NCBI GenBank assembly: GCA_965214605.1
Contig: OZ243961.1
Span: 2,656,001-2,720,000 of the forward strand
Reading direction: 5' to 3'
From: an uncultured Candidatus Binatia bacterium
GTDB lineage: Bacteria; Desulfobacterota; Binatia; Bin18
Length of the DNA: 64,000 bases
Shown here: positions 1 through 64,000 of the stretch, piece by piece
Numbering within the stretch: the first letter of the stretch is position 1
Layout: every line of letters begins with the position of its first letter
Notes under the pieces: generated by a model
What the model was told of the DNA's origin: nothing
The model's input: the letters and a program-made list of their open reading frames with translations, nothing else
Databases searched by the model: none
Program-made: the position numbers and the translations under genes

Positions 1-170
1 GCAACGCCGGCTGAGTCGGAGGCGACCTGGAGGAGGTCACGCTGGTAGGTCAGATGGTGGTGGTCGCCGACGAGGGCGATGCCGGCCAGGCTCATTAGGG
101 TCAACATGACCGCGCTGATGGCGGTGCCGGCAGCGTGGGTGTTGTACAGAAATTTTCTGAAGAGTGTCAC
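1..170 (-). CDS. TadG-like Flp pilus assembly protein, N-terminus (runs off window)
   Basis: Hand translation from GTG at 170: VTLFRKFLYNTHAAGTAISAVMLTLMSLAGIALVGDHHHLTYQRDLLQVASDSAGVA. Hydrophobic helix followed by the LQxAxDxA motif of Tad domains; follows two TadE-like genes. Confidence 0.7.
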   Translation of the reverse strand, partial: MTLFRKFLYNTHAAGTAISAVMLTLMSLAGIALVGDHHHLTYQRDLLQVASDSAGV

Positions 171-218
171 CTGGGTGTGTTTTTCTTCTATTTGCCCTCT
201 CTCCTCAGGGAGAGAGGA

Positions 219-758
219 TCATACCGGGGCCGGAGGCACGGTGTCGACGCGGACCGGCAGGATGTGGTGCTGGTAAACGAAGTCGTCGTCCTGGCGGATG
301 CACACTTCGGCGACGATGACGACTTCGCCGGCCTGTATCGCCAATTCGGTTGGCAGGACGGCGTCGGTCCCGGTATTGCCAACTTTGCCACAGTTCGCAA
401 TGTCGTCGTCGCTGGCGGCGTTTGTGCCGAATAAATCTTGTCTGGCCCACAGTACGGTGGGAGCGTCGTTTCCCGATGCTTTTTGGACCGCTGAAGTCAC
501 GAAGGCGGCGAGCGAAGGGCTGATCTGGTGGTTGTACAGATACTGGCTCAGGTCTCTGATGTAGTTGGCAACCGGCATGGCTTCCTGGCTGACGTATTCG
601 GCCATGGTGACTGCGGAGTGGGCGGTCCTGGCCTGGGCGGTGGACAGCCGGTACAAGTCAAGGGTGAGAACGGAAGCGGTAAGCAGGACCACCGTGCCAA
701 GGGCGCATTCAAGGGCGGCCGAACCGCTGTCCGATGTGCCGAAGGAGCTTCTTTTCAT
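219..758 (-). CDS. TadE/TadF-like pseudopilin
   Basis: Prepilin-like SG/SAALE then hydrophobic helix; C-terminal VIVAEVC strand; coupled to upstream TadE-like gene. Confidence 0.7.
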   Translation of the reverse strand: MKRSSFGTSDSGSAALECALGTVVLLTASVLTLDLYRLSTAQARTAHSAVTMAEYVSQEAMPVANYIRDLSQYLYNHQISPSLAAFVTSAVQKASGNDAPTVLWARQDLFGTNAASDDDIANCGKVGNTGTDAVLPTELAIQAGEVVIVAEVCIRQDDDFVYQHHILPVRVDTVPPAPV

Positions 759-1321
759 CAGGCGTCCTCCCAGAGACGTTCGTTGCGCATGACTGTCATG
801 ACGGTCAGGCCCCTCTCGTCGACGAGGCGCCGTTGGGCCCAGGCCAGGACGGCCGTTTGCGGCTTCAGGGTCATCGCGACGACTACGATGTCTTTGGCGT
901 CGCCACCGAGGTTCGCGTTCTCGCCCTGCGACAAATTGCCGGCCAGCATATCGGACGGGTTGTCGTAAACCCTAACCTGAATGGTGAGGCAGAAGTCGGC
1001 TAGGGCTTCGTCGCCTTCCGGATCGGTGCATTTCCCGTCAGCGCTGTCCGCTAGCTTGAAGCTGATCCTGTTGCCGATCTCGGCCGCGATTGCCTCCAGG
1101 CATTGAGTTCGCATGACCGCCTCATTGGGGGCCGCGGTGTCTGACAGGGCGTTGTGACGGGCCACCCGGTTGGCCGCCCGCTGAAGCAGGTCACCGACAA
1201 GCAGGGTGCTCGCAATCTCGAACACACCGGCCAGGGAGACGGTGAGAAAAGAGGCTGCCAGACAGCTTTCAAGCGCGACCGCCGCCCGTTGAGAAGCCAG
1301 AAATCGCTTTATTCCGAACAT
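758..1321 (-). CDS. TadE-like pseudopilin
   Basis: RFLASQRA/AVALE, TM helix, LQRAANRVAR, GGDAKDIVVV, C-terminal MRNE typical of TadE. Confidence 0.75.
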   Translation of the reverse strand: MFGIKRFLASQRAAVALESCLAASFLTVSLAGVFEIASTLLVGDLLQRAANRVARHNALSDTAAPNEAVMRTQCLEAIAAEIGNRISFKLADSADGKCTDPEGDEALADFCLTIQVRVYDNPSDMLAGNLSQGENANLGGDAKDIVVVAMTLKPQTAVLAWAQRRLVDERGLTVMTVMRNERLWEDA

Positions 1322-1338
1322 GGTTGCGGTTCTCTTTA

Positions 1339-3216
1339 CTATTCGTGGCGGTCCAACCCGGACTCTGTTCTGGTAGACAGCGTAATTCGTACCATTGTTC
1401 CCTGGCCTGGCAATGAGTTCACCGCGATGCTTCCGCCGTATTTCTGGGCAAGATACTGGGCCAAGGTGAGTCCCATCCCCATTGCATCCTCTCTCGACGT
1501 ATAGAAGGGGCTGAAGACCTTCTTGCGGTTCTCGGGTGTAATACCGATCCCGTTGTCGGTGATAGTGACCAAGATTTCTTCGCCCTCTTCTCTCGTCTCA
1601 AGCCGTATGACCCCTGTTTTTTTTCCTTTTTCTTGCACTGCCCACACGGCATTCTCAATAACATTTGTCAACAGCAGATATATTTCCGATCCGAGTGCCA
1701 ACATTTCTGGAATCGGGTTCAGCTCTTTGACGACTAGGGCCTGCGTCTCTGCCCCGGTGCTGTCCACTATCTCTCTGATGGGGCCATTGAGGTCGATTAG
1801 GGTGTAGGCCTCCTCATGTTTCTCGGAAAAAGCTGGCAGGCGGTTCGCAAGGGCGACAATATCCTCTGTCTGGGCGCGTATGCTCGATACCACTGCGGCT
1901 GCGGTTTTGATCTCTTCTTCGGCCGCGGTCTGCGGCTCTGCGGACTCGAACTCCTCTTCGGTTCGTTCCCGCTCGTCGCCCGCTCTCGGCATGGGCGTTA
2001 TTGCGGTGAGCAGCTTCTTTTGCATGTCGCCAAGGATGTCCATGCTGCTGTTGATTCGTTCGGCAACGGTCGTCAACAGCTTGGCTACGACCTCAAGTCC
2101 AACCCCGTGCAACGCGGTTTCGGTGGCTGGGGCCGGGCTCTTTCCACTGGCTTGCTCCTCGGCTTGGAGAAGGTCAGCAGTCAGCTTCACTAGTTCTTTG
2201 GCCCCTTCGGAGTGTTGCGCCGGTACGTCAGACGGCGGTACGGATGCGGACTCTTCTTCTTGACCGGCGTCCTTTTCGACGTTTGTCTGTTGTAGGAGTA
2301 CGGGGACGTTCGCCGGCGATACGGCCGTCACACCGGCGTCTGGGGCCGCAGCCACCCGCTCGGCATCCCGCCGTCTGCTCCCGGGTATTTGCAGGGCGAT
2401 GGCCAACCACATCACCCACAAGGCTCCTCCTGCTCCCAGTATGCCGCGTTCATAATAGCTGGCGAGTGTCTCTTTCTTGATTCTCTGGGATTCCAGATCG
2501 TTGATCAGGCTCTCTCCGAGGTCGCTCACTCTGCTTGAAGTAGCCTCTTGAAACGTTTCTTCTGTCGGTTCTCGTTTGTCGAGCAACACTTGTCCGTGGG
2601 CGACGAAATTCGCAATTGTTTTGGCGATATCCGGGTGGCGCGCAACGATGCTGTCCCCTAGCTCTTCCAGCGCTCTCCTCAGACGTTTTTTTTCCGGGGG
2701 AGCCGGGGTTGCGAGATAGGTGTTGATCTCGTCGGTGACGCTTGAAATGTTGCGGACAAACGCCGGCTCACCGCCTTCCTCCTGCACTTGCTGCATCACA
2801 CTCGCTGCGGCCAGCGGCAGATAGCGAAGGGAATTGCGCAGGACCGCATAGCCCATCTTGAAGCGCTCAATCCGTTCTTCTTTGGCGTCAAGGGCACTGA
2901 GATAGGCGTTGAGGTCGTTGCCCAGCTTCTCCGGGAGGTCGGGGATGCCCAGCATCGTCTCCAGCAGATCATCCTTGAGCCGCTCCATCCGGGGGATGAA
3001 GGTGATCAGTCCGTCAAAATCAGCCATTGAGTCGGCCCTGACCCGTGCGGTCTCAATACTCCATTGGGACTCGATCTGGCTGATCTGTCGAATGAGGGAA
3101 ATGGCGAGCTGGTAGTTTCCTTGCCTGATGCTGTTGGCCATCCAGTACAGCCCCGCCGCAATCGCGATGAGGGCTACTGAGAGGAAGACGCCAATGGTAA
3201 TGGATTTGGATTTCAT
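1339..3216 (-). CDS. Membrane sensor histidine-kinase-like protein (helical periplasmic sensor, DAHL-like; HATPase_c; H-box His absent)
   Basis: Two TM segments flank a helical domain (FKMGYAVLRNSLRYLP). N box NVIENA, G1 DNGIGI, F box FSPFYTS, G2 GMGL. Confidence 0.8.
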   Translation of the reverse strand: MKSKSITIGVFLSVALIAIAAGLYWMANSIRQGNYQLAISLIRQISQIESQWSIETARVRADSMADFDGLITFIPRMERLKDDLLETMLGIPDLPEKLGNDLNAYLSALDAKEERIERFKMGYAVLRNSLRYLPLAAASVMQQVQEEGGEPAFVRNISSVTDEINTYLATPAPPEKKRLRRALEELGDSIVARHPDIAKTIANFVAHGQVLLDKREPTEETFQEATSSRVSDLGESLINDLESQRIKKETLASYYERGILGAGGALWVMWLAIALQIPGSRRRDAERVAAAPDAGVTAVSPANVPVLLQQTNVEKDAGQEEESASVPPSDVPAQHSEGAKELVKLTADLLQAEEQASGKSPAPATETALHGVGLEVVAKLLTTVAERINSSMDILGDMQKKLLTAITPMPRAGDERERTEEEFESAEPQTAAEEEIKTAAAVVSSIRAQTEDIVALANRLPAFSEKHEEAYTLIDLNGPIREIVDSTGAETQALVVKELNPIPEMLALGSEIYLLLTNVIENAVWAVQEKGKKTGVIRLETREEGEEILVTITDNGIGITPENRKKVFSPFYTSREDAMGMGLTLAQYLAQKYGGSIAVNSLPGQGTMVRITLSTRTESGLDRHE

Positions 3217-3240
3217 GGTAATAATTCCCGAGCGGCAACC

Positions 3241-4467
3241 TTATCGCTGACCGGACTCCTCTCCCTTTTCGTAGCTGCGGACGTATGCTGAGTCAGCAGC
3301 AGGGCTCCCCCGAAATCTTCCCCCTTTGCCATAGCTTTTGCGGACATATGCTGAGCTATCAGCCGTAGGGAGACCTTGACGGGACTTTCCCCCTTTGCCG
3401 TAGCTTTTGCGGGAAGGCGTTTGGTCTCTTTCCTCTTCAGCTTGAGGGGCAGGAGTGTCGCTCCCAACAGTCTCTTGCGGCAATTCCGGCGCCAAGGTTT
3501 TGATAAACGTGACAATTGCGTCTTTGTGTTCACCCGGCGCTTCTCGTCCTAACTGAAACTCGAACATGGCATCGACCGCATCGCGCAAGGTCTCCGCGCT
3601 TCCGTCGTGAAGATAAGGGGCGGTATGGGCGGCCATCCGCAGGCTCGGCACCTTGAACGCATGGCGGTCGGCCTCGTTTCCCGTCACGTTGAAGCGCCCC
3701 AAGTCGGCGGTAGTGATGTTGCCCCGCTTTTTGAAGTAATCATTGATGACGCCGAACACCTGAAACATATTGCCGCCCACGGCTGCCCCCTGGTGGCATG
3801 ACACGCAGCCATAGCGTTTAAACAAGGCGTAGCCCCGTTTTTCCTGTCCGTTGAGGGCCGAGTCATCGCCTTTGAGCCAGCGGTCGAATCGACTGTCGGG
3901 CGTGGTCAGGGAACGCATAAATTGGGCAAGGGCGTCCTTGATGTTCTGGCGGTTAATGCTGTCTGGATAAATCTGCTGGAACAGTCCGGGATAGTCTTCG
4001 TCCTGGAAGAGTTTGCTTACGACATCCGGCCAGATACTTCCCATCTCAATAGGGCTCTGTATCGGTCCATCGACCTGCTCTTCGAGCGTATGGGCGCGCC
4101 CGTCCCAGAACTGTTTGAAGTTGAAACCGGAGTTGAACACGGTCGGCGCGTTCACTACGCTGGACTGTCCCTCAACCCCGACAGAAAGGGTCAGTCCGTC
4201 ATCCCCGCCGGAACTGAGATCGTGGCAACTTGCGCACGAGACGGAGTTGTCTTTCGATAATCTCGTGTCGTGGAACAACCGCCTTCCCAGCTCTACTTTC
4301 GCTGCGTCCACCTCGACCTCCGGCGGAACCGGCCTGATTGGCTCTGCGGCGTCTGTCCGGGGAAGAAGGGAGAATACGCAGACGATGGCGACTACTCCCA
4401 TCCCTGTCAGCCGATGGCCTAGCGCCCAGCCGACTATTCGGGTTGCGCTCTTTTGAGTGATCTTCAT
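3241..4467 (-). CDS. Di-haem cytochrome c peroxidase / MauG family protein with repetitive C-terminal tail
   Basis: LGRRLFHDTRLS, CASCH, QFWDGRA, CVSCH, FKVPSLR, TAPYLHDGS. Confidence 0.92.
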   Translation of the reverse strand: MKITQKSATRIVGWALGHRLTGMGVVAIVCVFSLLPRTDAAEPIRPVPPEVEVDAAKVELGRRLFHDTRLSKDNSVSCASCHDLSSGGDDGLTLSVGVEGQSSVVNAPTVFNSGFNFKQFWDGRAHTLEEQVDGPIQSPIEMGSIWPDVVSKLFQDEDYPGLFQQIYPDSINRQNIKDALAQFMRSLTTPDSRFDRWLKGDDSALNGQEKRGYALFKRYGCVSCHQGAAVGGNMFQVFGVINDYFKKRGNITTADLGRFNVTGNEADRHAFKVPSLRMAAHTAPYLHDGSAETLRDAVDAMFEFQLGREAPGEHKDAIVTFIKTLAPELPQETVGSDTPAPQAEEERDQTPSRKSYGKGGKSRQGLPTADSSAYVRKSYGKGGRFRGSPAADSAYVRSYEKGEESGQR

Positions 4468-5174
4468 GGTTCCTTCGTGTCGTCCTGCTGGGTCTCGCTG
4501 TTTTCGATGAGCCGCATCAGTTCGGCTCTGTCGCCCTCTCCCCAGTAGGAGACGTTGTGATTGGAATAGAGCTTCCTTGCTTCCTCAGTGCGTCCTGCCT
4601 CGACGAGCATCCGCACCAGATTAGCGGTGATCGTAGGATGCGGGGCCGATGCCAGCGCCTCGTCGTAATACTCTTTCGCCCGCACGTAATCGCCCTCAAG
4701 GCTTGCCACTACGGCCAGACCGTTGGCCGCCCAGGACGCCACGGCGCCATCGGCCAGCTCGGCGGCGGCGAGGAAGTGGGTCTTGGCCTGAGCAAGGTCT
4801 TCGCGCCCCAGGCTAGCCCGCCCGGCGCCGAGCAGCGCTTCGGCCTTCATGGCCGGCTGTGTCGCCAAGGTGCCTGCTTTGGCGAACAGCGCGTCAGCCG
4901 CGTCAAAGTCCCCCGACTGCAAGGCCATATAGGCGAGCCCAAGTTTCGGCTCAGGCGCGCTCGGGAAGCTGCGGGAAAGATTTTCGTACAGCCGCCCTGC
5001 GGCAACCGGCTGGCCGGTTTCAATCGCCGCCGCAGATACCTCTAGACTGCTCTGTAATACCTGTTGTTGGGCTGGACTGAGCCGGCCTTGTTCGTTCCCG
5101 CCCGGGAGCTGACTGCAAGCGCTCAGGGACGCTACAAGGACTGCTGCCGTCCAGCTGCAATCATCAAAGCTCAT
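4464..5174 (-). CDS. TPR lipoprotein, TadD-like pilotin
   Basis: Lipobox LSAC, TPR repeats (NGLAVVASLEGDYVRAKEYYDEAL..NL). ATG 5174 preferred because TAGGA precedes it. Confidence 0.7.
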   Translation of the reverse strand: MSFDDCSWTAAVLVASLSACSQLPGGNEQGRLSPAQQQVLQSSLEVSAAAIETGQPVAAGRLYENLSRSFPSAPEPKLGLAYMALQSGDFDAADALFAKAGTLATQPAMKAEALLGAGRASLGREDLAQAKTHFLAAAELADGAVASWAANGLAVVASLEGDYVRAKEYYDEALASAPHPTITANLVRMLVEAGRTEEARKLYSNHNVSYWGEGDRAELMRLIENSETQQDDTKEP

Positions 5175-5195
5175 AAGAGTCCTACAACCAATGTA

Positions 5196-5226
5196 AGTAT
5201 ATGCATACATGCAGATTGTCTGTCAA
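5196..5226 (-). promoter_or_regulatory. Putative sigma70 promoter of the tad operon with an operator-like site in its spacer
   Basis: Minus strand TTGACA-19 nt-TATACT. The spacer contains CTGCATGTATGCA, also present in the 5316-5382 palindrome. Confidence 0.5.
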
Positions 5227-5315
5227 GTATTTTTTGGAGCTTGTGATAAAAAAGTTCAGAAATAACACGATCTTAACTGATTGATATGAGAATATTTTCT
5301 GATGGAAATAAATTT

Positions 5316-5382
5316 TTCTACTCAAGCAGAGACCTCTTGCATACATGCTGCATGTATGCAAGAGGTCTCTGCTTGAGTAGAA
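5316..5382. repeat. Perfect 67-bp inverted repeat (33-bp arms, 1-nt centre)
   Basis: TTCTACTCAAGCAGAGACCTCTTGCATACATGC-T-GCATGTATGCAAGAGGTCTCTGCTTGAGTAGAA. Confidence 0.95.
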
Positions 5383-5408
5383 GGGTATTGGGGAAAGATC
5401 GGATGTAT

Positions 5409-5445
5409 TAAGGTTGTCTGCAGGTAAGGTTGTCTGCAGGTAAGG
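5409..5445 (+). repeat. 16-bp tandem duplication ending in the tetR RBS
   Basis: TAAGGTTGTCTGCAGG x2 followed by TAAGG. Confidence 0.9.
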
Positions 5446-5454
5446 ATAAATCGT

Positions 5455-6093
5455 ATGACAAAAGCAGGCCAAGCTCAGCAGACCAGAGAAAATCTGATCT
5501 CCGCCGCCCGTGAGTTGTTCGGGAAGTATGGATACGTCGATACAAATACCACAGAGATCGCCCTGCGTGCCGGGACGACCCGGGGGGCACTATACCATCA
5601 CTTCCGTGATAAACTTACCCTCTTTAAGGTAGTCCTCAGTGAGGTCAGAGCCGAATTGGGACAGAAGGTCAGGGATCGCGTACAGCAGGCTGAGGGCGAT
5701 GCCTGGCAGCGGTTCGTCGTGGCCGGCTTCTCGGGTTTTCTTGATTTTGTAGAGGACCCAAACGCGCGGCGTGTTCTTTATCTCGACGGCCCTGGAGTTA
5801 TGGGCCGCGCCCTGTCTCCCGAGGACGAAGGGCCGGGGATGATGGTAATACGCGAAGCCATGAAGGTACTAGTCGACGAGGGCTATATCGAAGAGCAGCC
5901 GCTCGAACCGCTGTGCCGGCTGGTCTGGGGAGTGTTTTTTGAGGCTGGTATTTACATTGCCAGGGCCGACAACAATGAGGTCGCCCAGCAGGAAATTAGC
6001 TTTCTGGTGGAGCGCCTGCTGGGAGGGCTGCGGGTCAAGGCCCAGTCACAGCAACCTTACGAAAAGGACAAGTGGCTGAAGCGGAGGCAGTGA
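5455..6093 (+). CDS. TetR/AcrR family transcriptional regulator
   Basis: TRENLISAARELFGKYGY..TTEIALRAGTTRGALYHHFRDK HTH. Confidence 0.95.
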   Translation: MTKAGQAQQTRENLISAARELFGKYGYVDTNTTEIALRAGTTRGALYHHFRDKLTLFKVVLSEVRAELGQKVRDRVQQAEGDAWQRFVVAGFSGFLDFVEDPNARRVLYLDGPGVMGRALSPEDEGPGMMVIREAMKVLVDEGYIEEQPLEPLCRLVWGVFFEAGIYIARADNNEVAQQEISFLVERLLGGLRVKAQSQQPYEKDKWLKRRQ

Positions 6094-6320
6094 CTCATAG
6101 ATCGTTTCGTCGGCCGGACCCTTTCCTTGGAGCTCCCCCTCGCTCCGCCCTCTCCCTGACGTCCTCGGTAACTGTTAAGGTGCCGAGGACGTCAGAGGGG
6201 GAGCCGTCGTTCCCTTCTTGGCGGTATCCTGGCGGGGCGAGGAGCGTCCAATTTCGCGCTCAAATGAAGCTCTCTACCCTAGCTGGGGCGTCTCTCGCAG
6301 AGAATTCCCTATTCGTCGCC

Positions 6321-6364
6321 ACTACCATGAGAAAATTCTCATGGTAGTCTCATCTTTCTCTCAT
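6321..6364 (+). promoter_or_regulatory. Three TCTCAT boxes at 11-bp period overlapping a 28-bp palindrome upstream of the HtrA gene
   Basis: TCTCAT at 6337, 6348, 6359; ACTACCATGAGAA-AA-TTCTCATGGTAGT at 6321-6348. Confidence 0.6.
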
Positions 6365-6410
6365 ATTGAAGTCGTATGGTGTGGGTCAGAACATGTGAGA
6401 GGAGGACGTT

Positions 6411-6450
6411 ATGAAGAAGACGAACACAGTATGAAGAAGACGAACACAGT
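6411..6450 (+). repeat. 20-bp tandem duplication of the HtrA gene start
   Basis: ATGAAGAAGACGAACACAGT x2. Confidence 0.95.
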
Positions 6451-7897
6451 TGTTGCCGGGCTGCTGGCCGTGGCTCTGGCTGGAGGGGGTTTTGGTCTTG
6501 GTCGACTGACGTCCGTTGAGGTGATCAAGGCCGAGACGTTGACAAAGCCGACGCCCGCGTTTTCCGCCCCTGCCGGGCTGCCGTCTTTTGCCACCCTAGC
6601 CCCGCGGGTTTCTCCCGCAGTCGTCCATATCAAGGTGGCCGTTTTGGAGCGGGCCGATTTTCAACGCGGACCTCGGTTCGGCTTTCCGCCAACTCCCTTC
6701 GGTGGGCCGCCGTCCCGCTTCTGGTCGCCTTTCCCCTTTCCGCAGCCGAATCCCGCTCCTCGGCGTGGTTCGGGATCGGGTTTTATCGTGCGTAAGGACG
6801 GACTGATCTTGACCAATAATCATGTGGTTGAGAACGCCAAGGAGATTCGAGTGGTCTTGACCGACGAGACAGAATATCCGGCCGAACTGGTGGGAAGCGA
6901 TGCCAAAACAGACCTGGCCGTGTTGAAGATCACCCCCACGGCAGAGCTGCCGGTTGCCTCCCTGGGCGACTCCGACGCCCTGCAGGTTGGGGATTGGGTG
7001 CTGGCAATTGGCAATCCATTTGGCCTGAGCAATACGCTCACGGCCGGTATTGTGAGCGCCAAAGGCAGGACGATCGGGGGGCCGTACGATAATTTCATCC
7101 AGACCGATGCGTCAATCAATCCCGGCAACTCAGGCGGTCCACTGTTCAATCACGACGGCCAGGTCGTCGGGATTAATACTGCGATCTTTAGCCGCAGTGG
7201 GGGCAATATCGGTATTGGTTTTGCCACACCGATCAATCAGGCCAAGGCGCTCATGCCCGAACTTGAAGAGCACGGGTATGTGGCCCGTGGCTGGTTGGGC
7301 GTTTCGATTCAGGACCTGACCCCAGACCTCGCCGAGTCGTTCGGCAGTGCTGAGGGCCAGGGTGTTTTAGTCGCGTATGTGACGGCTGACAGCCCAGCTG
7401 AAAAGGCGGGCATCCGGCGCGGCGACGTGATCCTCAGCTATAACGGTCGGAGGGTGAAAGAAGCGGCCGATCTGCCGCTCCTAGTGGCCGAGACAACGGT
7501 TGGTCACACCGTTGCCGTTGAACTTAGCCGCGGGGGTGAGCAGGAAATTCTCTCCGTTACCGTTGGGGAACTGGCCGAAGAGCGCCGGGCCAAGAGGGCG
7601 ACTGCGGACAGGAGTCAGTGGGGCTTGGTCGTGCGCGACCTGCAGCCCCAAGAGCGTCTCCGGACCGGCCTCAAAACGGGTGAGGGAATCCTAGTATCGG
7701 ACGTTCTGACGGACAGTCCAGCCGCCCGTGCCAACGTTCGCAGTAGAGAGGTGATTCTGGAAGCCAACCACGCGCCGATTGGTTCGGTCGAGGACTTCAA
7801 GAGAGCACTTGACAAGACCGCAGCCGTCGCCCCGCTCTTGTTGCTGCTCAAACGACCGAGCGGAGCGAGCCGTTTTGTCTCGCTGGCTGCCAAATAG
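6431..7897 (+). CDS. degP: DegP/DegQ (HtrA) serine protease with two PDZ domains
   Basis: GSGSGFIV, TNNHVV, DLAVL, IQTDASINPGNSGGPL; signal/TM MKKTNTVVAGLLAVAL. Confidence 0.92.
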   Translation: MKKTNTVVAGLLAVALAGGGFGLGRLTSVEVIKAETLTKPTPAFSAPAGLPSFATLAPRVSPAVVHIKVAVLERADFQRGPRFGFPPTPFGGPPSRFWSPFPFPQPNPAPRRGSGSGFIVRKDGLILTNNHVVENAKEIRVVLTDETEYPAELVGSDAKTDLAVLKITPTAELPVASLGDSDALQVGDWVLAIGNPFGLSNTLTAGIVSAKGRTIGGPYDNFIQTDASINPGNSGGPLFNHDGQVVGINTAIFSRSGGNIGIGFATPINQAKALMPELEEHGYVARGWLGVSIQDLTPDLAESFGSAEGQGVLVAYVTADSPAEKAGIRRGDVILSYNGRRVKEAADLPLLVAETTVGHTVAVELSRGGEQEILSVTVGELAEERRAKRATADRSQWGLVVRDLQPQERLRTGLKTGEGILVSDVLTDSPAARANVRSREVILEANHAPIGSVEDFKRALDKTAAVAPLLLLLKRPSGASRFVSLAAK

Positions 7898-7994
7898 ATG
7901 TTGGGACCGGGCCTGACGGGGTGGGCACCTTGCTGTCACCACCCCACATCGCCCCCCCTCTGCCCCTCAGGGGGAGAGTAAGGGGATGAGCCTG

Positions 7995-8600
7995 CTATGT
8001 CGCCGGGTCGTTTTTTGGCCCACGGTTCTCAATCACCTGATCGATAAGCCCATATTCAAGGGCCTGCTGGGGACTAAAAAAGAAGTCCCGGTCTGTGTCT
8101 TTCTCAATCTTTTCCAGCGGCTGGCCGGTGTGCTGGGCCAAAATAGTGTTCAACTGCTCCCGAATACGCAGCACTTCTTTGGCCTGGATTTCGATATCGC
8201 TGGCTTGGCCTTCTGCTCCGCCTAGCGGTTGGTGAATCATCACCCGAGCGTGGGGCAGAGCAAAGCGTTTGCCCTTGGCTCCGGCGGCCAAGAGCAGCGC
8301 TCCCATGCTGGCGGCTTGGCCGACACACAGGGTCGAAACATCGGGCTTGATGTATTGCATAGTGTCATAAATTGCGAGCCCGGCGGTGACCGAACCCCCG
8401 GGCGAGTTAATATAGAAATGAATGTCTTTCTCCGGGTCTTCCGACTCAAGGAACAACAGCTGGGCTGTAACGAGCGCAGCGACTTCGTCGACTACCGCTG
8501 AGCCTAAAAACACAATACGATCTCGCAGCAGACGGGAGTAAAGATCATAGGCCCGTTCCCCTCTGCCAGTCTGCTCGACAACGGTTGGAATAAAGTTCAT
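7995..8600 (-). CDS. clpP: ATP-dependent Clp protease proteolytic subunit
   Basis: [36 protein letters not shown]. Confidence 0.98.
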
Positions 8601-8739
8601 AGTGCAGCTAGCTTAGTCTTTTCCGGCTCCTCCAGCAATACGCCGCCCTGCTCTTCAGGCCCCTGCCCCTTCTCCTGTCCGCTTTCCGCGTGGTAGAGTG
8701 CCCGGCAAGATTCATGTTCGCGGATAGGAGGAGAGCACT

Positions 8740-9243
8740 ATGCCAGTCAAAGCCGGTTGGGAAGGTCGGTATTATGAAGATTTTGAGATCGGGGACGTGT
8801 ACCGCTGTCGGCTCGGTCGGACGGTGACCGAAAACGATAACATCTGGTTTACCTTGCTGACCAACAATACCAACCAGATCCATTTTAATGCCGAGTACGG
8901 TAAACAGACCGAGTTTGGTCAGTGTCTGATCAACAGTGTCCTGACGCTGGCGATTGTTGCCGGACTCGGTGTGGCCGATGTGAGCGAGAATGGCTTTAAC
9001 CTGGGCTGGGATAACGTCACGCTGCCCAACCCGGTGTTTGCCGGGGATACCCTGTACTCCGAGTCTGAAGTCCTGGAAAAGCGCGAGTCCCGGTCCAAAC
9101 CCCAGTGGGGGATCGTCAAGGTCGAAACGCGTGGGGTCAAACAGGACGGCACCCTGGTATGTCAGTACACGCGTAATGTTATGGTCTGGAAAAAGGCTCA
9201 CGCGCCGAAACGGGATCTCTTCCCCGCATTAAAACCCGCCTAA
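8740..9243 (+). CDS. MaoC family dehydratase
   Basis: GRYYEDFEIGD, RTVTENDN, PVFAGDTLYSESEVL. Confidence 0.9.
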   Translation: MPVKAGWEGRYYEDFEIGDVYRCRLGRTVTENDNIWFTLLTNNTNQIHFNAEYGKQTEFGQCLINSVLTLAIVAGLGVADVSENGFNLGWDNVTLPNPVFAGDTLYSESEVLEKRESRSKPQWGIVKVETRGVKQDGTLVCQYTRNVMVWKKAHAPKRDLFPALKPA

Positions 9244-9273
9244 CGCCGCTGTCTGGACTGGGAACGCGCCGCC

Positions 9274-10413
9274 ATGGAATGCCAACGCCATCTCTTTGCC
9301 CTGCCCGAGGATCAGCACTATCTCAACTGCGCGTACATGTCTCCGCTGCTGAAATCGGTCGAAGCGGCCGGCATTGCCGGGCTGCGGCGCAAGGTCAATC
9401 CAGCCGGGCTTGTTCCGGGGGATTTCTTTGACGAAACACAAGAGGTGCGCCGCCGCTTTGCCCGCCTTGTCCATACGCAGGCTGAGCGGATCGCGTTGGT
9501 GCCGGCCGTCAGTTACGGCGTTGCCATTGCCAGTCACAATACGCGGCTCCGGCACGGGCAAAACGTGGTCATCCCCGGCGAGGAGTTTCCGAGCAATGTC
9601 TATGCCTGGATGGCGCAGTGTCAGCACAGTGGAGCACGTCTGCGTTTTGTTACGCGTCCGGACCCGGGTTCGTCCGACAGCTGGACCGTCCGCCTCCTTG
9701 ACGCCATAGACCGCCATACCGCGGTCGTGACTCTCAGCACGGTTCATTGGACGGACGGTACGCCGTTTGATGTAAACCAGATTGGACGACGGGCACGCGA
9801 AGTCGGCGCGCTGTTTGTTGTCGATGGCACGCAGTCGATTGGGGCCCAGGCGTTTGACTTTGCCGACGTACAGCCGGACCTCCTGGTGTGCGCCGGCTAC
9901 AAGTGGCTACTCGGTCCCTACCAGTACGGTTTTGCGGTGGTGGGCGACCGCCTGCTTAATGCGGAACCGTTTGAACACAACTGGATTACCCGTAAAAACA
10001 GCCAAGACTTCGGCGCTCTGGTCAACTATCAGACCGAGTTTCAGGCTGGGGCGCAGCGGTTTGACGCTGGCGAGCGGTCCAATTTTATTCTAGTGCCGAT
10101 GGTGGTTGCCGCACTCAAACAGCTGGACCGCTGGGGTATCGCCAATATTCAGGCGTATTGCGCCCGGCTCAGCAGCGGACTGGCCGAGGTGCTCAGAGAC
10201 AGCCCGTTGACGGTGGCCGCCGAGCGCTCAGCCCACCTGTTTGGGGTGCAGCTCCCCGACGCCGGGCAGATGCCGGCCGTTCTTGCCGAACTCCGCAGAC
10301 GCCAGGTGTACGTGTCTCAACGCGGGAGCTCAATCCGTGTGTCCCCGCACGTCTATAATCGGCCCGAGGATATCTCGGCCCTAGCCGAGGCGTTGCTCAT
10401 CGCGGTAGGATAG
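9274..10413 (+). CDS. Aminotransferase class V PLP enzyme (cysteine desulfurase / selenocysteine lyase-like)
   Basis: YLNCAYMSP, VDGTQSIG, GYKWLLGP, IRVSPHVYN. Confidence 0.9.
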   Translation: MECQRHLFALPEDQHYLNCAYMSPLLKSVEAAGIAGLRRKVNPAGLVPGDFFDETQEVRRRFARLVHTQAERIALVPAVSYGVAIASHNTRLRHGQNVVIPGEEFPSNVYAWMAQCQHSGARLRFVTRPDPGSSDSWTVRLLDAIDRHTAVVTLSTVHWTDGTPFDVNQIGRRAREVGALFVVDGTQSIGAQAFDFADVQPDLLVCAGYKWLLGPYQYGFAVVGDRLLNAEPFEHNWITRKNSQDFGALVNYQTEFQAGAQRFDAGERSNFILVPMVVAALKQLDRWGIANIQAYCARLSSGLAEVLRDSPLTVAAERSAHLFGVQLPDAGQMPAVLAELRRRQVYVSQRGSSIRVSPHVYNRPEDISALAEALLIAVG

Positions 10414-10494
10414 GCTGCCGACGCCGTGGCTTCTGCCATGCAGGGATCGTCCCAAGAGCATTTCAAGAGCAATCCATGACTAGTGAGGAGAAGC

Positions 10495-10962
10495 ATGACA
10501 CATGACGCTGAGGTGAGAGCACTGTTTGAGAAAGAGCGCATTAAAGAAACCACCCATCGCTACTGTTATAGCGTGGACCGGGGCTCACTTGAGGAGCTCA
10601 TGGACTTGTTTGCCGACCCGTGTGATCTCGTGCTCGTGCCCGGTGAGCGGTTTGCCGGCCGGGCAGCTGTGCGGGACTGGTATGGGGCGTATATCGAGGG
10701 GCGGCCTGAGGTGCTCCGCCACCTGATTCACAATCAGCTTATCAGCCTAGACGGCGACCGTGCCCGAGTCAAGAGTTACTTTGATGCGGTTGCCGATCTC
10801 AAAGGTGAAGCCATTGTCGGCGCGGGCTTTTATGATGATACCCTTCGGCTGTGCGATGGGCAGTGGAAATTCACCGAAAAGATAATCACGGTCGATTTTC
10901 TGGTTCCGCTCAAAGACGGCTGGGGAGGGAATGAAAAGATCCGGGTGTCGCCCTGGTGGTGA
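10495..10962 (+). CDS. SnoaL-like / NTF2 family protein
   Basis: RYCYSVD, LRHLIHN, GFYDD...GQWKF. Confidence 0.85.
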   Translation: MTHDAEVRALFEKERIKETTHRYCYSVDRGSLEELMDLFADPCDLVLVPGERFAGRAAVRDWYGAYIEGRPEVLRHLIHNQLISLDGDRARVKSYFDAVADLKGEAIVGAGFYDDTLRLCDGQWKFTEKIITVDFLVPLKDGWGGNEKIRVSPWW

Positions 10963-11089
10963 CCTTGTGATGGAGGGGTGGGGGAGAGCCGGGCAGGAGG
11001 CCGGTTTGGGAGCGGTGACCGGCCGAGTGTCCACCAAGCGCCTTGAAGCGCTCGGCGCCCTTTCTCCGAGAGCTGTAACGGTGACGACG

Positions 11090-11773
11090 TTAGGTGGGCT
11101 GCTTTCTGCCCGTGTATCCGGGTGGTCTGGGAAACGGGGTGCCGTATGCATTGAGCCAGCTGACCTCTTCGACCGCTCTGCGAGTGACCGGCCCAAAGCG
11201 GCCTAGCGGGTAGCCAATAGGAATGAGCGCATAGGTCGTAATGGTATCTGGCAGGTCGAGGATCTTTTTCATGTCGGCTTCATACTGCGTGGTCACCGAG
11301 GTCAGCGTTGCGCCTAAACCCACAGCCCGGCAGGCCAACAGGATATTTTGTACCGCGGGGTAAATGCTGCCGCTCAGAATCCGAATGAAGTTCTCGGCAT
11401 TTGGTCCCTTCTTACGCTTGGCGTGGAGGCGGCGTTCGCGTAAACACGGGACGATCAGCACGGGAGCCTCGGCTAAGTGATCGGCGAGGTAGGAGGCGGC
11501 GCGGACATTGTTGTCGGTCTCGGGCGTAAGTCCAGCTGCGGCGTACTCCTTCAGAGCACGCCGCCAGCCGTGTTGATAGAGGGCCGCGATTTTCTGTTTG
11601 CGCTCTGGGTCGGTCACCACCACAAATCGCCAGGCTTGGACGCCGCCTCCGCTCGGTGCTTGAGTGGCGGCTTCGAGGATACGATAGATCAGTTCGTCTG
11701 GGACAGGATCAGGTTTGAGGCGTCGCATGCTGCGACAGGTGTACATGATGTCGAACAGGTCGTGTTCGGCCAT
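11090..11773 (-). CDS. Nitroreductase family protein
   Basis: RSMRRLKPDPVP, APSGGGVQAWRFVVV, QNILLACRAVGLG, IPIGYP. Confidence 0.93.
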   Translation of the reverse strand: MAEHDLFDIMYTCRSMRRLKPDPVPDELIYRILEAATQAPSGGGVQAWRFVVVTDPERKQKIAALYQHGWRRALKEYAAAGLTPETDNNVRAASYLADHLAEAPVLIVPCLRERRLHAKRKKGPNAENFIRILSGSIYPAVQNILLACRAVGLGATLTSVTTQYEADMKKILDLPDTITTYALIPIGYPLGRFGPVTRRAVEEVSWLNAYGTPFPRPPGYTGRKQPT

Positions 11774-11794
11774 GCTTGGGGCGCTCCTTATTTT

Positions 11795-12511
11795 TTAATG
11801 AACCCGATACGCCACCAGGCGTGTCACGCTTTTTTGTGCCGTGCCTTCGCTGCTGATAGCTTTGACCAAGCCGACTCCTCGGGCGTACCACTCGGTATGA
11901 AGCAGCAAAAATTCCGAGGTTTTTTTGCGCGGGTCCGGCACTATGCTGAGTGTCCGCGTCTCGACTCTGAGACAGTTGCGAAAGGTCCCGGCCGGCACCT
12001 GTATGGCGCTCGGGTCAATCCAGGCGGTGGCCGACGAGTGGTTCTTCCCTCCGCTCGACATGATCCAGGTGTCCAGACTCATGCGCCAGTGTGTTTTTTT
12101 CACAAACGGACTCGGCATGATTTGGTCAAACCCCTGACCCAGCCGGGTATCCCAGACGCGGTCCCCCTCAGAGTCCAGCCACGGATAGCGGTATAAAAAC
12201 CCGTTTTTGTGAAAATAGGCAACCGTGCTTCTGGCCCCAGGGGCGCGAGGGGTAAGCGGTTCGTAGTCCTCGGCAACCACGTAGGACAACTGCCCGAATA
12301 GCGGCCAGTTGTCTTTAACGACGGTCTCGGTCATGTAGTAGTGATAGTCTCCGCCCGAGAACCTCACCTCATGCGTCCAGGTGTTATGCATGGCCAGAGG
12401 GAAGAAGTCGGCCGCCCTGAGCACAGTCGGCTGGGGAGAGAAGAGCGTGGCGAGTGACCAGGCAATGCCGACGGCTGTGGTAAACGCGAGAAGCCCTTTC
12501 CCCATGTCCAT
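11795..12511 (-). CDS. Exported beta-rich hypothetical protein
   Basis: N-terminal hydrophobic segment; FFPL..W, IQVPAGTF, WYARGVGLVK motifs. Confidence 0.7.
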   Translation of the reverse strand: MDMGKGLLAFTTAVGIAWSLATLFSPQPTVLRAADFFPLAMHNTWTHEVRFSGGDYHYYMTETVVKDNWPLFGQLSYVVAEDYEPLTPRAPGARSTVAYFHKNGFLYRYPWLDSEGDRVWDTRLGQGFDQIMPSPFVKKTHWRMSLDTWIMSSGGKNHSSATAWIDPSAIQVPAGTFRNCLRVETRTLSIVPDPRKKTSEFLLLHTEWYARGVGLVKAISSEGTAQKSVTRLVAYRVH

Positions 12512-12584
12512 ACCATATACTGTTTACCCCTCGGTGACGCAAGCGTTTTCACAAACGGCCGGCTGAGGTGTTCTTCTAATACAG

Positions 12585-13154
12585 ATGGAGCAGCAAACAC
12601 AAGTCCCGCCCTTTCCTGAGTTGGTGGAACGTCACCAGAGGGCGGTATATCGCTATCTCGTGCGCTTTACCCAGGACCCACACGATGCCCAAGATCTGTT
12701 TCAAGAGACGTTTTTACGCGCCTACCGGGCATATACCCGCGCGCAAAAGAGGCAAGAGCGCCGGGGCGAGATGCATTATCGGGCCTGGTTGATGCGGATC
12801 GCTGTAAACGTATCCAAGAACTATGCGCGCGACCGCCAACGCCGGGGCCGGGTGCTCGTGGCTGGGAACTGCGAGCAGGCCAAAGATGCTGCCTCGTGGC
12901 TCGGAACCGGAGCAGACATGGAGGAAACCATGACCGCCAGCGAGACGACCCGGACTTTACTGGCCGTCATTGAGACCCTGCCCTTCCGGCAGCGTGCCGC
13001 TCTCGTCCAACGCCAATTCGAGGGCCTGGACTATCAGGTCATTGCCAATAATCTGGCGTGTTCGCAGGACACCGCGCGGGCTCATGTCTATCAGGCGCTT
13101 CGCAAGTTGCGGCTCGCCCTCGCTCGGCGGGACACCGACGCCAAGGAGGACTAG
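12585..13154 (+). CDS. ECF RNA polymerase sigma factor
   Basis: Region 2 DAQDLFQETFLRAY..WLMRIAVN; region 4 LPFRQRAAL..GLDYQVIA..TARAHVYQALRKLR. Confidence 0.95.
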   Translation: MEQQTQVPPFPELVERHQRAVYRYLVRFTQDPHDAQDLFQETFLRAYRAYTRAQKRQERRGEMHYRAWLMRIAVNVSKNYARDRQRRGRVLVAGNCEQAKDAASWLGTGADMEETMTASETTRTLLAVIETLPFRQRAALVQRQFEGLDYQVIANNLACSQDTARAHVYQALRKLRLALARRDTDAKED

Positions 13155-13157
13155 GCT

Positions 13158-14180
13158 ATGACAAAACCATGCGGATTTTCAGAACGCCACCTTATTGCCG
13201 AGGCGTTCGGTGAGGCCAAGGCTGAGCTGACTCAACAGGTGGGCAGGCATGTGGCCGGCTGTTCTTCGTGTACCGAGCTGCTCGAACAGTATCGGACGCT
13301 GCGCGCCCGCTTACGGGACTGGCCGCCGCCCGATCCCGCCCAAGAGGCCGAGGGCCTTTGGCGCGCCCGGCAGGCGCTTGAGGCGCGGCTGCACGAGGGG
13401 CAGCGTCCGCGGCTGCGCGTCGAGCTGTGGCACTCTCCGGTCGGAGATATTTTGCTTGGGGCGACCCACAAAGGGGTGGTTTTTGTTGAGTTCAAGCGCC
13501 CCCACCAATCGTCAGCCCAGCTCGCGCGCTTAGAGCACGACCTGAGGCCTGAGCAGGCCGGGCCGGATACCGCTGCCTTCATCCAACAGCTCGACGAGTA
13601 TTTTGCCGGAACACGTCGCACGTTTGACTGGACGCTGGACGACCGTTTGATGCGCAGCGACTTTCAGCGTCGGGTGCTGCGGGCCACAGCCGCCATTCCC
13701 TACGGCACGGTCATGAGCTATCAAGGCCTCGCCGATATCATTGGACAACCCACAGCGGTCCGCGCTGTTGCCCAAGCGCTGCGGCACAACCCGGTTCCTA
13801 TCCATATTCCGTGTCATCGGGTGTTGGGGAGTGATGGGCGCTTGACCGGCTATGCCGGTAACCTCGTCGATATCAAACGCGATATTCTTGAGACGGAAGG
13901 GATTCCGGTCAGACACACGAGGCGGGGCTTAGCCATTGTCAAGGCCCGGATGTATGTGGGCTGGCGTTCCCGCTCCTGTCTGTGTCGGCCTGACTGTCCG
14001 AGCCTTCAGGGGCAAACCGCTGGCGAACGGGTATTGGTCCCCTCTCGGACGCGCGCCCGTGAACTCGGCTACGAGCCCTGCTCCCGGTGTCATCCCGACC
14101 TGTACCCCTTGGAGGCGGCGGAACTGCCCGCGTCCCCGTCCACCCTGGGCGTAAGGCGGCAGATTGGCGCTGAGCCCTAG
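13158..14180 (+). CDS. Fusion: zf-HC2 anti-sigma domain + O6-methylguanine-DNA methyltransferase + C-terminal Ada Zn-binding domain
   Basis: HVAGCSSC (HxxxCxxC); IPYG..SY..RAVAQAL..NP..IPCHRV; CRPDCPS...GYEPCSRCHP. Confidence 0.88.
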   Translation: MTKPCGFSERHLIAEAFGEAKAELTQQVGRHVAGCSSCTELLEQYRTLRARLRDWPPPDPAQEAEGLWRARQALEARLHEGQRPRLRVELWHSPVGDILLGATHKGVVFVEFKRPHQSSAQLARLEHDLRPEQAGPDTAAFIQQLDEYFAGTRRTFDWTLDDRLMRSDFQRRVLRATAAIPYGTVMSYQGLADIIGQPTAVRAVAQALRHNPVPIHIPCHRVLGSDGRLTGYAGNLVDIKRDILETEGIPVRHTRRGLAIVKARMYVGWRSRSCLCRPDCPSLQGQTAGERVLVPSRTRARELGYEPCSRCHPDLYPLEAAELPASPSTLGVRRQIGAEP

Positions 14181-14184
14181 CCCT

Positions 14185-14517
14185 ATGGCTGGCCATCTTC
14201 CCGCCTTTTATGCCGCGGTCTACCGTCTGGTCGCCCGCGTTCCTAGGGGCAAAGTGGTGACCTATGGGCAGATAGCCGCTCTGCTTGGAGCACCGCGCGC
14301 GCCGCGGGCGGTCGGGACAGCCCTGCGCCACCTGCCTCCCCCGCTCTCGCGCACCGTTCCCTGGCAACGGGTCATTAACGCCTCGGGCGGCATCAGCATA
14401 CGCGGGGATTTCATTCGGGCCGAACAGCAACGCTGGCTGCTCGAAGACGAGGGCATCGAGTTCGGTCGCCACGGCAAGGTTGATCTCGACAAGTATCGCT
14501 GGGCAGGTCCCAAATGA
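14185..14517 (+). CDS. Alkyltransferase-like protein (ATL/YbaZ)
   Basis: VPRGKVVTYGQIA..PRAVG..VPWQRVIN (Trp in place of the catalytic Cys). Confidence 0.92.
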   Translation: MAGHLPAFYAAVYRLVARVPRGKVVTYGQIAALLGAPRAPRAVGTALRHLPPPLSRTVPWQRVINASGGISIRGDFIRAEQQRWLLEDEGIEFGRHGKVDLDKYRWAGPK

Positions 14518-14556
14518 TGGAGACCGCCCAAGTGGAAGACACCGCCCTGAGAAGCC

Positions 14557-15876
14557 TCAGCACAGGCCGTGCAGTCGCCCCGCCTCCTCCTTCAGCTCAT
14601 CCCGGAAGTCCGGATGGGCGACGGCGCTCAACTCCCGAGCTCGCTCTCGCAGGCTCTTTCCGCACAGGGTCGCAATCCCGTACTCGGTCACCACAAAGTC
14701 AACAAACGCGCGGGGTGTCGTCACCACCGTCCCTGGTGCCAGGGTTGGCACGATGCGGGAAATACGACGGCCGTCGAGCAATGAACTTGAGGGCAGGGCA
14801 ATAATAGATTTGCTGCCGGCCAAGCTGGCGGCGACGCAGAAGGCGGTCTGTCCCCCCGTTCCGGTAAACTGCTGGGGGCCGATCGACTCGGAAGCGACCT
14901 GGCCGGTCAGGTCAATGCTGAGCGCGTTGTTGATCGCCGTAAAGTGGGGATCTTGGCATAGCAGACGGATGTCGTCGGTATAATTGAAGTCGTACAGTTC
15001 AAAGACGGGGTTGCCGTCAATGAAGTCCAACTCTTCAGGGCTGAGCATGGGATGAAAGCCGGTCCCCACGACTATTCCGGTATGGCGCGTTTTGTTTTTC
15101 CCGGTCAGCACCCCGGCCTGGATGAGGCCAATCACCCCGGGCGGGATAATTTCGGTCTGCATCCCCAGATCATTCTTGCCGTACATATAGGCAGGCAAAG
15201 GACTCGTCATATCACCGGCTCCGATTTGAATTGTCTCGCCATCCTGAATCAGCTCATTGACGATGGACATGCAGATCGTGTCGATCGCGTCCTGTTTTTC
15301 CTGGCTGTAGACTTCCGGACTGATCGTTGGCGGGCCGATGGTTGGCGGGCGTTCCACACAGCGGTCGATGGCGGAGATATGGATATAATTCTCGCCGCCG
15401 GTCCGAATAAAGCTCGGATCAATTTCGGCGATGACCCGGTCGGCCCGTTGGGCCATCAGCGGTGACATGCCGACGCTGGTACCGTAGCTGCAGTAGCCGT
15501 GCCGGTCTGGGGGCGACACGCTGACCATATACACATCAAGGGCGTCAAGGCCGTGGGGCAAGGACTCGGCCCGGAAACACGAGACCGGAATATAGTCCAT
15601 CCCGCCTTTGTGCATCAGGCCCCGCTCGCGACGGCTCAAGTACCAAGACTCCAGTCGAAAGAAGTCCGTTATGCCGGGAATATCCCAGTTATAGAAAGAG
15701 ATCAGCGTGTTTAAACACAGCCCGCGTAACGCTTCTTTTTGCTCAACCAGGGCCTGACACAGGACAAATGGCGTTGCCTGGATGCCGGCTATGTAGACGG
15801 TGTCGGTCGGTTTAATGAGTGCGATTGCCTGTTGGGGAGTCACGAGTTTGTTGCCGCAGAGAGAGTGCCAGTCCAT
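14557..15876 (-). CDS. Acetyl-CoA hydrolase/transferase (4-hydroxybutyrate CoA-transferase-like)
   Basis: VSPPDRHGYCSYG, INNALSIDLTGQVASE, GTGGQ, VVTEYGIA. Confidence 0.92.
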   Translation of the reverse strand: MDWHSLCGNKLVTPQQAIALIKPTDTVYIAGIQATPFVLCQALVEQKEALRGLCLNTLISFYNWDIPGITDFFRLESWYLSRRERGLMHKGGMDYIPVSCFRAESLPHGLDALDVYMVSVSPPDRHGYCSYGTSVGMSPLMAQRADRVIAEIDPSFIRTGGENYIHISAIDRCVERPPTIGPPTISPEVYSQEKQDAIDTICMSIVNELIQDGETIQIGAGDMTSPLPAYMYGKNDLGMQTEIIPPGVIGLIQAGVLTGKNKTRHTGIVVGTGFHPMLSPEELDFIDGNPVFELYDFNYTDDIRLLCQDPHFTAINNALSIDLTGQVASESIGPQQFTGTGGQTAFCVAASLAGSKSIIALPSSSLLDGRRISRIVPTLAPGTVVTTPRAFVDFVVTEYGIATLCGKSLRERARELSAVAHPDFRDELKEEAGRLHGLC

Positions 15877-15962
15877 AGCGGGGCTCCTTGTGCTCGGGCG
15901 TCCTCGTCGGCTGACGCGGGCGGGTTCGCCAACGGTGACCACCAGCCGCCCGAATACCAAGC

Positions 15963-16931
15963 CTAGGGGGTTAAGATGAGTTTCCCGACGGATTGGCGGG
16001 ATTCTATAAATCGATGCGCCTCGGCAGCCTCAGCCAGTGGATAGGTCTTGCCTATCAGGAGCTTGAGTTTGCCATCCTCAATGAGCTGAAACGACTCGGC
16101 AATCCCTTTTTGATGCAGCTCCGGTATGGCCGAGGCGGTGTACAGGCCAAAACAGCTGACCTTGAGCGAGTTCTGAAACAGACCGAAGACGTTCAGCGGC
16201 TCGGGGGCTCCACCGGCCTGACCGTAGAGGATTGCATGGCCGAACGGGGCTAGGCATTTGAGTCCTTTGGCAAAGGTCGGTTTCCCGACCGCGTCGAGGA
16301 TAAGATCGACACCCCTGCCGTCGGTCAGCTTTTGGGTTTCTTCGACAAAGTCTTGGCTCTCATAATTGATGACCGCGTCTGCCCCATACTGCTGAGCCAG
16401 CGCGGCCTTGGCATCGCTTGAGACGGTTCCGATCACCCGCGCGCCGGCCGCTCTGGCGATCTGCATGGCGACCACGCCCACCCCGCCGGCCGCCGAATGT
16501 ACGAGCACGGTTTGGCCCGGTGTGGTCTGATGACAGGTGTGCAACAGGTGGTAGGCCGTGAGGGTTTGAATCGGAAAGGCCGCGCCCTGCTCAAAGCTGA
16601 CCGAATCGGGGAGCACCATCACCTGGTCGGCCGAGACGAGCGCATATTCGGCGTAGGTCCGTATCCCGATGGCCGCGACCCGCGTTCCTGGTGTGATATG
16701 GTCGACTCCCTCTCCAACCGCTTCGACCACGCCCGAGGCTTCGAGTCCGGGCGTATCTGGGAATCGTGGCTGCATGACGTACTGGCCCTGGCGGAAGCGT
16801 GTATCCGCAAAGTTAATCCCGATGGCCTGATTTTTAATCAACACCTTCCGTGGTCTGAGTTCAGGAGTTGGGGCATCGCCCAGTTTCAGGACCTCAGGGC
16901 CACCGACCGTCTCAAACAGAATGGCTTTCAT
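15963..16931 (-). CDS. NADPH:quinone oxidoreductase (MDR family)
   Basis: GINFAD, PGLEASG, VHSAAGGVG, GKLIL. Confidence 0.93.
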   Translation of the reverse strand: MKAILFETVGGPEVLKLGDAPTPELRPRKVLIKNQAIGINFADTRFRQGQYVMQPRFPDTPGLEASGVVEAVGEGVDHITPGTRVAAIGIRTYAEYALVSADQVMVLPDSVSFEQGAAFPIQTLTAYHLLHTCHQTTPGQTVLVHSAAGGVGVVAMQIARAAGARVIGTVSSDAKAALAQQYGADAVINYESQDFVEETQKLTDGRGVDLILDAVGKPTFAKGLKCLAPFGHAILYGQAGGAPEPLNVFGLFQNSLKVSCFGLYTASAIPELHQKGIAESFQLIEDGKLKLLIGKTYPLAEAAEAHRFIESRQSVGKLILTP

Positions 16932-17026
16932 GCTGTTCTCCCTTCGCCGCGTTGTATGGTCCTCCTCTGTCCTACCCCAATACCGCAGGTGAGAATAGAT
17001 GGGGGGTATCCCTTGACTGTGCCCCG

Positions 17027-17067
17027 CTGGGTGAGGGAAAAGAGCGGGAAAGTTTTCCCTCACCCAG
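17027..17067. repeat. 15-bp-arm inverted repeat just upstream of the ThDP enzyme RBS
   Basis: CTGGGTGAGGGAAAA-11 nt-TTTTCCCTCACCCAG. Confidence 0.8.
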
Positions 17068-17083
17068 GGATAAGGAGGAACCG

Positions 17084-18742
17084 ATGGCAAGCATCCGCGG
17101 GGAACAGATCATTGGACAAGCGTTAAGGAACGAGGGCGTTGATACTATTTTCTTTATGATGGGCGGCCCCACCTCGGGAACGGCCGCTTCGTGTCTCGCC
17201 CACGGCATGCAGGGCATTTATGTCCGCCATGAGCAAGCCGCCGCCATGATGGCACACGCCTATGCTCGGGTCACCGGGAAACCCGGTATTTGTATTACCC
17301 CGTCGGGGCCGGGAACGGCCAATGCCGTCACCGGTCTGGCCAACGCCTGGGCGGACTCCGCACCGATTGTGGCGATTGGGGGCTCTGCGCCGATACGGGC
17401 CACTACCCTCGACGCGTTCCAAGAGATGGACCAGGTGGCGATGATGAGACCGGTGGTCAAAGCCGCCTACCGGGTTGATATGGTCCAGCGGATTCCAGAG
17501 TACGTCAGCATCGCCTTTCGAGAGGCGCTAGACGGCAAAAAGGGGCCAATCTATCTGGATCTGCCCGGCGACATCTTGGCCGGGAAGGTGGAAGAGGACG
17601 GCCTGTACTGGCCACAAAATTATCGGGTTGAGAGTCGGCCGGCCGGAGATCCGGCGCTGATTCGGCGGGCAGTTGAGCTGCTCCGCCAGGCCGACAAGCC
17701 GATTATTGTTAGCGGCAGCGGCGTGCTGTGGGCCGATGCCAGCCAGGAGCTGCAGCAGTTTGTCGAGACAACCGGTATCCCATTCTACACCACCCCGCAA
17801 GGGCGAGGGGTGGTTCCCGAAGATCACCGCCGCGCGTTTCCGGCGGCCCGCTCCATGGCGTTTCGTGAAGCCGATGTGGTGCTAGTCGTCGGGACCCGGG
17901 CCAACTCCATGCTCTCTTTCCTGCGTGCACCGCGTTTTTCACCCGATGCCAAGTTCATTAATGCCAATCTGGATGGACGCTCCATCGGTCATAACCGGGG
18001 TGTTGAGGTGGGGATTATCGGCGATGCCAAGCTGGTCCTCCAGCAGCTGACTGCAGAGGCGGTCGGAAAATTCGACGGGGTTCAGGAAACGGCCTGGATC
18101 GCCCAGCTCTCGGCCAAGCAACGGTCCAACGAGGAACGCTCGGCCCCGCTGCTGCACTCTGACGCTGTGCCGGTTCATCCTTTGCGCCTGTGTCGGGAGG
18201 TGCGTGAGACTATCAGCCGCGACACAATTTTAGTTGTCGACGGACACGAAATCCTCAACTTTGCCCGCCAGTCGATTCCCATTTACAACGTCGGGACCAG
18301 CCTGAACGCCGGTCCACACGGCTGTATGGGCGTCGGTGTCCCGTTCGGGATTGGCGCCAAGGCGGCCCGACCGGACAAGCCGGTCGTGGTATTGTCCGGC
18401 GATGGGGCGTTTGGCTGGAACGGCATGGAAATGGACTCGGCTATTCGACACAATTTGCCGATTGTTGTCGTCGTGTCCAACAATGCCGGCTTTACCTCGC
18501 GCCAGACCGGCCGAGCAACCGCCAGTAACCTGGGGACGGGGAATGTCGGGCGTGAACTCGGCCACCAGCGCTATGAGAAAGTCGTTGAGGCACTAGGCGG
18601 CCATGGTGAGTTCGTCGAGAACCCGAACGATATCCGCGCCGCAATTGAGCGCGCGATAGCGAGCGGCAAACCAGCCCTGGTCAATGTGTGTACAGACCCT
18701 GAAGCGCAGGCAACCACGGATATGGGATTCGGCGGCTATTAA
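17084..18742 (+). CDS. ThDP-dependent enzyme (oxalyl-CoA decarboxylase / 2-hydroxyacyl-CoA lyase / ALS-like)
   Basis: RHEQAA, SGPG, FQEMDQ, GCMGVG, GDGAFG..NN; RBS AAGGAGG. Confidence 0.9.
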   Translation: MASIRGEQIIGQALRNEGVDTIFFMMGGPTSGTAASCLAHGMQGIYVRHEQAAAMMAHAYARVTGKPGICITPSGPGTANAVTGLANAWADSAPIVAIGGSAPIRATTLDAFQEMDQVAMMRPVVKAAYRVDMVQRIPEYVSIAFREALDGKKGPIYLDLPGDILAGKVEEDGLYWPQNYRVESRPAGDPALIRRAVELLRQADKPIIVSGSGVLWADASQELQQFVETTGIPFYTTPQGRGVVPEDHRRAFPAARSMAFREADVVLVVGTRANSMLSFLRAPRFSPDAKFINANLDGRSIGHNRGVEVGIIGDAKLVLQQLTAEAVGKFDGVQETAWIAQLSAKQRSNEERSAPLLHSDAVPVHPLRLCREVRETISRDTILVVDGHEILNFARQSIPIYNVGTSLNAGPHGCMGVGVPFGIGAKAARPDKPVVVLSGDGAFGWNGMEMDSAIRHNLPIVVVVSNNAGFTSRQTGRATASNLGTGNVGRELGHQRYEKVVEALGGHGEFVENPNDIRAAIERAIASGKPALVNVCTDPEAQATTDMGFGGY

Positions 18743-18828
18743 AGACTGGGGCCGAGGGCTGAGAGGTGACCAAAGGGGTATGGGTGGCTTGACCCAGCCC
18801 TGAGCGCCGTCTCGGTGAGGAGAGCGGA

Positions 18829-19077
18829 GTGCAAAAGCCAGACATTCAGTATCCGTGTCGGTGGTATTACAAAATCATTGGGGCTGACCGACAGCTCATC
18901 ATGGACACCATCCCGATTCTTTTTGAGTATTGTGACTATCAGTTGAGCGAGTCGAACCGCAGCAAAACGGGCAGATACACGTCGTTTCACTTCTCTCTCC
19001 AAGTCCACAGTGAGGAGGAGCGCAATGTGATATTCTGCGCCCTCAAAAGCATCCCGACGGTCAAAATTGTCTTTTAG
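18829..19077 (+). CDS. YbeD/DUF493 family protein
   Basis: IQYPC.W.YKIIG, SKTGRYTS. Confidence 0.85.
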   Translation: MQKPDIQYPCRWYYKIIGADRQLIMDTIPILFEYCDYQLSESNRSKTGRYTSFHFSLQVHSEEERNVIFCALKSIPTVKIVF

Positions 19078-19087
19078 GAACGCCTGC

Positions 19088-20209
19088 TTAGGGGGAGGAT
19101 ATACGGAGCGAGCGAAACGCCACGGTTTGCTGCTCGGGTCCGGCCGGCGGAAAATCCGGTCCGACCCGAAACCGCACCTCGTTCTTGCCAGCTGAGAGCC
19201 AATTGGGATCGAGCCACAGCTCATACTCCCGCCAGCCCCGGTACAGCAACTGGCGGCCGACCAGATGGCCGTTCATCAGGATGGTCAGTGGGTAACACGT
19301 TTCGGTCCGAGTATACACGAAGGGACGGGCGGCAAATCGCAGCAGATAGGCGTCGGACCGCAGTAAGGAGAACGTGAGTCCGGCCTCGCCCCGTTTCATC
19401 CAGGTAATCGGCCCGGCCGGCTCTCGGTCCTGCGTCCCCCACGCGCCGACAAAGTTGGGGTGCTGGCTCGGTCCGCCAAAAGAGATTTGGACCAGGGCGG
19501 CGCTCTCGACCGCCCGCGCTGAGGGGAGAATCAGGCGGGTGTGGGGGAAGAGCAAGAAGGTTGGGTAGCACACCAACAGGCTGAGACTCCAGATCAGGGT
19601 GGACCGAGAAATAGGAAGACGGGCCGGACGGGAGAGACCGAAGCTGAGCCAGGCGGCGCTGAGCAAAACCGTACACGTGACGTCGAGCAGCCAGTGATGG
19701 CCGAGGTAGATACGCTGCCAGATGATCAGGGTTGACAGGGCGACGCACAGTCCAGTGCTGCTGTGTCGCAGCCAGGCGGTCCAGCGGAGGTGCTGGCCGA
19801 GAAAAATGAACACACCGCTGATCAGTATCGCGGTGCTAATGTGACCGCTGGGAAAGCTATTGCCGACCAGGCTCGGAGTCAGGACGCTGGGCCGGGCGCG
19901 CTCCAAGCCGGTCTTTAACAGCTCACATAAAAAAACGCCCCCGCCGATCACCCAGCTGGCCCGCCACACCTCGGCCCACTGGCGACGGACAGATGCGATC
20001 ACAATTGGGACGCTGCTCAAGAGGAGAAGGCCCACCAGCGGCGTCTGTTTGAGAACGGTCGCCAAATAATCGGCCTGGCACGAACGTAGGGTTTGCACCC
20101 ACCGATAGGCCGTCGTATCCAGGGCGATCAGCCACGGCAGACCAACCAGCTCGCACACGGCGAGTCCTAGACAGACGAGCGAGAAGCGAGTCGCAAAATC
20201 AGGTGTCAC
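19088..20209 (-). CDS. PAP2 family membrane phosphatase with C-terminal soluble beta domain
   Basis: KTGLERARP, SFPSGH, RIYLGHHWLLDV; GTG 20209 overlaps the upstream gene end. Confidence 0.85.
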   Translation of the reverse strand: MTPDFATRFSLVCLGLAVCELVGLPWLIALDTTAYRWVQTLRSCQADYLATVLKQTPLVGLLLLSSVPIVIASVRRQWAEVWRASWVIGGGVFLCELLKTGLERARPSVLTPSLVGNSFPSGHISTAILISGVFIFLGQHLRWTAWLRHSSTGLCVALSTLIIWQRIYLGHHWLLDVTCTVLLSAAWLSFGLSRPARLPISRSTLIWSLSLLVCYPTFLLFPHTRLILPSARAVESAALVQISFGGPSQHPNFVGAWGTQDREPAGPITWMKRGEAGLTFSLLRSDAYLLRFAARPFVYTRTETCYPLTILMNGHLVGRQLLYRGWREYELWLDPNWLSAGKNEVRFRVGPDFPPAGPEQQTVAFRSLRISSP

Positions 20210-20618
20210 CAGTCCGAATAGCCTCGGCCTGTGCCCATTCCATATTGTGGCGGTGGCGGTTCGCCATTTCTTTGAGGAAGGCGGCAATATCGGAGGGCGG
20301 GTTCAGGGCTAAGACTTGCTCGACTTTACGCGCAACCCAGGCTTGTCCTTGGGACAGCAGATTGATCTGGTCTGCCAGGCTGGTGAGCCGCAGGACCTTG
20401 TCGGCAAAGTCGCCGATTTTGGTCGAGGGTGTGCCGCCGTGCAGGCGGATCAAGCCTTCGAGGACAGCGGTATCGCTCACCTCGACGTCGGTGAAATTGG
20501 CCAGCAGTGCACTCACCTCAGGGTTTGCCGTCTCTTGGCGCATCGCGTCCAACAGCCGATGGCCGGCGCGTTCTGCTTCGAGCAGCCGGTTGAGGAGTGC
20601 TTCGAGTTGAGAGTCCAT
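20199..20618 (-). CDS. Ferritin-like protein (DUF6306-like)
   Basis: LNRLLEAERAG, GDFADKV, LLSQGQAWVARK, EM..RH..N. Confidence 0.75.
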   Translation of the reverse strand: MDSQLEALLNRLLEAERAGHRLLDAMRQETANPEVSALLANFTDVEVSDTAVLEGLIRLHGGTPSTKIGDFADKVLRLTSLADQINLLSQGQAWVARKVEQVLALNPPSDIAAFLKEMANRHRHNMEWAQAEAIRTGDT

Positions 20619-21120
20619 CACACTCCCCTGTTTACCACCACTGGCTGACCCAAAGCAAGCTGCTGTGGGCTGTGCGAGGACAGACGCTTCCAGCTCCCGG
20701 CGTGTCGCCCAAGAGCTGGCTGAGCGTCGGATTGCTCGGTGGATTACCGCTTGGGAAAAAGAGCCCTCATCGTGCCTCGCCGAAGTCTTCGCGCGAGCAG
20801 CCACCGATTGATTGTATCCCGGTCGCTACACTCAGCACGATAGTGTGGTCCCCTCCATTGATTTTTTCGGCCGCCACCCCGTCGGGTGCGGTCGGCCCCC
20901 TAAAGAGCGGTCAACGCATACGCCGCGAAGGGAGCAAAAATCCGCTCGCGCCCCACGGCGGGCAGTGATAACCGGGTCATTTCTCGTCGCCTGTTTATGC
21001 CCATCAGCCCCCACAAGCATCCCCAGCTCTGACAAACGCCACAGACCCATAGCGCTGCCTCGCTCGGGTTGCTAAGGACTGTAGCGTTACTTTTTCACAG
21101 CCCCAGAAAGGAGCCCGACG

Positions 21121-21945
21121 ATGTCCTATCAGACCCTCAATCTAGAGCGAGACAAAGCTGTATTAACCCTTACCGTCAACCGGCCTGAGGTGCTCAACGC
21201 CCAGAGCCGGATCATGCTCGAAGAGTTTGACCAGGCCATGGCCCAAGCCGCCAGTGACGATACGGTTAAGGTTGTCATTGTGGCTGGGGCGGGCAAGCAT
21301 TTTTCGGCCGGCCACGATATTGGTAGCCCGCAGGAACTGCAAGATCAGCGGCAGCGACCGATACAGAAAGGGGTTGCCAACGAATATCAACGGACCTGGG
21401 AGCTGTACTTTGAGAACACGCTGCGCTGGCGCGACTTTCCAAAGCCGACCATCGCTCAAGTGCAGGGGTACTGTATCATGGGCGGCCTGATGCTAGCCTC
21501 GGCGTGTGACCTGATTATTGCTTCTGATGACGCCAAATTCTGTGACCGGTCCGTGCGCTGGGGCGGCTCGCATGTGCAGTATTACAGTCTGCCGTGGGAT
21601 ATTGGCTTCCGCAAAGCCAAAGAGCAGATGTTCACCGGCGATTGGCTGACGGCTCACGAGGCTGAGCGCAGAGGGTTGGTCAACCGTGTTGTATCGCGGG
21701 ACACGCTGGCACAAGGAACCATGGCGCTAGCGCAGCGCATTGCCATGCAAGACGCGTTTGCTCTACGCACGGCGAAGTTTGCCCTCAATCAGATGCAGGA
21801 CGAGATGGGTTTTCGGACCGCCGTTACCGGCGCGTTTCAAACCTATGCGCTGACTCGAGTCTATCGTCTTGAGCAGGGCGAAGACAGCCTGGCCGGGGCC
21901 CAGCGGGCCAAAGCGCGCGACGCGGCGTTTGGCGATCATCGCTGA
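21121..21945 (+). CDS. Enoyl-CoA hydratase/isomerase family
   Basis: NRPEVLNA, FSAGHD, PKPTIAQVQGYCIMGGLML. Confidence 0.93.
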   Translation: MSYQTLNLERDKAVLTLTVNRPEVLNAQSRIMLEEFDQAMAQAASDDTVKVVIVAGAGKHFSAGHDIGSPQELQDQRQRPIQKGVANEYQRTWELYFENTLRWRDFPKPTIAQVQGYCIMGGLMLASACDLIIASDDAKFCDRSVRWGGSHVQYYSLPWDIGFRKAKEQMFTGDWLTAHEAERRGLVNRVVSRDTLAQGTMALAQRIAMQDAFALRTAKFALNQMQDEMGFRTAVTGAFQTYALTRVYRLEQGEDSLAGAQRAKARDAAFGDHR

Positions 21946-21998
21946 CCCCGGGGCTCCACGAGACGCAAGGCGCCCCGTCGGAGTGTGGCTCCAGAGCC

Positions 21999-22832
21999 TT
22001 AGTCGGCCTGACCGCTCCCCCAGGCGATGCCGTTGCGCAGCAACTGCTCAAACGCGGCGGTCTCCCACGGACCTCGGAACGACACCGGGGTCGTGCCTGA
22101 CTCCTCCACGCTGGCATCGACAAGGGGCTGGACATTGGTGAAGGGCGAGTGGCAGTGGCCGAGCGCGATATAGGCAACCCCACCCTGACCGATGTCCCGC
22201 GTGTACCCCAGCACTCGGGTTTTTCCATCCGGTAGCAGGGAGGTGTCGGTATCGTACACAAAGCCAAAGCCTGGGGGCGAAGGGTCTGTTGGCAGCTGGG
22301 TGGTCAGCAGGACTTGACTGCTGGCCGGTTCTTGCAGCTCAATCAGATACAGCTCATCCGTCACCTCAAAGGAAGCGGGCAGCCCCGTTGTCAGGGGGTG
22401 GTCGTGACGGGAGACCTCGACCTCGAACTTGCACAGGGGCGGGTGATTTAGAAAGAAGCTTCCCAAAACGGCGTGGTGGCGAGTCTTGAGCATTTTTCGC
22501 ACGCGGCGGTTGCCTTCAACCGGTACAGCTCTCCCGCCGCTGGTACCGTGCAAGCCTAGCCAGCGTCCGCCGTCCTCCAACCATTGCTGCATGACCGGAC
22601 TCTGTTCGTTGGTCAGGTGTGGTCCGGCAACATAGGTGATCACCAGCTGACAGGGTGGCAGCCACTTGGCTAGATCGGTGAAATCATTGCTGACGGTGGT
22701 CACCAAGTGTGGAGTTTCGCTCAGCAGTTGAAGAATGCGCAGACGGGCATAGTCCATATCATGTCCGGCCGGGGAGCCTGCCGGATAGCCGCCGGCAACA
22801 ACGTGGACGCGGATGGGATGCGCTGTACTCAT
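21999..22832 (-). CDS. ThuA-like domain protein
   Basis: GGRWLGLHGT, FLNHPP, DELY, YIALGH. Confidence 0.85.
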   Translation of the reverse strand: MSTAHPIRVHVVAGGYPAGSPAGHDMDYARLRILQLLSETPHLVTTVSNDFTDLAKWLPPCQLVITYVAGPHLTNEQSPVMQQWLEDGGRWLGLHGTSGGRAVPVEGNRRVRKMLKTRHHAVLGSFFLNHPPLCKFEVEVSRHDHPLTTGLPASFEVTDELYLIELQEPASSQVLLTTQLPTDPSPPGFGFVYDTDTSLLPDGKTRVLGYTRDIGQGGVAYIALGHCHSPFTNVQPLVDASVEESGTTPVSFRGPWETAAFEQLLRNGIAWGSGQAD

Positions 22833-22904
22833 ACTCTTGCCCTCCTTCTTTGTCAGTGGTATTTAGCGCAACTTTTTTGGAACTGCCAGCCGTCCGCGTG
22901 TTGA

Positions 22905-23165
22905 TTGCTCTCACGAGTCATCACGTCAGGGTTCAAGGCAAAAGGGGGGCCCCTTCTTGAGACGGGACAAGCCGTCATCATTTTGAAGCGTGGCAAGTCT
23001 GTTGCCCGGCTTGGGCCACCGGAAGGCTGGCCGCAAGAGGCGCTTTTTGAAACAGAAGAAATTCATGGGAAGAGGATTGAGTCGGAGACCCTACACTGCG
23101 GGAAGCTGAAGGGGAGGAGAGGGAGTACCCTTTGGTACCCATATCCTCCTGAGAATCCTCCCTAG
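22905..23165 (+). pseudogene. Degenerate Phd/YefM antitoxin remnant
   Basis: ITSGFKAK..LL-ETGQAVIILKRGKSVARLGP resembles FKAKCLxLLDxVxxTGExVxITKRGKPVARLVP with an internal deletion. Confidence 0.6.
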
Positions 23166-23372
23166 AGCTCTGATATGACGCAGCATTGCGAAGGGGCGGA
23201 CCCGCGACACGCGTGGTCTCTCTCTCCTGCCCAGAAGCAGGAGGTGCCCCCCGGCTGCATTTCATCGCGCCCCGGCCGGTCGTATCCGTTGTTGCCTCGG
23301 CACGGTCTATGGGGGCAGGAGTGCCGACACGAGATAAACGCACCTAGGCCGTCTCGGTGTATTCCCACTCTG

Positions 23373-24716
23373 TCATGACTCGTCTTGCGGCGTCCCGATC
23401 AACACAATTTTGATATCCATGACATTGGTCCCGGTCGGGCCTGGCTGAAATAAGTCACCGAGCGCGGCAAAGAAAGGATAGGCGTCGTTGTTGTGGAGGG
23501 CGGCGGACGAATCAAGTCCCTTGGCCCGCGCCCGGCTCAGGCTCTCCCCATCGACATAGGCTCCCGCCGCGTCGGTCGGGCCGTCTATGCCGTCCGTTCC
23601 GGCACTGAGGAGCATCCAGCCCGCTTCGCCTTGGAGCTCGTGGGCAACGACGAGGGCAAATTCCTGATTACGTCCGCCCTTGCCCGTTCCTGTCAGCCGG
23701 ACGGTTGTTTCTCCGCCGGCCAGGAGACACGTCGGGGTGCGTTCTCGTGCCAAGCGCGTCCGGATCTGTTGGGCAAAAGTATGGGCCGTCTGAGTGGTAT
23801 CGCCCGACAAGGGTTCAGGAAGAAGGTACACACCAAAGCCCCGCTGCCGGGCGTCTGAGGCTGCCGCTTCAAGCGCCAGACGGTTGGAGCCGAGCAGATA
23901 ATTGTGTACTCGGGAAAAAATCGTATCGTGCGGTTTGGGCGTCTCTTCCACCCATCCCCGCATTCCGGCAGACAGATGCCGTTTGACCGCTGCAGGACTA
24001 GACGCCAGCAGGCCATAACGTTCCAGGATACGCCACGCAGCGGTAAAGGTTGTGGGGTCGGCAACGGTCGGTCCCGAGCCGATCGTACTCAAATCATCGC
24101 CAATCACATCCGACAGAATAAAGCTGAGGACAGTGGCGGGAGCTGCCAGGCGGGCCAGCCTCCCGCCTTTAATCTGGGACAGATGTTTGCGTACCGTGTT
24201 GATCTCCTGAATATCTGCCCCGCAGCCCAAGAGTAGGCGATTGATCGTGAGCTTGTCTTCGAGCGATACCCCCGGAACCGGCCCAACGAGCAGACCTGAC
24301 GCTCCTCCGGTGAGGCAAAAACAGATCAGGTCAGACGGACTGCGCTCAGCTAGGAGGGTCATAAGGTATTTTCCGCCACGCAGGCTGCCCGGGCCGGGTA
24401 AGGGGTGCTCTCCGATGAGAAGGTGAAGGGGATCAAGACTGAGCACCGTGTCCTGAGGAACCACGACGCCCCCCCCAAGCAGATGTTCCCCGAGCAACGG
24501 GAGCAGGGCCTCGGCCATACGACCGGCACCTTTGCCCGCGCCAATGACAAAGGCGTTGTGGTCCAGAGAGAAGCGGGTCGTGTGGGCACCGACCCGAACG
24601 CTGAGCTGACCCGGCTGCCTAGTGAGGGTGCGCTGAATAAGCCGGGCCGGGTCAGCAGCCGTGAGCGCGCTGGAAAAAAGGGCGTCCAGCGCGGCACGCG
24701 TGAGGGGTGGGGACAT
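23373..24716 (-). CDS. Glycerate 2-kinase (TtuD/MOFRL family)
   Basis: GAGKG, HPLP, GGASGL, EINTVRKHLSQIKGGRL, GGETTV, GGRNQE, GTDGIDG, TGTNVMD. Confidence 0.95.
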   Translation of the reverse strand: MSPPLTRAALDALFSSALTAADPARLIQRTLTRQPGQLSVRVGAHTTRFSLDHNAFVIGAGKGAGRMAEALLPLLGEHLLGGGVVVPQDTVLSLDPLHLLIGEHPLPGPGSLRGGKYLMTLLAERSPSDLICFCLTGGASGLLVGPVPGVSLEDKLTINRLLLGCGADIQEINTVRKHLSQIKGGRLARLAAPATVLSFILSDVIGDDLSTIGSGPTVADPTTFTAAWRILERYGLLASSPAAVKRHLSAGMRGWVEETPKPHDTIFSRVHNYLLGSNRLALEAAASDARQRGFGVYLLPEPLSGDTTQTAHTFAQQIRTRLARERTPTCLLAGGETTVRLTGTGKGGRNQEFALVVAHELQGEAGWMLLSAGTDGIDGPTDAAGAYVDGESLSRARAKGLDSSAALHNNDAYPFFAALGDLFQPGPTGTNVMDIKIVLIGTPQDES

Positions 24717-24779
24717 CAGTGTTCGGGGCGGGATATGCCCCGTCCGGTTTGGAGAGAGGATAATGCAGAGCGGTTTTGC

Positions 24780-25205
24780 TCAGGCGCCGTCGTCGTCAAG
24801 ATCGACCAGCGAGCCACGTCGCCGCAGACGATCGTCGTCAGTGCGACGGTGCAGTTTGGCTTCTTTTTCAAGATCGCTCTGACAAGACACACACAGCCTG
24901 GTAAATGGCAGGGCTTCGAGCCGCTCGGGCGTAATCTCTTCTTCACACATATCGCACAGACCGTAGTCATCGGACGCGATCCGTTCAAGCGCGTCTTCAA
25001 TCGCCTGGAGTTTCTCGCGGTCGCGGTCACTCAGAATCAGATTAATCTCGCGGTCGCGTTCTTCGCTGGCCAGGTCATAGGTATCCATTCCTTCTTCGAT
25101 CGTGCCTTCTTTGCCAACCCGAAACTCTTCGTCCAGCTGCTCCAGGATTTGCTGTTTTTGAGTGGTCAGGGTTGCGTGCATTTTTTTCAGAAACGTTTTT
25201 CGCAT
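24780..25205 (-). CDS. dksA: DksA/TraR C4 zinc-finger protein
   Basis: DTYDLA coiled-coil tip; YGLCDMCEEEI..RLEALP.TRLCVSCQ. Confidence 0.88.
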   Translation of the reverse strand: MRKTFLKKMHATLTTQKQQILEQLDEEFRVGKEGTIEEGMDTYDLASEERDREINLILSDRDREKLQAIEDALERIASDDYGLCDMCEEEITPERLEALPFTRLCVSCQSDLEKEAKLHRRTDDDRLRRRGSLVDLDDDGA

Positions 25206-25998
25206 GTGACGTACCCTCCTCCAGACCGATCAAGGTTTCCCCTAAGAATGCTCCTGAGCCCATCAATTGCGCCCGTGTCAAAAAGTCGCCCTACAAGGGG
25301 GAGGTGATCCAAAAGTCTTGCCACGACTCTTCGAACGTGAACGTTTTTTGGTTCGCGTACTTGTAATAAAGATTGTGGACGGTTCGAAACATCGCTGCCT
25401 AATAGGAACACTCCCGATGAGTGAAACACGCCTCTTACTCGTCCAATGTTGTATCAATTTCGTGGTTGGTCAATTGAGCTATCGAAAAATGTTTGCAGTC
25501 ACTAACGTAATATCTACCGCCGTGTCTCCTTTTCGGGAATTTCCTCCAACCCGTTTACACTCTCCGGTATCTGGGACGACAGCACAAACCACCCGTCTCT
25601 GTATTACTGAAGCGTCCCTGCCGTTTCAGTTGACCCACCGCCGTAATGGCTCTTCGGACTCTCCTACCTGCTCCCTGTGTCAGGGTGAAGGTCTAGCTGC
25701 CGGGCCCAGTGTATCTGCGACAAGCCGCACCAATCAGAGTCCGCTTCAGAGGGGACGCCATCAATGCTACTAAAAGGTCGTATCTGCCGTTTCAAGTTGC
25801 CCTGCCGTGACGCTAGACATCAACGCTCTGGCCGCTTTCAAGTCCTAGCAGACATTATCTTCACGATTCCGATCGCGGGTAACACTCAGCCCTAACGAAG
25901 AACTTTCTTAAAGTCAATAATTTGCAACTGCCGGATCCTGGTGTCTTTCGAGATTTTTATCCCAACAGAAACAGGGGCTTCGCGTTTACAATGGGCCA

Positions 25999-27354
25999 CT
26001 ACCCCGCTGCCGAGTGCGGCTCGGAGAGCCGGCTGACGTTCAGATCATAGCCGGCGGCACCGACGATACGCACCGGCACAATCTCTCCGCTAGCTGCCTG
26101 GGTCTCCTGGGAAAAATAGACTACCCCATCGATATCGGGCGCTTGGCCGCGCGTTCGGCCCCATACCCGCCCCTGGTCATCGGTGTCACACATCAGGACG
26201 TCCTGCTCAGAGCCGATCAGCGACAGCTGTTTTTTGCGGACAACCTGATACTGGCGTTCCATGAGACGTGCCCACCGCTCGTGTTTGAGCGCATCTTCGA
26301 CCTGGTTTGGCATCAGCCCGGCTGGCGTGCCTTCTTCTTGCGAGTAGCGAAATACGCCAACGTGATCAATTTCTGCTTCGCCGATAAAGGCGAGCAGTTG
26401 GCGAAAGTCTTCTTCTTGCTCGCCCGGAAAGCCGACGATAAAAGAGCTGCGCAGGACGACTCCAGGGATATGGGTCCGAATCCGCTCTAGCAGGCGCCGA
26501 ATCCTATCCCCGCTTTTTTCTCGACGCATCGCTCGCAGCATTCGGTCGCTGATATGTTGGAGAGGCATATCGATGTACGGGCAGACTTTTTCTTCTTCGG
26601 CAATGCCACGCAACACGGCCGCGTCCAGATAGTTTGGGTAGCAGTACAATAGGCGGAGCCAGTCAATCCCGTCCACCCTACACAGCGCCCGCAGCAGCTC
26701 TAACAGGGTCGTTCCGTCGCGACGCTCCCGGCCGTAGGCGGTGAGATCTTGGGCAATCAGGTTGAGTTCACGGACGCCTTGGGCAGCCAGAGTCTCTGCT
26801 TCTGCGAGCAGAGAGTCGAGAGGGCGACTCTCTTGCCGCCCCCGAATCTTGGGGATAATGCAGAAGGCACATTGATGGTTACAGCCCTCGGCGACTTTGA
26901 GATAGGCGGAGTAAAATGGAGTGGTCGGCACGCGTGGGGCGCTATGATCGGGCAGAACGTGGCCCGCCCCAACATATGAGACCGGACCGGCTAGCGCTTT
27001 CCGCTTGGCGCGTAAAATTTCGGTGATCCGCAAAAACTCGCCGGTGCCGACAAAAACGTCAACCTCGGGCAACGAGGTCCGCAGCTCGTGTCCGTAGCGT
27101 TGGGCTAGGCAGCCGGTCACAATGAGTTGCTTGGCCGGGCTGTTCTCTTTGTAGGCAGCCAGCTCAAGAATCGTCTCAATCGATTCTTCCTTGGCCTCCT
27201 CGATAAAGCTACAGGTGTTGACCATCAGGATGCCCGCCCGGTCTGGATCAAGGCTCATGGTGTAGCCCGCTTGGGCTAGGAGGCCGAGCATCACCTCTCC
27301 GTCGACCAGGTTTTTAGGGCAGCCTAGGTTGACCATGTATACGGTTTTGTCCAT
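25999..27354 (-). CDS. rimO: Ribosomal protein S12 methylthiotransferase
   Basis: LGCPKNLVD, NTCSFI, EGCNHQCAFCIIP, APDIDG. Confidence 0.97.
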   Translation of the reverse strand: MDKTVYMVNLGCPKNLVDGEVMLGLLAQAGYTMSLDPDRAGILMVNTCSFIEEAKEESIETILELAAYKENSPAKQLIVTGCLAQRYGHELRTSLPEVDVFVGTGEFLRITEILRAKRKALAGPVSYVGAGHVLPDHSAPRVPTTPFYSAYLKVAEGCNHQCAFCIIPKIRGRQESRPLDSLLAEAETLAAQGVRELNLIAQDLTAYGRERRDGTTLLELLRALCRVDGIDWLRLLYCYPNYLDAAVLRGIAEEEKVCPYIDMPLQHISDRMLRAMRREKSGDRIRRLLERIRTHIPGVVLRSSFIVGFPGEQEEDFRQLLAFIGEAEIDHVGVFRYSQEEGTPAGLMPNQVEDALKHERWARLMERQYQVVRKKQLSLIGSEQDVLMCDTDDQGRVWGRTRGQAPDIDGVVYFSQETQAASGEIVPVRIVGAAGYDLNVSRLSEPHSAAG

Positions 27355-27386
27355 ACCGCTTGTCTGGGGCTGTGCGAGAAACAGCC

Positions 27387-28289
27387 TTACTCATCTTCGT
27401 TTTTGTCATCTTTGCGTTGCTGCAAGAAGCGTTGGAGTGCATCTTCTATGCCGCCATGGCCGTTAGCGTGGCCGTTGCCATTGCCTTTGGGCGCGGTTTC
27501 GAGTTCACCCTCTTCCTCTTTGTCACGGTCTTCGAGTTGCTTGACATAGGCGGCCATATTGGGATTCTCGGCTATGGCTTGGGCGACCTTCGCATCAAAA
27601 TCAAACGCCTGGGTGCTCAGCTCTGCCGTTTCAATACTAAATTTGAGGAAGGACTCAATCCGTTCGACGAGGGCCAGTGCGGCCTTGGGGTTGGGCGTGG
27701 CCGAGATATAATGCGGAACATTGGCCCAAAAGCTGGCCGAAGCGACGCCGGCTTGGCGACAGGCGTCGTTAAACACGCCAACAATGCCGGTTGGGCCTTC
27801 ATATCGGGACGGCGTGATCTGAATTTGGTTGGCCAGGGTTGGATCGCTTGAAAAGCCCACCACCCGAACCGGACGTGAATAGGCCACATCGGCCAGTAGC
27901 GCCCCGAGGGTGATGACGAGATTCACCCCGCACTGTTTGGCCAAATCAAGAATCACGGCCGAATATGTTCTCCACTTCAACTGGGGTTCAATCCCCACCC
28001 CCAGAATTAGATTGCGACGCAGAGCGGGAGTGGTGGAGTAAAAAAAGTCGTTGGCCGGCCACTTAATCTCACGGTACAAACCTTGTCGGAGACGCACCTG
28101 GGGGCGGGTTTCAGAAAAATCATAAAATTCTTCGGGGTCAATTCCGGCAAACTTGCGGGCTTGCACTCCTTTGACCAAGAACTCGGCGGCGTGTGTCGCC
28201 GCATTGCCAGCGTCGTTCCAGCCGGCAAAGGCAACGATTAAAACGGGGTCGCTGAGTGTGGGGAGTTTGTCTATCTGTAATGCGCTCAT
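27387..28289 (-). CDS. PAC2 (proteasome assembly chaperone) family protein
   Basis: AFAGWNDAG, DPEEFYDF..RP, GIEP..W, YEGPTGI, WANVPHY, PNPKA. Confidence 0.9.
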   Translation of the reverse strand: MSALQIDKLPTLSDPVLIVAFAGWNDAGNAATHAAEFLVKGVQARKFAGIDPEEFYDFSETRPQVRLRQGLYREIKWPANDFFYSTTPALRRNLILGVGIEPQLKWRTYSAVILDLAKQCGVNLVITLGALLADVAYSRPVRVVGFSSDPTLANQIQITPSRYEGPTGIVGVFNDACRQAGVASASFWANVPHYISATPNPKAALALVERIESFLKFSIETAELSTQAFDFDAKVAQAIAENPNMAAYVKQLEDRDKEEEGELETAPKGNGNGHANGHGGIEDALQRFLQQRKDDKNEDE

Positions 28290-28354
28290 GACTTCCCCTC
28301 CTTCGGAGCTATAAAAAATGGGACATTGCGGCACTGGTCAAGCGTCGCAGGAGT

Positions 28355-28756
28355 CTACCTGCTTCCCGGACTATTGCCAAGGGATTCGAACCAGGGCAGC
28401 GTGTCTTTGAAAAAATATCCTCCCAGCACGAAGAGCACGAGGAGGACAAGCCCAATGACGACCGGACGCACAAACGATCGCGGCGCTTTCAGCGGCACGC
28501 TTTCCATAGCCGTTCTTCTTTGGCTATCGGCCAGGAAGCGGGCGACGGTTTCCGCCGGGTCTAGGTCAAGAAACAGGGAGTAGGTGCGCAGAAAGGGGAC
28601 CAGATACAAAGTATCGGCCAGGAGGTGCGAATCGCCCTGCCCCTCCAAAATGTGCAGATATGGTTCTGGGATACGCGTCTGCTCGCACGCTTCTTGGGGC
28701 GAGAGCCCTTGCGCTTCTCGTTTTTGCCTGAGTAGTGTTGCGAGTTCTCCTGCCAT
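28355..28756 (-). CDS. Short RodZ-like HTH membrane protein
   Basis: LRQKREAQGLS..TRI..YL..LE..FLRTYS.FL.LD followed by a TM helix. Confidence 0.8.
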   Translation of the reverse strand: MAGELATLLRQKREAQGLSPQEACEQTRIPEPYLHILEGQGDSHLLADTLYLVPFLRTYSLFLDLDPAETVARFLADSQRRTAMESVPLKAPRSFVRPVVIGLVLLVLFVLGGYFFKDTLPWFESLGNSPGSR

Positions 28757-28786
28757 AGGTTCGTACTCTCTACGGGAGACGCCGGC

Positions 28787-29885
28787 TTAGGCGGCCAGGC
28801 GTTGGAGTAAATATGCCTCAATAAAGGGATCGATATCGCCGTCGAGCACCGCGTCCGTATTTCCGATCTCGACCCCCGTGCGGTGATCTTTCACCATGCG
28901 ATAAGGGTGCAGGACATATGAGCGAATTTGGCTCCCCCAGGCAATATCCTTTTTATTCTTTTCCAAATCCTCCATCCTCTCTTTTTGTTTTTCCAACTCA
29001 CGCTCATACAGGCGGGCGCGCAAAATTTTTAGCGCCGTCGTCCGGTTGCGATGCTGCGACCGCTCATTTTGACAGGTCACGACAATACCACTCGGCAGGT
29101 GAGTCAGGCGAACGGCCGAGTCGGTTTTATTGACGTGCTGGCCGCCCGCTCCGCTGGCCCGATAGGTATCCACGCGAAGATCCTCGGGGCGAATATCGAC
29201 CTCAACACTGTCGTCAATCTCCGGGTACACGAACAACGAGGCAAAAGATGTGTGGCGCCGGGCATTGCCATCAAAAGGAGAGATGCGGACGAGGCGGTGA
29301 ATCCCCGCTTCGGCGCGCAGATAGCCATACGCATATGCGCCCTCTACGGTAAACGTGGCGCTCTTTAGTCCGCCTCCTTCTGCCGGCAGGTACTCGACAA
29401 CTTCTGCTGTAAAACCACGCCGCTCTGCCCAGCGCAAGTAGAGGCGGAGCAACATATCGGCCCAGTCTTGGGCTTCGAGTCCCCCGGCACCGGGATGGAG
29501 ACTCACGATCGCATTGTGGCTGTCGTGCTCACCGCCGAGCAGCTGCTGCATTTCGGCTGTACTGACGGCCTGGTCAATGTCGGCCACCATGCTTTCGACC
29601 TCACTGGCCGCTTCGGCGTCACCCGCCTCGGCCATCTCAAAGAAGACGAGAGCATCGGCGAGCGTCTGCTGCTGCTTTTTCCAAGCGCTGACGATCTCTC
29701 GCAGCGCGGCGCGTTCTTTGAGGACGGCCTGGGCTTGGTCTTGATCGTGCCAAAATTCATTGGCGGCGATGAGTTCTTCGAGCGTGGCGACGCGGGCTTC
29801 TTTTCCGGCAATGTCAAAGATGCCTCCCAAGATTATCGATCCGGGTTTGGAGTGCGGTCAGTTTTTCTTTAAGCTCGGCCAGCAT
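28787..29885 (-). CDS. prfB: Peptide chain release factor 2 (programmed +1 frameshift)
   Basis: MLAELKEKLTALQTRIDNLGRHL then CTT TGA C; SPF and GGQ motifs in the +1 frame. Confidence 0.98.
29813..29828 (-). promoter_or_regulatory. prfB frameshift signal
   Basis: GGGAGG-CAT-CTT-TGA-C: internal SD plus slippery CUU UGA. Confidence 0.95.
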
Positions 29886-31479
29886 ACGCTCCTCCGTTAC
29901 GATCTCGGTAATGCCTCACGCCGCGATATCCTAGCATACCCAGACAGCCGAGGGCACACAGGTGAGCAAAGACATCTCCATACCTGGTATAAAAGCTGGT
30001 CACCTGAGGCCAGGTGATTTCTTCGACAAAGAACGTCCTCTCGTACAGCTCGGTACGAGTCCGAATCACCCCCGTCACATCGACCACAGCGGAAATCCCG
30101 GTATTGGCCGCCCGGACGAGCGGCACGCGGTTTTCAACCGCTCGCAGAGCTTCCATCATCAGGTGTTGATACGGGGCTGCGGTCCGGCCGAACCAGGCGT
30201 CATTGGTAATATTCACGAGAAAGGTGGCGCCGTGCTCAACAAAGTGGCGGGCCAGCTCGGGAAAAATTCCCTCGTAGCAGATCAGGACGCCAAAGGCGTG
30301 CGGTGGGAGCTTGAAGACGGTTGGCTTGGTGCCAGGGGCAAAGTCGCCAATGCCTTCGACAAGTTTATCCAGAAAAAACAGAAAGCTGTCCTGAAAAGGA
30401 ATAAATTCGCCAAATGGCGTGAGAATCATCTTGTCGTACCGGTCCACGACCTCGGCGTCGGCAGACAGCAAATAGGCTCGGTTAAACAGGGTGACGTGTC
30501 GGGCGTTGCGGTGGAAGGCCGGGCTGCCGAACAGCAGCGGGGTTTTGGTTTCGCGCGCCAGATTGAGGATCCGGCCCCGGTAAGTGTAGTCTGACTGAAA
30601 GAAAAAGGGAACAGCGGTTTCCGGCCAGGCGATCAGATCGGTGTCCTGAGAGGCGGCCAGGCGCGTCATTTGGGCGTAGCGCGCGATTGTTTCGGCCTGA
30701 AAAGCCGGCTGCCATTTTTCATCCTGTTCGATGTTGGCCTGGACGACTCCGACACGCAGGCGGTGGTCCTGGGGGAGGGCCGCCAGCTGAGAGCGACGCC
30801 AGGAACCCCAGGCCACGACGCACAGGACGAGGACCACCGTTCCGAGTAGCAGGCGTCCGCGCCCCGGACCGCGTTTATAGACCAGGGTGAAGAGGACGAG
30901 ATTGCCGAAGATGACCAGGGCGGAGATACCGTACACGCTGGTCACCTCGGCAATTTGGATCAGATTCAGCGAGCGATGTTGCGAATAGCCCAGACTGACC
31001 CACGGAAAACCGATAAAGAAAAACGACCGCAGCCACTCCAGGCTTACCCAGAGCAGGGGACCGAAGACCAGCAGCCATCGCCAGCGGCCCTTGCACCAGC
31101 GGACGCCGAGGGCAAAAGCGCCGGTGTAGGCAGCCAGAATGCTACACATCAGGAAGAGGGGGATGACGGCGACGACCGGATGGAGATTGCTATAGAGACC
31201 GATGGTGTGGACAACCCAGGAGACGGAGCACAAATAGAAGCCCATGCCGCCAACCCAGCCGTAGAAAAAGGCGTGGCTGAGGGGGCGTTCCCAGACCACC
31301 CACAGCAGGGGAACAAAGGCGACCCAGGCCAAAAAGCCAAGATCGGCTTTTGGAAAGGCGAGCGATAGCAGCACCCCGCTGACAAAGACCAAACCGGCCC
31401 CCCTGAGGCGCAGCAGGGCGAGCGGCAGAAAACGGAAAGGCAAACGATGAGAACCACCTCGTCTCAATGCGCTCACCAT
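29869..31479 (-). CDS. lnt: Apolipoprotein N-acyltransferase
   Basis: GFPW..LGY, WPETA, YDK..L.PFGE, LICYE, NITNDAWFG, RAANTGIS. Confidence 0.97.
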   Translation of the reverse strand: MVSALRRGGSHRLPFRFLPLALLRLRGAGLVFVSGVLLSLAFPKADLGFLAWVAFVPLLWVVWERPLSHAFFYGWVGGMGFYLCSVSWVVHTIGLYSNLHPVVAVIPLFLMCSILAAYTGAFALGVRWCKGRWRWLLVFGPLLWVSLEWLRSFFFIGFPWVSLGYSQHRSLNLIQIAEVTSVYGISALVIFGNLVLFTLVYKRGPGRGRLLLGTVVLVLCVVAWGSWRRSQLAALPQDHRLRVGVVQANIEQDEKWQPAFQAETIARYAQMTRLAASQDTDLIAWPETAVPFFFQSDYTYRGRILNLARETKTPLLFGSPAFHRNARHVTLFNRAYLLSADAEVVDRYDKMILTPFGEFIPFQDSFLFFLDKLVEGIGDFAPGTKPTVFKLPPHAFGVLICYEGIFPELARHFVEHGATFLVNITNDAWFGRTAAPYQHLMMEALRAVENRVPLVRAANTGISAVVDVTGVIRTRTELYERTFFVEEITWPQVTSFYTRYGDVFAHLCALGCLGMLGYRGVRHYRDRNGGAYAGRA

Positions 31480-31482
31480 CCT

Positions 31483-31971
31483 CTAGAGCAGGGCTTTGAG
31501 CTCGTGTTCTTTGCGCCGCATTTGTCGCGCCGCACTGGGCGAGACCTCGTGGTCGTAGCCGAAGAGGTGTAAAATCCCGTGAATCAACAAGACTTGGATT
31601 TCTTCGGCCGTGTGAGAGCCGCGTCTTGCGGCCTGGCGAGCGGCGGTCTCGACCGAGATAATGACCTCTCCGAGCAAAAACGGGCAGGCCGCGTCGGCGA
31701 GGGGGAAGGAGAGTACATCAGTCGGGGTGTCCTTGTGGCGGTACTGACGGTTGAGACGGCGCATCTGCAGATCGCTGACTAGGGCGATGCTGAGTTCGGT
31801 CGGGGTCTGGCCGAGGTGGCGGACGATCGTCTTGGCCCAGCCTCGGAGTACGCTCCGACTTACCGCCGGTGTCGTCCCGTAGATGTCGATGACGAGTCCC
31901 GACTTGGCGGCGCCGACGGCGCTCTCGGCGTTCTTGTCTGAGCTGCTCTCGTTTTTCTTGGTCACGTTCAT
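31483..31971 (-). CDS. ybeY: rRNA maturation endoribonuclease YbeY (start uncertain)
   Basis: LNRQYRHKDTPTDVLSF, HGILHLFGYDH. Confidence 0.95.
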   Translation of the reverse strand: MNVTKKNESSSDKNAESAVGAAKSGLVIDIYGTTPAVSRSVLRGWAKTIVRHLGQTPTELSIALVSDLQMRRLNRQYRHKDTPTDVLSFPLADAACPFLLGEVIISVETAARQAARRGSHTAEEIQVLLIHGILHLFGYDHEVSPSAARQMRRKEHELKALL

Positions 31972-32917
31972 AGGCGCTAATCACATCTTGGACAAGCCGG
32001 TGGCGGACCACGTCTTTTTCGGTGAAAAAGGTAAACTCAATACCGTCGATATTATGCAGAATAGCGCGCGCCTCTTTGAGGCCGGAGCGGGTGCCGGGCG
32101 GCAGATCGATTTGGGTGACGTCACCGGTGATGACCGCCTTTGAGCCGTACCCGAGGCGGGTGAGAAACATTTTCATTTGCTCACTCGTTGTGTTTTGGGC
32201 CTCGTCTAAGATGACAAAAGAGTCGTTAAGCGTCCGTCCCCGCATGAACGCCAGTGGAGCGACCTCAATTGTGCCGCGTTCAATCATTTTCTGGGCCCGG
32301 TCAAAATCGACCATATCGTACAGGGCGTCGTATAGAGGGCGCAGATAGGGGTTAATCTTTTCGGCTAGGTCGCCGGGCAGAAAGCCGAGTTTTTCGCCGG
32401 CTTCGACCGCCGGGCGGGTGAGCACTACCCGGCTTACTTTCTGCTTCATGAGTTCTGCGACCGCCACGGCCATCCCCAAATAGGTCTTTCCGGTTCCCGC
32501 CGGACCGATACCGAACACGATGTCATGCTTGCGGATGGCGTCGATATAGGACTTTTGGGCCAGACTTTTGGGCGTGATCGTGCGGCGTTTGGACGAGATA
32601 TAGACAGTATCAAGAAAGATGTCACGCAGCCTAGCTGAGCGGTTGCGGCTTAGAATACGAATAGCGTAGTCAACGTCGCTGGGATAAACGGGATAGCCGC
32701 TTTTAATCAAGCCGTACAGTTGGGTCGCAACCCGGCTGGCGAGATCGCGCTGGTAGTCCTCACCGACAATGGTCAGCCCGGAACCTGCGGCCGAGATTTT
32801 GACCCCGAGCGCTTTTTCGATCCCGCGCAAATGCGCGTCGTGGTTCCCCAGCAGATCGCGGAAGAAACGAGGGTTGTCAAACTCCAGTTGGGACGTGTCT
32901 TGGAGGTGTTGCTCCAT
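31718..32917 (-). CDS. phoH: PhoH-like ATPase
   Basis: GPAGTGKT, RPAVEAGEKLGFLPGD, MRGRTL, DEAQN; extended tail overlaps ybeY. Confidence 0.95.
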   Translation of the reverse strand: MEQHLQDTSQLEFDNPRFFRDLLGNHDAHLRGIEKALGVKISAAGSGLTIVGEDYQRDLASRVATQLYGLIKSGYPVYPSDVDYAIRILSRNRSARLRDIFLDTVYISSKRRTITPKSLAQKSYIDAIRKHDIVFGIGPAGTGKTYLGMAVAVAELMKQKVSRVVLTRPAVEAGEKLGFLPGDLAEKINPYLRPLYDALYDMVDFDRAQKMIERGTIEVAPLAFMRGRTLNDSFVILDEAQNTTSEQMKMFLTRLGYGSKAVITGDVTQIDLPPGTRSGLKEARAILHNIDGIEFTFFTEKDVVRHRLVQDVISAYERDQEKREQLRQERRERRRRRQVGTRHRHLRDDTGGKSERTPRLGQDDRPPPRPDPDRTQHRPSQRSADAPSQPSVPPQGHPD

Positions 32918-32939
32918 ATAGCTCCGGGCGGTTCCTGTC

Positions 32940-35576
32940 TCAGGAACCGTGCTCAATCAGCTCATACACCTTTTGCAGCGCTTCATCCAGCCGGGCGGGA
33001 TCTTTGCCGCCGGCCTGGGCAAAGTCTGGACGACCGCCCCCTCCGCCCCCAACGAGCGGGGCGAGCTGTGCCATCAGCTCCCCGGCCCGATACCGCTCGG
33101 TAATATCTTTGCTGACTGCGGCCAGCAGGCTGACCCGAGCGCCTTTGACCAACCCCAGGACGACCACCCCTGGCTGGAGTTTGTCCCGCAGCCGGTCGGC
33201 CATCTCCCGCAGGCCGGCGGCATCGACGCCCTCAACCCGGGTGGCAAGGACGTTGATGCCGTGCAGCTGTCGAGCAGCGGTGAGGAGTGCATCACTCTGT
33301 GAGCCGGCGACCTGGCTTTGCAACTCGGCTAGCTGCTTTTCCAGAGCGCGCTGTTGGGCTAAGAGGCGTTCTATCTTGTTGGTAACTTCTTCTTCTGCGC
33401 CTTTGACCAGCGTGCCAACCTCTTTGAGCAGCTGCTCTTTGTGGCGTACCCAGTCAAGGGCGCTGCCCCCTGTCGTGGCTTCGATGCGCCGCACCCCAGA
33501 GGCCACGCCACTCTCTGCTTTGAGCTTAAACAGGCCGATATCGCCGGTTCGGCTGACATGGGTCCCACCGCACAGCTCGGTTGAGAAGTTGCCCATCCGC
33601 ACCACGCGGACGCGCTCGCCGTACTTTTCGCCAAAAAAGGCGAGGGCGCCGCTTTTGAGAGCCTCATTGAGGGACATTTCGGCGCTGCTGACCTGGGCAT
33701 TTTCACGAATATGGGTATTGACCAGGGTCTCGATGTGCTCCAGCCTGTCCAGTTTGACCGGGTTGGTATGGGTAAAGTCAAAACGCAGGCGGTCCGGCGT
33801 CACTAGGGAGCCGGCTTGGCGGACATGGCTGCCTAAGACGTCTCTGAGGGCGGCGTGCATCACGTGCGTCGCCGAGTGATTGAGCCGGGTCGCTTCGCGC
33901 CGGGCGGCGTCGGGCAGCAGATGGACCCGGTCTCCGGTTTGAATCGATCCGTGCCTGACCCGGCCGCGATGGATTGTCAACAGCGGCTGGGGTTTCTGGG
34001 TATCGACAATCTGGACCCGATCCCCTCTGTCGGTCTCCAGCCTGCCGGTATCCCCCACTTGGCCGCCAGATTCTCCGTAGAAAGGCGTCTCTGCGGTGAT
34101 AATCTCGACCTCTTCGCCCTCGGTGACAGAACCGCTCCGTGCTTCTCCGTTGACCAGAATGGCTAGGATTTCCGATTCCCACTCGGTAATCCGATCGCCA
34201 ACAAAACGTGACTGCAGATCGGTCAGACCGGGGTTGAGAGAGACGAGGTCTTTTTGGCCCTCACGGGCGCGGTGGCGTTGCTGTTCCATGGCCCGCTCAA
34301 AACCGGCCCGGTCAACCTGAAACCCCTCGGACGCCAGGAAGTCTTCAGTCAGGTCAAGTGGGAAGCCATAGGTATCATACAGCCGAAAGGCAATCTCTCC
34401 GGACAAGCGTGCGGTCGTGCCGCTTCGCAAACTGCCGATCTCTTGCTCTAGTAGGACCAAGCCTCTGCCCAGGGTGTCTGAAAAGCGCTCTTCTTCGGTT
34501 CGAAGGACCTCACTCATATAGTCTTTGCGCTCGTTGAGTTCGGGGTAGGCCGAGCCCATCAGATCGGCCACACTCTCGGCAACGCGCCAGAAGAAGGGGT
34601 GCGTAAAGCCGATCAAGCGCCCGTGGCGTAGCGCCCGGCGTACGATCCGACGCAACACATAGCCCCGGCCGTCGTTGGTCGGCACGACGCCGTCGGCAAT
34701 CGCCAGGGCGGCGGCCCGGGCATGATCGGCAATCACGCGGAACGAGATGTCACTGTCTGGCCCACTGCCGTAGCGGGTCGTAGTCAGCGCTTCGGTGGCG
34801 CGGATGATGTCGCGCAGCAGATCGGAGTCATAATTGCTCGGGACGTCTTGGAGAACGGCGGCGATGCGTTCCAACCCCATGCCGGTGTCCACATGTGTTG
34901 CCGGTAAGTCGTCGAGCGAGGTGTCCGGGTTGCGGTTGTACTGAATAAACACCAAGTTCCATAGTTCAATGAAGCGGGGGCAGTCGGCGTTGACTCCGCA
35001 CGTGTGGCCCGGCGTGCTCGCGAGGTCACACGAACCCGGCCCCCGGTCGATGTGAATCTCAGAGCACGGGCCGCAGGGACCGGTTTCGCCCATCTCCCAA
35101 AAATTGTCCTTTTCCCCAAAGCGCAAAATCTGCTCCGGGTTGATAGCGGTCTTGGTCCGCCACAGCTCGTCGGCTTCATCGTCGGTCGTATACACGCTCG
35201 CCCACAGGTGGTTCGGGGGCAGCTTCCACACCTCGGTCAGCAGTTCCCAGGCCCATCCGATGGCTTCTGCCTTGTAATAATCGCCAAACGACCAGTTGCC
35301 CAGCATTTCAAAGAAGGTGTGATGATAGGTATCCCGGCCCACTTCTTCCAAGTCGTTGTGTTTACCCGATACCCGCAGACATTTCTGGGAATCAACCACC
35401 CGGGAGTGGGTCGGCTGTTCAAGCCCCAGAAAAATATTCTTGAACGGCACCATGCCCGCGTTGGTGAACAGGAGTGTCGGATCGCTGGCTGGAATGAGGG
35501 ACGCGCTGGGCACGACGCGATGGCCCCGGTCAGCAAAAAAACGCAGAAAACTGTCTCGAATTTCGTTTCCGGTCAT
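32940..35576 (-). CDS. alaS: Alanine--tRNA ligase
   Basis: DPTLLFTNAGM, HHTFFEMLGN, NHSATH, ELCGGTHV, GGGGGRPDFAQAGG. Confidence 0.99.
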   Translation of the reverse strand: MTGNEIRDSFLRFFADRGHRVVPSASLIPASDPTLLFTNAGMVPFKNIFLGLEQPTHSRVVDSQKCLRVSGKHNDLEEVGRDTYHHTFFEMLGNWSFGDYYKAEAIGWAWELLTEVWKLPPNHLWASVYTTDDEADELWRTKTAINPEQILRFGEKDNFWEMGETGPCGPCSEIHIDRGPGSCDLASTPGHTCGVNADCPRFIELWNLVFIQYNRNPDTSLDDLPATHVDTGMGLERIAAVLQDVPSNYDSDLLRDIIRATEALTTTRYGSGPDSDISFRVIADHARAAALAIADGVVPTNDGRGYVLRRIVRRALRHGRLIGFTHPFFWRVAESVADLMGSAYPELNERKDYMSEVLRTEEERFSDTLGRGLVLLEQEIGSLRSGTTARLSGEIAFRLYDTYGFPLDLTEDFLASEGFQVDRAGFERAMEQQRHRAREGQKDLVSLNPGLTDLQSRFVGDRITEWESEILAILVNGEARSGSVTEGEEVEIITAETPFYGESGGQVGDTGRLETDRGDRVQIVDTQKPQPLLTIHRGRVRHGSIQTGDRVHLLPDAARREATRLNHSATHVMHAALRDVLGSHVRQAGSLVTPDRLRFDFTHTNPVKLDRLEHIETLVNTHIRENAQVSSAEMSLNEALKSGALAFFGEKYGERVRVVRMGNFSTELCGGTHVSRTGDIGLFKLKAESGVASGVRRIEATTGGSALDWVRHKEQLLKEVGTLVKGAEEEVTNKIERLLAQQRALEKQLAELQSQVAGSQSDALLTAARQLHGINVLATRVEGVDAAGLREMADRLRDKLQPGVVVLGLVKGARVSLLAAVSKDITERYRAGELMAQLAPLVGGGGGGRPDFAQAGGKDPARLDEALQKVYELIEHGS

Positions 35577-35697
35577 GGCTCGTCTTCTTTCGGCCGCTGT
35601 TGTGGAAAGCGATCGCTCATCTTTTCAGCTCATGAGGATTGCTCATCACCGTTCTTGTCGTACGCCACCAAAAGGTGGTCGATGATGATCACCGAGG

Positions 35698-36237
35698 CTA
35701 CATGAGATCATCGGTCCCCTTTTCGTCCTGGGGCGGACTGCCCAACAGCTGTTCGGCAAACTCGCACGAATATCCCCGCCGCACCAGCAGGCGATACGCC
35801 CGGGCATAGGTCTGCGCTTGTTGTAGCCCGTCCGCAGGAAAGCGGCTAGACAGCAGCCTGCGGGCGGCGTCGAGGTCGAGGCCTGGTTGTCGGGCTGCAA
35901 GCGTTTGCGCAATCAGGGCGGAATCAAGATGGTGGCGGAGGAGTTTTTGCCGGATGGCGGCCGGGCCAAAGCCACGTGCCTGAAAGTGCTGGGTGAGCTC
36001 CGCGGCCAGGCGGGCATCGTTGAGATAGCCCTGGCGGGTGAGGCGGTCGACCGTTTGTACCACCGCGCGTGGGCTGAAGTGGCAGGGAGGAGCTCGGCCG
36101 GTCTGTGAGAGGGTTTGTACCACCGCGCGTGGGCTGAAGCCTTTGGTACGCATCTTTGCCGCTAAGCCGGGCGCACTATAGGCTCGTTGTCCCAGCAGAC
36201 GATAGGCGTAGTCGAGAGCGGTCAGAGTGCCAGTCAT
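35698..36237 (-). CDS. recX: Regulatory protein RecX with 20-aa in-frame insertion
   Basis: AYRLLGQRAYS, GYLNDARLA, GP..IRQKL, LVRRGY; upstream of alaS. Confidence 0.88.
   Translation of the reverse strand: MTGTLTALDYAYRLLGQRAYSAPGLAAKMRTKGFSPRAVVQTLSQTGRAPPCHFSPRAVVQTVDRLTRQGYLNDARLAAELTQHFQARGFGPAAIRQKLLRHHLDSALIAQTLAARQPGLDLDAARRLLSSRFPADGLQQAQTYARAYRLLVRRGYSCEFAEQLLGSPPQDEKGTDDLM
36053..36139 (+). repeat. 27-bp direct repeat flanking a unique 33-bp insert inside recX
   Basis: GTTTGTACCACCGCGCGTGGGCTGAAG at 36053-36079 and 36113-36139. Confidence 0.95.
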
Positions 36238-36239
36238 GG

Positions 36240-37373
36240 TTATTTACGAAGACGCCGACGCTGTGTTCCAGTCGCCGAATCGTAGTCGATATAATCGCGC
36301 GGCGAAAAATATTCCCGCGCTCCCCGGGTGGCTAAATCTTGCAGCACGGAGTCGGCCAAGACCAGGGCGACCATGGCTTCGGCAATTGGGACGCCCCGAA
36401 TTGCCACGCACGGATCGTGTCGCCCGCGCGTGGCAACCGTGCGTGGCCGAAAGTTCACATCAATCGTGTTTTTGTCCTGGGGGATAGACGAAGTGGGTTT
36501 GACGACCAACCGCACGACGATCGGCGCGCCAGAGGAAATGCCGCCCAGCGTCCCGCCATGGTTATTGGTGACAAATCCCGTTGGGGATAATGCGTCGTTC
36601 ATCTGGCTCCCGCGCATGGCGGCAGCGGCAAATCCAGCCCCAAATTCGACCCCCTTGACCGCCGGGATGGACATTAGGGCTGTGGCAAGCTCAGCGTCGA
36701 GTTTGCCAAAAACCGGCTCGCCCAGCCCCGGCGGAACGCCTTCGGCCATGACCTCGATTATGCCCCCCACAGAATCCCGCTCTTTTCTGGCCTGTTCGAC
36801 CTCGGCGCGCATGGCAGCCACACTGTCCGGGTCAAGGCTGCGCAGCTCATTGTCTTCGACCGCGTCCCAAATACGGCTGTTGGCCCGCACCTTTCCGACC
36901 TGAATGACGCCGCCCCTAATGCGAATCCCGAAATGCGCCAGCAGCTGCTTGGCTAGGGCACCGGCAAACACCCGCCCCACGGATTCTCTGACCGAAGCCC
37001 TACCACCCCCGCGATGGTCCCGGTGGCCATACTTGGCAAAATAGGTAAAGTCGGCGTGTCCGGGGCGGAACAGCTGGGCGAGTTCGTCATAGTCTTTGGA
37101 GCGCATATCGGTGTTGAAGACCATGGCCATCAGCGGGGTCCCGGTGGTCTTGCCCGCAAACACGCCCGAGAAGATCTCAATCTTGTCCCCCTCTTTGCGT
37201 TGGGTCACCAGTTTTGATTGCCCAGGACGGCGACGGTCCATCTCGTGTTGAATGGCTTCGAGGTCAAGCGCAAAGTCGGCCGGAAAACCATCCACAACAA
37301 CGCCAACGCCTCTCCCGTGGCTCTCACCAAAGGTCGTCACGCGTAATACGGTTCCAAACGTGTTCCCTGGCAT
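36240..37373 (-). CDS. aroC: Chorismate synthase
   Basis: FGESHG, RRRPGQ, RPGHAD, GGGRAS.RE, KPTSSI, GRHDPC. Confidence 0.98.
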   Translation of the reverse strand: MPGNTFGTVLRVTTFGESHGRGVGVVVDGFPADFALDLEAIQHEMDRRRPGQSKLVTQRKEGDKIEIFSGVFAGKTTGTPLMAMVFNTDMRSKDYDELAQLFRPGHADFTYFAKYGHRDHRGGGRASVRESVGRVFAGALAKQLLAHFGIRIRGGVIQVGKVRANSRIWDAVEDNELRSLDPDSVAAMRAEVEQARKERDSVGGIIEVMAEGVPPGLGEPVFGKLDAELATALMSIPAVKGVEFGAGFAAAAMRGSQMNDALSPTGFVTNNHGGTLGGISSGAPIVVRLVVKPTSSIPQDKNTIDVNFRPRTVATRGRHDPCVAIRGVPIAEAMVALVLADSVLQDLATRGAREYFSPRDYIDYDSATGTQRRRLRK

Positions 37374-37416
37374 GTGTTTCCTGACTCATTTGGTATCTTG
37401 AGAATAGGCGAAACAA

Positions 37417-38580
37417 TCACACGACCTCATCCTCTCGTAGACTGCGGATATCGGCTGTGCTCAACCCCAGCTCGCCCAAAATCTCATCGGTCTGTTGACC
37501 TTTCTCTGGGGTGGGAGTCCTGACTCCACCAGGAGTGCGGCTGAGGGTGACGGGCAGGCCGAGGACATGAATTTCACCGAGGTGGGGATGGGAAACCGGG
37601 GTGGCCAAGCCCAGGTGTTGGACCTGTTCGTTGGCAAAGACTTGGTCAATCGACAAAATAGGGCCGCTTGGCACCCCCGCGTTGTTGAGCGCGGCAATCC
37701 ATTCGGCGGCGGTTTTGCGGGCAAGTCGGTGTTCTATTTCACGGCTTAACTCGTCACGGTTGCGCGAGCGTCTGCCCGGTGAGGCAAAACGCGGGTCGTC
37801 GTACAGCTCATCGGCTTCAAGCACGTGACACAAGCGTTTCCACATATGCTGGCCCCCCGAGGCGATATTGATATGGCCGTCTTTGACCCTGAAGCTTCCG
37901 GTCGGGATACTGGTCGGGTGGTTGTTACCGGCTTGGGGCGGAACTTCCTGACCGATCAGCCAACGTGTGGCCTGAAAGTCGAGCATGGAGACCATGGCTT
38001 CGAGCAGCGAGGTCTGGATCCACTGTCCTTCGCCCGAGCGTTCGCGTTCGAGCAGGGCGACTAAAATTCCTTGGGCAGCGAGCAGGCCAGCGCTCAGGTC
38101 TGCAACCGGGATGCCGACCCGCCACGGTCCGCTGCCCGGCTGCCCGGTGATGCTCATCAGGCCGCCCATGCCTTGGGCAATTTGGTCGTAGCCAGGCCGG
38201 TCTTTATACGGCCCTGTCTGGCCAAAGCCGGAGATGCTGGCGTAGACCAGGCGTGGGTTGAGGGGTTTAAGCGACTCATAGGAGATGCCGAGACGGTTTT
38301 TCACGTCGGGTCGATAGTTTTCGACCAGCACGTCTGCCCTACACACCAGCCTTTTGAGAATGTCTTTGCCGCGCTCGTCTTTGAGATTGAGGACCAGACT
38401 GCGCTTGTTGCGGTGGAGATTCTGAAAATCAAAATGGTGCCGGCTGGTGCCTTCCTCATCGTTAGGCTGCTCAACTTTGATAACCTGGGCACCCATATCG
38501 GCCAGCTGGCGGACACAGGTTGGGCCGGAGCGGGCGCGGGTGAGATCAATCACACTGATATGTTCAAGGGGGAGTGCCAT
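37417..38580 (-). CDS. CaiB/BaiF family III CoA transferase
   Basis: GPTC..LADMGAQVIKVE, RNKRS, ENYRP, ISGFGQTGP..RPGYD. Confidence 0.95.
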   Translation of the reverse strand: MALPLEHISVIDLTRARSGPTCVRQLADMGAQVIKVEQPNDEEGTSRHHFDFQNLHRNKRSLVLNLKDERGKDILKRLVCRADVLVENYRPDVKNRLGISYESLKPLNPRLVYASISGFGQTGPYKDRPGYDQIAQGMGGLMSITGQPGSGPWRVGIPVADLSAGLLAAQGILVALLERERSGEGQWIQTSLLEAMVSMLDFQATRWLIGQEVPPQAGNNHPTSIPTGSFRVKDGHINIASGGQHMWKRLCHVLEADELYDDPRFASPGRRSRNRDELSREIEHRLARKTAAEWIAALNNAGVPSGPILSIDQVFANEQVQHLGLATPVSHPHLGEIHVLGLPVTLSRTPGGVRTPTPEKGQQTDEILGELGLSTADIRSLREDEVV

Positions 38581-38921
38581 GGCTGTGGTTCCTTTTTGCT
38601 GCCCTCATCCATACCGCATACTGAAGGGGCTTGTCTAATATTTTGAGATTACGCCAAAATCCAATTTCACGTTCCAGTCCTGAACCGACGCATCCCAGGG
38701 AAACCGCAGAAACCGGATCTCTCCGAGCCTTCCCCCGCTCTCTCTGAAAAGTTCGCCTCATGACATTTCGATAGGCTGACCGCACGTAGCCCGCCTCTCA
38801 GAGCTCTGAGAGCTTGATCCTCGGGGTATCTGAGAAGGGAACTACAGGCTCTGTCCCACCCAAAAGAAAGTCAAGTAGATTGTATGCTCTTTTGGTTTAG
38901 GATGCGCCGCTGGCTGCCCCT

Positions 38922-39011
38922 CTTCTTCCCGGGCGCATGGAGAATCATCGTTTATATGAGCGCATGGCTAATCCACAAACAGCTTCTTCCTGGGCGCATG
39001 GAGAATCATCG
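38922..39011 (+). CRISPR. Possible orphan single-spacer CRISPR-like unit (29-bp repeat, 32-bp spacer)
   Basis: CTTCTTCC(C/T)GGGCGCATGGAGAATCATCG at 38922-38950 and 38983-39011, period 61. The repeat is directly visible; CRISPR identity is not established. Confidence 0.35.
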
Positions 39012-39290
39012 CTTTGATGAAATTGTTTATTCCTCTGAGCTTACTCGTCAAGCCGGCTCCGCCAAAGCGAATGAGTCACGTCAAACCTTGAGGGGAGCCA
39101 GGCGGTCCATTTGCTGAGAAACCTCTGCCTCCGAAAGGGGATGGCCCCATCCATCTTAGCATGTTCTTTGACAACGAATTTGACAGCAGCCCCCTTAAGA
39201 ATATCCAGCCAGATCCGGTTTGGCTGGACAACACCAGTGCATATATGCCATGTAGGGCCACAGGCAGAGATCTCAGTAAGGAGGATAGCC

Positions 39291-40805
39291 ATGACACTCC
39301 GCAAGCCAACCAGAGATGATCTAGAGCGTTTGGCCGAGGCGCATTATTTTGAACTGAGTGACGAAGAGCTTGAGGCTTTCCAGAACATGCTGCCCGCCAT
39401 GTTTGCGTCTCTAGACGAGCTAGACCAGAAGCCGTCCAATCTGCCGCCGGTCGTTTACCGGGACCGCGCCCCTGGGGGGCGGCCAAACCGACAGGACGAC
39501 CCACTAAACGCCATTGTGCGGCGCTGTTCGGTCAAAGGGGCGTCGTCGGGCAAGCTGGCTGGGAAACGGCTGGGAATCAAAGACAATGTGTGCATTGCCG
39601 GGCTGCCCATGACCTGCGCTTCCCTCGTCCTAGACGGCTATGTGCCGGATATCGACGCGACGATCATCACCCGGATGCTTGACGCCGGAGGGGAGGTGAC
39701 GGCTATCCTCAATATGGACAACTTCGCGTTCTCCGGCGGCGGCCATACCAGCGCCTACGGACCTACCCGCAACCCACATAACCCTAAACACAGCGCCGGT
39801 GGGTCTTCAGGGGGCTCTGGGGCTGCCCTGTCATACGATGACATCGACATGACGATTGGCGGTGACCAGGGCGGCTCCATACGTATCCCGGCCTCGTGGT
39901 GCGGGGTGGTCGGTCATAAGCCGACCCACAGCCTGGTCCCCTACACCGGTATTGTCGGCATTGACCCGACCTTTGACCATGCGGGGCCGATGACTAACAC
40001 GGTGGCCGATGCTGCCCTGCTGCTAGAGGTCATTGCCGGCAAGGACCCGTTGGACCCACGCCAGTACGAGGTGCCGGTCCACCCCTACACCCAGGAGCTG
40101 GACAAAGATATCGGTGGGCTGCGCCTGGGCGTGGTTCGTGAGGGGTTCGGCATGCCGGGATCTCAGCGGGGGGTAGATGCCAAAGTCCGTGAAGCGGTCA
40201 GCGCGCTGGGTGAGTTGGGGGCGGAGGTGCAAGAGGTTTCTATTCCGGCTCACCTTGAGGCGGGTGGCATTACCTGGGCGCTCATTGCGGAAGGCATGGC
40301 GGCCTTGGCCTATGGCAACGGGGTCGGCCATCATTGGAAGGGGCTCTACAACGAGAGCTTTGTCAACACGTTCGGCAAGTCCCTCCAGGCCCAGGCCCAA
40401 GATCTGCCTATTCAGGTGAAGCTGGTGGTGGTACTTGGCTCATATTTGAACACGGCCTACCATGGACGTCTGTACGCCAAGGCCCAGAACCAGCGCCGGG
40501 CGCTACGGGCGGCCTATGACAGTGTGTTGGAGCGGTGTGATGTGTTGGTCATGCCTACCACGCCGATGGTTGCCCAGCGGCATGAGCCCGCGCAGTCCGT
40601 CCAGCAGAATCTAAATTTTGGCTGGACCATGTTGGCCAATACCGCGCCGTTTGACATGACCGGCCATCCGTCGCTGAGCCTACCGTGTGGCAAGTCGGAG
40701 GGGCTGCCGGTTGGCTTGATGCTGACCGGCCGCCATTTTGAGGACGGTACGCTGCTGCGGGTGGGACACGTGTTTGAGCAGCAGATGGCTTGGCAGGCGC
40801 GCTAG
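39291..40805 (+). CDS. Amidase signature family enzyme
   Basis: GIKDN, GGSSGGS, GGDQGGSIRIPASWCG; RBS AAGGAGG. Confidence 0.95.
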   Translation: MTLRKPTRDDLERLAEAHYFELSDEELEAFQNMLPAMFASLDELDQKPSNLPPVVYRDRAPGGRPNRQDDPLNAIVRRCSVKGASSGKLAGKRLGIKDNVCIAGLPMTCASLVLDGYVPDIDATIITRMLDAGGEVTAILNMDNFAFSGGGHTSAYGPTRNPHNPKHSAGGSSGGSGAALSYDDIDMTIGGDQGGSIRIPASWCGVVGHKPTHSLVPYTGIVGIDPTFDHAGPMTNTVADAALLLEVIAGKDPLDPRQYEVPVHPYTQELDKDIGGLRLGVVREGFGMPGSQRGVDAKVREAVSALGELGAEVQEVSIPAHLEAGGITWALIAEGMAALAYGNGVGHHWKGLYNESFVNTFGKSLQAQAQDLPIQVKLVVVLGSYLNTAYHGRLYAKAQNQRRALRAAYDSVLERCDVLVMPTTPMVAQRHEPAQSVQQNLNFGWTMLANTAPFDMTGHPSLSLPCGKSEGLPVGLMLTGRHFEDGTLLRVGHVFEQQMAWQAR

Positions 40806-40931
40806 AGGCCGTTCCCTCGCTCTGGAGGGAGGGAACGCTGCACTGTCGACCTTGGCTCCTTCCTCGAACCGCCCGTTTACCGCGGGGCTCAGACCATGGC
40901 CGGGGCGGTCCATGTATTTGCAATCCGTTAA

Positions 40932-41726
40932 TTAGGATTTTGTGGCGGACACTAAGAACTGTGGCAAACAGAAAAAGTATGTGCCGTTATCCAGCCGGGC
41001 TTTGATGTCGGCTAGCCAGGCGTCAGCTTGGTTTTGACCGACCACTCCAGAGACGGTGGCGTAGTGATACAGGCTCTTCTCCAGCATTGGCAGGGCGTGG
41101 CCGACTAGATCGGGGCTGGCAAAGATCTTGGTCGCGATGTCGGTCAGTCCGGCCGCTTTGCACAGGCGGGGTAATTTGCGACCAATACGGGGCTCTTTTG
41201 TGACGGTTGACGTCACAGCCTCGATAACACGGTCGTGCAAGGCTTCATCGCTGGCGTCTAGGGCGAGCATGTCCCAATCACTATCGATAAGGACGATCTT
41301 GCCGCCGGGTTTTGCCACCCGAGCGATTTCTCGAACCGTTGCCTCGGCGGAGTCTACGTATTCCAGGACATTTTTGCAAAATACCCTATCAAAAGTCCTG
41401 TCGGCAAAGGGCAGGGGAGGAAAGTCGGCGTGTTCATAGCGAACCTGAGACAGTTCTTGCTGTTGTGTCTGAGCCCTTGCTCGTGAGACAAACGTCTCAT
41501 TAATATCAATACCAACGGCTTGTCCTCCGGGGCCGACCCGGCGGCCAAACTCCTGGGTGATAGAGCCGGGGCCAGAACCCACGTCGAGCACCGACTGTCC
41601 GGGTTGCACCTCAAGCGGGGCCAGCAGGGGAGCCATCCGAGGGTGGTAGCCGAGGAGGTTGTCGTAGATGGAAAAACGGCCCTGCTCAATGTCAATCCAG
41701 TGCTGCTTGTAGTATGGAGCCGTCAT
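40932..41726 (-). CDS. Class I SAM-dependent methyltransferase
   Basis: VLDVGSGPG, GIDIN, LPFADRTFD, KPGG. Confidence 0.92.
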   Translation of the reverse strand: MTAPYYKQHWIDIEQGRFSIYDNLLGYHPRMAPLLAPLEVQPGQSVLDVGSGPGSITQEFGRRVGPGGQAVGIDINETFVSRARAQTQQQELSQVRYEHADFPPLPFADRTFDRVFCKNVLEYVDSAEATVREIARVAKPGGKIVLIDSDWDMLALDASDEALHDRVIEAVTSTVTKEPRIGRKLPRLCKAAGLTDIATKIFASPDLVGHALPMLEKSLYHYATVSGVVGQNQADAWLADIKARLDNGTYFFCLPQFLVSATKS

Positions 41727-42596
41727 TTAATCACCTATCAGGATGTGTCTGGCCTCTTGCGGCGTTGCGGGGTGTCTGCCGTGGGCGCGGGCGACTTCAA
41801 CCGCCCAGTTGACATAGTCGGCACTGCTCTGGGCCGGAGAGCCGTCGATGAGCGTATCGCGATCTTCAAAGCCGATACGTAGGTGAGCCCCGGTCGAGAT
41901 AGCCAGACTGGCGATGGTGAAGACACTGTCTTCAATGCCGTGGGCGATCCAGGTGGCATTTGGAAAGATCTCTCTGACGCAGTCCGTCATATAGGCGTAG
42001 CTGCGTGGCGTGCCCGGCATGATCTGAAAGCCCTGGCCGAAGCGGCCTGAGAACTCAACCAAGAGGTAGCGCGGCGCGGGCAGCAGGCCGTCTTCGACAA
42101 ACATGGCGACATTGGACAGAAAGCCGGTGTCAAGCACGGCAGGCTCGGGCACAATCCCGCGCTCGCGACACACCTGTATAGTCTGTCTGATATCGTTGTA
42201 GGAGTTGGGAATCGCGATTGTCCGCCGCCCGCCCTCAGAGAGCGGACTATTGAAAACAATATTGCCCGAGTTGAGAGAGATCATATCGACCGGCTTGGGC
42301 GTTTCCCGCAAATAGCGCAGAACCTGCTCAATCGTGGCGTCCGGCATCCGGGCGGTGGTGTGGTTGATAAGCAGATCGGTCTGTTCCCGAATCAATCGGT
42401 CGGCTTCAGCATACCACTCCGGATCGTAGCTGATGGCGCCTTCAGGGGTCCGGGCGTGGATGTGGACGACCGCAGCACCGGCCTCGGCACACCGCCGTGC
42501 CTCCGCGGCCACTTCAGCCGGCGTCCAGGGCACGTGCGGGCTGCGCTCACGGCCACGCATACCATTCAGGCAGGCTTTGATAACGATAGTGTCCAT
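41727..42596 (-). CDS. Beta-keto acid cleavage enzyme family (Kce/DUF849)
   Basis: KACLNG, VPWTPAE, AGAAVVHIHAR, RIGFED, ATPQEAR. Confidence 0.93.
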   Translation of the reverse strand: MDTIVIKACLNGMRGRERSPHVPWTPAEVAAEARRCAEAGAAVVHIHARTPEGAISYDPEWYAEADRLIREQTDLLINHTTARMPDATIEQVLRYLRETPKPVDMISLNSGNIVFNSPLSEGGRRTIAIPNSYNDIRQTIQVCRERGIVPEPAVLDTGFLSNVAMFVEDGLLPAPRYLLVEFSGRFGQGFQIMPGTPRSYAYMTDCVREIFPNATWIAHGIEDSVFTIASLAISTGAHLRIGFEDRDTLIDGSPAQSSADYVNWAVEVARAHGRHPATPQEARHILIGD

Positions 42597-42712
42597 GAAC
42601 CTCTCCTTGAGAAGAGCCACGAGAGAGACACTTAGGGTGCCCTCTGCAGTGCTTTTGTTCTCTCCCGCCGGGTGGGGTGGGAGAGAGGTGGACGAAGAGC
42701 CGCAGGCGGCTG

Positions 42713-43258
42713 CTAGGCGGCTTGCTGTTGTTTGTCTTTCAGCAGCTTGGTGATAATCTCGTCAATAACGTGGTCGGCCAGAGCGCGGACCTCGTCCTGG
42801 GTTTTGGGTTGGATAGGATGCTCCACCAGAATCGGCTCGTAGTCCGGCATGCCAAGCGCGGTGCACTGGGCGTGGGCCGCACCAATGAATTCGGTGGTGG
42901 TCACATTTGCGGTCGGAATCCCCTGTTCTTCAAAATAGACAACATCGTGCGAACTGCACGAGATACAGCCCCCTCAATCGCTGAGAGCTTCGATAATGGC
43001 GTCACACTTCTGGCTGAGTTCGGCTTTTAGCGGCTCGGGAGCCGTCCGAGCGACCGTGGGCTTCATGCGACGTAAGACATCCTTCACCTCGTACTGCTCA
43101 CGCAGGACTTCTTCCACCCGATCGAGAAAGAAGGCGCCTTTCGCCTTACTGATATCAAGTAAGCCCACCGTCTTGCCGGCCAAGGTCTCGAGCCGAGGGG
43201 CAAAAGCTTTCTGCTCGCGTTCTACTACATCCGTCGGGTCTAGTAAGATATCTCCCAT
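42713..43258 (-). CDS. UGSC-family selenoprotein (in-frame UGA at 42974-42976 read as Sec), 181 aa
   Basis: ...CDAIIEALSD-U-GGCISCSSHDVVYFEEQGIPT... joins two ORF-track fragments in one frame; RBS AAGGAGG. Confidence 0.85.
42941..42973 (-). promoter_or_regulatory. Putative bacterial SECIS element
   Basis: After UGA: GGGGGCTGTATC-TCGTGC-AGTTC-GCACGA; apical loop starts 18 nt after UGA with G at loop position 2. Confidence 0.7.
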
Positions 43259-43274
43259 CCGATGCCTCCTTATC

Positions 43275-44363
43275 TTAGGCGTGAATTTCTTTGGTCGTGA
43301 TGCGGCTGCCAGCATCAGATCCGGCCCAGCCTTGGATGGCGGCCGAAAAACGACCTGCCGTGCCTCCAGCCACAATGATAACGATATTGTCGGGTTTGGG
43401 AAACTTGGGAAAGAGCGTCTCATCAGTCGGCGGTGGGCGGTCTTTCTTGGGCGTTCTGAGCATACTGACTCCCACCCCTTCGCCACCGTTCACGTCAGGC
43501 CGGAGGTCCCGCAGCGGACGGCGAATGTTCTCGTACAGGAATTGGCGCAGATCGTTTTTGGACCAGCCGTCTTGCGCGAAGGTTGCAGCGTGCTCAGGGC
43601 AAACGACGAGGACGGTGTCCGAAAAGAGCGGATAGTTTTTGTGGTTCCACAGTCCGGACATGGTCCACCCTAGGGAGAGCGCGAGTTGCTCGGCACTCCG
43701 GCTGGCGTGATCATTGATCTGCAGCGGTGAGTGGCCGCCAAACAGAGTGACCGTACTCTGGTCGGGGCGAAAGCCTTTTTCGACATGCAGCGGCTCCCAC
43801 GGACTGTCTTCCTCGTTTTCGCCCACACAAAACGTGTACTGGGCGGGGTGCCCCATGGTCGCCTTCGTGATCTCGTGGGGCTTAGCGCCGCCAATATTGA
43901 TAATCATCAGCCGCAGAGCACGGCCGATAGTCGCGTTAGCCCGGAAGCCGTGGCCCATCGCATTATGGCCGCAGTTCACTCCGATTTGGTGCCGAATTGG
44001 GCCGTTAATAATCGTCATCGGCGAGGCGGAGAAGGTCGTGACATTGATGCCGTGGATGCAAAACTGCTCCTCACACATGGCCTCGACCGCGGCCAGAACC
44101 GTCGGAAAATACGACGGGTGACAGCCGGCCATCACCGCATTAATCGCAATTTTCTCCAGCGTCGCCCGGCCGTAATTGGGGCCTATCGTGCCAATTTCCT
44201 CTTTTGGGTCCCACGCCGTGGCAGCCAGCATGCGCGCCACCCGCTCCTGGGTGGGCGGGACAACCGGTAAGCCGTCCGTCACCCCACGGGAGTACAACAG
44301 TTCAACCGGATCCTCTTCTTGGACCTCAATCCGTCGTGAGGACAGTTCTGCCGACTGTGCCAT
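43275..44363 (-). CDS. Conserved hypothetical protein, partner of the UGSC-type protein
   Basis: TDGLPVVPPT, TLEKIAINAVMAGC, RANATIGRALRL, ENEEDSPW. Confidence 0.8.
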   Translation of the reverse strand: MAQSAELSSRRIEVQEEDPVELLYSRGVTDGLPVVPPTQERVARMLAATAWDPKEEIGTIGPNYGRATLEKIAINAVMAGCHPSYFPTVLAAVEAMCEEQFCIHGINVTTFSASPMTIINGPIRHQIGVNCGHNAMGHGFRANATIGRALRLMIINIGGAKPHEITKATMGHPAQYTFCVGENEEDSPWEPLHVEKGFRPDQSTVTLFGGHSPLQINDHASRSAEQLALSLGWTMSGLWNHKNYPLFSDTVLVVCPEHAATFAQDGWSKNDLRQFLYENIRRPLRDLRPDVNGGEGVGVSMLRTPKKDRPPPTDETLFPKFPKPDNIVIIVAGGTAGRFSAAIQGWAGSDAGSRITTKEIHA

Positions 44364-44376
44364 ACTGCATCCCCCT

Positions 44377-45330
44377 CTATTTGATCGCCTGTGGGTTGAC
44401 CGGTGACCCGACCGCTCCGGTAATCGTCAACGGCGGCGCGACGAACATAAATTCGTATACCCCGTCGGCCGCACAGTCCTTGGCTAACTCTTCGAGGTCA
44501 AAAATCTCTCCCACCAACATGCCGGCGTGGACAATCAGAATCATGTGCAGGGGTTGGAAGATGTCGGGCGTCTCGTTTGGAATAACCTCGGTGCCCCAGG
44601 TGTCTGTGGCGTAGCCGGCGACCTGCTTGTCGCACAGCCACGACGCGCACGCCACGCCTAGCCCTGGTGCGTTACCGCCGCTATAGGTCCCCCAGTCGTT
44701 GTCGGCCCGAACCTGGGCAATCTGGCCGGTGCGAATAATGACAATGTCGCCGGTACTCACATCCACCCAACCCATTGCGGCTGCGCCGTCGAGATCTTCG
44801 GGCTGAATCGCTTCTCCGGGTTCCAGCCATTGGTTGCCCTTGTAGCGGGGAATATCGAGCAGCACGCTACGGGAAATAATCTTGCTCTTCGCATTTTCAA
44901 TCCCGTTCCTTTTGGCCCCCCTACTGGTCACCACCTCTGCTCCGTAACCATTGTACATCTTGTCTTTGTACAGAATATGGGCCAGGGCGTCCCACTGGGT
45001 GGCGCACTGGAGCGGCATGGTCACCGCGTCGTCGGTATACTGCAGATTTGGTAAATGCTTCTGGGCACCAACCGCGATGTCACCCCCATCCTGGATCATA
45101 AAGTGAATAGGGTTAAAGCGCCCATAGGCACCGGTCTGAGGACCTTTGTCATCAAAGGGAATAGCCAGCGAAATGACCTTGCCCTGGGTGACGAGCTTTG
45201 CGGCGTTGACCACTTTTTCGGGGGTGATGTAGTTGAGCGTGCCAAGCTGATCGTTGGGTCCCCACTTGCCCCAGTTTTTATATTTTTGGGCCAGGGCTTC
45301 GACGTCTGCCATCGAGTACTGTTGTCTCAT
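44377..45330 (-). CDS. Cyclase family metal-dependent hydrolase
   Basis: NWGKWGPNDQLGTLN, TQWDALAH, GAVGSPVNP. Confidence 0.92.
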   Translation of the reverse strand: MRQQYSMADVEALAQKYKNWGKWGPNDQLGTLNYITPEKVVNAAKLVTQGKVISLAIPFDDKGPQTGAYGRFNPIHFMIQDGGDIAVGAQKHLPNLQYTDDAVTMPLQCATQWDALAHILYKDKMYNGYGAEVVTSRGAKRNGIENAKSKIISRSVLLDIPRYKGNQWLEPGEAIQPEDLDGAAAMGWVDVSTGDIVIIRTGQIAQVRADNDWGTYSGGNAPGLGVACASWLCDKQVAGYATDTWGTEVIPNETPDIFQPLHMILIVHAGMLVGEIFDLEELAKDCAADGVYEFMFVAPPLTITGAVGSPVNPQAIK

Positions 45331-45441
45331 GTGCTCTCCTTCTTCGTTCCTATCTTCCCCCGTCTGACAGCCGTTCGTCAAGAATCGTTGCGCTGTATCT
45401 TAGAGAGGTCACCCAGACGATCTCTTTTGCCGTCCGACGGC

Positions 45442-46386
45442 TCAGGTTCCGAGCTGCGTGCCGGGCGTTTGAGGCTGGCCCTTGAGGAATTCGCGAATGC
45501 CTAAGCGTTTTTTTCCGGCCAACTGAACTTCTTCGAGAGCCAGGGTGCCACAGCCGGTGACGATCAGCAGTTGGTCTGGAGCAGCGCACACCACGGTCCC
45601 CGGCGCCGCACTTGAGAGCCCGGACTGGGCCAAGCGGGCGGCGTAGACCTTGAGCCGCTGACCGTGCAGAGTCGTATAGGCCGACGGCCAGGGCTGGAAC
45701 GCCCGAATACGTCTTTCAATGCTGAGCGCGTCCTGAGTCCAATTGATGCGTCCGTCTTCCTTTTTGATCAAGGGTGCATACGTCGCCTGGCTCTCATCCT
45801 GCGGTCTGGCAACGAGTCGCCCGTGTTTGAACAGAGTCAAGGCCTGGTCAAGCGCCCCGGCTCCAAGCACGGACAGTTTGGCGTGCAGTCTCCCGGCGGT
45901 TTCTGTGTCGGGAATAGGAATAGCTTTTTGCAGCAAAATATCGCCGGCGTCCATCTTTTGAACGACCCGCATGATGGTGACGCCGGTCTGCGTCTCACCG
46001 TTGGCAATCGCCCACTGAATGGGAGCTGCCCCCCGGTACTTGGGGAGCAGAGAAGCATGGACATTGATACAGCCGTGGGGGGGGAGGTCGAGCAGACGCT
46101 TGGGCAGCAGCTTGCCGTACGCCGCAATCACGAGCAGGTCGGGCTGCCAGGCCCGCAGGTGTTCGACGACCTCAGGCGAGTGGAGCTTCGCGGGTTGAAA
46201 GAGGGGAATGTTGTGTTCGAGAGCGCAGGTTTTGACCGCTGAGGGGCGCGGTACCATGCCTCGTCCGGCCGGTTGGTCGGGCTGGGTGACCACGGCGACG
46301 AGGGTGTCTTCTCTCTCAGTCAGGACCCGTAGGGACGGCACGGCAAATTCCGGCGTGCCCATGAAGACGAGACGGAGGGGTTTCAC
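45442..46386 (-). CDS. fmt: Methionyl-tRNA formyltransferase
   Basis: FMGTPEFA, NVHASLLPKYRGAAPIQ. Confidence 0.98.
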   Translation of the reverse strand: MKPLRLVFMGTPEFAVPSLRVLTEREDTLVAVVTQPDQPAGRGMVPRPSAVKTCALEHNIPLFQPAKLHSPEVVEHLRAWQPDLLVIAAYGKLLPKRLLDLPPHGCINVHASLLPKYRGAAPIQWAIANGETQTGVTIMRVVQKMDAGDILLQKAIPIPDTETAGRLHAKLSVLGAGALDQALTLFKHGRLVARPQDESQATYAPLIKKEDGRINWTQDALSIERRIRAFQPWPSAYTTLHGQRLKVYAARLAQSGLSSAAPGTVVCAAPDQLLIVTGCGTLALEEVQLAGKKRLGIREFLKGQPQTPGTQLGT

Positions 46387-46395
46387 AGTGTTCGC

Positions 46396-46935
46396 TTAAA
46401 TCGCTGGCGGCCCCTTGTCAGCCTTAAGGGGCCGACCTTCGCGGATCAGCTTCTTGACCCGCCGACTATAGATGTCCCGCTTGAGACGGCTGATGCGGTC
46501 GATAAACAGTTGACCGTCAAGGTGGTCAAGCTCGTGCTGGAGGGCCACGGCCAACAGTTCTTCAGCCTCGACGGTGATCTCTTTTTGGTCAAGCGTCCAG
46601 GCGCTGACCTCGACTTTGGCGGCCCGTTTCACCTCGGCTGTATAGTCAATGACGCTAAGACAGCCTTCTTCCCAGACAAGAAAGCCTTCCTGAGCAGTGA
46701 TACGGGGATTGACCAGTTGTAGTAGCTCTTTGCCGGGCTCTTCGTGATTCACGTCGAGGACCACAACGCGCTGGGCCGTGCCGAGTTGGGGGGCGGCTAG
46801 GCCAACACCCGGCGCGTCATACATGGTCTCCACCATGTCTTCGACCAAGCGGGCTAGCTCGCCGTCCATGTTTTCGACCGCGGTCGAGGTTTTGGTCAGA
46901 CGTATGTCCGGAAAATGGAGAATTTCTCGTATCAT
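46396..46935 (-). CDS. def: Peptide deformylase
   Basis: GVGLAAPQ, EGCLS, QHELDHLDG. Confidence 0.98.
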   Translation of the reverse strand: MIREILHFPDIRLTKTSTAVENMDGELARLVEDMVETMYDAPGVGLAAPQLGTAQRVVVLDVNHEEPGKELLQLVNPRITAQEGFLVWEEGCLSVIDYTAEVKRAAKVEVSAWTLDQKEITVEAEELLAVALQHELDHLDGQLFIDRISRLKRDIYSRRVKKLIREGRPLKADKGPPAI

Positions 46936-46990
46936 CAGGCTCTCAAAAACAATGATTTTTTCTTGATGGGGCATTCACACGTCCACCCCT

Positions 46991-49351
46991 CTATAACATG
47001 CTATACGGATCAATATCAACGATTGTCCGCATGTCGCGCCCCCCTCTCGTCTTGGCCCGCCCCAATTCTTGTTCGAGATCTTGGCGAACCCGCTGGATCA
47101 GGCCGTGCAGGATCCGCGGCTGCTCGCCTTTGAGCAGCAACTGCCACCGGATCCGGCCTTTGATCTTTTCAATCGGGGCCGGAGCCGGACCTAACATAAC
47201 GGCTGAGCCCGACGATCCCCGGCCTTGCCCTTCTGCTTGGATGAGGGTCTGTAAACACTGGGCAAAGCGCTCGGCGTAGGCCATGACTTTTTCGCTATCG
47301 ACGCTCTCAAATCGAACATTGATCGCACGGGTAAACGGCGGGTAGCCGAACCGTTTGCGGTAGCCCAACTCCTGACTGGCGAAACGGACGAAATCGTGCC
47401 CAAGTGCCGCCCGGATACTGTAGTGATCGGGCGCATAGGTCTGAATGATGACCCGACCGGGGTTGTCACCGCGGCCGGCTCGGCCAGCCACCTGGGCCAG
47501 CAACTGAAAGGTTCTCTCTGCCGCCCGGAAGTCGGGCAGGTTGAGAGAGATATCGGCCGCTAGCACCCCCACCAAGGTGACGCCGGGGACGTCGTGCCCC
47601 TTGGCAATCATCTGGGTCCCGATAAGGACATCGAGATCCCCCGCCCGCCAGGCGCCTAAGATTTGCTCCAAAACACCTCGCCGACGGACCGCATCGCGGT
47701 CGAGCCGTCCAATCCGTGCGCCGGGTATCAGTTGTGTCAGAGCTTCCTCAACCTGCTGTGTCCCGATCCCGCTATCCCTTAGCGATGAACTCGAACAGAC
47801 CGGACAACGCCGCGGCGACGGTTTGGAGAGGCCGCAGTAATGACAGCGGAGTACGTGGTCTGGGCGGTGCCAGGTGAGCGTTACGCTGCACTGGGAACAG
47901 ATGAGCACCTCCCCACACTGATGACACTGGAGGTAGTTCGCATACCCGCGCCGGTTCATGAACAGCAGACTCTGGCGGCCATCCCGGTAATTTTCCACTA
48001 GGGCGTGTTGGAGAGGGGCTGAAAAAATCCGATCCGGACCGCGCGGTTGGGCTTCGTGTTTTGGCCGTCCTTGGCGACGTAGGTCCACCACTTCCACCTC
48101 CGGGAGCGGGCGGGAGGCAATCCGTTGGGGCAGGCTTAGCAGGGTATAGCGCTGGGATTGACTATGGAGGTAGCTCTCAAGCGAAGGGGTGGCCGAACCT
48201 AGGACCACCGGGCAAGAGGATATTCTGCCACGGACGACTGCAAGGTCTCTGGCATTATACCGCACGCTGTCCTCCTGCTTGTAGGCGCCGTCGTGCTCTT
48301 CATCGACCACGATCAGGCCCAACTGGTTCACCGGGGCAAAAATTGCCGAGCGGGTGCCAATAATGACTGGAGCGTCTCCGCGTGCGATACGTTGCCATTC
48401 TGCCCAACGCAGGCTGGACCGCACCCCACTGTGTAACACGGCGATTCGCTGTCCAAAACGCTGCCGGACGCGTTCGACCAACTGGTGGGTCAGGCCAATC
48501 TCTGGGACGAGCATCAGCACACGTTTACCGCTGTGCACAACGGTCTGAGCAGCGTGGATATACACCTCAGTTTTACCACTACCCGTCACCCCGTGTAGTA
48601 GAAACACTCGAAAGGCCGCGGATTGGAGGGCGGCGGTGATCTGGGTGTAAGCGGCTTCCTGCTCAGATGAGAGGGGGAAAGGAAGAGCGCTGCCCTCATC
48701 AGCCTTGGCCAGGGTCGAACTCGCCTCCGATTTGGCTTGTCGTATTTGCGGCGGAATATGCTCTCGGACTGTAAGCAGGTTTCGGGCTTCCAAGCCGGGC
48801 AGGATTCTTCCAATTGGCAAGCTGGGGAACTGTTGTCCAAGCGTCTTTGTCGTCACCCGTTTCTTGGCCAGCACGAAATCCAGAATCTTTTTTTCCCGTC
48901 TAGTCAGCTCTGAGGTACTTTGTTGAACATGCGAAGCTTCTGTAAGGCCTGCATTTTTGACCTTTCTCTTTTTCACCGGCGTCACCACCTGGGCGCTCTC
49001 ACTACGCAGACCGCTGGGGAGCATGACGTTGAGCATATCGCCCAAGGAGGCCAGATAGTAATTGGCTGTCCACTGCCACAATTCCATCATTTCTTCAGAA
49101 AAAATAGGAGTTTCATCGAGAACATCAAGAATATACTTCAATTTTTTATCGACCAAGGCATGAGAAGTACTAACACGCGTCACAATACCGGTCATTTTTC
49201 GACGGCCAACAGGCACAAAAACCCGCACCCCAGGGACGAGACTCGTCTGAAACGCCTCAGGAATAGCATAGGTAAGCTCTTTGTGACGACCGATTGAAGC
49301 CGTGACCACCACACAAGCGAAAGTAAAATATGAAGTTTGTGTCTCTAACAT
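46991..49351 (-). CDS. priA: Primosomal protein N'
   Basis: GVTGSGKTEVY, DEEH, four CxxC pairs, QVAGRAGR. Confidence 0.98.
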   Translation of the reverse strand: MLETQTSYFTFACVVVTASIGRHKELTYAIPEAFQTSLVPGVRVFVPVGRRKMTGIVTRVSTSHALVDKKLKYILDVLDETPIFSEEMMELWQWTANYYLASLGDMLNVMLPSGLRSESAQVVTPVKKRKVKNAGLTEASHVQQSTSELTRREKKILDFVLAKKRVTTKTLGQQFPSLPIGRILPGLEARNLLTVREHIPPQIRQAKSEASSTLAKADEGSALPFPLSSEQEAAYTQITAALQSAAFRVFLLHGVTGSGKTEVYIHAAQTVVHSGKRVLMLVPEIGLTHQLVERVRQRFGQRIAVLHSGVRSSLRWAEWQRIARGDAPVIIGTRSAIFAPVNQLGLIVVDEEHDGAYKQEDSVRYNARDLAVVRGRISSCPVVLGSATPSLESYLHSQSQRYTLLSLPQRIASRPLPEVEVVDLRRQGRPKHEAQPRGPDRIFSAPLQHALVENYRDGRQSLLFMNRRGYANYLQCHQCGEVLICSQCSVTLTWHRPDHVLRCHYCGLSKPSPRRCPVCSSSSLRDSGIGTQQVEEALTQLIPGARIGRLDRDAVRRRGVLEQILGAWRAGDLDVLIGTQMIAKGHDVPGVTLVGVLAADISLNLPDFRAAERTFQLLAQVAGRAGRGDNPGRVIIQTYAPDHYSIRAALGHDFVRFASQELGYRKRFGYPPFTRAINVRFESVDSEKVMAYAERFAQCLQTLIQAEGQGRGSSGSAVMLGPAPAPIEKIKGRIRWQLLLKGEQPRILHGLIQRVRQDLEQELGRAKTRGGRDMRTIVDIDPYSML

Positions 49352-49643
49352 TTGACAATATACTTTTTATTTGCCATATTAAGTCTTCGAAAAGACTGGG
49401 AACAGAAAGTCTTTACAATGCCTCTTGTGAGCGGTATGAAAGATTGCCTCAAACAAAGTCTTCCGACCTGTTTTATTCCAAGGAGAGAAAAACTATCTGA
49501 CCCTGGATATTGGGACAAGGCCGGTAAAAATACTCGAAATACAGAAGGAACGCACACTGAGGGCGGCCACGGCCGTGCAGGCAAAAAAACACTAGCATGG
49601 CGGTGTCACTGTGGATGAGGGTGTGATGGTGAGAGAGGGATGG

Positions 49644-50231
49644 ATGACGGATACGCCGAGGACAGTGGCGCTGGCGTGTATGGCCCTCGGCATGGGCGCG
49701 TGTACAGCCCACGCCCCCCTATCCACCGCATCTCCTGCTGCGTCCGCCTCTTCCGTTCAAGCGGATACAAGAGGCCGCCTCCGGATACAGGAAGTGCGTC
49801 TGGTCAAGACAGCCCGGCAGCGCGGTGTGCGGTTTCAGTTTTCTCAACCGCCTCACGAAATTGATTATTTCCCCCTACGAGACCCGAGCCGGTTGGTGAT
49901 CGATGTCAAAGGACCAGTTGTGGTCCTCCCGCAGGTCTATAATACGCTTGATCCACTAGTTTCGGCAGTACGGATCAGCAGCTACCAGGGCAGAATGCGG
50001 CTCGTGATCGATATGGAGAGCGAGAAGGTCCCGCCATTTTCGATTGATCAGCAGGAGAGCGTGCTGATCGTCTATATCGGCTATGAACAGGACGGGGATG
50101 TTTCTGCCGTGACGAACGCTCGGGGTCGGACGGCGCATGAGATAAGGAGAACAACGGTATTGGCTGGGACACTCGGAGGCTTGAGTGTCAGTGGTAATGT
50201 AGGGCGGTGGAGTGGTGGAAGCGAGGGGTAA
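49644..50231 (+). CDS. AMIN-domain lipoprotein, probable truncated pilQ remnant
   Basis: Lipobox MGAC; LRDPSRLVIDV..VRIS...RLVID; no secretin domain; sits directly before aroK-aroB. Confidence 0.65.
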   Translation: MTDTPRTVALACMALGMGACTAHAPLSTASPAASASSVQADTRGRLRIQEVRLVKTARQRGVRFQFSQPPHEIDYFPLRDPSRLVIDVKGPVVVLPQVYNTLDPLVSAVRISSYQGRMRLVIDMESEKVPPFSIDQQESVLIVYIGYEQDGDVSAVTNARGRTAHEIRRTTVLAGTLGGLSVSGNVGRWSGGSEG

Positions 50232-50256
50232 TACGCTTCTTGACTTCGAGCCTCCA

Positions 50257-50417
50257 AGTGTCTCTGTCAATGTGGTGGTTTGGATGGTTGCGGTAGCGGA
50301 AAAACGATGGAGTGTCTCTGTTTAAGGTGGTGTGAATGGTTGCGGGTAGCGGAGGAACAACGGAGTATCTCTATTGATGTGGTGGCGTGGATGGTTGCGG
50401 TAGCGGAAAAACGACAG
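50257..50417 (+). repeat. Three degenerate ~54-bp tandem repeats
   Basis: AGTRTCTCT...GTGGT...ATGGTTGCGG(G)TAGCGGA..AAC at about 50257, 50311, 50364. Confidence 0.85.
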
Positions 50418-50598
50418 AGATTAAGATAGGGGTGGGGAGGGGGAATTTTCCCCCTGTTCCTTGATTTCCCCCCACTCCTATCAAAAAATCTTCCTTCAGG
50501 CAAGGCCCTAGCCTAGGTGCGCCCGCTCAAGAGGAAAAACACCGGGAGAAGGCTGGAACAGACCCCAGGGCGCTTCCCTGACCTGCTGCTCTGTATCT

Positions 50599-51117
50599 AT
50601 GCCAGCTAATATCATACTTACCGGCTTCATGGGGACTGGCAAAACCGAGGTCGGCAGGCAGCTGGCCAGGCAGCTGGGGTGGCTGTTTGTCGATACAGAC
50701 CTCGTTATCGAACAAGTATCCAATACCTCTATTCGACAGCTCTTTGCGGAAAAAGGAGAAGTCTATTTCCGTGAGCAAGAACGGCGGGTAATCGCCTGGG
50801 CGTGCCAACACCAGCGACATGTTATTGCCACTGGGGGCGGAGCGATTGTTGACCCGGTCAACGCCCAACGGCTCAAAAATAGCGGTCTGCTCGTGTGTTT
50901 GACCGCGACTCCTGAGGTTATTTTCTCTCGGGTACGGAGCAATACCGACCGTCCGCTCCTCCAGACCGAAGATCCACTGGCAACAATTCGGATCCTGATG
51001 GCAAGTCGGGATGGCGCCTATGCCAGGGCACAGATCACTATTGACACCTCGCAGCAGAGTGTGGAACAGGTTGTTGCAACAGTGCTGGACGCGTATCGCG
51101 ACTACGCCCGAGCCTAG
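50599..51117 (+). CDS. aroK: Shikimate kinase
   Basis: GFMGTGKT, DTD, GE.YFRE.E, TGGG, RPLL. Confidence 0.97.
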   Translation: MPANIILTGFMGTGKTEVGRQLARQLGWLFVDTDLVIEQVSNTSIRQLFAEKGEVYFREQERRVIAWACQHQRHVIATGGGAIVDPVNAQRLKNSGLLVCLTATPEVIFSRVRSNTDRPLLQTEDPLATIRILMASRDGAYARAQITIDTSQQSVEQVVATVLDAYRDYARA

Positions 51118-51153
51118 GAGAAGAAGACAGGACGGTCGTCCGTCCCTGTGCCG

Positions 51154-52251
51154 ATGGAGAGCATCACCGTTCATCTTGGCCAGCGTTCCTACCCGATCAT
51201 GATTGGGGCTGGAGTGCTGGCCCATCTTGGCCCACTGTTGGACGAGCAGGGCCTGACCGCCAAGCGCGTTGCGGTGGTGACCGATAGCAATGTCGCAGCG
51301 TATTACCGCGAGCCACTGCTGCATAGCCTGACCGGGGCGGGCTATGAGCCGTGGGTGATCGTGCTGCCGCCCGGTGAACAGCACAAAGATCTGGCGACCC
51401 TCTCCTTGGTGTACGACAAGCTGATTGAAGGACGGATCGAACGCCGTTGTCCGCTGATCGCTTTAGGCGGAGGGGTGATCGGTGACCTGACCGGATTTGC
51501 TGCCGCCACGTTTCAGCGCGGCGTCCCCTTTATTCAGGTGCCGACAACGCTGTTAGCCCAGATTGACGCCAGCGTGGGGGGGAAAACCGCGGTCAACCAT
51601 CCGGCCGGGAAAAATTTGATTGGGGCTTTCTATCAGCCGCGTTTGGTCCTCATTGATGTTGACACGCTCAAAACCCTGCCCCAACACGAGTTTGTGGCTG
51701 GGGTTGCGGAGGTGATCAAGTATGGGGCGATTCTGAGTCCAGACTTGTTCGTCCTCTTAGAGGAGCAGCTCGACCGCCTGCTCCACCTAGAGCCTGCGGT
51801 GTTGACCTCAATCATCCAGACCTGCTGTCAGCTCAAGGCGCAGGTGGTCGAAGCGGACGAGCAAGAAACAGATTTCCGGGCAATTCTCAACTTTGGGCAT
51901 ACGCTCGGCCACGCCGTCGAGAGTGCGACCGGGTATGGGCGGTTCTTGCACGGCGAGGCGGTTGCCATAGGTATGGCGTTTGCCGCCAAGCTGTCGCTCC
52001 AACGTGGCCTGTGTGAAGCGGCCACCCGTGACCGTCTCGTGCGCTTGATCAAACGGGCTGGTTTGCCGAGCGATATCCCGCCGGATATCGCTCAAGAGCA
52101 CCTGCATGCAGGTATCGGGGCGGACAAGAAGGTCTCGGCCGGCAAGGTCAAATTCGTGTGTCTTGAACAGCTCGGCAAAACTCGCTTTGAGTCGTTGAGC
52201 GCTACCGAAATTGTCCGTCATGTGTCCCATCCCCGCCTGTCCAGCCCGTGA
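51154..52251 (+). CDS. aroB: 3-dehydroquinate synthase
   Basis: GGGVIGD, PTTLLAQIDASVGGKT, LNFGHTLGHA, HGEAV. Confidence 0.98.
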   Translation: MESITVHLGQRSYPIMIGAGVLAHLGPLLDEQGLTAKRVAVVTDSNVAAYYREPLLHSLTGAGYEPWVIVLPPGEQHKDLATLSLVYDKLIEGRIERRCPLIALGGGVIGDLTGFAAATFQRGVPFIQVPTTLLAQIDASVGGKTAVNHPAGKNLIGAFYQPRLVLIDVDTLKTLPQHEFVAGVAEVIKYGAILSPDLFVLLEEQLDRLLHLEPAVLTSIIQTCCQLKAQVVEADEQETDFRAILNFGHTLGHAVESATGYGRFLHGEAVAIGMAFAAKLSLQRGLCEAATRDRLVRLIKRAGLPSDIPPDIAQEHLHAGIGADKKVSAGKVKFVCLEQLGKTRFESLSATEIVRHVSHPRLSSP

Positions 52252-52333
52252 TCTTCTAGCGGGCCGGATTATGCTTGATTACACAAACAAGACATTATAC
52301 CCTGAAACATACCACAGGCTGGGACGCGTACCT

Positions 52334-53077
52334 ATGGATTTCTTGAAGCACGCAGCGGTTTATCAGATAGGTCTTGCCCTCATGCTTTCGGGGTGCTCGT
52401 CGATGAGTGCCGCCACGGACACGAGGTCGAGTTCGAATGTGAGCCCTGGACCGCCCCCTTCCTCGGCCCAAACCCAACCGCCCGCTATCACCCAACCGGA
52501 ACTTCAGGTTGACCTCCAGGACGCTCCACCGCTGACCCGAGGAGAGAAAGTCAAGCGCATGGACCGAGCGCTCTCCCGTTCGCTCAATAAGTTTGATGCC
52601 CGCCGGAATGTCGCAGATCAGGGCGGCGGGCCTTCTTCTGCCACGGCCGGGAACGCGCAGGATGGTGTGGTCGATAAGGCCGCGGGGTCCGGTGACGGCG
52701 CGTTTCCCGAGGCTGGGGTGGGCGGGTCAATCGCCTCTTCCGACATATCGGGAACCGAGGTGACGTCGCAAGTTCCGGGTGGTCCAGCTGCGGGCTCAAC
52801 ACCGATCACCGACGTGACAGGGCTAGACCAGGCCTTGGGCATCCCGCCGCCCTTTGGCGGGACGGAGACGCCGGACAGGACCTCCACACAGATACTGCGT
52901 GGACGGACGCCGGTTCTTGGTAGTGGGAAGCTGCCGGAAGACATTCCTAGTGCCGACAACGACAGCGTCCTTGAGGCACAGATCCGTGCAGCGGCGATGC
53001 AGGAAAAAGATCCGCACCTGCGGGAACGCCTGTGGAACGAATATCGTCGATACAAGGGTCTCCCCACAAAAGAATAG
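52334..53077 (+). CDS. Pro/Gly-rich lipoprotein with helical C-terminus
   Basis: Lipobox LSGC; low-complexity middle; ends PEDIPSADNDSVLEAQIRAAAMQEKDPHLRERLWNEYRRYKG. Confidence 0.7.
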   Translation: MDFLKHAAVYQIGLALMLSGCSSMSAATDTRSSSNVSPGPPPSSAQTQPPAITQPELQVDLQDAPPLTRGEKVKRMDRALSRSLNKFDARRNVADQGGGPSSATAGNAQDGVVDKAAGSGDGAFPEAGVGGSIASSDISGTEVTSQVPGGPAAGSTPITDVTGLDQALGIPPPFGGTETPDRTSTQILRGRTPVLGSGKLPEDIPSADNDSVLEAQIRAAAMQEKDPHLRERLWNEYRRYKGLPTKE

Positions 53078-53097
53078 GCGGCGTACTGAGGGACCGA

Positions 53098-54306
53098 ATG
53101 GAGCTCGTAAAGAAGCTTGTCGTACACCTAGTGTGTGTTGCACTCGCCCTGTCAGGCTGCGCCGCAAACCCGGGATTGAGGTCGGGCCAGAACGTCGGAT
53201 CGCCCTCCTCCACCCTGGCTAACGTGCCCACGCCGGTGGATAAACCCAGACTGGACATTATCATTCCGGTATTTGATCCTGGGCTAGTGCAGGGCACCGT
53301 CGTTGACGGCGTGTGGCCGGAACTGCGCCGGGCCGAGGCCAATCGCTTTGCCCACAAGCTGAAGCTGGCCCTTGAAGAAAGCGGCGTCTTTGGGGCCGTC
53401 CGAGTCACCCCCGACGCGACCGCGACCGGTGACCTGTACGTGATGGGCAAGATTAAGGAATCGACCGGTGAGAGGATCGCAATCGACCTGCAGGTGCGAG
53501 ATATTGCCGGCACCCACTGGTTTAGCCAGTCCTTTGACCATGCAGTGGACAACAGTTTCCATAAAAATATCCGCAACCAGGGCAAAGACCCTTACGATCC
53601 AGTATTCAGGAGTGCCGCCCAGTATCTCGTTGAACAGCTCAAGCAGCGGCAGACCGCCTCCCTAGAACAGCTCAGAATGCTGACCGACCTCCGCTTTGGC
53701 GTGAGTCTGACCGAGGAAGCCTTCTCTGAGCATCTCGAACGAAAAGGCGACCGGTTTGTTCTCGCCAGTTATCCGAGCCGTGATGATCCCATGCTCCTGA
53801 GAACCAGGGCCATCCGCGTTCGCGATCAGCTTTTTATTGACGATCTGCAGGACCACTACCGGGTGTTCAACGATAAAATGAACGCCAGTTATCTGATCTG
53901 GCAGGAACAGAGCCTAGCCGAGGTCGAGGCCGAGAGAAAGACTAAGCGGAAAGCCCTCACCCAGGGGATTGCCGGCGCGCTGCTGCTCGGGCTTGGCGTT
54001 GCGGGTATCGCCATGGCTCCCCATGGTAACCTCGGCTCCGTGGCGACAACCGCCGGCTTGGCCAGTGGCGTCGCCGGGGCGGTCATGCTGGGGAAGAGCT
54101 TTCAGACCAGCAAAGAAGCCAAGGTCCACCGCGACGCGCTCAACGAGCTTGGCGAGTCCATTGATGTTGAACTTGCCCCTCAGGTCGTCGCATTTGAGAA
54201 AGACACCCAGAAACTGACCGGGACGGCCAAAGAACAGTTCGGGCAGTGGCGCGCCTTTCTCAAGAAAATCTACGAACAAGAGCGCACGCCGGAGGTGGGA
54301 CTCTAA
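53098..54306 (+). CDS. Hypothetical lipoprotein
   Basis: Lipobox LSGC; Gly-zipper-like hydrophobic hairpin near C-terminus; in operon. Confidence 0.75.
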   Translation: MELVKKLVVHLVCVALALSGCAANPGLRSGQNVGSPSSTLANVPTPVDKPRLDIIIPVFDPGLVQGTVVDGVWPELRRAEANRFAHKLKLALEESGVFGAVRVTPDATATGDLYVMGKIKESTGERIAIDLQVRDIAGTHWFSQSFDHAVDNSFHKNIRNQGKDPYDPVFRSAAQYLVEQLKQRQTASLEQLRMLTDLRFGVSLTEEAFSEHLERKGDRFVLASYPSRDDPMLLRTRAIRVRDQLFIDDLQDHYRVFNDKMNASYLIWQEQSLAEVEAERKTKRKALTQGIAGALLLGLGVAGIAMAPHGNLGSVATTAGLASGVAGAVMLGKSFQTSKEAKVHRDALNELGESIDVELAPQVVAFEKDTQKLTGTAKEQFGQWRAFLKKIYEQERTPEVGL

Positions 54307-54372
54307 CAAGGTGAACGATGATGACTCCCTCATCAAGAAGAGACCATCGTTCACCTTGCCCGGAGTACAGGA

Positions 54373-55848
54373 ATGCTGGATGAGCGGCTCAAAGGCGCGA
54401 GTCGGCAAGCGTGGAACAGACGGCTCAAGGGAGCCGCGATAGGAGTCATCGGAATATCAGGCCTTGGGCTGTTGTGGTTCGCGGAAGAAGGGTTTATGAA
54501 CCATGAGCCGTCGGGCAGGATCGACCTGTTTGCCCCCGATGTTTCGAGCAACACGTCTGAAATTCTCGGTGTGCTCCCCGATCCGGCAAGCAGTCCTCAG
54601 CTCGGGTTGCCACTCGACAGAGATCCCCGGGAACGCTTTAAGGAGGCCTTGAGCGAGTATCTCCGCGAGGTCGAACCGCTTATCTCTAGCCAGGCATTTG
54701 CACGCTGGGACGCGGTCGCCCAGCGCGATATAACAGCGATGAAGGAAGCCGCGTTGCGGGCCTTCGGCGAGGGAAGCCACGCCGACGCGCTCCTCCGGCT
54801 CGAAGCGCTGCTTGAAAAGGCGCGGGAGGCCGTGCGGCAACGTGAAGCGGCTTTCACGGCTGCACTTTCGGCTGCGGACGCCAGCCTCGGACAAGACAAC
54901 TACCATGACGCCAGTCTTCATGTCACCGAAGCTTTGCGCATCAAGCCGGAATCACCGGAGGCCCTCCGCCTGCACGCTAGGATCGAGCAATTACCAGACA
55001 TTTTGGTCCACTTAGAGGCGGCCCGGATAGCTGGGCTTGAGAACAATCCGCAGGCCGAACTGCAGTCCCTTGAAGAAGTCCTCCGGCGAGATCCAACCCG
55101 CTCGGCTGTCCGTACTCGTATGACTGCCCTGAGAACAGGCATTCAGGAGGAGCGCTACAGCCGTCATATCGCACGTGGGCTCGCCGCTCTAGAGAAGAGC
55201 GACCTTGCGAGTGCCCAGGCACAGCTCAACAAAGCGCGTCACTTGTTTCCGAAGCGGGCGGAAACCACCCTATTGGCCGGACAGGTGTTCGACCTCAATC
55301 AAGCGCTGCAGGTCGAACGTCTGCTCAACAGAGCGGGCACCGCCGTGGAGGCGGACGACTGGCCCTCAGCGCTTGACGCCTACCGGCAGGTGGAGGCTAT
55401 CCGGCCCGGAAACGCCTCGGCTGTCCAGGGCCGGCAGACTGCCGAGCGCCTCCTTGCCCTGCTCAGCACCGTCCAGACCCATCTCGGTGCTCCTCATCGG
55501 CTGTCGTCGCCAAACGTTGCGGCCCAGGCACAAGAGCTGATTGATCAGAGTAGGGAAGCCGGGCGTCTCAGCCCGCAATTAGCCGCCCGGGCTTTAGAAC
55601 TTCAACGGGCACTTGAGAGCTACTCCAGACAGGTCCCAGTCCGTATTGTTTCTGACGGAAAGACAAAAATATCGGTCAGGGGGGTCGGTCGGGTCGGGGC
55701 TGTCGTCTCGAAGCTTATCCATCTCAAGCCGGGCGCGTATAAATTCGAGGGCAGTCGGAGCGGGTATAAATCGGAAATCGTACAGGTTCAGGTCCCACCG
55801 GACGCGTTTGATGTTCGAGTTGAAATTGTTTGCGATGAACCGATTTGA
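54373..55848 (+). CDS. Membrane-anchored TPR-like helical protein with C-terminal PEGA-like domain
   Basis: N-terminal TM, helical repeats, SDGKT..LKPGAY...R.GY. Confidence 0.7.
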   Translation: MLDERLKGASRQAWNRRLKGAAIGVIGISGLGLLWFAEEGFMNHEPSGRIDLFAPDVSSNTSEILGVLPDPASSPQLGLPLDRDPRERFKEALSEYLREVEPLISSQAFARWDAVAQRDITAMKEAALRAFGEGSHADALLRLEALLEKAREAVRQREAAFTAALSAADASLGQDNYHDASLHVTEALRIKPESPEALRLHARIEQLPDILVHLEAARIAGLENNPQAELQSLEEVLRRDPTRSAVRTRMTALRTGIQEERYSRHIARGLAALEKSDLASAQAQLNKARHLFPKRAETTLLAGQVFDLNQALQVERLLNRAGTAVEADDWPSALDAYRQVEAIRPGNASAVQGRQTAERLLALLSTVQTHLGAPHRLSSPNVAAQAQELIDQSREAGRLSPQLAARALELQRALESYSRQVPVRIVSDGKTKISVRGVGRVGAVVSKLIHLKPGAYKFEGSRSGYKSEIVQVQVPPDAFDVRVEIVCDEPI

Positions 55849-57865
55849 GCAACGTATTAAAAGTGCCCGACAATACCAACGCAGCCGTTACGGGATCATT
55901 GCACTTGCTCTGGCGTGCGGCATGCTGATTGTCGCGCTCACTGTTGTCTATGCGACCGGAACGTCCGTCAAGATCGCACCGGCGGACGCGGCCCAGACCG
56001 GCTCCGTTAACGTTGAGGACGGCATTGCGGTGGCCGTCTCAGGCGTGGTCTACGCCTTCAGTTCGAAGCCTGTGGTGGCTGTGAGCGCCCCTGGCTTTCG
56101 AACCGCCAACCGCCAGATTCAGCCCCATGAACGGGGCGGTGTGATCAGCGTTACCCTCCAGGAGCTACCCGGCCGCTTGATTGCTTCGAGCAGTCCGGCA
56201 GACGACGCTACCCGATGGTCTCTGAACGCCAACCAAGTGGCGACAAGTGCCCAATTTGAACGCGAACTCCTGCCGGGCGAATACCGGATTGGCGTCGATC
56301 ATCCCTACTATCAGACTACCGAGCAGCGTATCACTCTTGGCCGCGGCGAAGAACTCAAGCTCGACATTCCCCTCCAGGAAGTCGAGGGCGAGCTCTTTAT
56401 TCAGTCCTTGCCGACCGGAGCCTCGGTCACCCTCAACGACGTGCAGGCCGGGACAACGCCGTTCCGCCGCCGCCTAGCCGGCGGCAGGTATCAGATCGCC
56501 GTGTCGCTCGACGGGTATGCGCAGGTCTTGGAAAGCGTTGAGGTGACCAACGCCGCGGCGTCGGTCGAACGCTCCTATCGTCTTCGGCGGCCAACCGCGA
56601 CCTTGACCTTTGAGGTCAGTCCGCCGGGCGGGAATCTTCTTGTCAATGGGAAAAGGGTAAACCCTGCTCAGAGCTACGGCGTGCCGGCCAATACTCAGGT
56701 CGACGTCACCTATCTCAGCCCAGGCTATACCAGACTGACTCGCAAGGTGGTTGGTCAAGCGCGGCAAACCACCCGGGTGCAACTGCACTTACAGCCAGAG
56801 TTCGGTCGGGTAGACATCCGGTCCCGGCCTCAGTCCCACGTGTTCATCAATGGGACGGAAAAAGGGGTGACGCCGCTAAGCCTGAACCTGGCGACCAAAC
56901 CCCAAACACTCTCCCTCAGACGCGCGGGTCACCGGACGATTGAGCGGCGGGTCAAGCCGTCGAGCACTCACACGACGGTGATAGACGAAACCCTCGTGAC
57001 CGAGTTCGCGGCGCGTTTGGCAGAAGCGCCCAAGCAGTATACAAACTCTGCTGGCGTGCAATTAGTCCTGTTTCATCCGACCCGTTTCACCATGGGCGCC
57101 CCACGCCACCAGAAAGGCCAGCGGGCCAATGAGTTTGAGCGTCAGGTGGTCCTCACAAAACCCTTCTATGCGGGAAAATACGAGATCACAAACGCCGAGT
57201 TTCAGAAATTCAAACCGGACCACAACGGTGCTGCCAATTTGCCCGTGACTTCTGTGCACTGGATAGACGCGGGGATGTTTTGTAACTGGCTGAGCCAACA
57301 AGAAGGATTGTCGCCATTTTATCGTATCAAGAACGGAGCACTCCTCGGCATCAACGGGACGGCGGACGGGTATCGATTACTGACGGAAGCCGAATGGGAG
57401 TGGCTGGCGCGCCGAGCGGGGCGTAAAGCCAGCACTATTTTCCCATGGGGGGACGAGTCCATTCTGCCGCGTCAGACGGGGAACGTCGCCGATGAGAGCG
57501 CCCAGGGAAGCACTCGGTTCTACGTTCCGAATTACGTTGACGGGCATGCCGGCCTAGCTCCAGTCGGGAGTTTTCCAGCCGAGTCGTCCGGCCTTCACGA
57601 TCTGACCGGAAACGTCAGCGAATGGGTCCACGACTATTATACGATTGTGGCTGACCCGACGTCTGGAACCCCGACCGATCCGCTCGGCCCGGCCTTCGGC
57701 CGGTCGCACGTCATCAAGGGATCGAGTTGGCGGTCGGGCTCGCTGACACCCCTGCGCGCGGCGTATAGGGATGGCCTGCGCGAGGGACGTGATGATGTGG
57801 GATTCAGAATAGCCAGATATCTGTACGCACCTGAGGAAACATACACCCACCATGAACAACGATAA
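55835..57865 (+). CDS. PEGA-repeat + FGE-sulfatase (SUMF1) domain protein
   Basis: TM; S.P.GA.V.LN..G.TP repeats; YEITN, YRLLTEAEWE, GLHDLTGNVSEW, GFRIAR. Confidence 0.88.
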   Translation: MNRFEQRIKSARQYQRSRYGIIALALACGMLIVALTVVYATGTSVKIAPADAAQTGSVNVEDGIAVAVSGVVYAFSSKPVVAVSAPGFRTANRQIQPHERGGVISVTLQELPGRLIASSSPADDATRWSLNANQVATSAQFERELLPGEYRIGVDHPYYQTTEQRITLGRGEELKLDIPLQEVEGELFIQSLPTGASVTLNDVQAGTTPFRRRLAGGRYQIAVSLDGYAQVLESVEVTNAAASVERSYRLRRPTATLTFEVSPPGGNLLVNGKRVNPAQSYGVPANTQVDVTYLSPGYTRLTRKVVGQARQTTRVQLHLQPEFGRVDIRSRPQSHVFINGTEKGVTPLSLNLATKPQTLSLRRAGHRTIERRVKPSSTHTTVIDETLVTEFAARLAEAPKQYTNSAGVQLVLFHPTRFTMGAPRHQKGQRANEFERQVVLTKPFYAGKYEITNAEFQKFKPDHNGAANLPVTSVHWIDAGMFCNWLSQQEGLSPFYRIKNGALLGINGTADGYRLLTEAEWEWLARRAGRKASTIFPWGDESILPRQTGNVADESAQGSTRFYVPNYVDGHAGLAPVGSFPAESSGLHDLTGNVSEWVHDYYTIVADPTSGTPTDPLGPAFGRSHVIKGSSWRSGSLTPLRAAYRDGLREGRDDVGFRIARYLYAPEETYTHHEQR

Positions 57866-58031
57866 TCACCCGAAGCGATCATCATCGTTTACTTTGAAGC
57901 CCAGCCGGCTTCTTGTCATCCTGGTTTTGGGGGTGTTGATAGGTGCCGGCTTGCTAGCGGTCGCCGTTGCCCAGTCGAACCGTACGGCGTTCAGTCTCAA
58001 TTCCTCGGCGTCGTTTCCGGTGGATATCTAA
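57852..58031 (+). CDS. Small exported protein ending in FPVDI (59 aa, not in ORF track)
   Basis: MNNDNHPKRSSSFTLKPSRLLVILVLGVLIGAGLLAVAVAQSNRTAFSLNSSASFPVDI; fills the gap and abuts both neighbours. Confidence 0.7.
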   Translation: MNNDNHPKRSSSFTLKPSRLLVILVLGVLIGAGLLAVAVAQSNRTAFSLNSSASFPVDI

Positions 58032-58032
58032 T

Positions 58033-58887
58033 ATGACGAAAACCCTCTCGAATATCCTTGCCCTAGTCGTATCTGTGGTAGCCGTGCACGTGACCTATAT
58101 TGGCTACATCCGGCCGCAGGCGTCGCTGATTCTTGAGGCGTCAAGACAGACTGGCCAATCGGCCCCTCGCCACCTCCTCGTCATCCTCAAGGATTACGAG
58201 CAAGAGATTTGTCTCATCCTCATGCTGTGGGGCATGTTTCTCATCCTCGTCAAATGCCTGACCATCCTGAGAGAGCAGTACCTTTTTTCCGTTGATTTGC
58301 TCGAAGAATCCTCCGAAGAGCCCGATGAGGCAGACGACACCGATCCGGTCGAAGAACCCCTGGGAGAATTCCAGGGGTTGAGCAGCACCCTGAAAACGCT
58401 CGAAGCCTTGCCCCTTGATATCCGCGAAACGCCCCTGGTCAAGACCCTCATGACCAGTCTGCGCCGCTTCCTCATTACCCGGGATGTCCAAAACACGTCT
58501 GACGCTATTGAGTCCAGCGTCGAGGCGCTGGCGATGAAACAGGACGCCGAGAACTCCATGATTCGCTATCTTATCTGGGCGATCCCGTCGATCGGATTTA
58601 TCGGCACAGTGCGCGGTATTGGTCAGGCCCTGTCTCAGGCGGATCAGGCCCTTGCTGGCGACATCGCCGGCATGACCGAGAGTCTTGGCATCGCCTTCAA
58701 TTCTACCTTGGTGGCACTGCTGATCAGCATCGCCCTGATGTTCATGTTGCATCAGCTCCAACGGCTGCAAGATAATCTGGTTGTGGATACACAGGACTAC
58801 TGCGAGGCGTTCCTGCTCAATCGTATTAGCCAAAGTGGTGATGTTGCCCCCCAGATGAGGACATCACCACCGTTGTCGGTAGGTTGA
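58033..58887 (+). CDS. MotA/TolQ/ExbB proton channel family protein
   Basis: IPSIGFIGTVRGIG...LGIAFNSTLVALL. Confidence 0.92.
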   Translation: MTKTLSNILALVVSVVAVHVTYIGYIRPQASLILEASRQTGQSAPRHLLVILKDYEQEICLILMLWGMFLILVKCLTILREQYLFSVDLLEESSEEPDEADDTDPVEEPLGEFQGLSSTLKTLEALPLDIRETPLVKTLMTSLRRFLITRDVQNTSDAIESSVEALAMKQDAENSMIRYLIWAIPSIGFIGTVRGIGQALSQADQALAGDIAGMTESLGIAFNSTLVALLISIALMFMLHQLQRLQDNLVVDTQDYCEAFLLNRISQSGDVAPQMRTSPPLSVG

Positions 58888-59954
58888 AACTGAAACGGCG
58901 CCGTATTACACAGGGCTTCAATATCGCCTTCCTGGACATTATGTCCTGCGGGTTGGGTGCCATTGTGCTCGTGTTTATGCTTGTCAAGGACAACGTGGAG
59001 ACAGCCGCGCCCGAGGCCACCCTGTTAGAGGCTGACCTGAGCCGCCTTGAGCAACTCCACCGGCAACTCCGCCGCACTATAGAGGAAGTCCGCGATCAGA
59101 GCAGTGCCGCGGACAGCCGTATTCAGTCCATCTCCCAGGACCTGTCGCGGCTGCAACAAGAGGCTGACGGGATCCGCGAGGCGGCGGAGACTAAACGAGA
59201 GCGGCTCACGGCCCTCGAAGAGACGATTAAACAAACGAATATTGCCACCAAATCGGACATGGTCGAAATTCCCAAGGCTGGCCAGGAGACTTACCTCATC
59301 GGCCTCAGGGTCGAAGGTCGGAAAATCGGCCTGCTCATTGATACGAGTGCCTCAATGACCGACGAAACCCTTCTGTCAGTCATTCGTCGAAAAAATTCTT
59401 CAGATCTTGAAAGAAAAGCCGGTCCAAAGTGGCGTCGAACAAGGGACATTATCGGCTGGCTGCTGGCCCGCCTGCCGAGTCAGTCGGAAGTCAGTGCCGT
59501 GACCTACAATGACAAGGCCCGACATTTGGGCGGATCACACTGGAAACCGAGCCGCGACCCAAGCAGCCTAGAGGGCATCCTGCGCGATCTCGAGGCGGTT
59601 GTCCCCTCGGGACCGACCAATCTCCAGGTCGGTCTCAAAGCCATGTACGCAATGGGCCCCACCAATCTGTACGTCGTCACCGATGGGCTCCCGACGCAGG
59701 GGAGCGCGGGCTACAAAAGCCTCAATCCGTTTGCCGCCTGTAGCTCACTGTGGGGCCTGTCTAACACGATATCCGGCGATTGCCGGGCCAGACTCTTTCG
59801 GCATACGATTCAAGAGACTTGGCCGACGGACAGCCTGCCGGTCAACGTCATTCTCCTGCCCATTGAGGGCGACCCAGGAGCGGCGGCCGAGTACTGGCTG
59901 TGGACGGCCACCTCGGGCGGTTTACTTATCACTCCTGCGGAGACCTGGCCATGA
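58884..59954 (+). CDS. ExbD/MotB-like Asp-TM + coiled coil + vWA protein
   Basis: AFLDIMSCGLGAIVLVF; MIDAS IDTSASM..T..TDG. Confidence 0.8.
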   Translation: MKLKRRRITQGFNIAFLDIMSCGLGAIVLVFMLVKDNVETAAPEATLLEADLSRLEQLHRQLRRTIEEVRDQSSAADSRIQSISQDLSRLQQEADGIREAAETKRERLTALEETIKQTNIATKSDMVEIPKAGQETYLIGLRVEGRKIGLLIDTSASMTDETLLSVIRRKNSSDLERKAGPKWRRTRDIIGWLLARLPSQSEVSAVTYNDKARHLGGSHWKPSRDPSSLEGILRDLEAVVPSGPTNLQVGLKAMYAMGPTNLYVVTDGLPTQGSAGYKSLNPFAACSSLWGLSNTISGDCRARLFRHTIQETWPTDSLPVNVILLPIEGDPGAAAEYWLWTATSGGLLITPAETWP

Positions 59955-60898
59955 AGCCGGAGCGTCGGTCCTTCGATATTTTTAGCCTCTCGTTTTTGGA
60001 CGTGGTGTCGTGCGGATTCGGGGCGGTAATCCTGCTGGTCCTGATCTCCGATTTTTCGGAAGCAGTCACACCACAGCTCCAAGTCCAGACGGAAACCCTG
60101 CTGAGGGATATTCTGGCCGCCCAGACCGTTGCCGACACCCTGCAATCTGAGCTTGCCCAAAGGCAAGGGGAGGCCGCGGCGCGCGAAACCCTACTGGCAA
60201 AACTCCGGGCAGCAGCTGAGGCGGTGCGCCAGAGTGTCAAAACGAGCACAGACGAGAACAAAACGCTGGACAAAAATCTGGCCGGGCTGACGCTGGTTGA
60301 ACAATCCATAAAACGCGCCACCGTCCAACAGGAGACCGCTGAGGACAGTGATGAGGAGGTCGGCGGTATTCCGGTCGACAGCGATTACGTCGTTTTTATT
60401 GTTGACACGTCTGGAAGCATGCGGCAAATCTGGGGCCGGGTAACACGAGAACTTGAGAATGTTGTGACTATCCATCCTAAGATCAAAGGATTCCAGATTC
60501 TCAACGACAACGGTGCGCATCTTCTCTCAGGCTATGCCGGACGGTGGATTCCCGACACCCCACGACGCCGCCGGAGCGTGATCAGGCTGTTTAGGACATG
60601 GAACAGCACCTCGAACAGCAGCCCTGTCGAAGGACTCCACGTCGCCTTGCAGCGCTATGCCAAGCCGGGCGTTAAGCTGTCGATCTACATTTTTGGCGAC
60701 GACTACACGGGTGGTTCCTACGACCCGGTCATTGAGGCTCTAGCCAGGCTCAACACCAACACCGGAACCGGGGAGCGCCTTGCCAAGGTCCACGCGGTTG
60801 GGTTTGTTTCTCCACATACAACGGACCGTTTTCCCACCCTGATGCGCGAGCTGACTCGTCAGAACGGCGGTACCTTCATCGCCCTGCCGGTCCGGTAA
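59951..60898 (+). CDS. Second ExbD/MotB-like Asp-TM + coiled coil + vWA protein
   Basis: SFLDVVSCGFGAVILLV; VDTSGSM; FGDD; NGGTF. Confidence 0.8.
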   Translation: MKPERRSFDIFSLSFLDVVSCGFGAVILLVLISDFSEAVTPQLQVQTETLLRDILAAQTVADTLQSELAQRQGEAAARETLLAKLRAAAEAVRQSVKTSTDENKTLDKNLAGLTLVEQSIKRATVQQETAEDSDEEVGGIPVDSDYVVFIVDTSGSMRQIWGRVTRELENVVTIHPKIKGFQILNDNGAHLLSGYAGRWIPDTPRRRRSVIRLFRTWNSTSNSSPVEGLHVALQRYAKPGVKLSIYIFGDDYTGGSYDPVIEALARLNTNTGTGERLAKVHAVGFVSPHTTDRFPTLMRELTRQNGGTFIALPVR

Positions 60899-60971
60899 TC
60901 CTCCCGTGCCCCACGTCTTTGACAATAGCACCCAGGCCCTCCGCCCCGCGCTGATAGAAACCCTGCGTGGC

Positions 60972-63107
60972 CGCCCACTGCGTAACGACAACGAGATCAA
61001 CCCCGATGCGCTAGGCTACATCTTTGAGAAGTACCTCAACCAGAAACAGCTGGGAGTTTATTACACCTAAGGAGGACATCACCGGCTATATCGGCCGCAA
61101 CACCATCATCCCGTTTTTGTTCGACCGGGCAAAAGACGCCTGCGCCATTGCTTTCGAGCCGACCGGCGGGATCTGGCGGCTGCTCACCAACGACCCGGAC
61201 CGCTATTTCTCCGAGGCCGTCCGCCACGGTATCAGCTTATGACCTGCACAAAGGGGAAGCCCTGGTCGAAACACGTCAGCTGCCGCCCGAGATAGCAGTC
61301 GGCCTGAACGATGTCTCAGCCCGCGCTGACTGGAACACGCCGGCCCCGTCCGACTATAGCCTGCCGACCGAGACCTGGCGCGAGCACATCGTTCGCCGCC
61401 GGCGCTACGAGGAAGTCCGGGCCGAGTTAGCTGGCGGCCATCTCACCTCTATCAATGACCTCATTACTTACAACCTGGACATTGAGACATTTGCCCAGGA
61501 TGTGATCATCGGAAGTGAGGGCCCGGAGCTGGTGCGTGCCTTCTGGAAGACCCTGAGCGCCGTCTCTGTCCTCGACCCTACCTGCGGCTCCGGCGCCTTT
61601 CTGTTCGCCGCGCTCAACATCCTAGAGCCGCTGTACAGCGCCTGTCTGGAGGCCATGCGTAGCTTTACGACCTTGATCGCTCGCCGCACTCCCACCACCG
61701 CCCGGAGAAGCTAGGTGACTTTCGCAAGATACTGGCTGAGGTCGAAGCTCACGCCAACGAGCGGTATTTCATTCTCAAGTCCATCATGGTCAACAATTTG
61801 TACGGGGTGGACATCATGGAAGAGGCTGTAGAGATCTGCAAGCTGCGCCTGTTCCTCAAGCTCGTCGCCCAGCTGGACCGCTCCGAGCAGATAGAGCCCC
61901 TGCCCGACATTGATTTCAACGTCCGTGCCGGCAATACCCTGGTCGGCTTTACCTCGCTTCAAGAAATCCAGGATGCTTTTGTCACGACCCGGGATGGTCA
62001 GCGCAGAATGCTCTATCCAGAAGACAAGGCTACCCTCACGCGTATTACAAAAAACGCCGCCCGCGTTGACCGCGCCTTCCGTCAGTTCTACGCCGTGCAG
62101 ACCAAGTCCGGCAGAGACGCCGGCAGGCGTACCGACGCAAAGGAGGCACTGCGGGAACGGTTCGCTGCTCTGCGAGACGAACTGGACAAGCATCTGGGCC
62201 GGGAGTATGGCGTCGCGGTCGAAAACCAACGGGCCTACCGGCACTGGCGGGCCAGCCATCAGCCCTTCCACTGGTTTGTGGAGTTCCACGGCCTTTTGAT
62301 CTCGGCGCCACGAATGTTGCCGCTCATGCGTCTCTTAACAAGTCGCACCTCCATCCATATGAGCAGTTTTGCCGTCCGTCCGGCGAAACTGTTTGTCGGC
62401 GTAGATATGAATTTCTCTATTGTGATCGGTACACTCAAGACAAAGAAGGATGAGACGAGATTTTTACAACGACGTACAACCGATGGAATGAGGTGAATAG
62501 TCTGTTCAGCCTCCTTTCGTATGTTGAATCTGAATGTAACGAGCCGCTTGCCGCTGTTTTCAAGATCGGTTCAGAGATCAGCCGAGCCGTTCTCGACAAG
62601 CTCAAACGCTTCCAGCCGCTCCAACGGTGTCACGCTAAAAGGTCCGCAAGTTCAATCTACTATCACAGTGGGGGGCGTTATTTTCGTAAATGTATGAAAA
62701 GAAAACTGTCCAACGAATATAAAGAACTGCGATTGCAAAAAGAAGCTGCAGATCCCCTTCTTTGCCTTCTGTCGTCGTCACTCTATTATTGGCTTTGGAT
62801 TATGTTTTCCGATTGCTATCATGTGACCCGACCAGATGTTGATATGGTTTACGTTCCTGATTCGTTGATCCTGGACCGCCGGTTTCACACACTGTCGGCC
62901 TCCCTCATAGACGATCTGGAAAAAAATTCAAAAGTCCGCATCCGAACACGGGAGGACGGCAGTAAGCGAAAAGAAGTCAATTATTTTGCTGGAAAATCAA
63001 AACACCTGCTCGACGAAATTGATAGAGGACTAGCAGACCACTACGGACTTACAGCAGAAGAATTGGACTTCATCATCAATTACGACATCAAATACCGCAG
63101 CGCCTAA
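60972..63107 (+). pseudogene. Degraded Type IIG/Eco57I-like restriction-modification adenine methyltransferase
   Basis: EINPDALGYIFEKYLNQKQLGVYYT/KEDIT, VLDPTCGSGAFL, NNLYGVDI, PFHWFVEF spread over several frames; NPPY motif and N-terminus absent. Confidence 0.88.
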
Positions 63108-63113
63108 GCCACA

Positions 63114-63998
63114 TTAGAACCGGACGGCCGCTTCAATGCCCCACACCGGCGGCTCGTTCACCATGCTGGTCAGGTTATTGAAGTCAATGCCGCTGGTGGT
63201 GGAGAGGTCGTTCAGGATGTTGCGGCCAAAGGCGGCGACTTCCAGCTGGCCGCTGGCCGACCGCCAGGCTAGGCGGGCACCGCCCTCAAGCCGGTATTTG
63301 TCGCTGAACTCCCGCGAGTCGTACAGAAAGAAATGAACGCGGCTACGATAGATCCAGTCAGTGGACACAATCAATTCAGAGCCGCCGGCCAGCGACCAGG
63401 CATAGCTGAGGCCTAGGTTGGCGATCCAGCGCGGCGCGTCGGGCAGATCGTTGCCGTTGATCGACACTGTGCCGGGCACGGGACCGGGCGGGTCAAGTAT
63501 GGTGCAACCGGAGCCACAGGGTTGGACAAACAGGGTGGGATCGTCAATATTCGTGTAATTGTAGCTCGCCCCGCCGGTGATACGTAGCCCGCGGCTCAGC
63601 ATCAGTTGCAGGTCGACCTCGACGCCCCGGCCGGTGGTGTGCTCGGCGTTCACTAGGCGGTTGATGTTGCTCGTGCCACTGCCTGCGGTCAACTGCTGGT
63701 CTCGTAGCCAGTAGTGATAGGCGGCTAGGTCCAGATGTAACCGGCGTTGCCAGCCACGCAGCTTCACCCCGGTTTCAACCGAGATAATCCGCTCGGTATC
63801 GGCTACGGTGACCTCGTCGCCAAACAGCAGCCGGCCCTGAATGCTGGGGGCGCGGAAGCTGCTGGCCGCCCGTACATAGGGCTGGACGCCTGGGGCCGCT
63901 TGGTAGCGTAGGCTGGCGTCCCAGCTTGGCACTAGGTCACGCGGGCTGCGACGCAGTGGGGCCAGCGGGCCGCTGCCGATGGGCGACTGTAAGCGCTC
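63114..63998 (-). CDS. TonB-dependent receptor, C-terminal part (runs off window)
   Basis: Frame open to window edge; FRAPS, ETGVK, LPDAP, GRNI, terminal WGIEAAVRF. Confidence 0.9.
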   Translation of the reverse strand, partial: ERLQSPIGSGPLAPLRRSPRDLVPSWDASLRYQAAPGVQPYVRAASSFRAPSIQGRLLFGDEVTVADTERIISVETGVKLRGWQRRLHLDLAAYHYWLRDQQLTAGSGTSNINRLVNAEHTTGRGVEVDLQLMLSRGLRITGGASYNYTNIDDPTLFVQPCGSGCTILDPPGPVPGTVSINGNDLPDAPRWIANLGLSYAWSLAGGSELIVSTDWIYRSRVHFFLYDSREFSDKYRLEGGARLAWRSASGQLEVAAFGRNILNDLSTTSGIDFNNLTSMVNEPPVWGIEAAVRF

Positions 63999-64000
63999 GC

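Follow-up and report, generated by a model that had tools for sequence, protein, structure and literature searches.

How does a conserved housekeeping gene come to carry, in frame, an exact direct repeat around a stretch of DNA that does not resemble the gene itself? The question is raised by recX in a window of 64,000 nucleotides (G000:C1:2656001-2720000, where G000 denotes the genome under study) from an uncultured Candidatus Binatia bacterium. The open reading frame has 179 codons, and its translation matches the Pfam profiles RecX_HTH1 and RecX_HTH2 with 34.9 and 42.4 bits (cut-off 26), RecX_HTH3 scoring 23.5 bits, just under the same cut-off. Members of the RecX family, which regulate RecA, consist of three tandem three-helix domains, and on these profile scores the protein is assigned to that family. 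It shares 73-77% identity with the orthologues of five congeners and 63% with that of a sixth (G002).

The repeat consists of two 27-nt copies of GTTTGTACCACCGCGCGTGGGCTGAAG whose starts lie 60 nt apart. The bases immediately outside the copies differ on either side, so that the edges are sharp and the duplication measures exactly 27 nt. Both the repeat pair and the insert between its copies occur at this single locus of the 4.37-Mb assembly (nine contigs). Together they add 20 codons in frame and double the peptide FSPRAVVQT. An earlier note on this DNA, made from the letters alone, had described an exact 27-bp duplication around an unrelated 33-bp sequence and a net gain of 60 bp that doubles FSPRAVVQT without loss of frame; the former was confirmed by direct sequence comparison, and the latter by the recX translation and its alignment to relatives. 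The features of the locus are listed below, along with the candidate sibling units found elsewhere in the chromosome.

Table. Coordinates of the recX unit (window positions) and of candidate sibling units with type I-E geometry in the same genome (positions on contig C1 unless stated).
Feature	Position	Strand	Basis or remark
Left copy of the putative 27-bp target-site duplication (pseudo-repeat)	36053..36079	.	exact direct repeat; single in empty alleles
33-bp insert (putative ectopic spacer)	36080..36112	.	spacer length; unique in genome; unrelated to flanks
Right copy of the putative 27-bp target-site duplication	36113..36139	.	100% identical to 36053-36079
recX ORF, 179 aa with 20-aa in-frame insertion	35698..36237	-	ORF list; Pfam; relatives about 20 aa shorter here
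Clean 28+33 unit	C1:91695
Clean 28+33 unit	C1:500128
Clean 28+33 unit	C1:1399850
Clean 28+33 unit	C1:4089123
28 nt (one end mismatch) + 33 unit	C1:3921609
Three-copy mini-array	C1:711165		inserts of 33 and 32 nt
Older unit, 29 nt (one mismatch) + 32	C1:125255
Doubtful unit	window 38922-39011 (C1:2694922)		insert resembles its own repeat

Divergence from a copy of the flanking recX sequence does not explain the 33-bp insert. Compared without gaps to the two adjacent stretches of 33 nt, it is identical at 9/33 and 8/33 positions. Its best local alignment to the surrounding sequence (+/-550 nt) scores 10, and shuffled versions of the insert averaged 10.28, with 202/300 reaching at least the observed value. 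An origin from flanking recX, which the earlier note had considered, is thus not what the comparison found. The same numbers bear on replication slippage, or a tandem duplication of 60 bp whose middle part later diverged. Tandem duplications are common, and one of 60 bp would keep the frame. However, the two 27-bp copies are identical, yet the 33 bp between them would have drifted to the level of shuffled sequence. Moreover, the flanks are identical in an allele of the same population that lacks the unit, which leaves no time for such divergence, and a congener carries an unrelated insert at the same site. We consider slippage extremely improbable; the shuffles and the empty allele with its identical flanks bear out the view that it does not explain the unique insert.

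What the site looks like without the insert can be read from relatives. A protein search of 41 genomes gave a match in 33 of them, and 17 relatives were aligned, namely all seven congeners and ten members of the same family. The site is single-copy and without insert in 16 of these 17, as the earlier note had expected of close relatives, the exception being the congener G007. Eight more genome loci that extend across the site, with 27-45% identity, have a gap of 18-20 residues opposite the insertion, and so do the 18 closest metagenome loci, with 40-51% identity; more distant metagenome matches aligned too poorly for the site to be judged. When metagenomes were scanned for further recX alleles, the best hit had 51% identity and no additional filled allele appeared. 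The corresponding scan of genome contigs yielded two congeners only.

Both states of the site are found in contigs from the wild population. The empty allele is carried by contigs of three public runs, X1 (study P1, 2019) and X4 and X6 (study P2, 2024 and 2025). All three omit exactly positions 36053-36112, the joint being ambiguous over 27 nt, and show no other difference from the window within the parts of positions 35600-36600 that they cover. This cover is complete for X4 and X6 and amounts to about 870 of 1001 bases, in three contigs, for X1, the bases uncovered there including positions 36348-36413, which have no bearing either way. The filled allele is carried by a contig of X3 (P2, 2024; Logan assembly, 14,626 bases, depth 13.7) without any difference from the window; the run X3 is possibly the source of the window itself, and the evidence on alleles is that of contigs. 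The insertion is thus real, recent and polymorphic among samples of the same population. The identical flanks of filled and empty alleles mark it as young. Support for the filled allele in public assemblies was therefore obtained (from X3, perhaps the origin of the window), and support for the empty allele along with it; the description of the insertion as fixed, also made in the earlier note, is contradicted by X1, X4 and X6.

Two other histories have to be weighed against these alleles. The first is an artefact of assembly or sequencing, which might be suspected since the window is part of a metagenome-assembled genome and was possibly built from X3 itself. Nevertheless, the Logan contig of X3 was built separately and carries the filled allele unchanged, units of the same geometry occur throughout the genome (two of them with clean empty sites in congeners), and a comparable unit occupies this very place in the independently assembled G007. 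The likelihood of an artefact is accordingly negligible. The second holds that the filled allele is ancestral and that the empty one arose by recombination between the 27-bp copies, the event being old and in the process of being lost. Deletion between the copies would indeed give exactly the allele of X1, X4 and X6, and contigs alone provide no polarity. Against this history, the site is single-copy in the six other congeners, in the ten family members and in the distant relatives that align comparably well, no difference has yet arisen between the two copies (100% identity) or, where covered, between the flanks of the alleles. The unit of G007, with a diverged duplication of its own and another insert, does not go back to such an ancestral unit. 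An ancestral filled allele would in any case alter the timing alone, with an original integration still required, and we find it very unlikely.

The dimensions of the unit point to the CRISPR systems of the host. A complete type I-E operon, cas3-cse1-cse2-cas7-cas5-cas6e-cas1e-cas2e, adjoins an array of 97 repeats of 28 nt, GGTTCCCCCGTACACGCGGGGATAGACC, at C1:2301763-2307656, in which 94 of the 96 spacers are 33 nt long. Cas1e scores 291.9 bits (cut-off 215.6) and Cas2e 82.4 bits. The canonical spacers of this array tend to start with C or T (70/94), and there is a second, small I-E array at C1:2534815. The three other arrays of the genome have different dimensions, one with 36-nt repeats and 30-nt spacers and two with 37-nt repeats and spacers of 34-52 nt. 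Only the I-E system fits an insert of 33 bp within a duplication of 27-28 bp. The lineage thus does possess a type I system with a fitting array, as the proposal of the earlier note had presupposed.

The congener G007, whose complete chromosome measures 3.62 Mb, has a unit at the same position of recX. Its duplication comprises 27 bp (28 if a shared G is counted) and its sequence is that of G007's own diverged site. The insert, of 33 bp (or 32 bp), is unrelated to that of G000 and brings an in-frame TAA, that is, a stop codon in recX. A search for this insert in G007, G000, G001, G005 and G006 returned its own site only. G007 has 225 I-E repeats with a period of 61, about 30 kb from recX. As the event in G000 is young and each duplication follows the sequence of its own species, the sequences of the two units mark them as independent events at one hot spot, both of them putative integrations. 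The first 400 kb of G007 were also scanned for further units, and contained none with I-E geometry and one of 38+34.

We scanned G000 for self-similarity, that is, exact non-tandem direct repeats of at least 24 nt outside arrays, with spacings of 30-400. The background amounts to 143 events over these spacings, on average about 0.4 per spacing value, and there are peaks at 61 (five events) and at 73 and 76-78 (six and eight events). These peaks fall on the repeat periods of the CRISPR arrays in this host, and the repeat pair in recX is not a product of chance. The scan gave about eight siblings with I-E geometry, the doubtful unit at C1:2694922 being among the candidates. Comparison with congeners shows the unit at C1:4089123 as a clean insertion of 61 nt relative to 4/4 matching congeners, and that at C1:91695 as a clean insertion of the same length relative to two of four, the two being those whose match spans the site. 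For C1:500128, no match was found in five congeners, and around C1:1399850 the region is not conserved across the site in congeners.

The solitary units of G000 match the dimensions of three of its arrays, namely 28+33, ~37+35-41 and 36+30. As a separate observation, the genome also contains duplications of 35-42 nt for which the total is often exactly 73 nt, with partitions of 38+35 in three cases and 42+31 in one.

As for the inserts, those of the various units are unrelated to one another, which means that the units are not copies of one element. Five of nine sibling inserts copy, exactly or nearly so, sequence that lies elsewhere in the same chromosome; one of the sources is the I-E leader, and another lies in the cas locus beside a different array. 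By comparison, only 2/96 spacers in the working I-E array match the chromosome (Fisher p = 2.6e-5). Such an excess of self DNA would be expected if ectopic units, not being used in interference, escape the selection against self-targeting. No consistent flank motif that could represent a PAM was seen at the origins of the five self-derived sibling inserts and of three self-matching canonical spacers.

Nine sites, recX included, provide 18 half-sites when 13-14 nt are read inward from each junction on the respective strand, and these reveal what the target sites have in common. The dinucleotide CC stands at positions 8-9 in 14 of the 18 half-sites, and in 10/12 of a strict set with sharp boundaries, for a genome background of 0.083; taken singly, C8 is present in 16/18, C9 in 15/18 and T3 in 11/18, the motif counts including the doubtful unit at C1:2694922. 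GGT....CC is the reading of either half of the true repeat. On the two strands of the recX site CC likewise occupies positions 8-9, the halves being 1 bp closer together than in the true repeat, and units with duplications of 27, 28 and 29 bp retain CC at this distance from either end. We counted the CC motif on the very set in which it had been noticed. It is nevertheless predictable from the true repeat, which frees a matrix built from the two halves of that repeat alone of this circularity and makes it an a priori test: it places 9/9 sites in the top 5% of genome sites (combined p = 7.6e-12). With a matrix derived by leave-one-out from the remaining ectopic sites, recX ranks in the top 6.2e-5, a level reached by 266 positions.

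Over its whole length, the recX site is identical to the true repeat at 14/27 positions, for a background of 10.35 +/- 1.6, and about 3% of random genomic 28-mers reach 14; the ectopic sites altogether have 12-16 matches against the same background. The likeness of the sites to the repeat is thus one of a few anchored bases, not one of the whole repeat or of its palindrome. This qualifies the resemblance to I-E repeats that was attributed to the site at the outset, partly on account of an internal palindrome. The shared half-site (T3, CC at 8-9) upholds it, while overall identity is limited to 14/27 and the palindrome is not the common feature. The constancy of CC relative to both ends suggests that either half-site sets the position of its own cut, a reading that draws on few sites.

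Taken together, the I-E geometry, the empty site, the host system, the recurrence in G007, the siblings and the half-site motif support the proposal of ectopic spacer acquisition, and we conclude that the recX unit very probably results from off-target spacer integration by the type I-E Cas1-Cas2 of the host. In this scenario, the Candidatus Binatia Cas1-Cas2 complex, loaded with a 33-bp prespacer, would have made two staggered strand-transfer attacks in recX and not at the leader-proximal CRISPR repeat. Repair of the gaps would then have doubled the 27 bp between the points of attack, leaving 60 additional bp in a pseudo-repeat/spacer/pseudo-repeat arrangement. The choice of the site could be explained by the half-site of the true repeat (T3 and CC at 8-9 from the junction) on both strands of recX. 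Were each half-site to set its own cut, half-sites that lie 1 bp closer would account for a duplication of 27 and not 28 bp. The unit would be a recent, polymorphic by-product and not a working CRISPR unit, and it presumably persists because 60 bp, corresponding to a duplicated helix and 11 new residues, keep the frame. What we infer from the features described above is which enzyme acted, by what chemistry and in what order the attacks took place, the two-ruler explanation of 27 versus 28 bp and the tolerance of the altered RecX.

The main competing possibility is a process of insertion and duplication that does not involve Cas proteins, for example a small mobile element, or repair by a pathway with a fixed length rule, whose CRISPR-like dimensions would be coincidental. 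The duplications of 35-42 nt in G000, with a total that is often 73 nt and a partition that varies, are what such a process might leave, and no protospacer, from which a PAM could be read, was found for the recX insert. However, the units with I-E geometry keep the 28+33 partition in the manner of the host array (94/96), without parts that compensate each other. The motif anchored at their junctions is the one that the true I-E repeat carries, their inserts are mutually unrelated, and the two genomes with a unit in recX both have large I-E arrays. We therefore regard a non-Cas process as unlikely and retain integration by Cas1-Cas2.

The source of the DNA captured in recX was sought in several collections. 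In its own genome the insert had no exact match, and blastn-short returned chance matches of 17 nt only. Among 400 genomes of the class, with up to three mismatches allowed, it was found in G000 itself only. The INPHARED phages contained no match and IMG/VR no exact match, and the two partial matches in PLSDB plasmids (E = 3) are at chance level.

Nivala, Shipman and Church, in 2018 (Nat Microbiol 3:310), reportedly described 'neo-CRISPR' units that arise in E. coli from off-target integration by type I-E Cas1-Cas2. The recX unit has the same hallmarks, with an insert of spacer length, a duplication of chromosomal DNA of repeat length, a repeat-like site and an I-E module in the genome. It differs in being a natural event, at native expression, in an uncultured member of the Binatia, and in lying in frame within a conserved housekeeping gene. 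Both alleles are present in the population, and a second species has an independent unit at the same site. Furthermore, the duplication is 27 and not 28 bp, and there is a set of siblings with 5/9 self-derived inserts. The passages of papers citing Nivala et al. 2018 mention hundreds of rarer off-target events when Cas1-Cas2 is over-produced in E. coli, and for two other species 'circumstantial evidence'; according to these passages, off-target integration is established in the over-producing strains, and natural cases are circumstantial.

Two further bodies of work offer comparisons. For isolated arrays (Shmakov et al. 2020, CRISPR J 3:535), the relevant passage of PMC13142298 gives off-target acquisition as one of three proposed origins. 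Like orphan mini-arrays, the recX unit comprises two repeats and one spacer far from cas genes, but its 'repeats' are recX coding sequence and not copies of a CRISPR repeat. In vitro, the off-target sites of the Pyrococcus furiosus Cas1-Cas2 have in common a few bases that are conserved by position, at a set distance from the two junctions (PMC6698737). The half-site motif of the recX type, with bases anchored at a fixed distance from both junctions, is of this kind. That study dealt with another subtype, for which a spacing of 30 bp is the rule, and with plasmids as targets in vitro, whereas the rule here is T3 and CC 8-9 from each junction and the events are natural and chromosomal. In vivo work on mid-repeat motifs, as summarised in that source (PMC6698737), agrees with cuts that are measured from half-sites.

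The process itself is thus known; what is new is a clean natural case, with both alleles, recurrence in a second species, self-derived siblings and a readable target rule. It is tempting to speculate that ectopic integration is a frequent and ongoing mutagenic side-effect of adaptation in this lineage, as solitary units with the dimensions of three arrays would suggest, that paired half-sites predict where it occurs, recX being a true hot spot, and that the units are an unselected record of naive acquisition, mostly of self DNA. We would give this joint reading an even chance of being correct. If it is true, wild populations would offer a direct measure of the raw specificity of adaptation and of its cost. 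The recX case indicates that natural CRISPR adaptation can change housekeeping genes or even disrupt them, as exemplified by the stop codon in recX of G007. It also lends itself to studying, in a natural setting, by what measure the two cut sites are placed (27 versus 28 bp) and what share of naive acquisition is self DNA before selection purges working arrays, and the sibling scars are numerous enough for the target rule of the integrase to be read from them.

Finally, the unit can be considered from the standpoint of its possible activity and of the protein. A working array at recX that produces crRNA was considered and judged improbable, the hairpin of the pseudo-repeat being weak by comparison with that of the true repeat. 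The pseudo-repeat has a stem of 4 bp with -4.6 or -5.3 kcal/mol, no better than shuffled sequences, and the value for the true repeat is -13.3 kcal/mol. Because of this weak predicted fold, it is unlikely that the unit yields crRNA or is processed as a CRISPR repeat. As for RecX, the AlphaFold model of the 179-residue protein is all-helical, with a mean pLDDT of 82.8 and block means of at least 84 at residues 61-170. Confidence dips at residues 31-60, where the model renders the duplicated peptide as two helices (36-46 and 56-68) with a connecting loop, which suggests that the RecX fold may tolerate the insertion.

Outside the window, the genome of the Candidatus Binatia bacterium (G000) contains five more solitary units that combine a 28-bp duplication with a 33-bp insert, which is the type I-E geometry. 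The inserts of four of them are chromosomal copies, and comparison with congeners verified the 61-nt insertion for two of the five. As an insertion of this length is a frameshift, any gene hit by such a unit would be broken. In the congener G007, the 27+33 unit in recX carries an in-frame TAA, and the RecX protein is thus probably cut off after approximately 50 residues.

Positions of the solitary units and related repeats (G000 unless stated otherwise)
Feature	Position	Locus	Description
recX of G007, which contains the 27+33 unit	G007:C1:2789716-2790228	L010:1495-2013	
28+33 unit	C1:91695	L131:401-489	
28+33 unit	C1:500128	L132:401-489	
28+33 unit	C1:1399850	L133:401-489	
28+33 unit	C1:4089123	L134:401-489	
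28+33 unit	C1:3921609	L135:401-489	
Three-copy unit	C1:711165-711320	L136:401-560	C-rich pseudo-repeat, 28-29 nt
29+32 unit	C1:125255-125344	L137:401-490	duplication with one mismatch
Second-class units	C1:1880827; C6:7607	L138, L139, L141-L144	35-42-nt duplication; the two positions are units additional to the loci listed
36+30 unit	C1:4250365	L140:401-502	
38+34 unit of G007	G007:C1:244733-244842	L171	38-nt duplication, 34-nt insert
Direct repeats in the window	38922-39011		29 nt, one mismatch; 32-nt insert, period 61

The insert of the 29+32 unit is a perfect copy of 32 nt from the leader that immediately precedes the I-E array (C1:2307693-2307724), and the integrase seems to have taken up DNA adjoining its own array. 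In the three-copy unit, the pseudo-repeats are separated by inserts of 33 and 32 nt and followed downstream by a degenerate fourth copy; it looks like a small 'neo-array' enlarged through successive ectopic integrations. Chromosomal matches also occur within the arrays themselves. In the working I-E array, two spacers are self-targeting, since they match the chromosome perfectly (C1:3170433-3170465 and C1:3218149-3218181), and two spacers of the array with 37-nt repeats at C1:1687.7k have chromosomal matches as well, one full (C1:51258-51299) and one partial (C1:337619-337648).

A second class of solitary units in G000 has longer duplications and inserts of 31-41 nt, dimensions close to those of two arrays with 37-nt repeats. 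Their spacings are 70-78, often exactly 73, and one and the same total can be partitioned differently (38+35, 42+31). Chromosomal DNA is copied in the inserts of two of them. The 36+30 unit has the same dimensions as the array at C1:528.8k (36-nt repeats, 30-nt spacers), and its insert copies C1:1462643-1462672 without any mismatch. Among the 400 kb sampled from G007, the 38+34 unit is the sole CRISPR-like solitary unit.

For the direct repeats at 38922-39011 of the window, the insert resembles its own repeat, both carrying GCGCATGG..AATC, and this resemblance makes a degenerate tandem repeat of approximately 30 nt the more likely reading than spacer integration.

Small contigs of G000 repeat parts of C1: at C4:3868 the unit of C1:3068860 recurs in reverse complement, and at C5:5574 there is another copy of the sequence from which the insert at C1:1967742 derives. 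Variant assembly or mobile DNA may account for these contigs.

Follow-up and report, generated by a model that had tools for sequence, protein, structure and literature searches.

Eight open reading frames, all on the + strand, occupy positions 52334 to 60898 of the 64,000-nucleotide stretch of Candidatus Binatia DNA analysed here (the window) and were named A to H as follows:

A, 52334-53077, + strand: 247 aa; predicted exported, largely low-complexity adaptor
B, 53098-54306, + strand: 402 aa; lipoprotein, predicted outer-membrane ring or pore subunit
C, 54373-55848, + strand: 491 aa; membrane helix, TPR-like rod, PEGA/transthyretin-like beta sandwich
D, 55835-57865, + strand: 676 aa; membrane helix, PEGA string, non-catalytic FGE domain
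E, 57852-58031, + strand: 59-aa micro-gene; predicted exported peptide
F, 58033-58887, + strand: 284 aa; MotA/TolQ/ExbB-family channel subunit
G, 58884-59954, + strand: 356 aa, TTG start; transpore helix, coiled coil, vWA head
H, 59951-60898, + strand: 315 aa; paralogue of G with transpore helix, stalk and vWA head

The intergenic gaps from A to H are 20, 66, -14, -14, 1, -4 and -4 nt, in agreement with the co-oriented, mostly overlapping or abutting arrangement reported in a first-pass annotation of this DNA. Promoter and terminator scans gave results at chance level (2 against 2.6 and 9 against 9.0, respectively). The GC content of the genes is 53-62%, compared to 58% for the genome, and a recent island origin of the operon is thus unsupported by composition.

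Conservation and subtypes of the operon

Whether the cluster is a conserved unit was addressed by a gene-neighbourhood search. The eight genes were found in the same order in 53 of the 55 genome loci with enough flanking sequence, which makes their grouping more than chance, and a near-identical order was seen in 16 further stretches. The eight genes are therefore one conserved operon-like unit. It is carried by many bacteria, mostly marine and including cultured strains, and was present in 8 of 41 relatives of the host. Among 250 genomes sampled from the class Gammaproteobacteria, B was found in 19 and H in 20, all 19 B genomes carrying H, and among 201 genomes of the class Alphaproteobacteria both genes were found in the same 8. 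The frequency among the sampled genomes of the two classes is thus about 8% and 4%, and in both samples the ring-candidate lipoprotein B occurred only together with the vWA subunit.

When 670 flanking ORFs were read by eye, no conserved ninth gene, cargo gene or outer-membrane receptor was found among them; their largest clusters were ABC-transporter-like genes common to related Alphaproteobacteria. The TonB-dependent receptor located 2 kb downstream of the operon had no match in 77 loci, and the restriction-modification fragments that directly follow the operon in the window were likewise absent from these loci. In one case (G287) the operon genes are spread over 27 kb; a giant cargo gene was considered for this interval and rejected, as the spread reflects a split operon. 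Covariation between components was analysed over 97 loci (effective number 63); it mainly reflected the split between subtypes and gave no usable contact.

The second subtype (subtype II) adds a Hsp70-like/FHA protein and sometimes a kinase. The interval between F and G exceeds 600 nt in 23 of the 40 metagenome loci holding D and F, and is filled by a protein resembling the Hsp70 nucleotide-binding domain, with a C-terminal FHA domain. In addition, C is fused to an N-terminal Ser/Thr kinase in two of the three subtype II C proteins scanned (loci L146 and L153), the third (L126) being without it. The kinase fusions, as well as the stalk lengths and signal-peptide features given below, were read by eye from the sequences. 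In the subtype found in the window a kinase, an FHA protein or any other cytoplasmic output is missing, and every motor residue is kept.

A predicted ion motor with two vWA subunits

The channel of the MotA/TolQ/ExbB type announced by the first-pass annotation was confirmed by the match of F to Pfam MotA_ExbB (PF01618, E 4.6e-13, over cut-off). F probably crosses the membrane with four helices, its periplasmic loop at residues 27-57 is conserved, and its two pore threonines, Thr192 and Thr225, are present in 97 of 97 homologues and align with the invariant Thr of the five ExbB/TolQ proteins of the host. G starts with FLDIMSCGLGA and H with FLDVVSCGFGA, each within a hydrophobic helix containing Asp18 and Cys22 or Asp17 and Cys21, respectively. 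The Asp is found in 97 of 97 G proteins and in 95 of 97 H proteins, the other two having Ser. The Cys four residues further on is either Cys in both proteins (90 loci) or Ser in both (7 loci), never mixed, which fits a G-H pair although it represents one lineage event.

Coiled-coil-type matches cover approximately residues 36-125 of G, and beyond the stalks both proteins appear to end in vWA heads, as judged from borderline profile scores and motifs. The G head scored 26.9 bits with VWA_2 against a cut-off of 27, and the H head matched weakly (E 0.009 to 0.065), but the two align together (hhalign probability 69.5, E 4e-5) and DxSxS is present in both in 97 of 97 loci. The MIDAS of G is complete (D153, S155, S157, T245 and D267), whereas H has DxSxS at 152-156, a Ser replacing the MIDAS Thr, and D250. 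The earlier description of two paralogues, each with an FLD(I/V)xSCGxGA helix, a coiled coil and a vWA domain, is thus retained, the last being borderline in G and weak in H. Hardly any variation is seen in the pore threonines, the transmembrane aspartates or the two MIDAS motifs, and the distance from the helix Asp to the MIDAS Asp is 135 residues in both G and H.

None of the eight genes had a Pfam match to exbD, tolR or motB, G and H being without PF02472, and the four ExbD matches of the genome all lie outside the operon. The SHLS motif was not found in the G or H helix. The operon is not the housekeeping Ton/Tol motor of the host, whose ExbB/TolQ and ExbD proteins are encoded by other genes. 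F shares with ExbB and TolQ the PF01618 family, the pore P/G/T motifs and both Thr, and G and H share with their partners one essential Asp per central helix. In contrast to the ExbB-ExbD-TonB and TolQ-TolR-TolA systems, the operon lacks an ExbD domain, a linked TonB-dependent receptor, a TolB propeller and Pal, its central subunits G and H extend into a long stalk with vWA heads, and an additional helix and loop are present at the N-terminus of F. The observation that no TonB or TolA is recognisable also held, as no such domain occurs in the eight genes. The flagellar stators MotAB and PomAB differ by their OmpA-like wall-binding domain, which was not found in the operon's proteins, and by the flagellum that they serve, the host genome having no flagellin match.

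The system had been regarded as uncharacterised, which is still true of its function, but its three-gene core is of a type already predicted in print. A TolQ-like motor with paired transpore-helix vWA proteins (TPH-vWA) was proposed in silico by Williams-Jones et al. (Mol Biol Evol 2025, Fig. 4c-d, PMC12204202). As in TPH-vWA, a tolQ-like gene lies directly next to two different genes for membrane-tethered vWA proteins (F, G and H abut), each helix has a conserved Asp, the pore threonines are conserved, exbD, tolR and motB are missing from the cluster, SHLS is absent, and the carriers include Proteobacteria. The operon is thus a real, uncharacterised member of this predicted motor class. No organism named Idiomarina, the seed genus of TPH-vWA, was seen among the best 120 matches per search, most of which were unnamed. 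PEGA, FGE and SUMF1 are not mentioned in the text and one supplementary file of PMC12204202, and for TPH-vWA neither a lipoprotein nor a micro-peptide nor a kinase/Hsp70-FHA subtype appears in its section 8, although the drawing in Fig. 4c may show neighbours. Relative to that core prediction, the fold of B and its likely ring, the selection on E and subtype II are new. MotA/TolQ/ExbB is not mentioned in PMC7159879, on FGS/vWA conflict systems, nor vWA in PMC12505986, and bioRxiv 10.64898/2026.01.22.701106 proved unrelated to the operon. No phenotype for the operon was found in print.

The lipoprotein, scaffold and peptide genes

B has a lipobox (Cys21), as do 47 of its 75 homologues, in which residue +2 is never Asp. 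Its sequence matched no solved structure and only unnamed clusters in the Atlas; TraT was a weak Pfam match (E 0.007), and a scan of 56 members gave no convincing Pfam family. In its structural model (pLDDT 87, pTM 0.83) the N-terminal domain adopts the TolB-N/CsgG/PelC/FlgT fold, with Z 10.4-11.0 to the LPHT-ring chain 8z5n, PelC and the curli complex, followed by TolB-N (Z 9.4), PqiC (Z 8.4) and TraT (Z 6.8); Foldseek ranked 8z5n beside FlgT (3w1e). This match spans only the first ~165 modelled residues, and the C-terminal ~200 were barely covered by the fold search. A long helical hairpin has a Gly-rich tip (approximately residues 287-333) that is hydrophobic across 76 homologues (mean 1.75). 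B resembles PelC, CsgG, FlgT and TraT by its N-domain fold, lipobox and hydrophobic hairpin and is a likely outer-membrane ring lipoprotein. The PelC, CsgG and TraT rings are homo-oligomers; B is a candidate by its fold, and since monomeric TolB-N and LptE have the same fold, the ring is not established.

A has two short conserved motifs (approximately residues 67-87 and 197-244) separated by a Gly/Ser/Pro-rich linker, and no Pfam match. The count of two lipoproteins holds in the window, where both A and B have a lipobox Cys21, but most subtype I relatives of A have a cleavable-type signal peptide and a Cys pair instead. The suggestion that this Pro/Gly-rich protein spans the periplasm in place of TonB is weakened by the missing lipid anchor in most close relatives, and A also has no inner-membrane anchor. 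C and D appear to be better candidates for spanning the periplasm.

The N-terminal membrane helix of C is kept in 95% of 79 homologues. C in the window had no Pfam TPR or PEGA match, but its model (pLDDT 96.5) consists of a TPR-like helical rod and a C-terminal PEGA/transthyretin-like beta sandwich (Z 8.4), fold searches returned generic TPR matches (TM ~0.1-0.2) and distant homologues match TPR. The designation as a TPR/PEGA protein is thus supported by the model and not by a Pfam match of C in the window itself. D has an N-terminal membrane helix in 100% of 88 homologues and no lipobox, followed by a PEGA/carboxypeptidase-regulatory-like string (PEGA in three stretches) and a C-terminal, C-type-lectin-like FGE-sulfatase domain (E 2.5e-34). 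Its KGSSWRSG aligns with the Cys-bearing segment of human FGE, and within this 20-residue stretch a Cys occurs in just 1 of 97 homologues, in line with the non-catalytic assignment in the first-pass annotation. A catalytic formylglycine-generating enzyme was rejected, as the two active-site Cys after the GGS motif are missing. The proposed analogy to GldJ and GldK holds at the level of the fold, but D is anchored in the inner membrane, is not a lipoprotein and scores far below the family cut-offs (77.7 bits against 350 for GldK and 33.1 against 458 for GldJ).

E, noted earlier as a small peptide, has a basic n-region, a hydrophobic core and an A-x-A cleavage-like site, like a signal peptide, and then a short mature peptide ending in a near-invariant FPVDI. 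Across the FPVDI codons of 36 aligned loci the first two positions are invariant and the third is variable, and all three stop codons are used. By this codon pattern E is under protein-level selection for its C-terminal motif, and it is predicted to be an exported peptide ligand of the machine.

Possible function of the machine

The idea of a stator-family motor, with the vWA proteins as equivalents of ExbD/MotB, coupled to a periplasmic or outer-membrane scaffold, gained support from the pore Thr, the helix Asp, the B fold and the published AF3 model of another member, an independent in silico 5:2 assembly of the TPH-vWA architecture (PMC12204202). We consider it a serious possibility, a little short of an even chance, that the operon builds a proton-driven trans-envelope machine in which five F subunits surround G-H and the vWA grips act on the B ring. 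The five F subunits would enclose a G-H heterodimer at its two Asp-bearing helices, and G and H may pair in register, as both have the same 135-residue spacing. G-H would form the moving axle, since no peptidoglycan-binding domain was seen, with the membrane-anchored C and D as struts, and its stalk would bring the two metal-dependent vWA grips to the predicted B ring. The MIDAS sites may hold on to an acidic residue, as they do in CbbO or integrins, most plausibly the penultimate Asp or the C-terminal carboxylate of exported E. The penultimate Asp of E is, however, replaced by Asn in 4 of 97 loci with both DxSxS motifs intact, which counts against the E side chain as the MIDAS ligand; among residues changing together with this Asp, one weak column in B was seen and not counted. 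Ion flow would then be used for pulling on or gating the B ring, and the work might be its opening or the passage of a polypeptide through it, i.e. energised outer-membrane transport.

In GldLM and PorLM a central dimer, not anchored to the wall, reaches across the periplasm with its arm and engages an outer-membrane-associated ring, and GldM is the moving axle in GldLM. The GldLM-GldKN and PorLM-PorKN systems thus offer a works-like analogy, including a non-catalytic FGE fold. In the operon, however, the channel F is of the MotA/ExbB family, D carries PEGA repeats and is anchored in the inner membrane, the ring candidate is B, of another fold, and no translocon gene is linked. To our knowledge, a cellular role has been assigned to only a few types of 5:2 ion motor, namely the flagellar stator, Ton, Tol, Agl, Gld/T9SS and Zorya. 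With the list of all eight genes the role of the operon becomes directly testable: a probable outer-membrane ring and a peptide that can be synthesised are among the parts, and the two Asp and two MIDAS sites can be mutated.

The same motor could instead perform Tol-like envelope mechanics, tethering, constricting or remodelling the outer membrane through the B anchor with no transport, which we regard as unlikely. The TolB-N and PqiC matches of B and the lack of a conserved cargo gene beside the operon are compatible with it, and tensile force at the outer membrane is suggested for TPH-vWA in PMC12204202. However, the patchy spread (8/41, 20/250 and 8/201) is unlike that of a core envelope function, the host keeps conventional ExbB/TolQ and ExbD sets, and Pfam found no Pal/OmpA-type wall-binding domain in the eight proteins. 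A motor for surface motility or adhesion, comparable to Agl-Glt of Myxococcus or GldLM-GldKN of Bacteroidota, has a small chance of being correct. Myxococcus AglR-AglQ-AglS combines one TolQ-like with two different Asp-helix subunits, as the operon does, but the partners in the operon are vWA proteins and not TolR-like, and Glt-like neighbours are not conserved beside it. The FGE fold common to D and GldK/PorK (E ~2e-26), the lack of a flagellin match in the 99.99% complete host genome and the vWA adhesin CglB, which reportedly acts in gliding (PMC9946355), would fit motility. Against it, genes for an adhesin, a track or a beta-barrel are not conserved next to the operon, the inner-membrane-tethered vWA heads would be periplasmic and not surface-exposed, D falls well short of the cut-offs for GldK and GldJ, and the carriers include genomes of 1.8-2.2 Mb as well as Magnetovibrio and Mariprofundus, which we do not know as gliders.

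We give hardly any credence to a Zorya-like anti-phage membrane sensor. F matched ZorA marginally (E 0.001, 16 bits) and restriction-modification fragments lie directly downstream, but the true ZorA encoded elsewhere in the genome scores 531 bits, F is without the long ZorA tail, no OmpA domain or variable effector gene was found, the other genes match PADLOC defence families only through their coiled coil, and the fragments are missing from the 77 loci. A trans-envelope sensor, in which the lectin-like head of D, or B or E, detects a cue in the periplasm or outside the cell, which the motor passes on to a cytoplasmic kinase/FHA/Hsp70-like output, is decidedly unlikely, although the Hsp70-like/FHA protein between F and G, the kinase fused to C and the resemblance of E to a peptide signal would suit it. 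The subtype in the window keeps all motor residues without such an output, and the optional kinase of subtype II reads better as regulation of the machine.

A more specific form of the trans-envelope machine, itself unlikely, is a distinct and widespread ion-driven system for outer-membrane transport, in which the vWA-headed axle takes hold of the E C-terminus by integrin-like metal grips and works it through or against an alpha-helical lipoprotein pore formed by B, with Hsp70-like/FHA and kinase control in one subtype. If true, the AAA+/vWA remodellers, which are driven by ATP, would have a periplasmic counterpart powered by protons.

The eight-gene operon and its distribution

The segment from 52334 to 60898 of the window contains eight open genes on the + strand, named A to H, with intergenic distances of 20, 66, -14, -14, 1, -4 and -4 nt from A to H:

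52334-53077, + strand: A, two short conserved motifs linked by low-complexity sequence
53098-54306, + strand: B, lipoprotein
54373-55848, + strand: C, membrane-anchored accessory protein
55835-57865, + strand: D, PEGA and FGE-sulfatase domains (E about 1e-34 each)
57852-58031, + strand: E, micro-gene
58033-58887, + strand: F, MotA/TolQ/ExbB family match by profile search (E 4.6e-13)
58884-59954, + strand: G, borderline vWA match
59951-60898, + strand: H, weak vWA match

The profile search gave no family over the cut-off for A, B, C or E. All the genes and features described for this segment in the first-pass annotation are present. G and H are paralogues: they match each other within the host genome by tblastn (E 1e-6) and their heads align (hhalign probability 69.5). 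A search of the host genome for a second copy of the cluster found none.

A contig scan using H as the query yielded 77 loci, whose titles name Ca. Binatia, Alpha-, Zeta- and Gammaproteobacteria, Nitrospina, Nitrospirales and Pseudodesulfovibrio; because they were selected for similarity to H and some are close relatives, these loci are not independent. In 55 of them the sequence extends 7.9 kb or more upstream of H (the full-flank set), and the profile search recovered the full eight families in order in 50 of the 55. Three of the others lacked only E, one had six families and one only a fragment of H. E was recovered by motif search in the three E-less loci, so that all eight genes are found in order in 53/55 full-flank loci, and the cluster, which the neighbourhood check proposed with the first-pass annotation upheld as a unit, is real and strictly conserved. 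Interruptions of a gene were seen in single records (D in loci L006 and L060, G in L025, C in L051), and no ninth conserved gene was found among 670 clustered flanking ORFs. The order was also kept in 16 further gammaproteobacterial stretches, bar a split operon in genome G287 (loci L176-L177), where A-E and F-H are separated by about 15 kb, and a moved F in genome G153 (L184), where it is placed after H; in two of the 16, one or two genes were missed by the ORF scan.

Whole-genome searches were made in two samples, each of which contains a centre genome picked as a carrier. Among 250 Gammaproteobacteria-class genomes, with one further genome left unscored and one H/B genome (G082) unpublished, H was detected in 20 and B in 19, and all 19 B genomes carry H; among 201 Alphaproteobacteria-class genomes, H and B were detected in the identical eight. 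These searches show B and the motor occurring together. H was present in 8 of 41 genomes of host relatives, namely the host, six of its seven other congeners and one of three members of one sister genus, and this patchy spread suggests that the operon was acquired by an ancestor of the host genus.

The operon of the window is of the compact subtype (subtype I), without a cytoplasmic regulator. In 23 of the 40 metagenome loci containing D and F, the F-G interval is wide enough for an additional gene, the arrangement of subtype II. The profile of this extra gene (27 members) matched Hsp70 nucleotide-binding domains (best E 3.6e-5) and also FHA domains, Pfam FHA being detected in 10 of the 27 proteins, and C was fused to a Ser/Thr kinase in two of the three subtype II C proteins scanned. 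Both subtypes occur at separate sites in two genomes, G041 (L175 and L058) and G207 (L189 and L190), which suggests that their roles are non-redundant. Cultured, non-pathogenic carriers include Bowmanella denitrificans, in which both subtypes occur, and homologues are present in Magnetovibrio blakemorei MV-1, Thalassomonas viridans and strains of Glaciecola and Microbulbifer.

The predicted motor core F, G and H

Residues were counted in 97 loci with complete D-H, retained from 157 after removal of short, duplicate and broken ones. In F, P185, T192, N223, S224 and T225 are present in all 97, and in an alignment with five ExbB/TolQ proteins of the host genome T192 and T225 fall on invariant Thr positions. 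The first-pass annotation had noted a transmembrane Asp in both vWA subunits, and this holds across the family, Asp18 of G being found in 97/97 loci and Asp17 of H in 95/97, with Ser in the other two. In these two (L156 and L171) the Asp of G is retained, and B was not detected in the interval from A to C; they are possibly single-Asp or degenerating variants.

The DxSxS motif of the MIDAS, the metal site of vWA heads, is intact in both G and H at all 97 loci. The Thr position of G is Thr in 95 and Ser in two, and its MIDAS Asp is present; H has Ser in place of Thr and an invariant Asp250. In both G and H of the window, 135 residues separate the transmembrane Asp from the MIDAS, which would fit a pair in register. 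Four residues beyond the Asp, G and H both have Cys at 90 loci and both have Ser at seven, with no mixed pairs. The Ser/Ser loci (L012, L016, L021, L027, L028, L032 and L040) are all zetaproteobacterial, and since the Ser form is confined to this one lineage the concordance is only a hint of G-H contact. Analysis of covariation between the components had no power.

An in silico study (PMC12204202) has described TolQ-like genes accompanied by a heterologous pair of transpore-helix vWA (TPH-vWA) proteins; its available part presents AF3 5:2 models of the motors and assigns them no function. The present locus shows all four of the sequence-level features that were compared, and by these features the operon is a member of this motor class, which was predicted in 2025. 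The complete eight-gene parts list was not found in print: the full-text literature searched, in which subscription papers are mostly outside coverage, gave no description of the operon, of B, of E or of a phenotype.

Elsewhere, the host genome contains separate ExbB/TolQ genes, four ExbD matches and TonB-dependent receptors, and a search of it for flagellin gave no match. F-G-H as the Ton/Tol motor or the flagellar stator of the host was therefore ruled out.

Probable envelope partners of the motor

A structural model of B built on 148 sequences reached pLDDT 87 and pTM 0.83. The N-domain of B resembles a flagellar LPHT-ring chain (Z 11.0, rmsd 3.1, 132 aligned), PelC (Z 10.7, rmsd 2.1, 107 aligned), a curli complex (Z 10.4, rmsd 3.1, 116 aligned), TolB-N (Z 9.4) and TraT (Z 6.8), and Foldseek concurs with these fold matches. 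The N-domain is followed in the model by a long helical hairpin with a Gly-rich tip, which is hydrophobic across 76 homologues. B is likely to form a ring or pore, a prediction that stays likely at most because monomeric proteins have the same fold. The residue at +2 of a lipoprotein indicates its membrane destination (the Lol rule); of 75 B proteins, 47 show a lipobox pattern, none with Asp at +2, which points to the outer membrane.

E is a genuine gene: variation across the last five codons is confined to third positions (36 aligned of 98 loci), the first two being invariant, and all three stop codons are represented. Its sequence reads as a signal peptide with A-x-A at its end and, beyond that, about 15-20 residues of which the last five are FPVDI; in subtype II, a long low-complexity linker precedes the common C-terminal motif. 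The fibrinogen motif recognised by integrins is comparable, with Asp as the next-to-last residue and a free, hydrophobic C-terminal end, and by this analogy E is the best candidate ligand of the G/H MIDAS sites, although the penultimate Asp of E is replaced by Asn in 4/97 loci, which counts against this role. E could equally be bound by D, C, B or the conserved periplasmic loop of F.

C was modelled as a TPR-like helical rod with a C-terminal transthyretin-like/PEGA sandwich (pLDDT 96.5), and an N-terminal membrane helix was found in 95% of 79 C and 100% of 88 D homologues. The FGE domain of D lacks the catalytic cysteines, in agreement with the non-catalytic assignment made initially, and D scores far under the GldK cut-off. 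A distant second PEGA/FGE-like protein, with 25% identity to D, is encoded outside the operon on the host contig (G000:C1:3221666-3222691). A, read by eye, is a lipoprotein in the host clade and also at several loci of subtype II, whereas most other subtype I loci encode a form with a Cys pair and a conventional signal peptide. This argues against a TonB-like anchored spanner and weakens the suggestion that this Pro/Gly-rich lipoprotein might span the periplasm.

Proposed mechanism and neighbouring genes

Ion flow past the Asp pair within an F pentamer would turn or shift a G-H stalk, whose coiled-coil-like stretch of about 85-90 residues corresponds to roughly 13 nm at the textbook rise. With the membrane-anchored C and D as braces, G-H would be the mobile element, and is more likely to be so because no wall-binding domain was seen. 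Integrin vWA domains grip an acidic residue via their MIDAS, and the G/H sites might do likewise; force would then be passed to B at the outer membrane. A partnership between a vWA protein, CbbO, and an AAA+ motor is described in the available part of a preprint (bioRxiv 10.64898/2026.01.22.701106).

What this force would serve is weighed among five readings. Ranked first, tentatively and at somewhat less than an even chance, is energised transport, or gating, by way of a B ring. Mechanical work on the envelope in the manner of Tol comes second and is rather unlikely; sensing follows as a less probable role, and motility or adhesion is more doubtful still. Phage defence, ranked last, is very improbable.

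Directly after the operon (61024-63107), short + strand frames match pieces of an Eco57I/MmeI-type restriction-modification methyltransferase and look like a decayed gene; such pieces are absent from the 77 related loci. The 3' end of a TonB-dependent receptor gene follows on the - strand (63114-64000), and this receptor is not conserved beside the operon in the 77 loci. Upstream, a lone AMIN-domain gene lies ahead of aroK-aroB (49611-52251), a position often occupied by pilQ, and the aroK-aroB neighbourhood is common only to L001 among the 77 loci. Elsewhere on the host contig, a 1079-aa frame (L094:1-2163; G000:C1 near 765500, - strand) encodes a homologue of ZorA type I that scores 531 bits and has a long, repeated tail, and two adjoining ExbB/TolQ genes, one in a 464-aa frame, are followed by one ExbD gene (G000:C1:1272954-1276277; L090 and L092).
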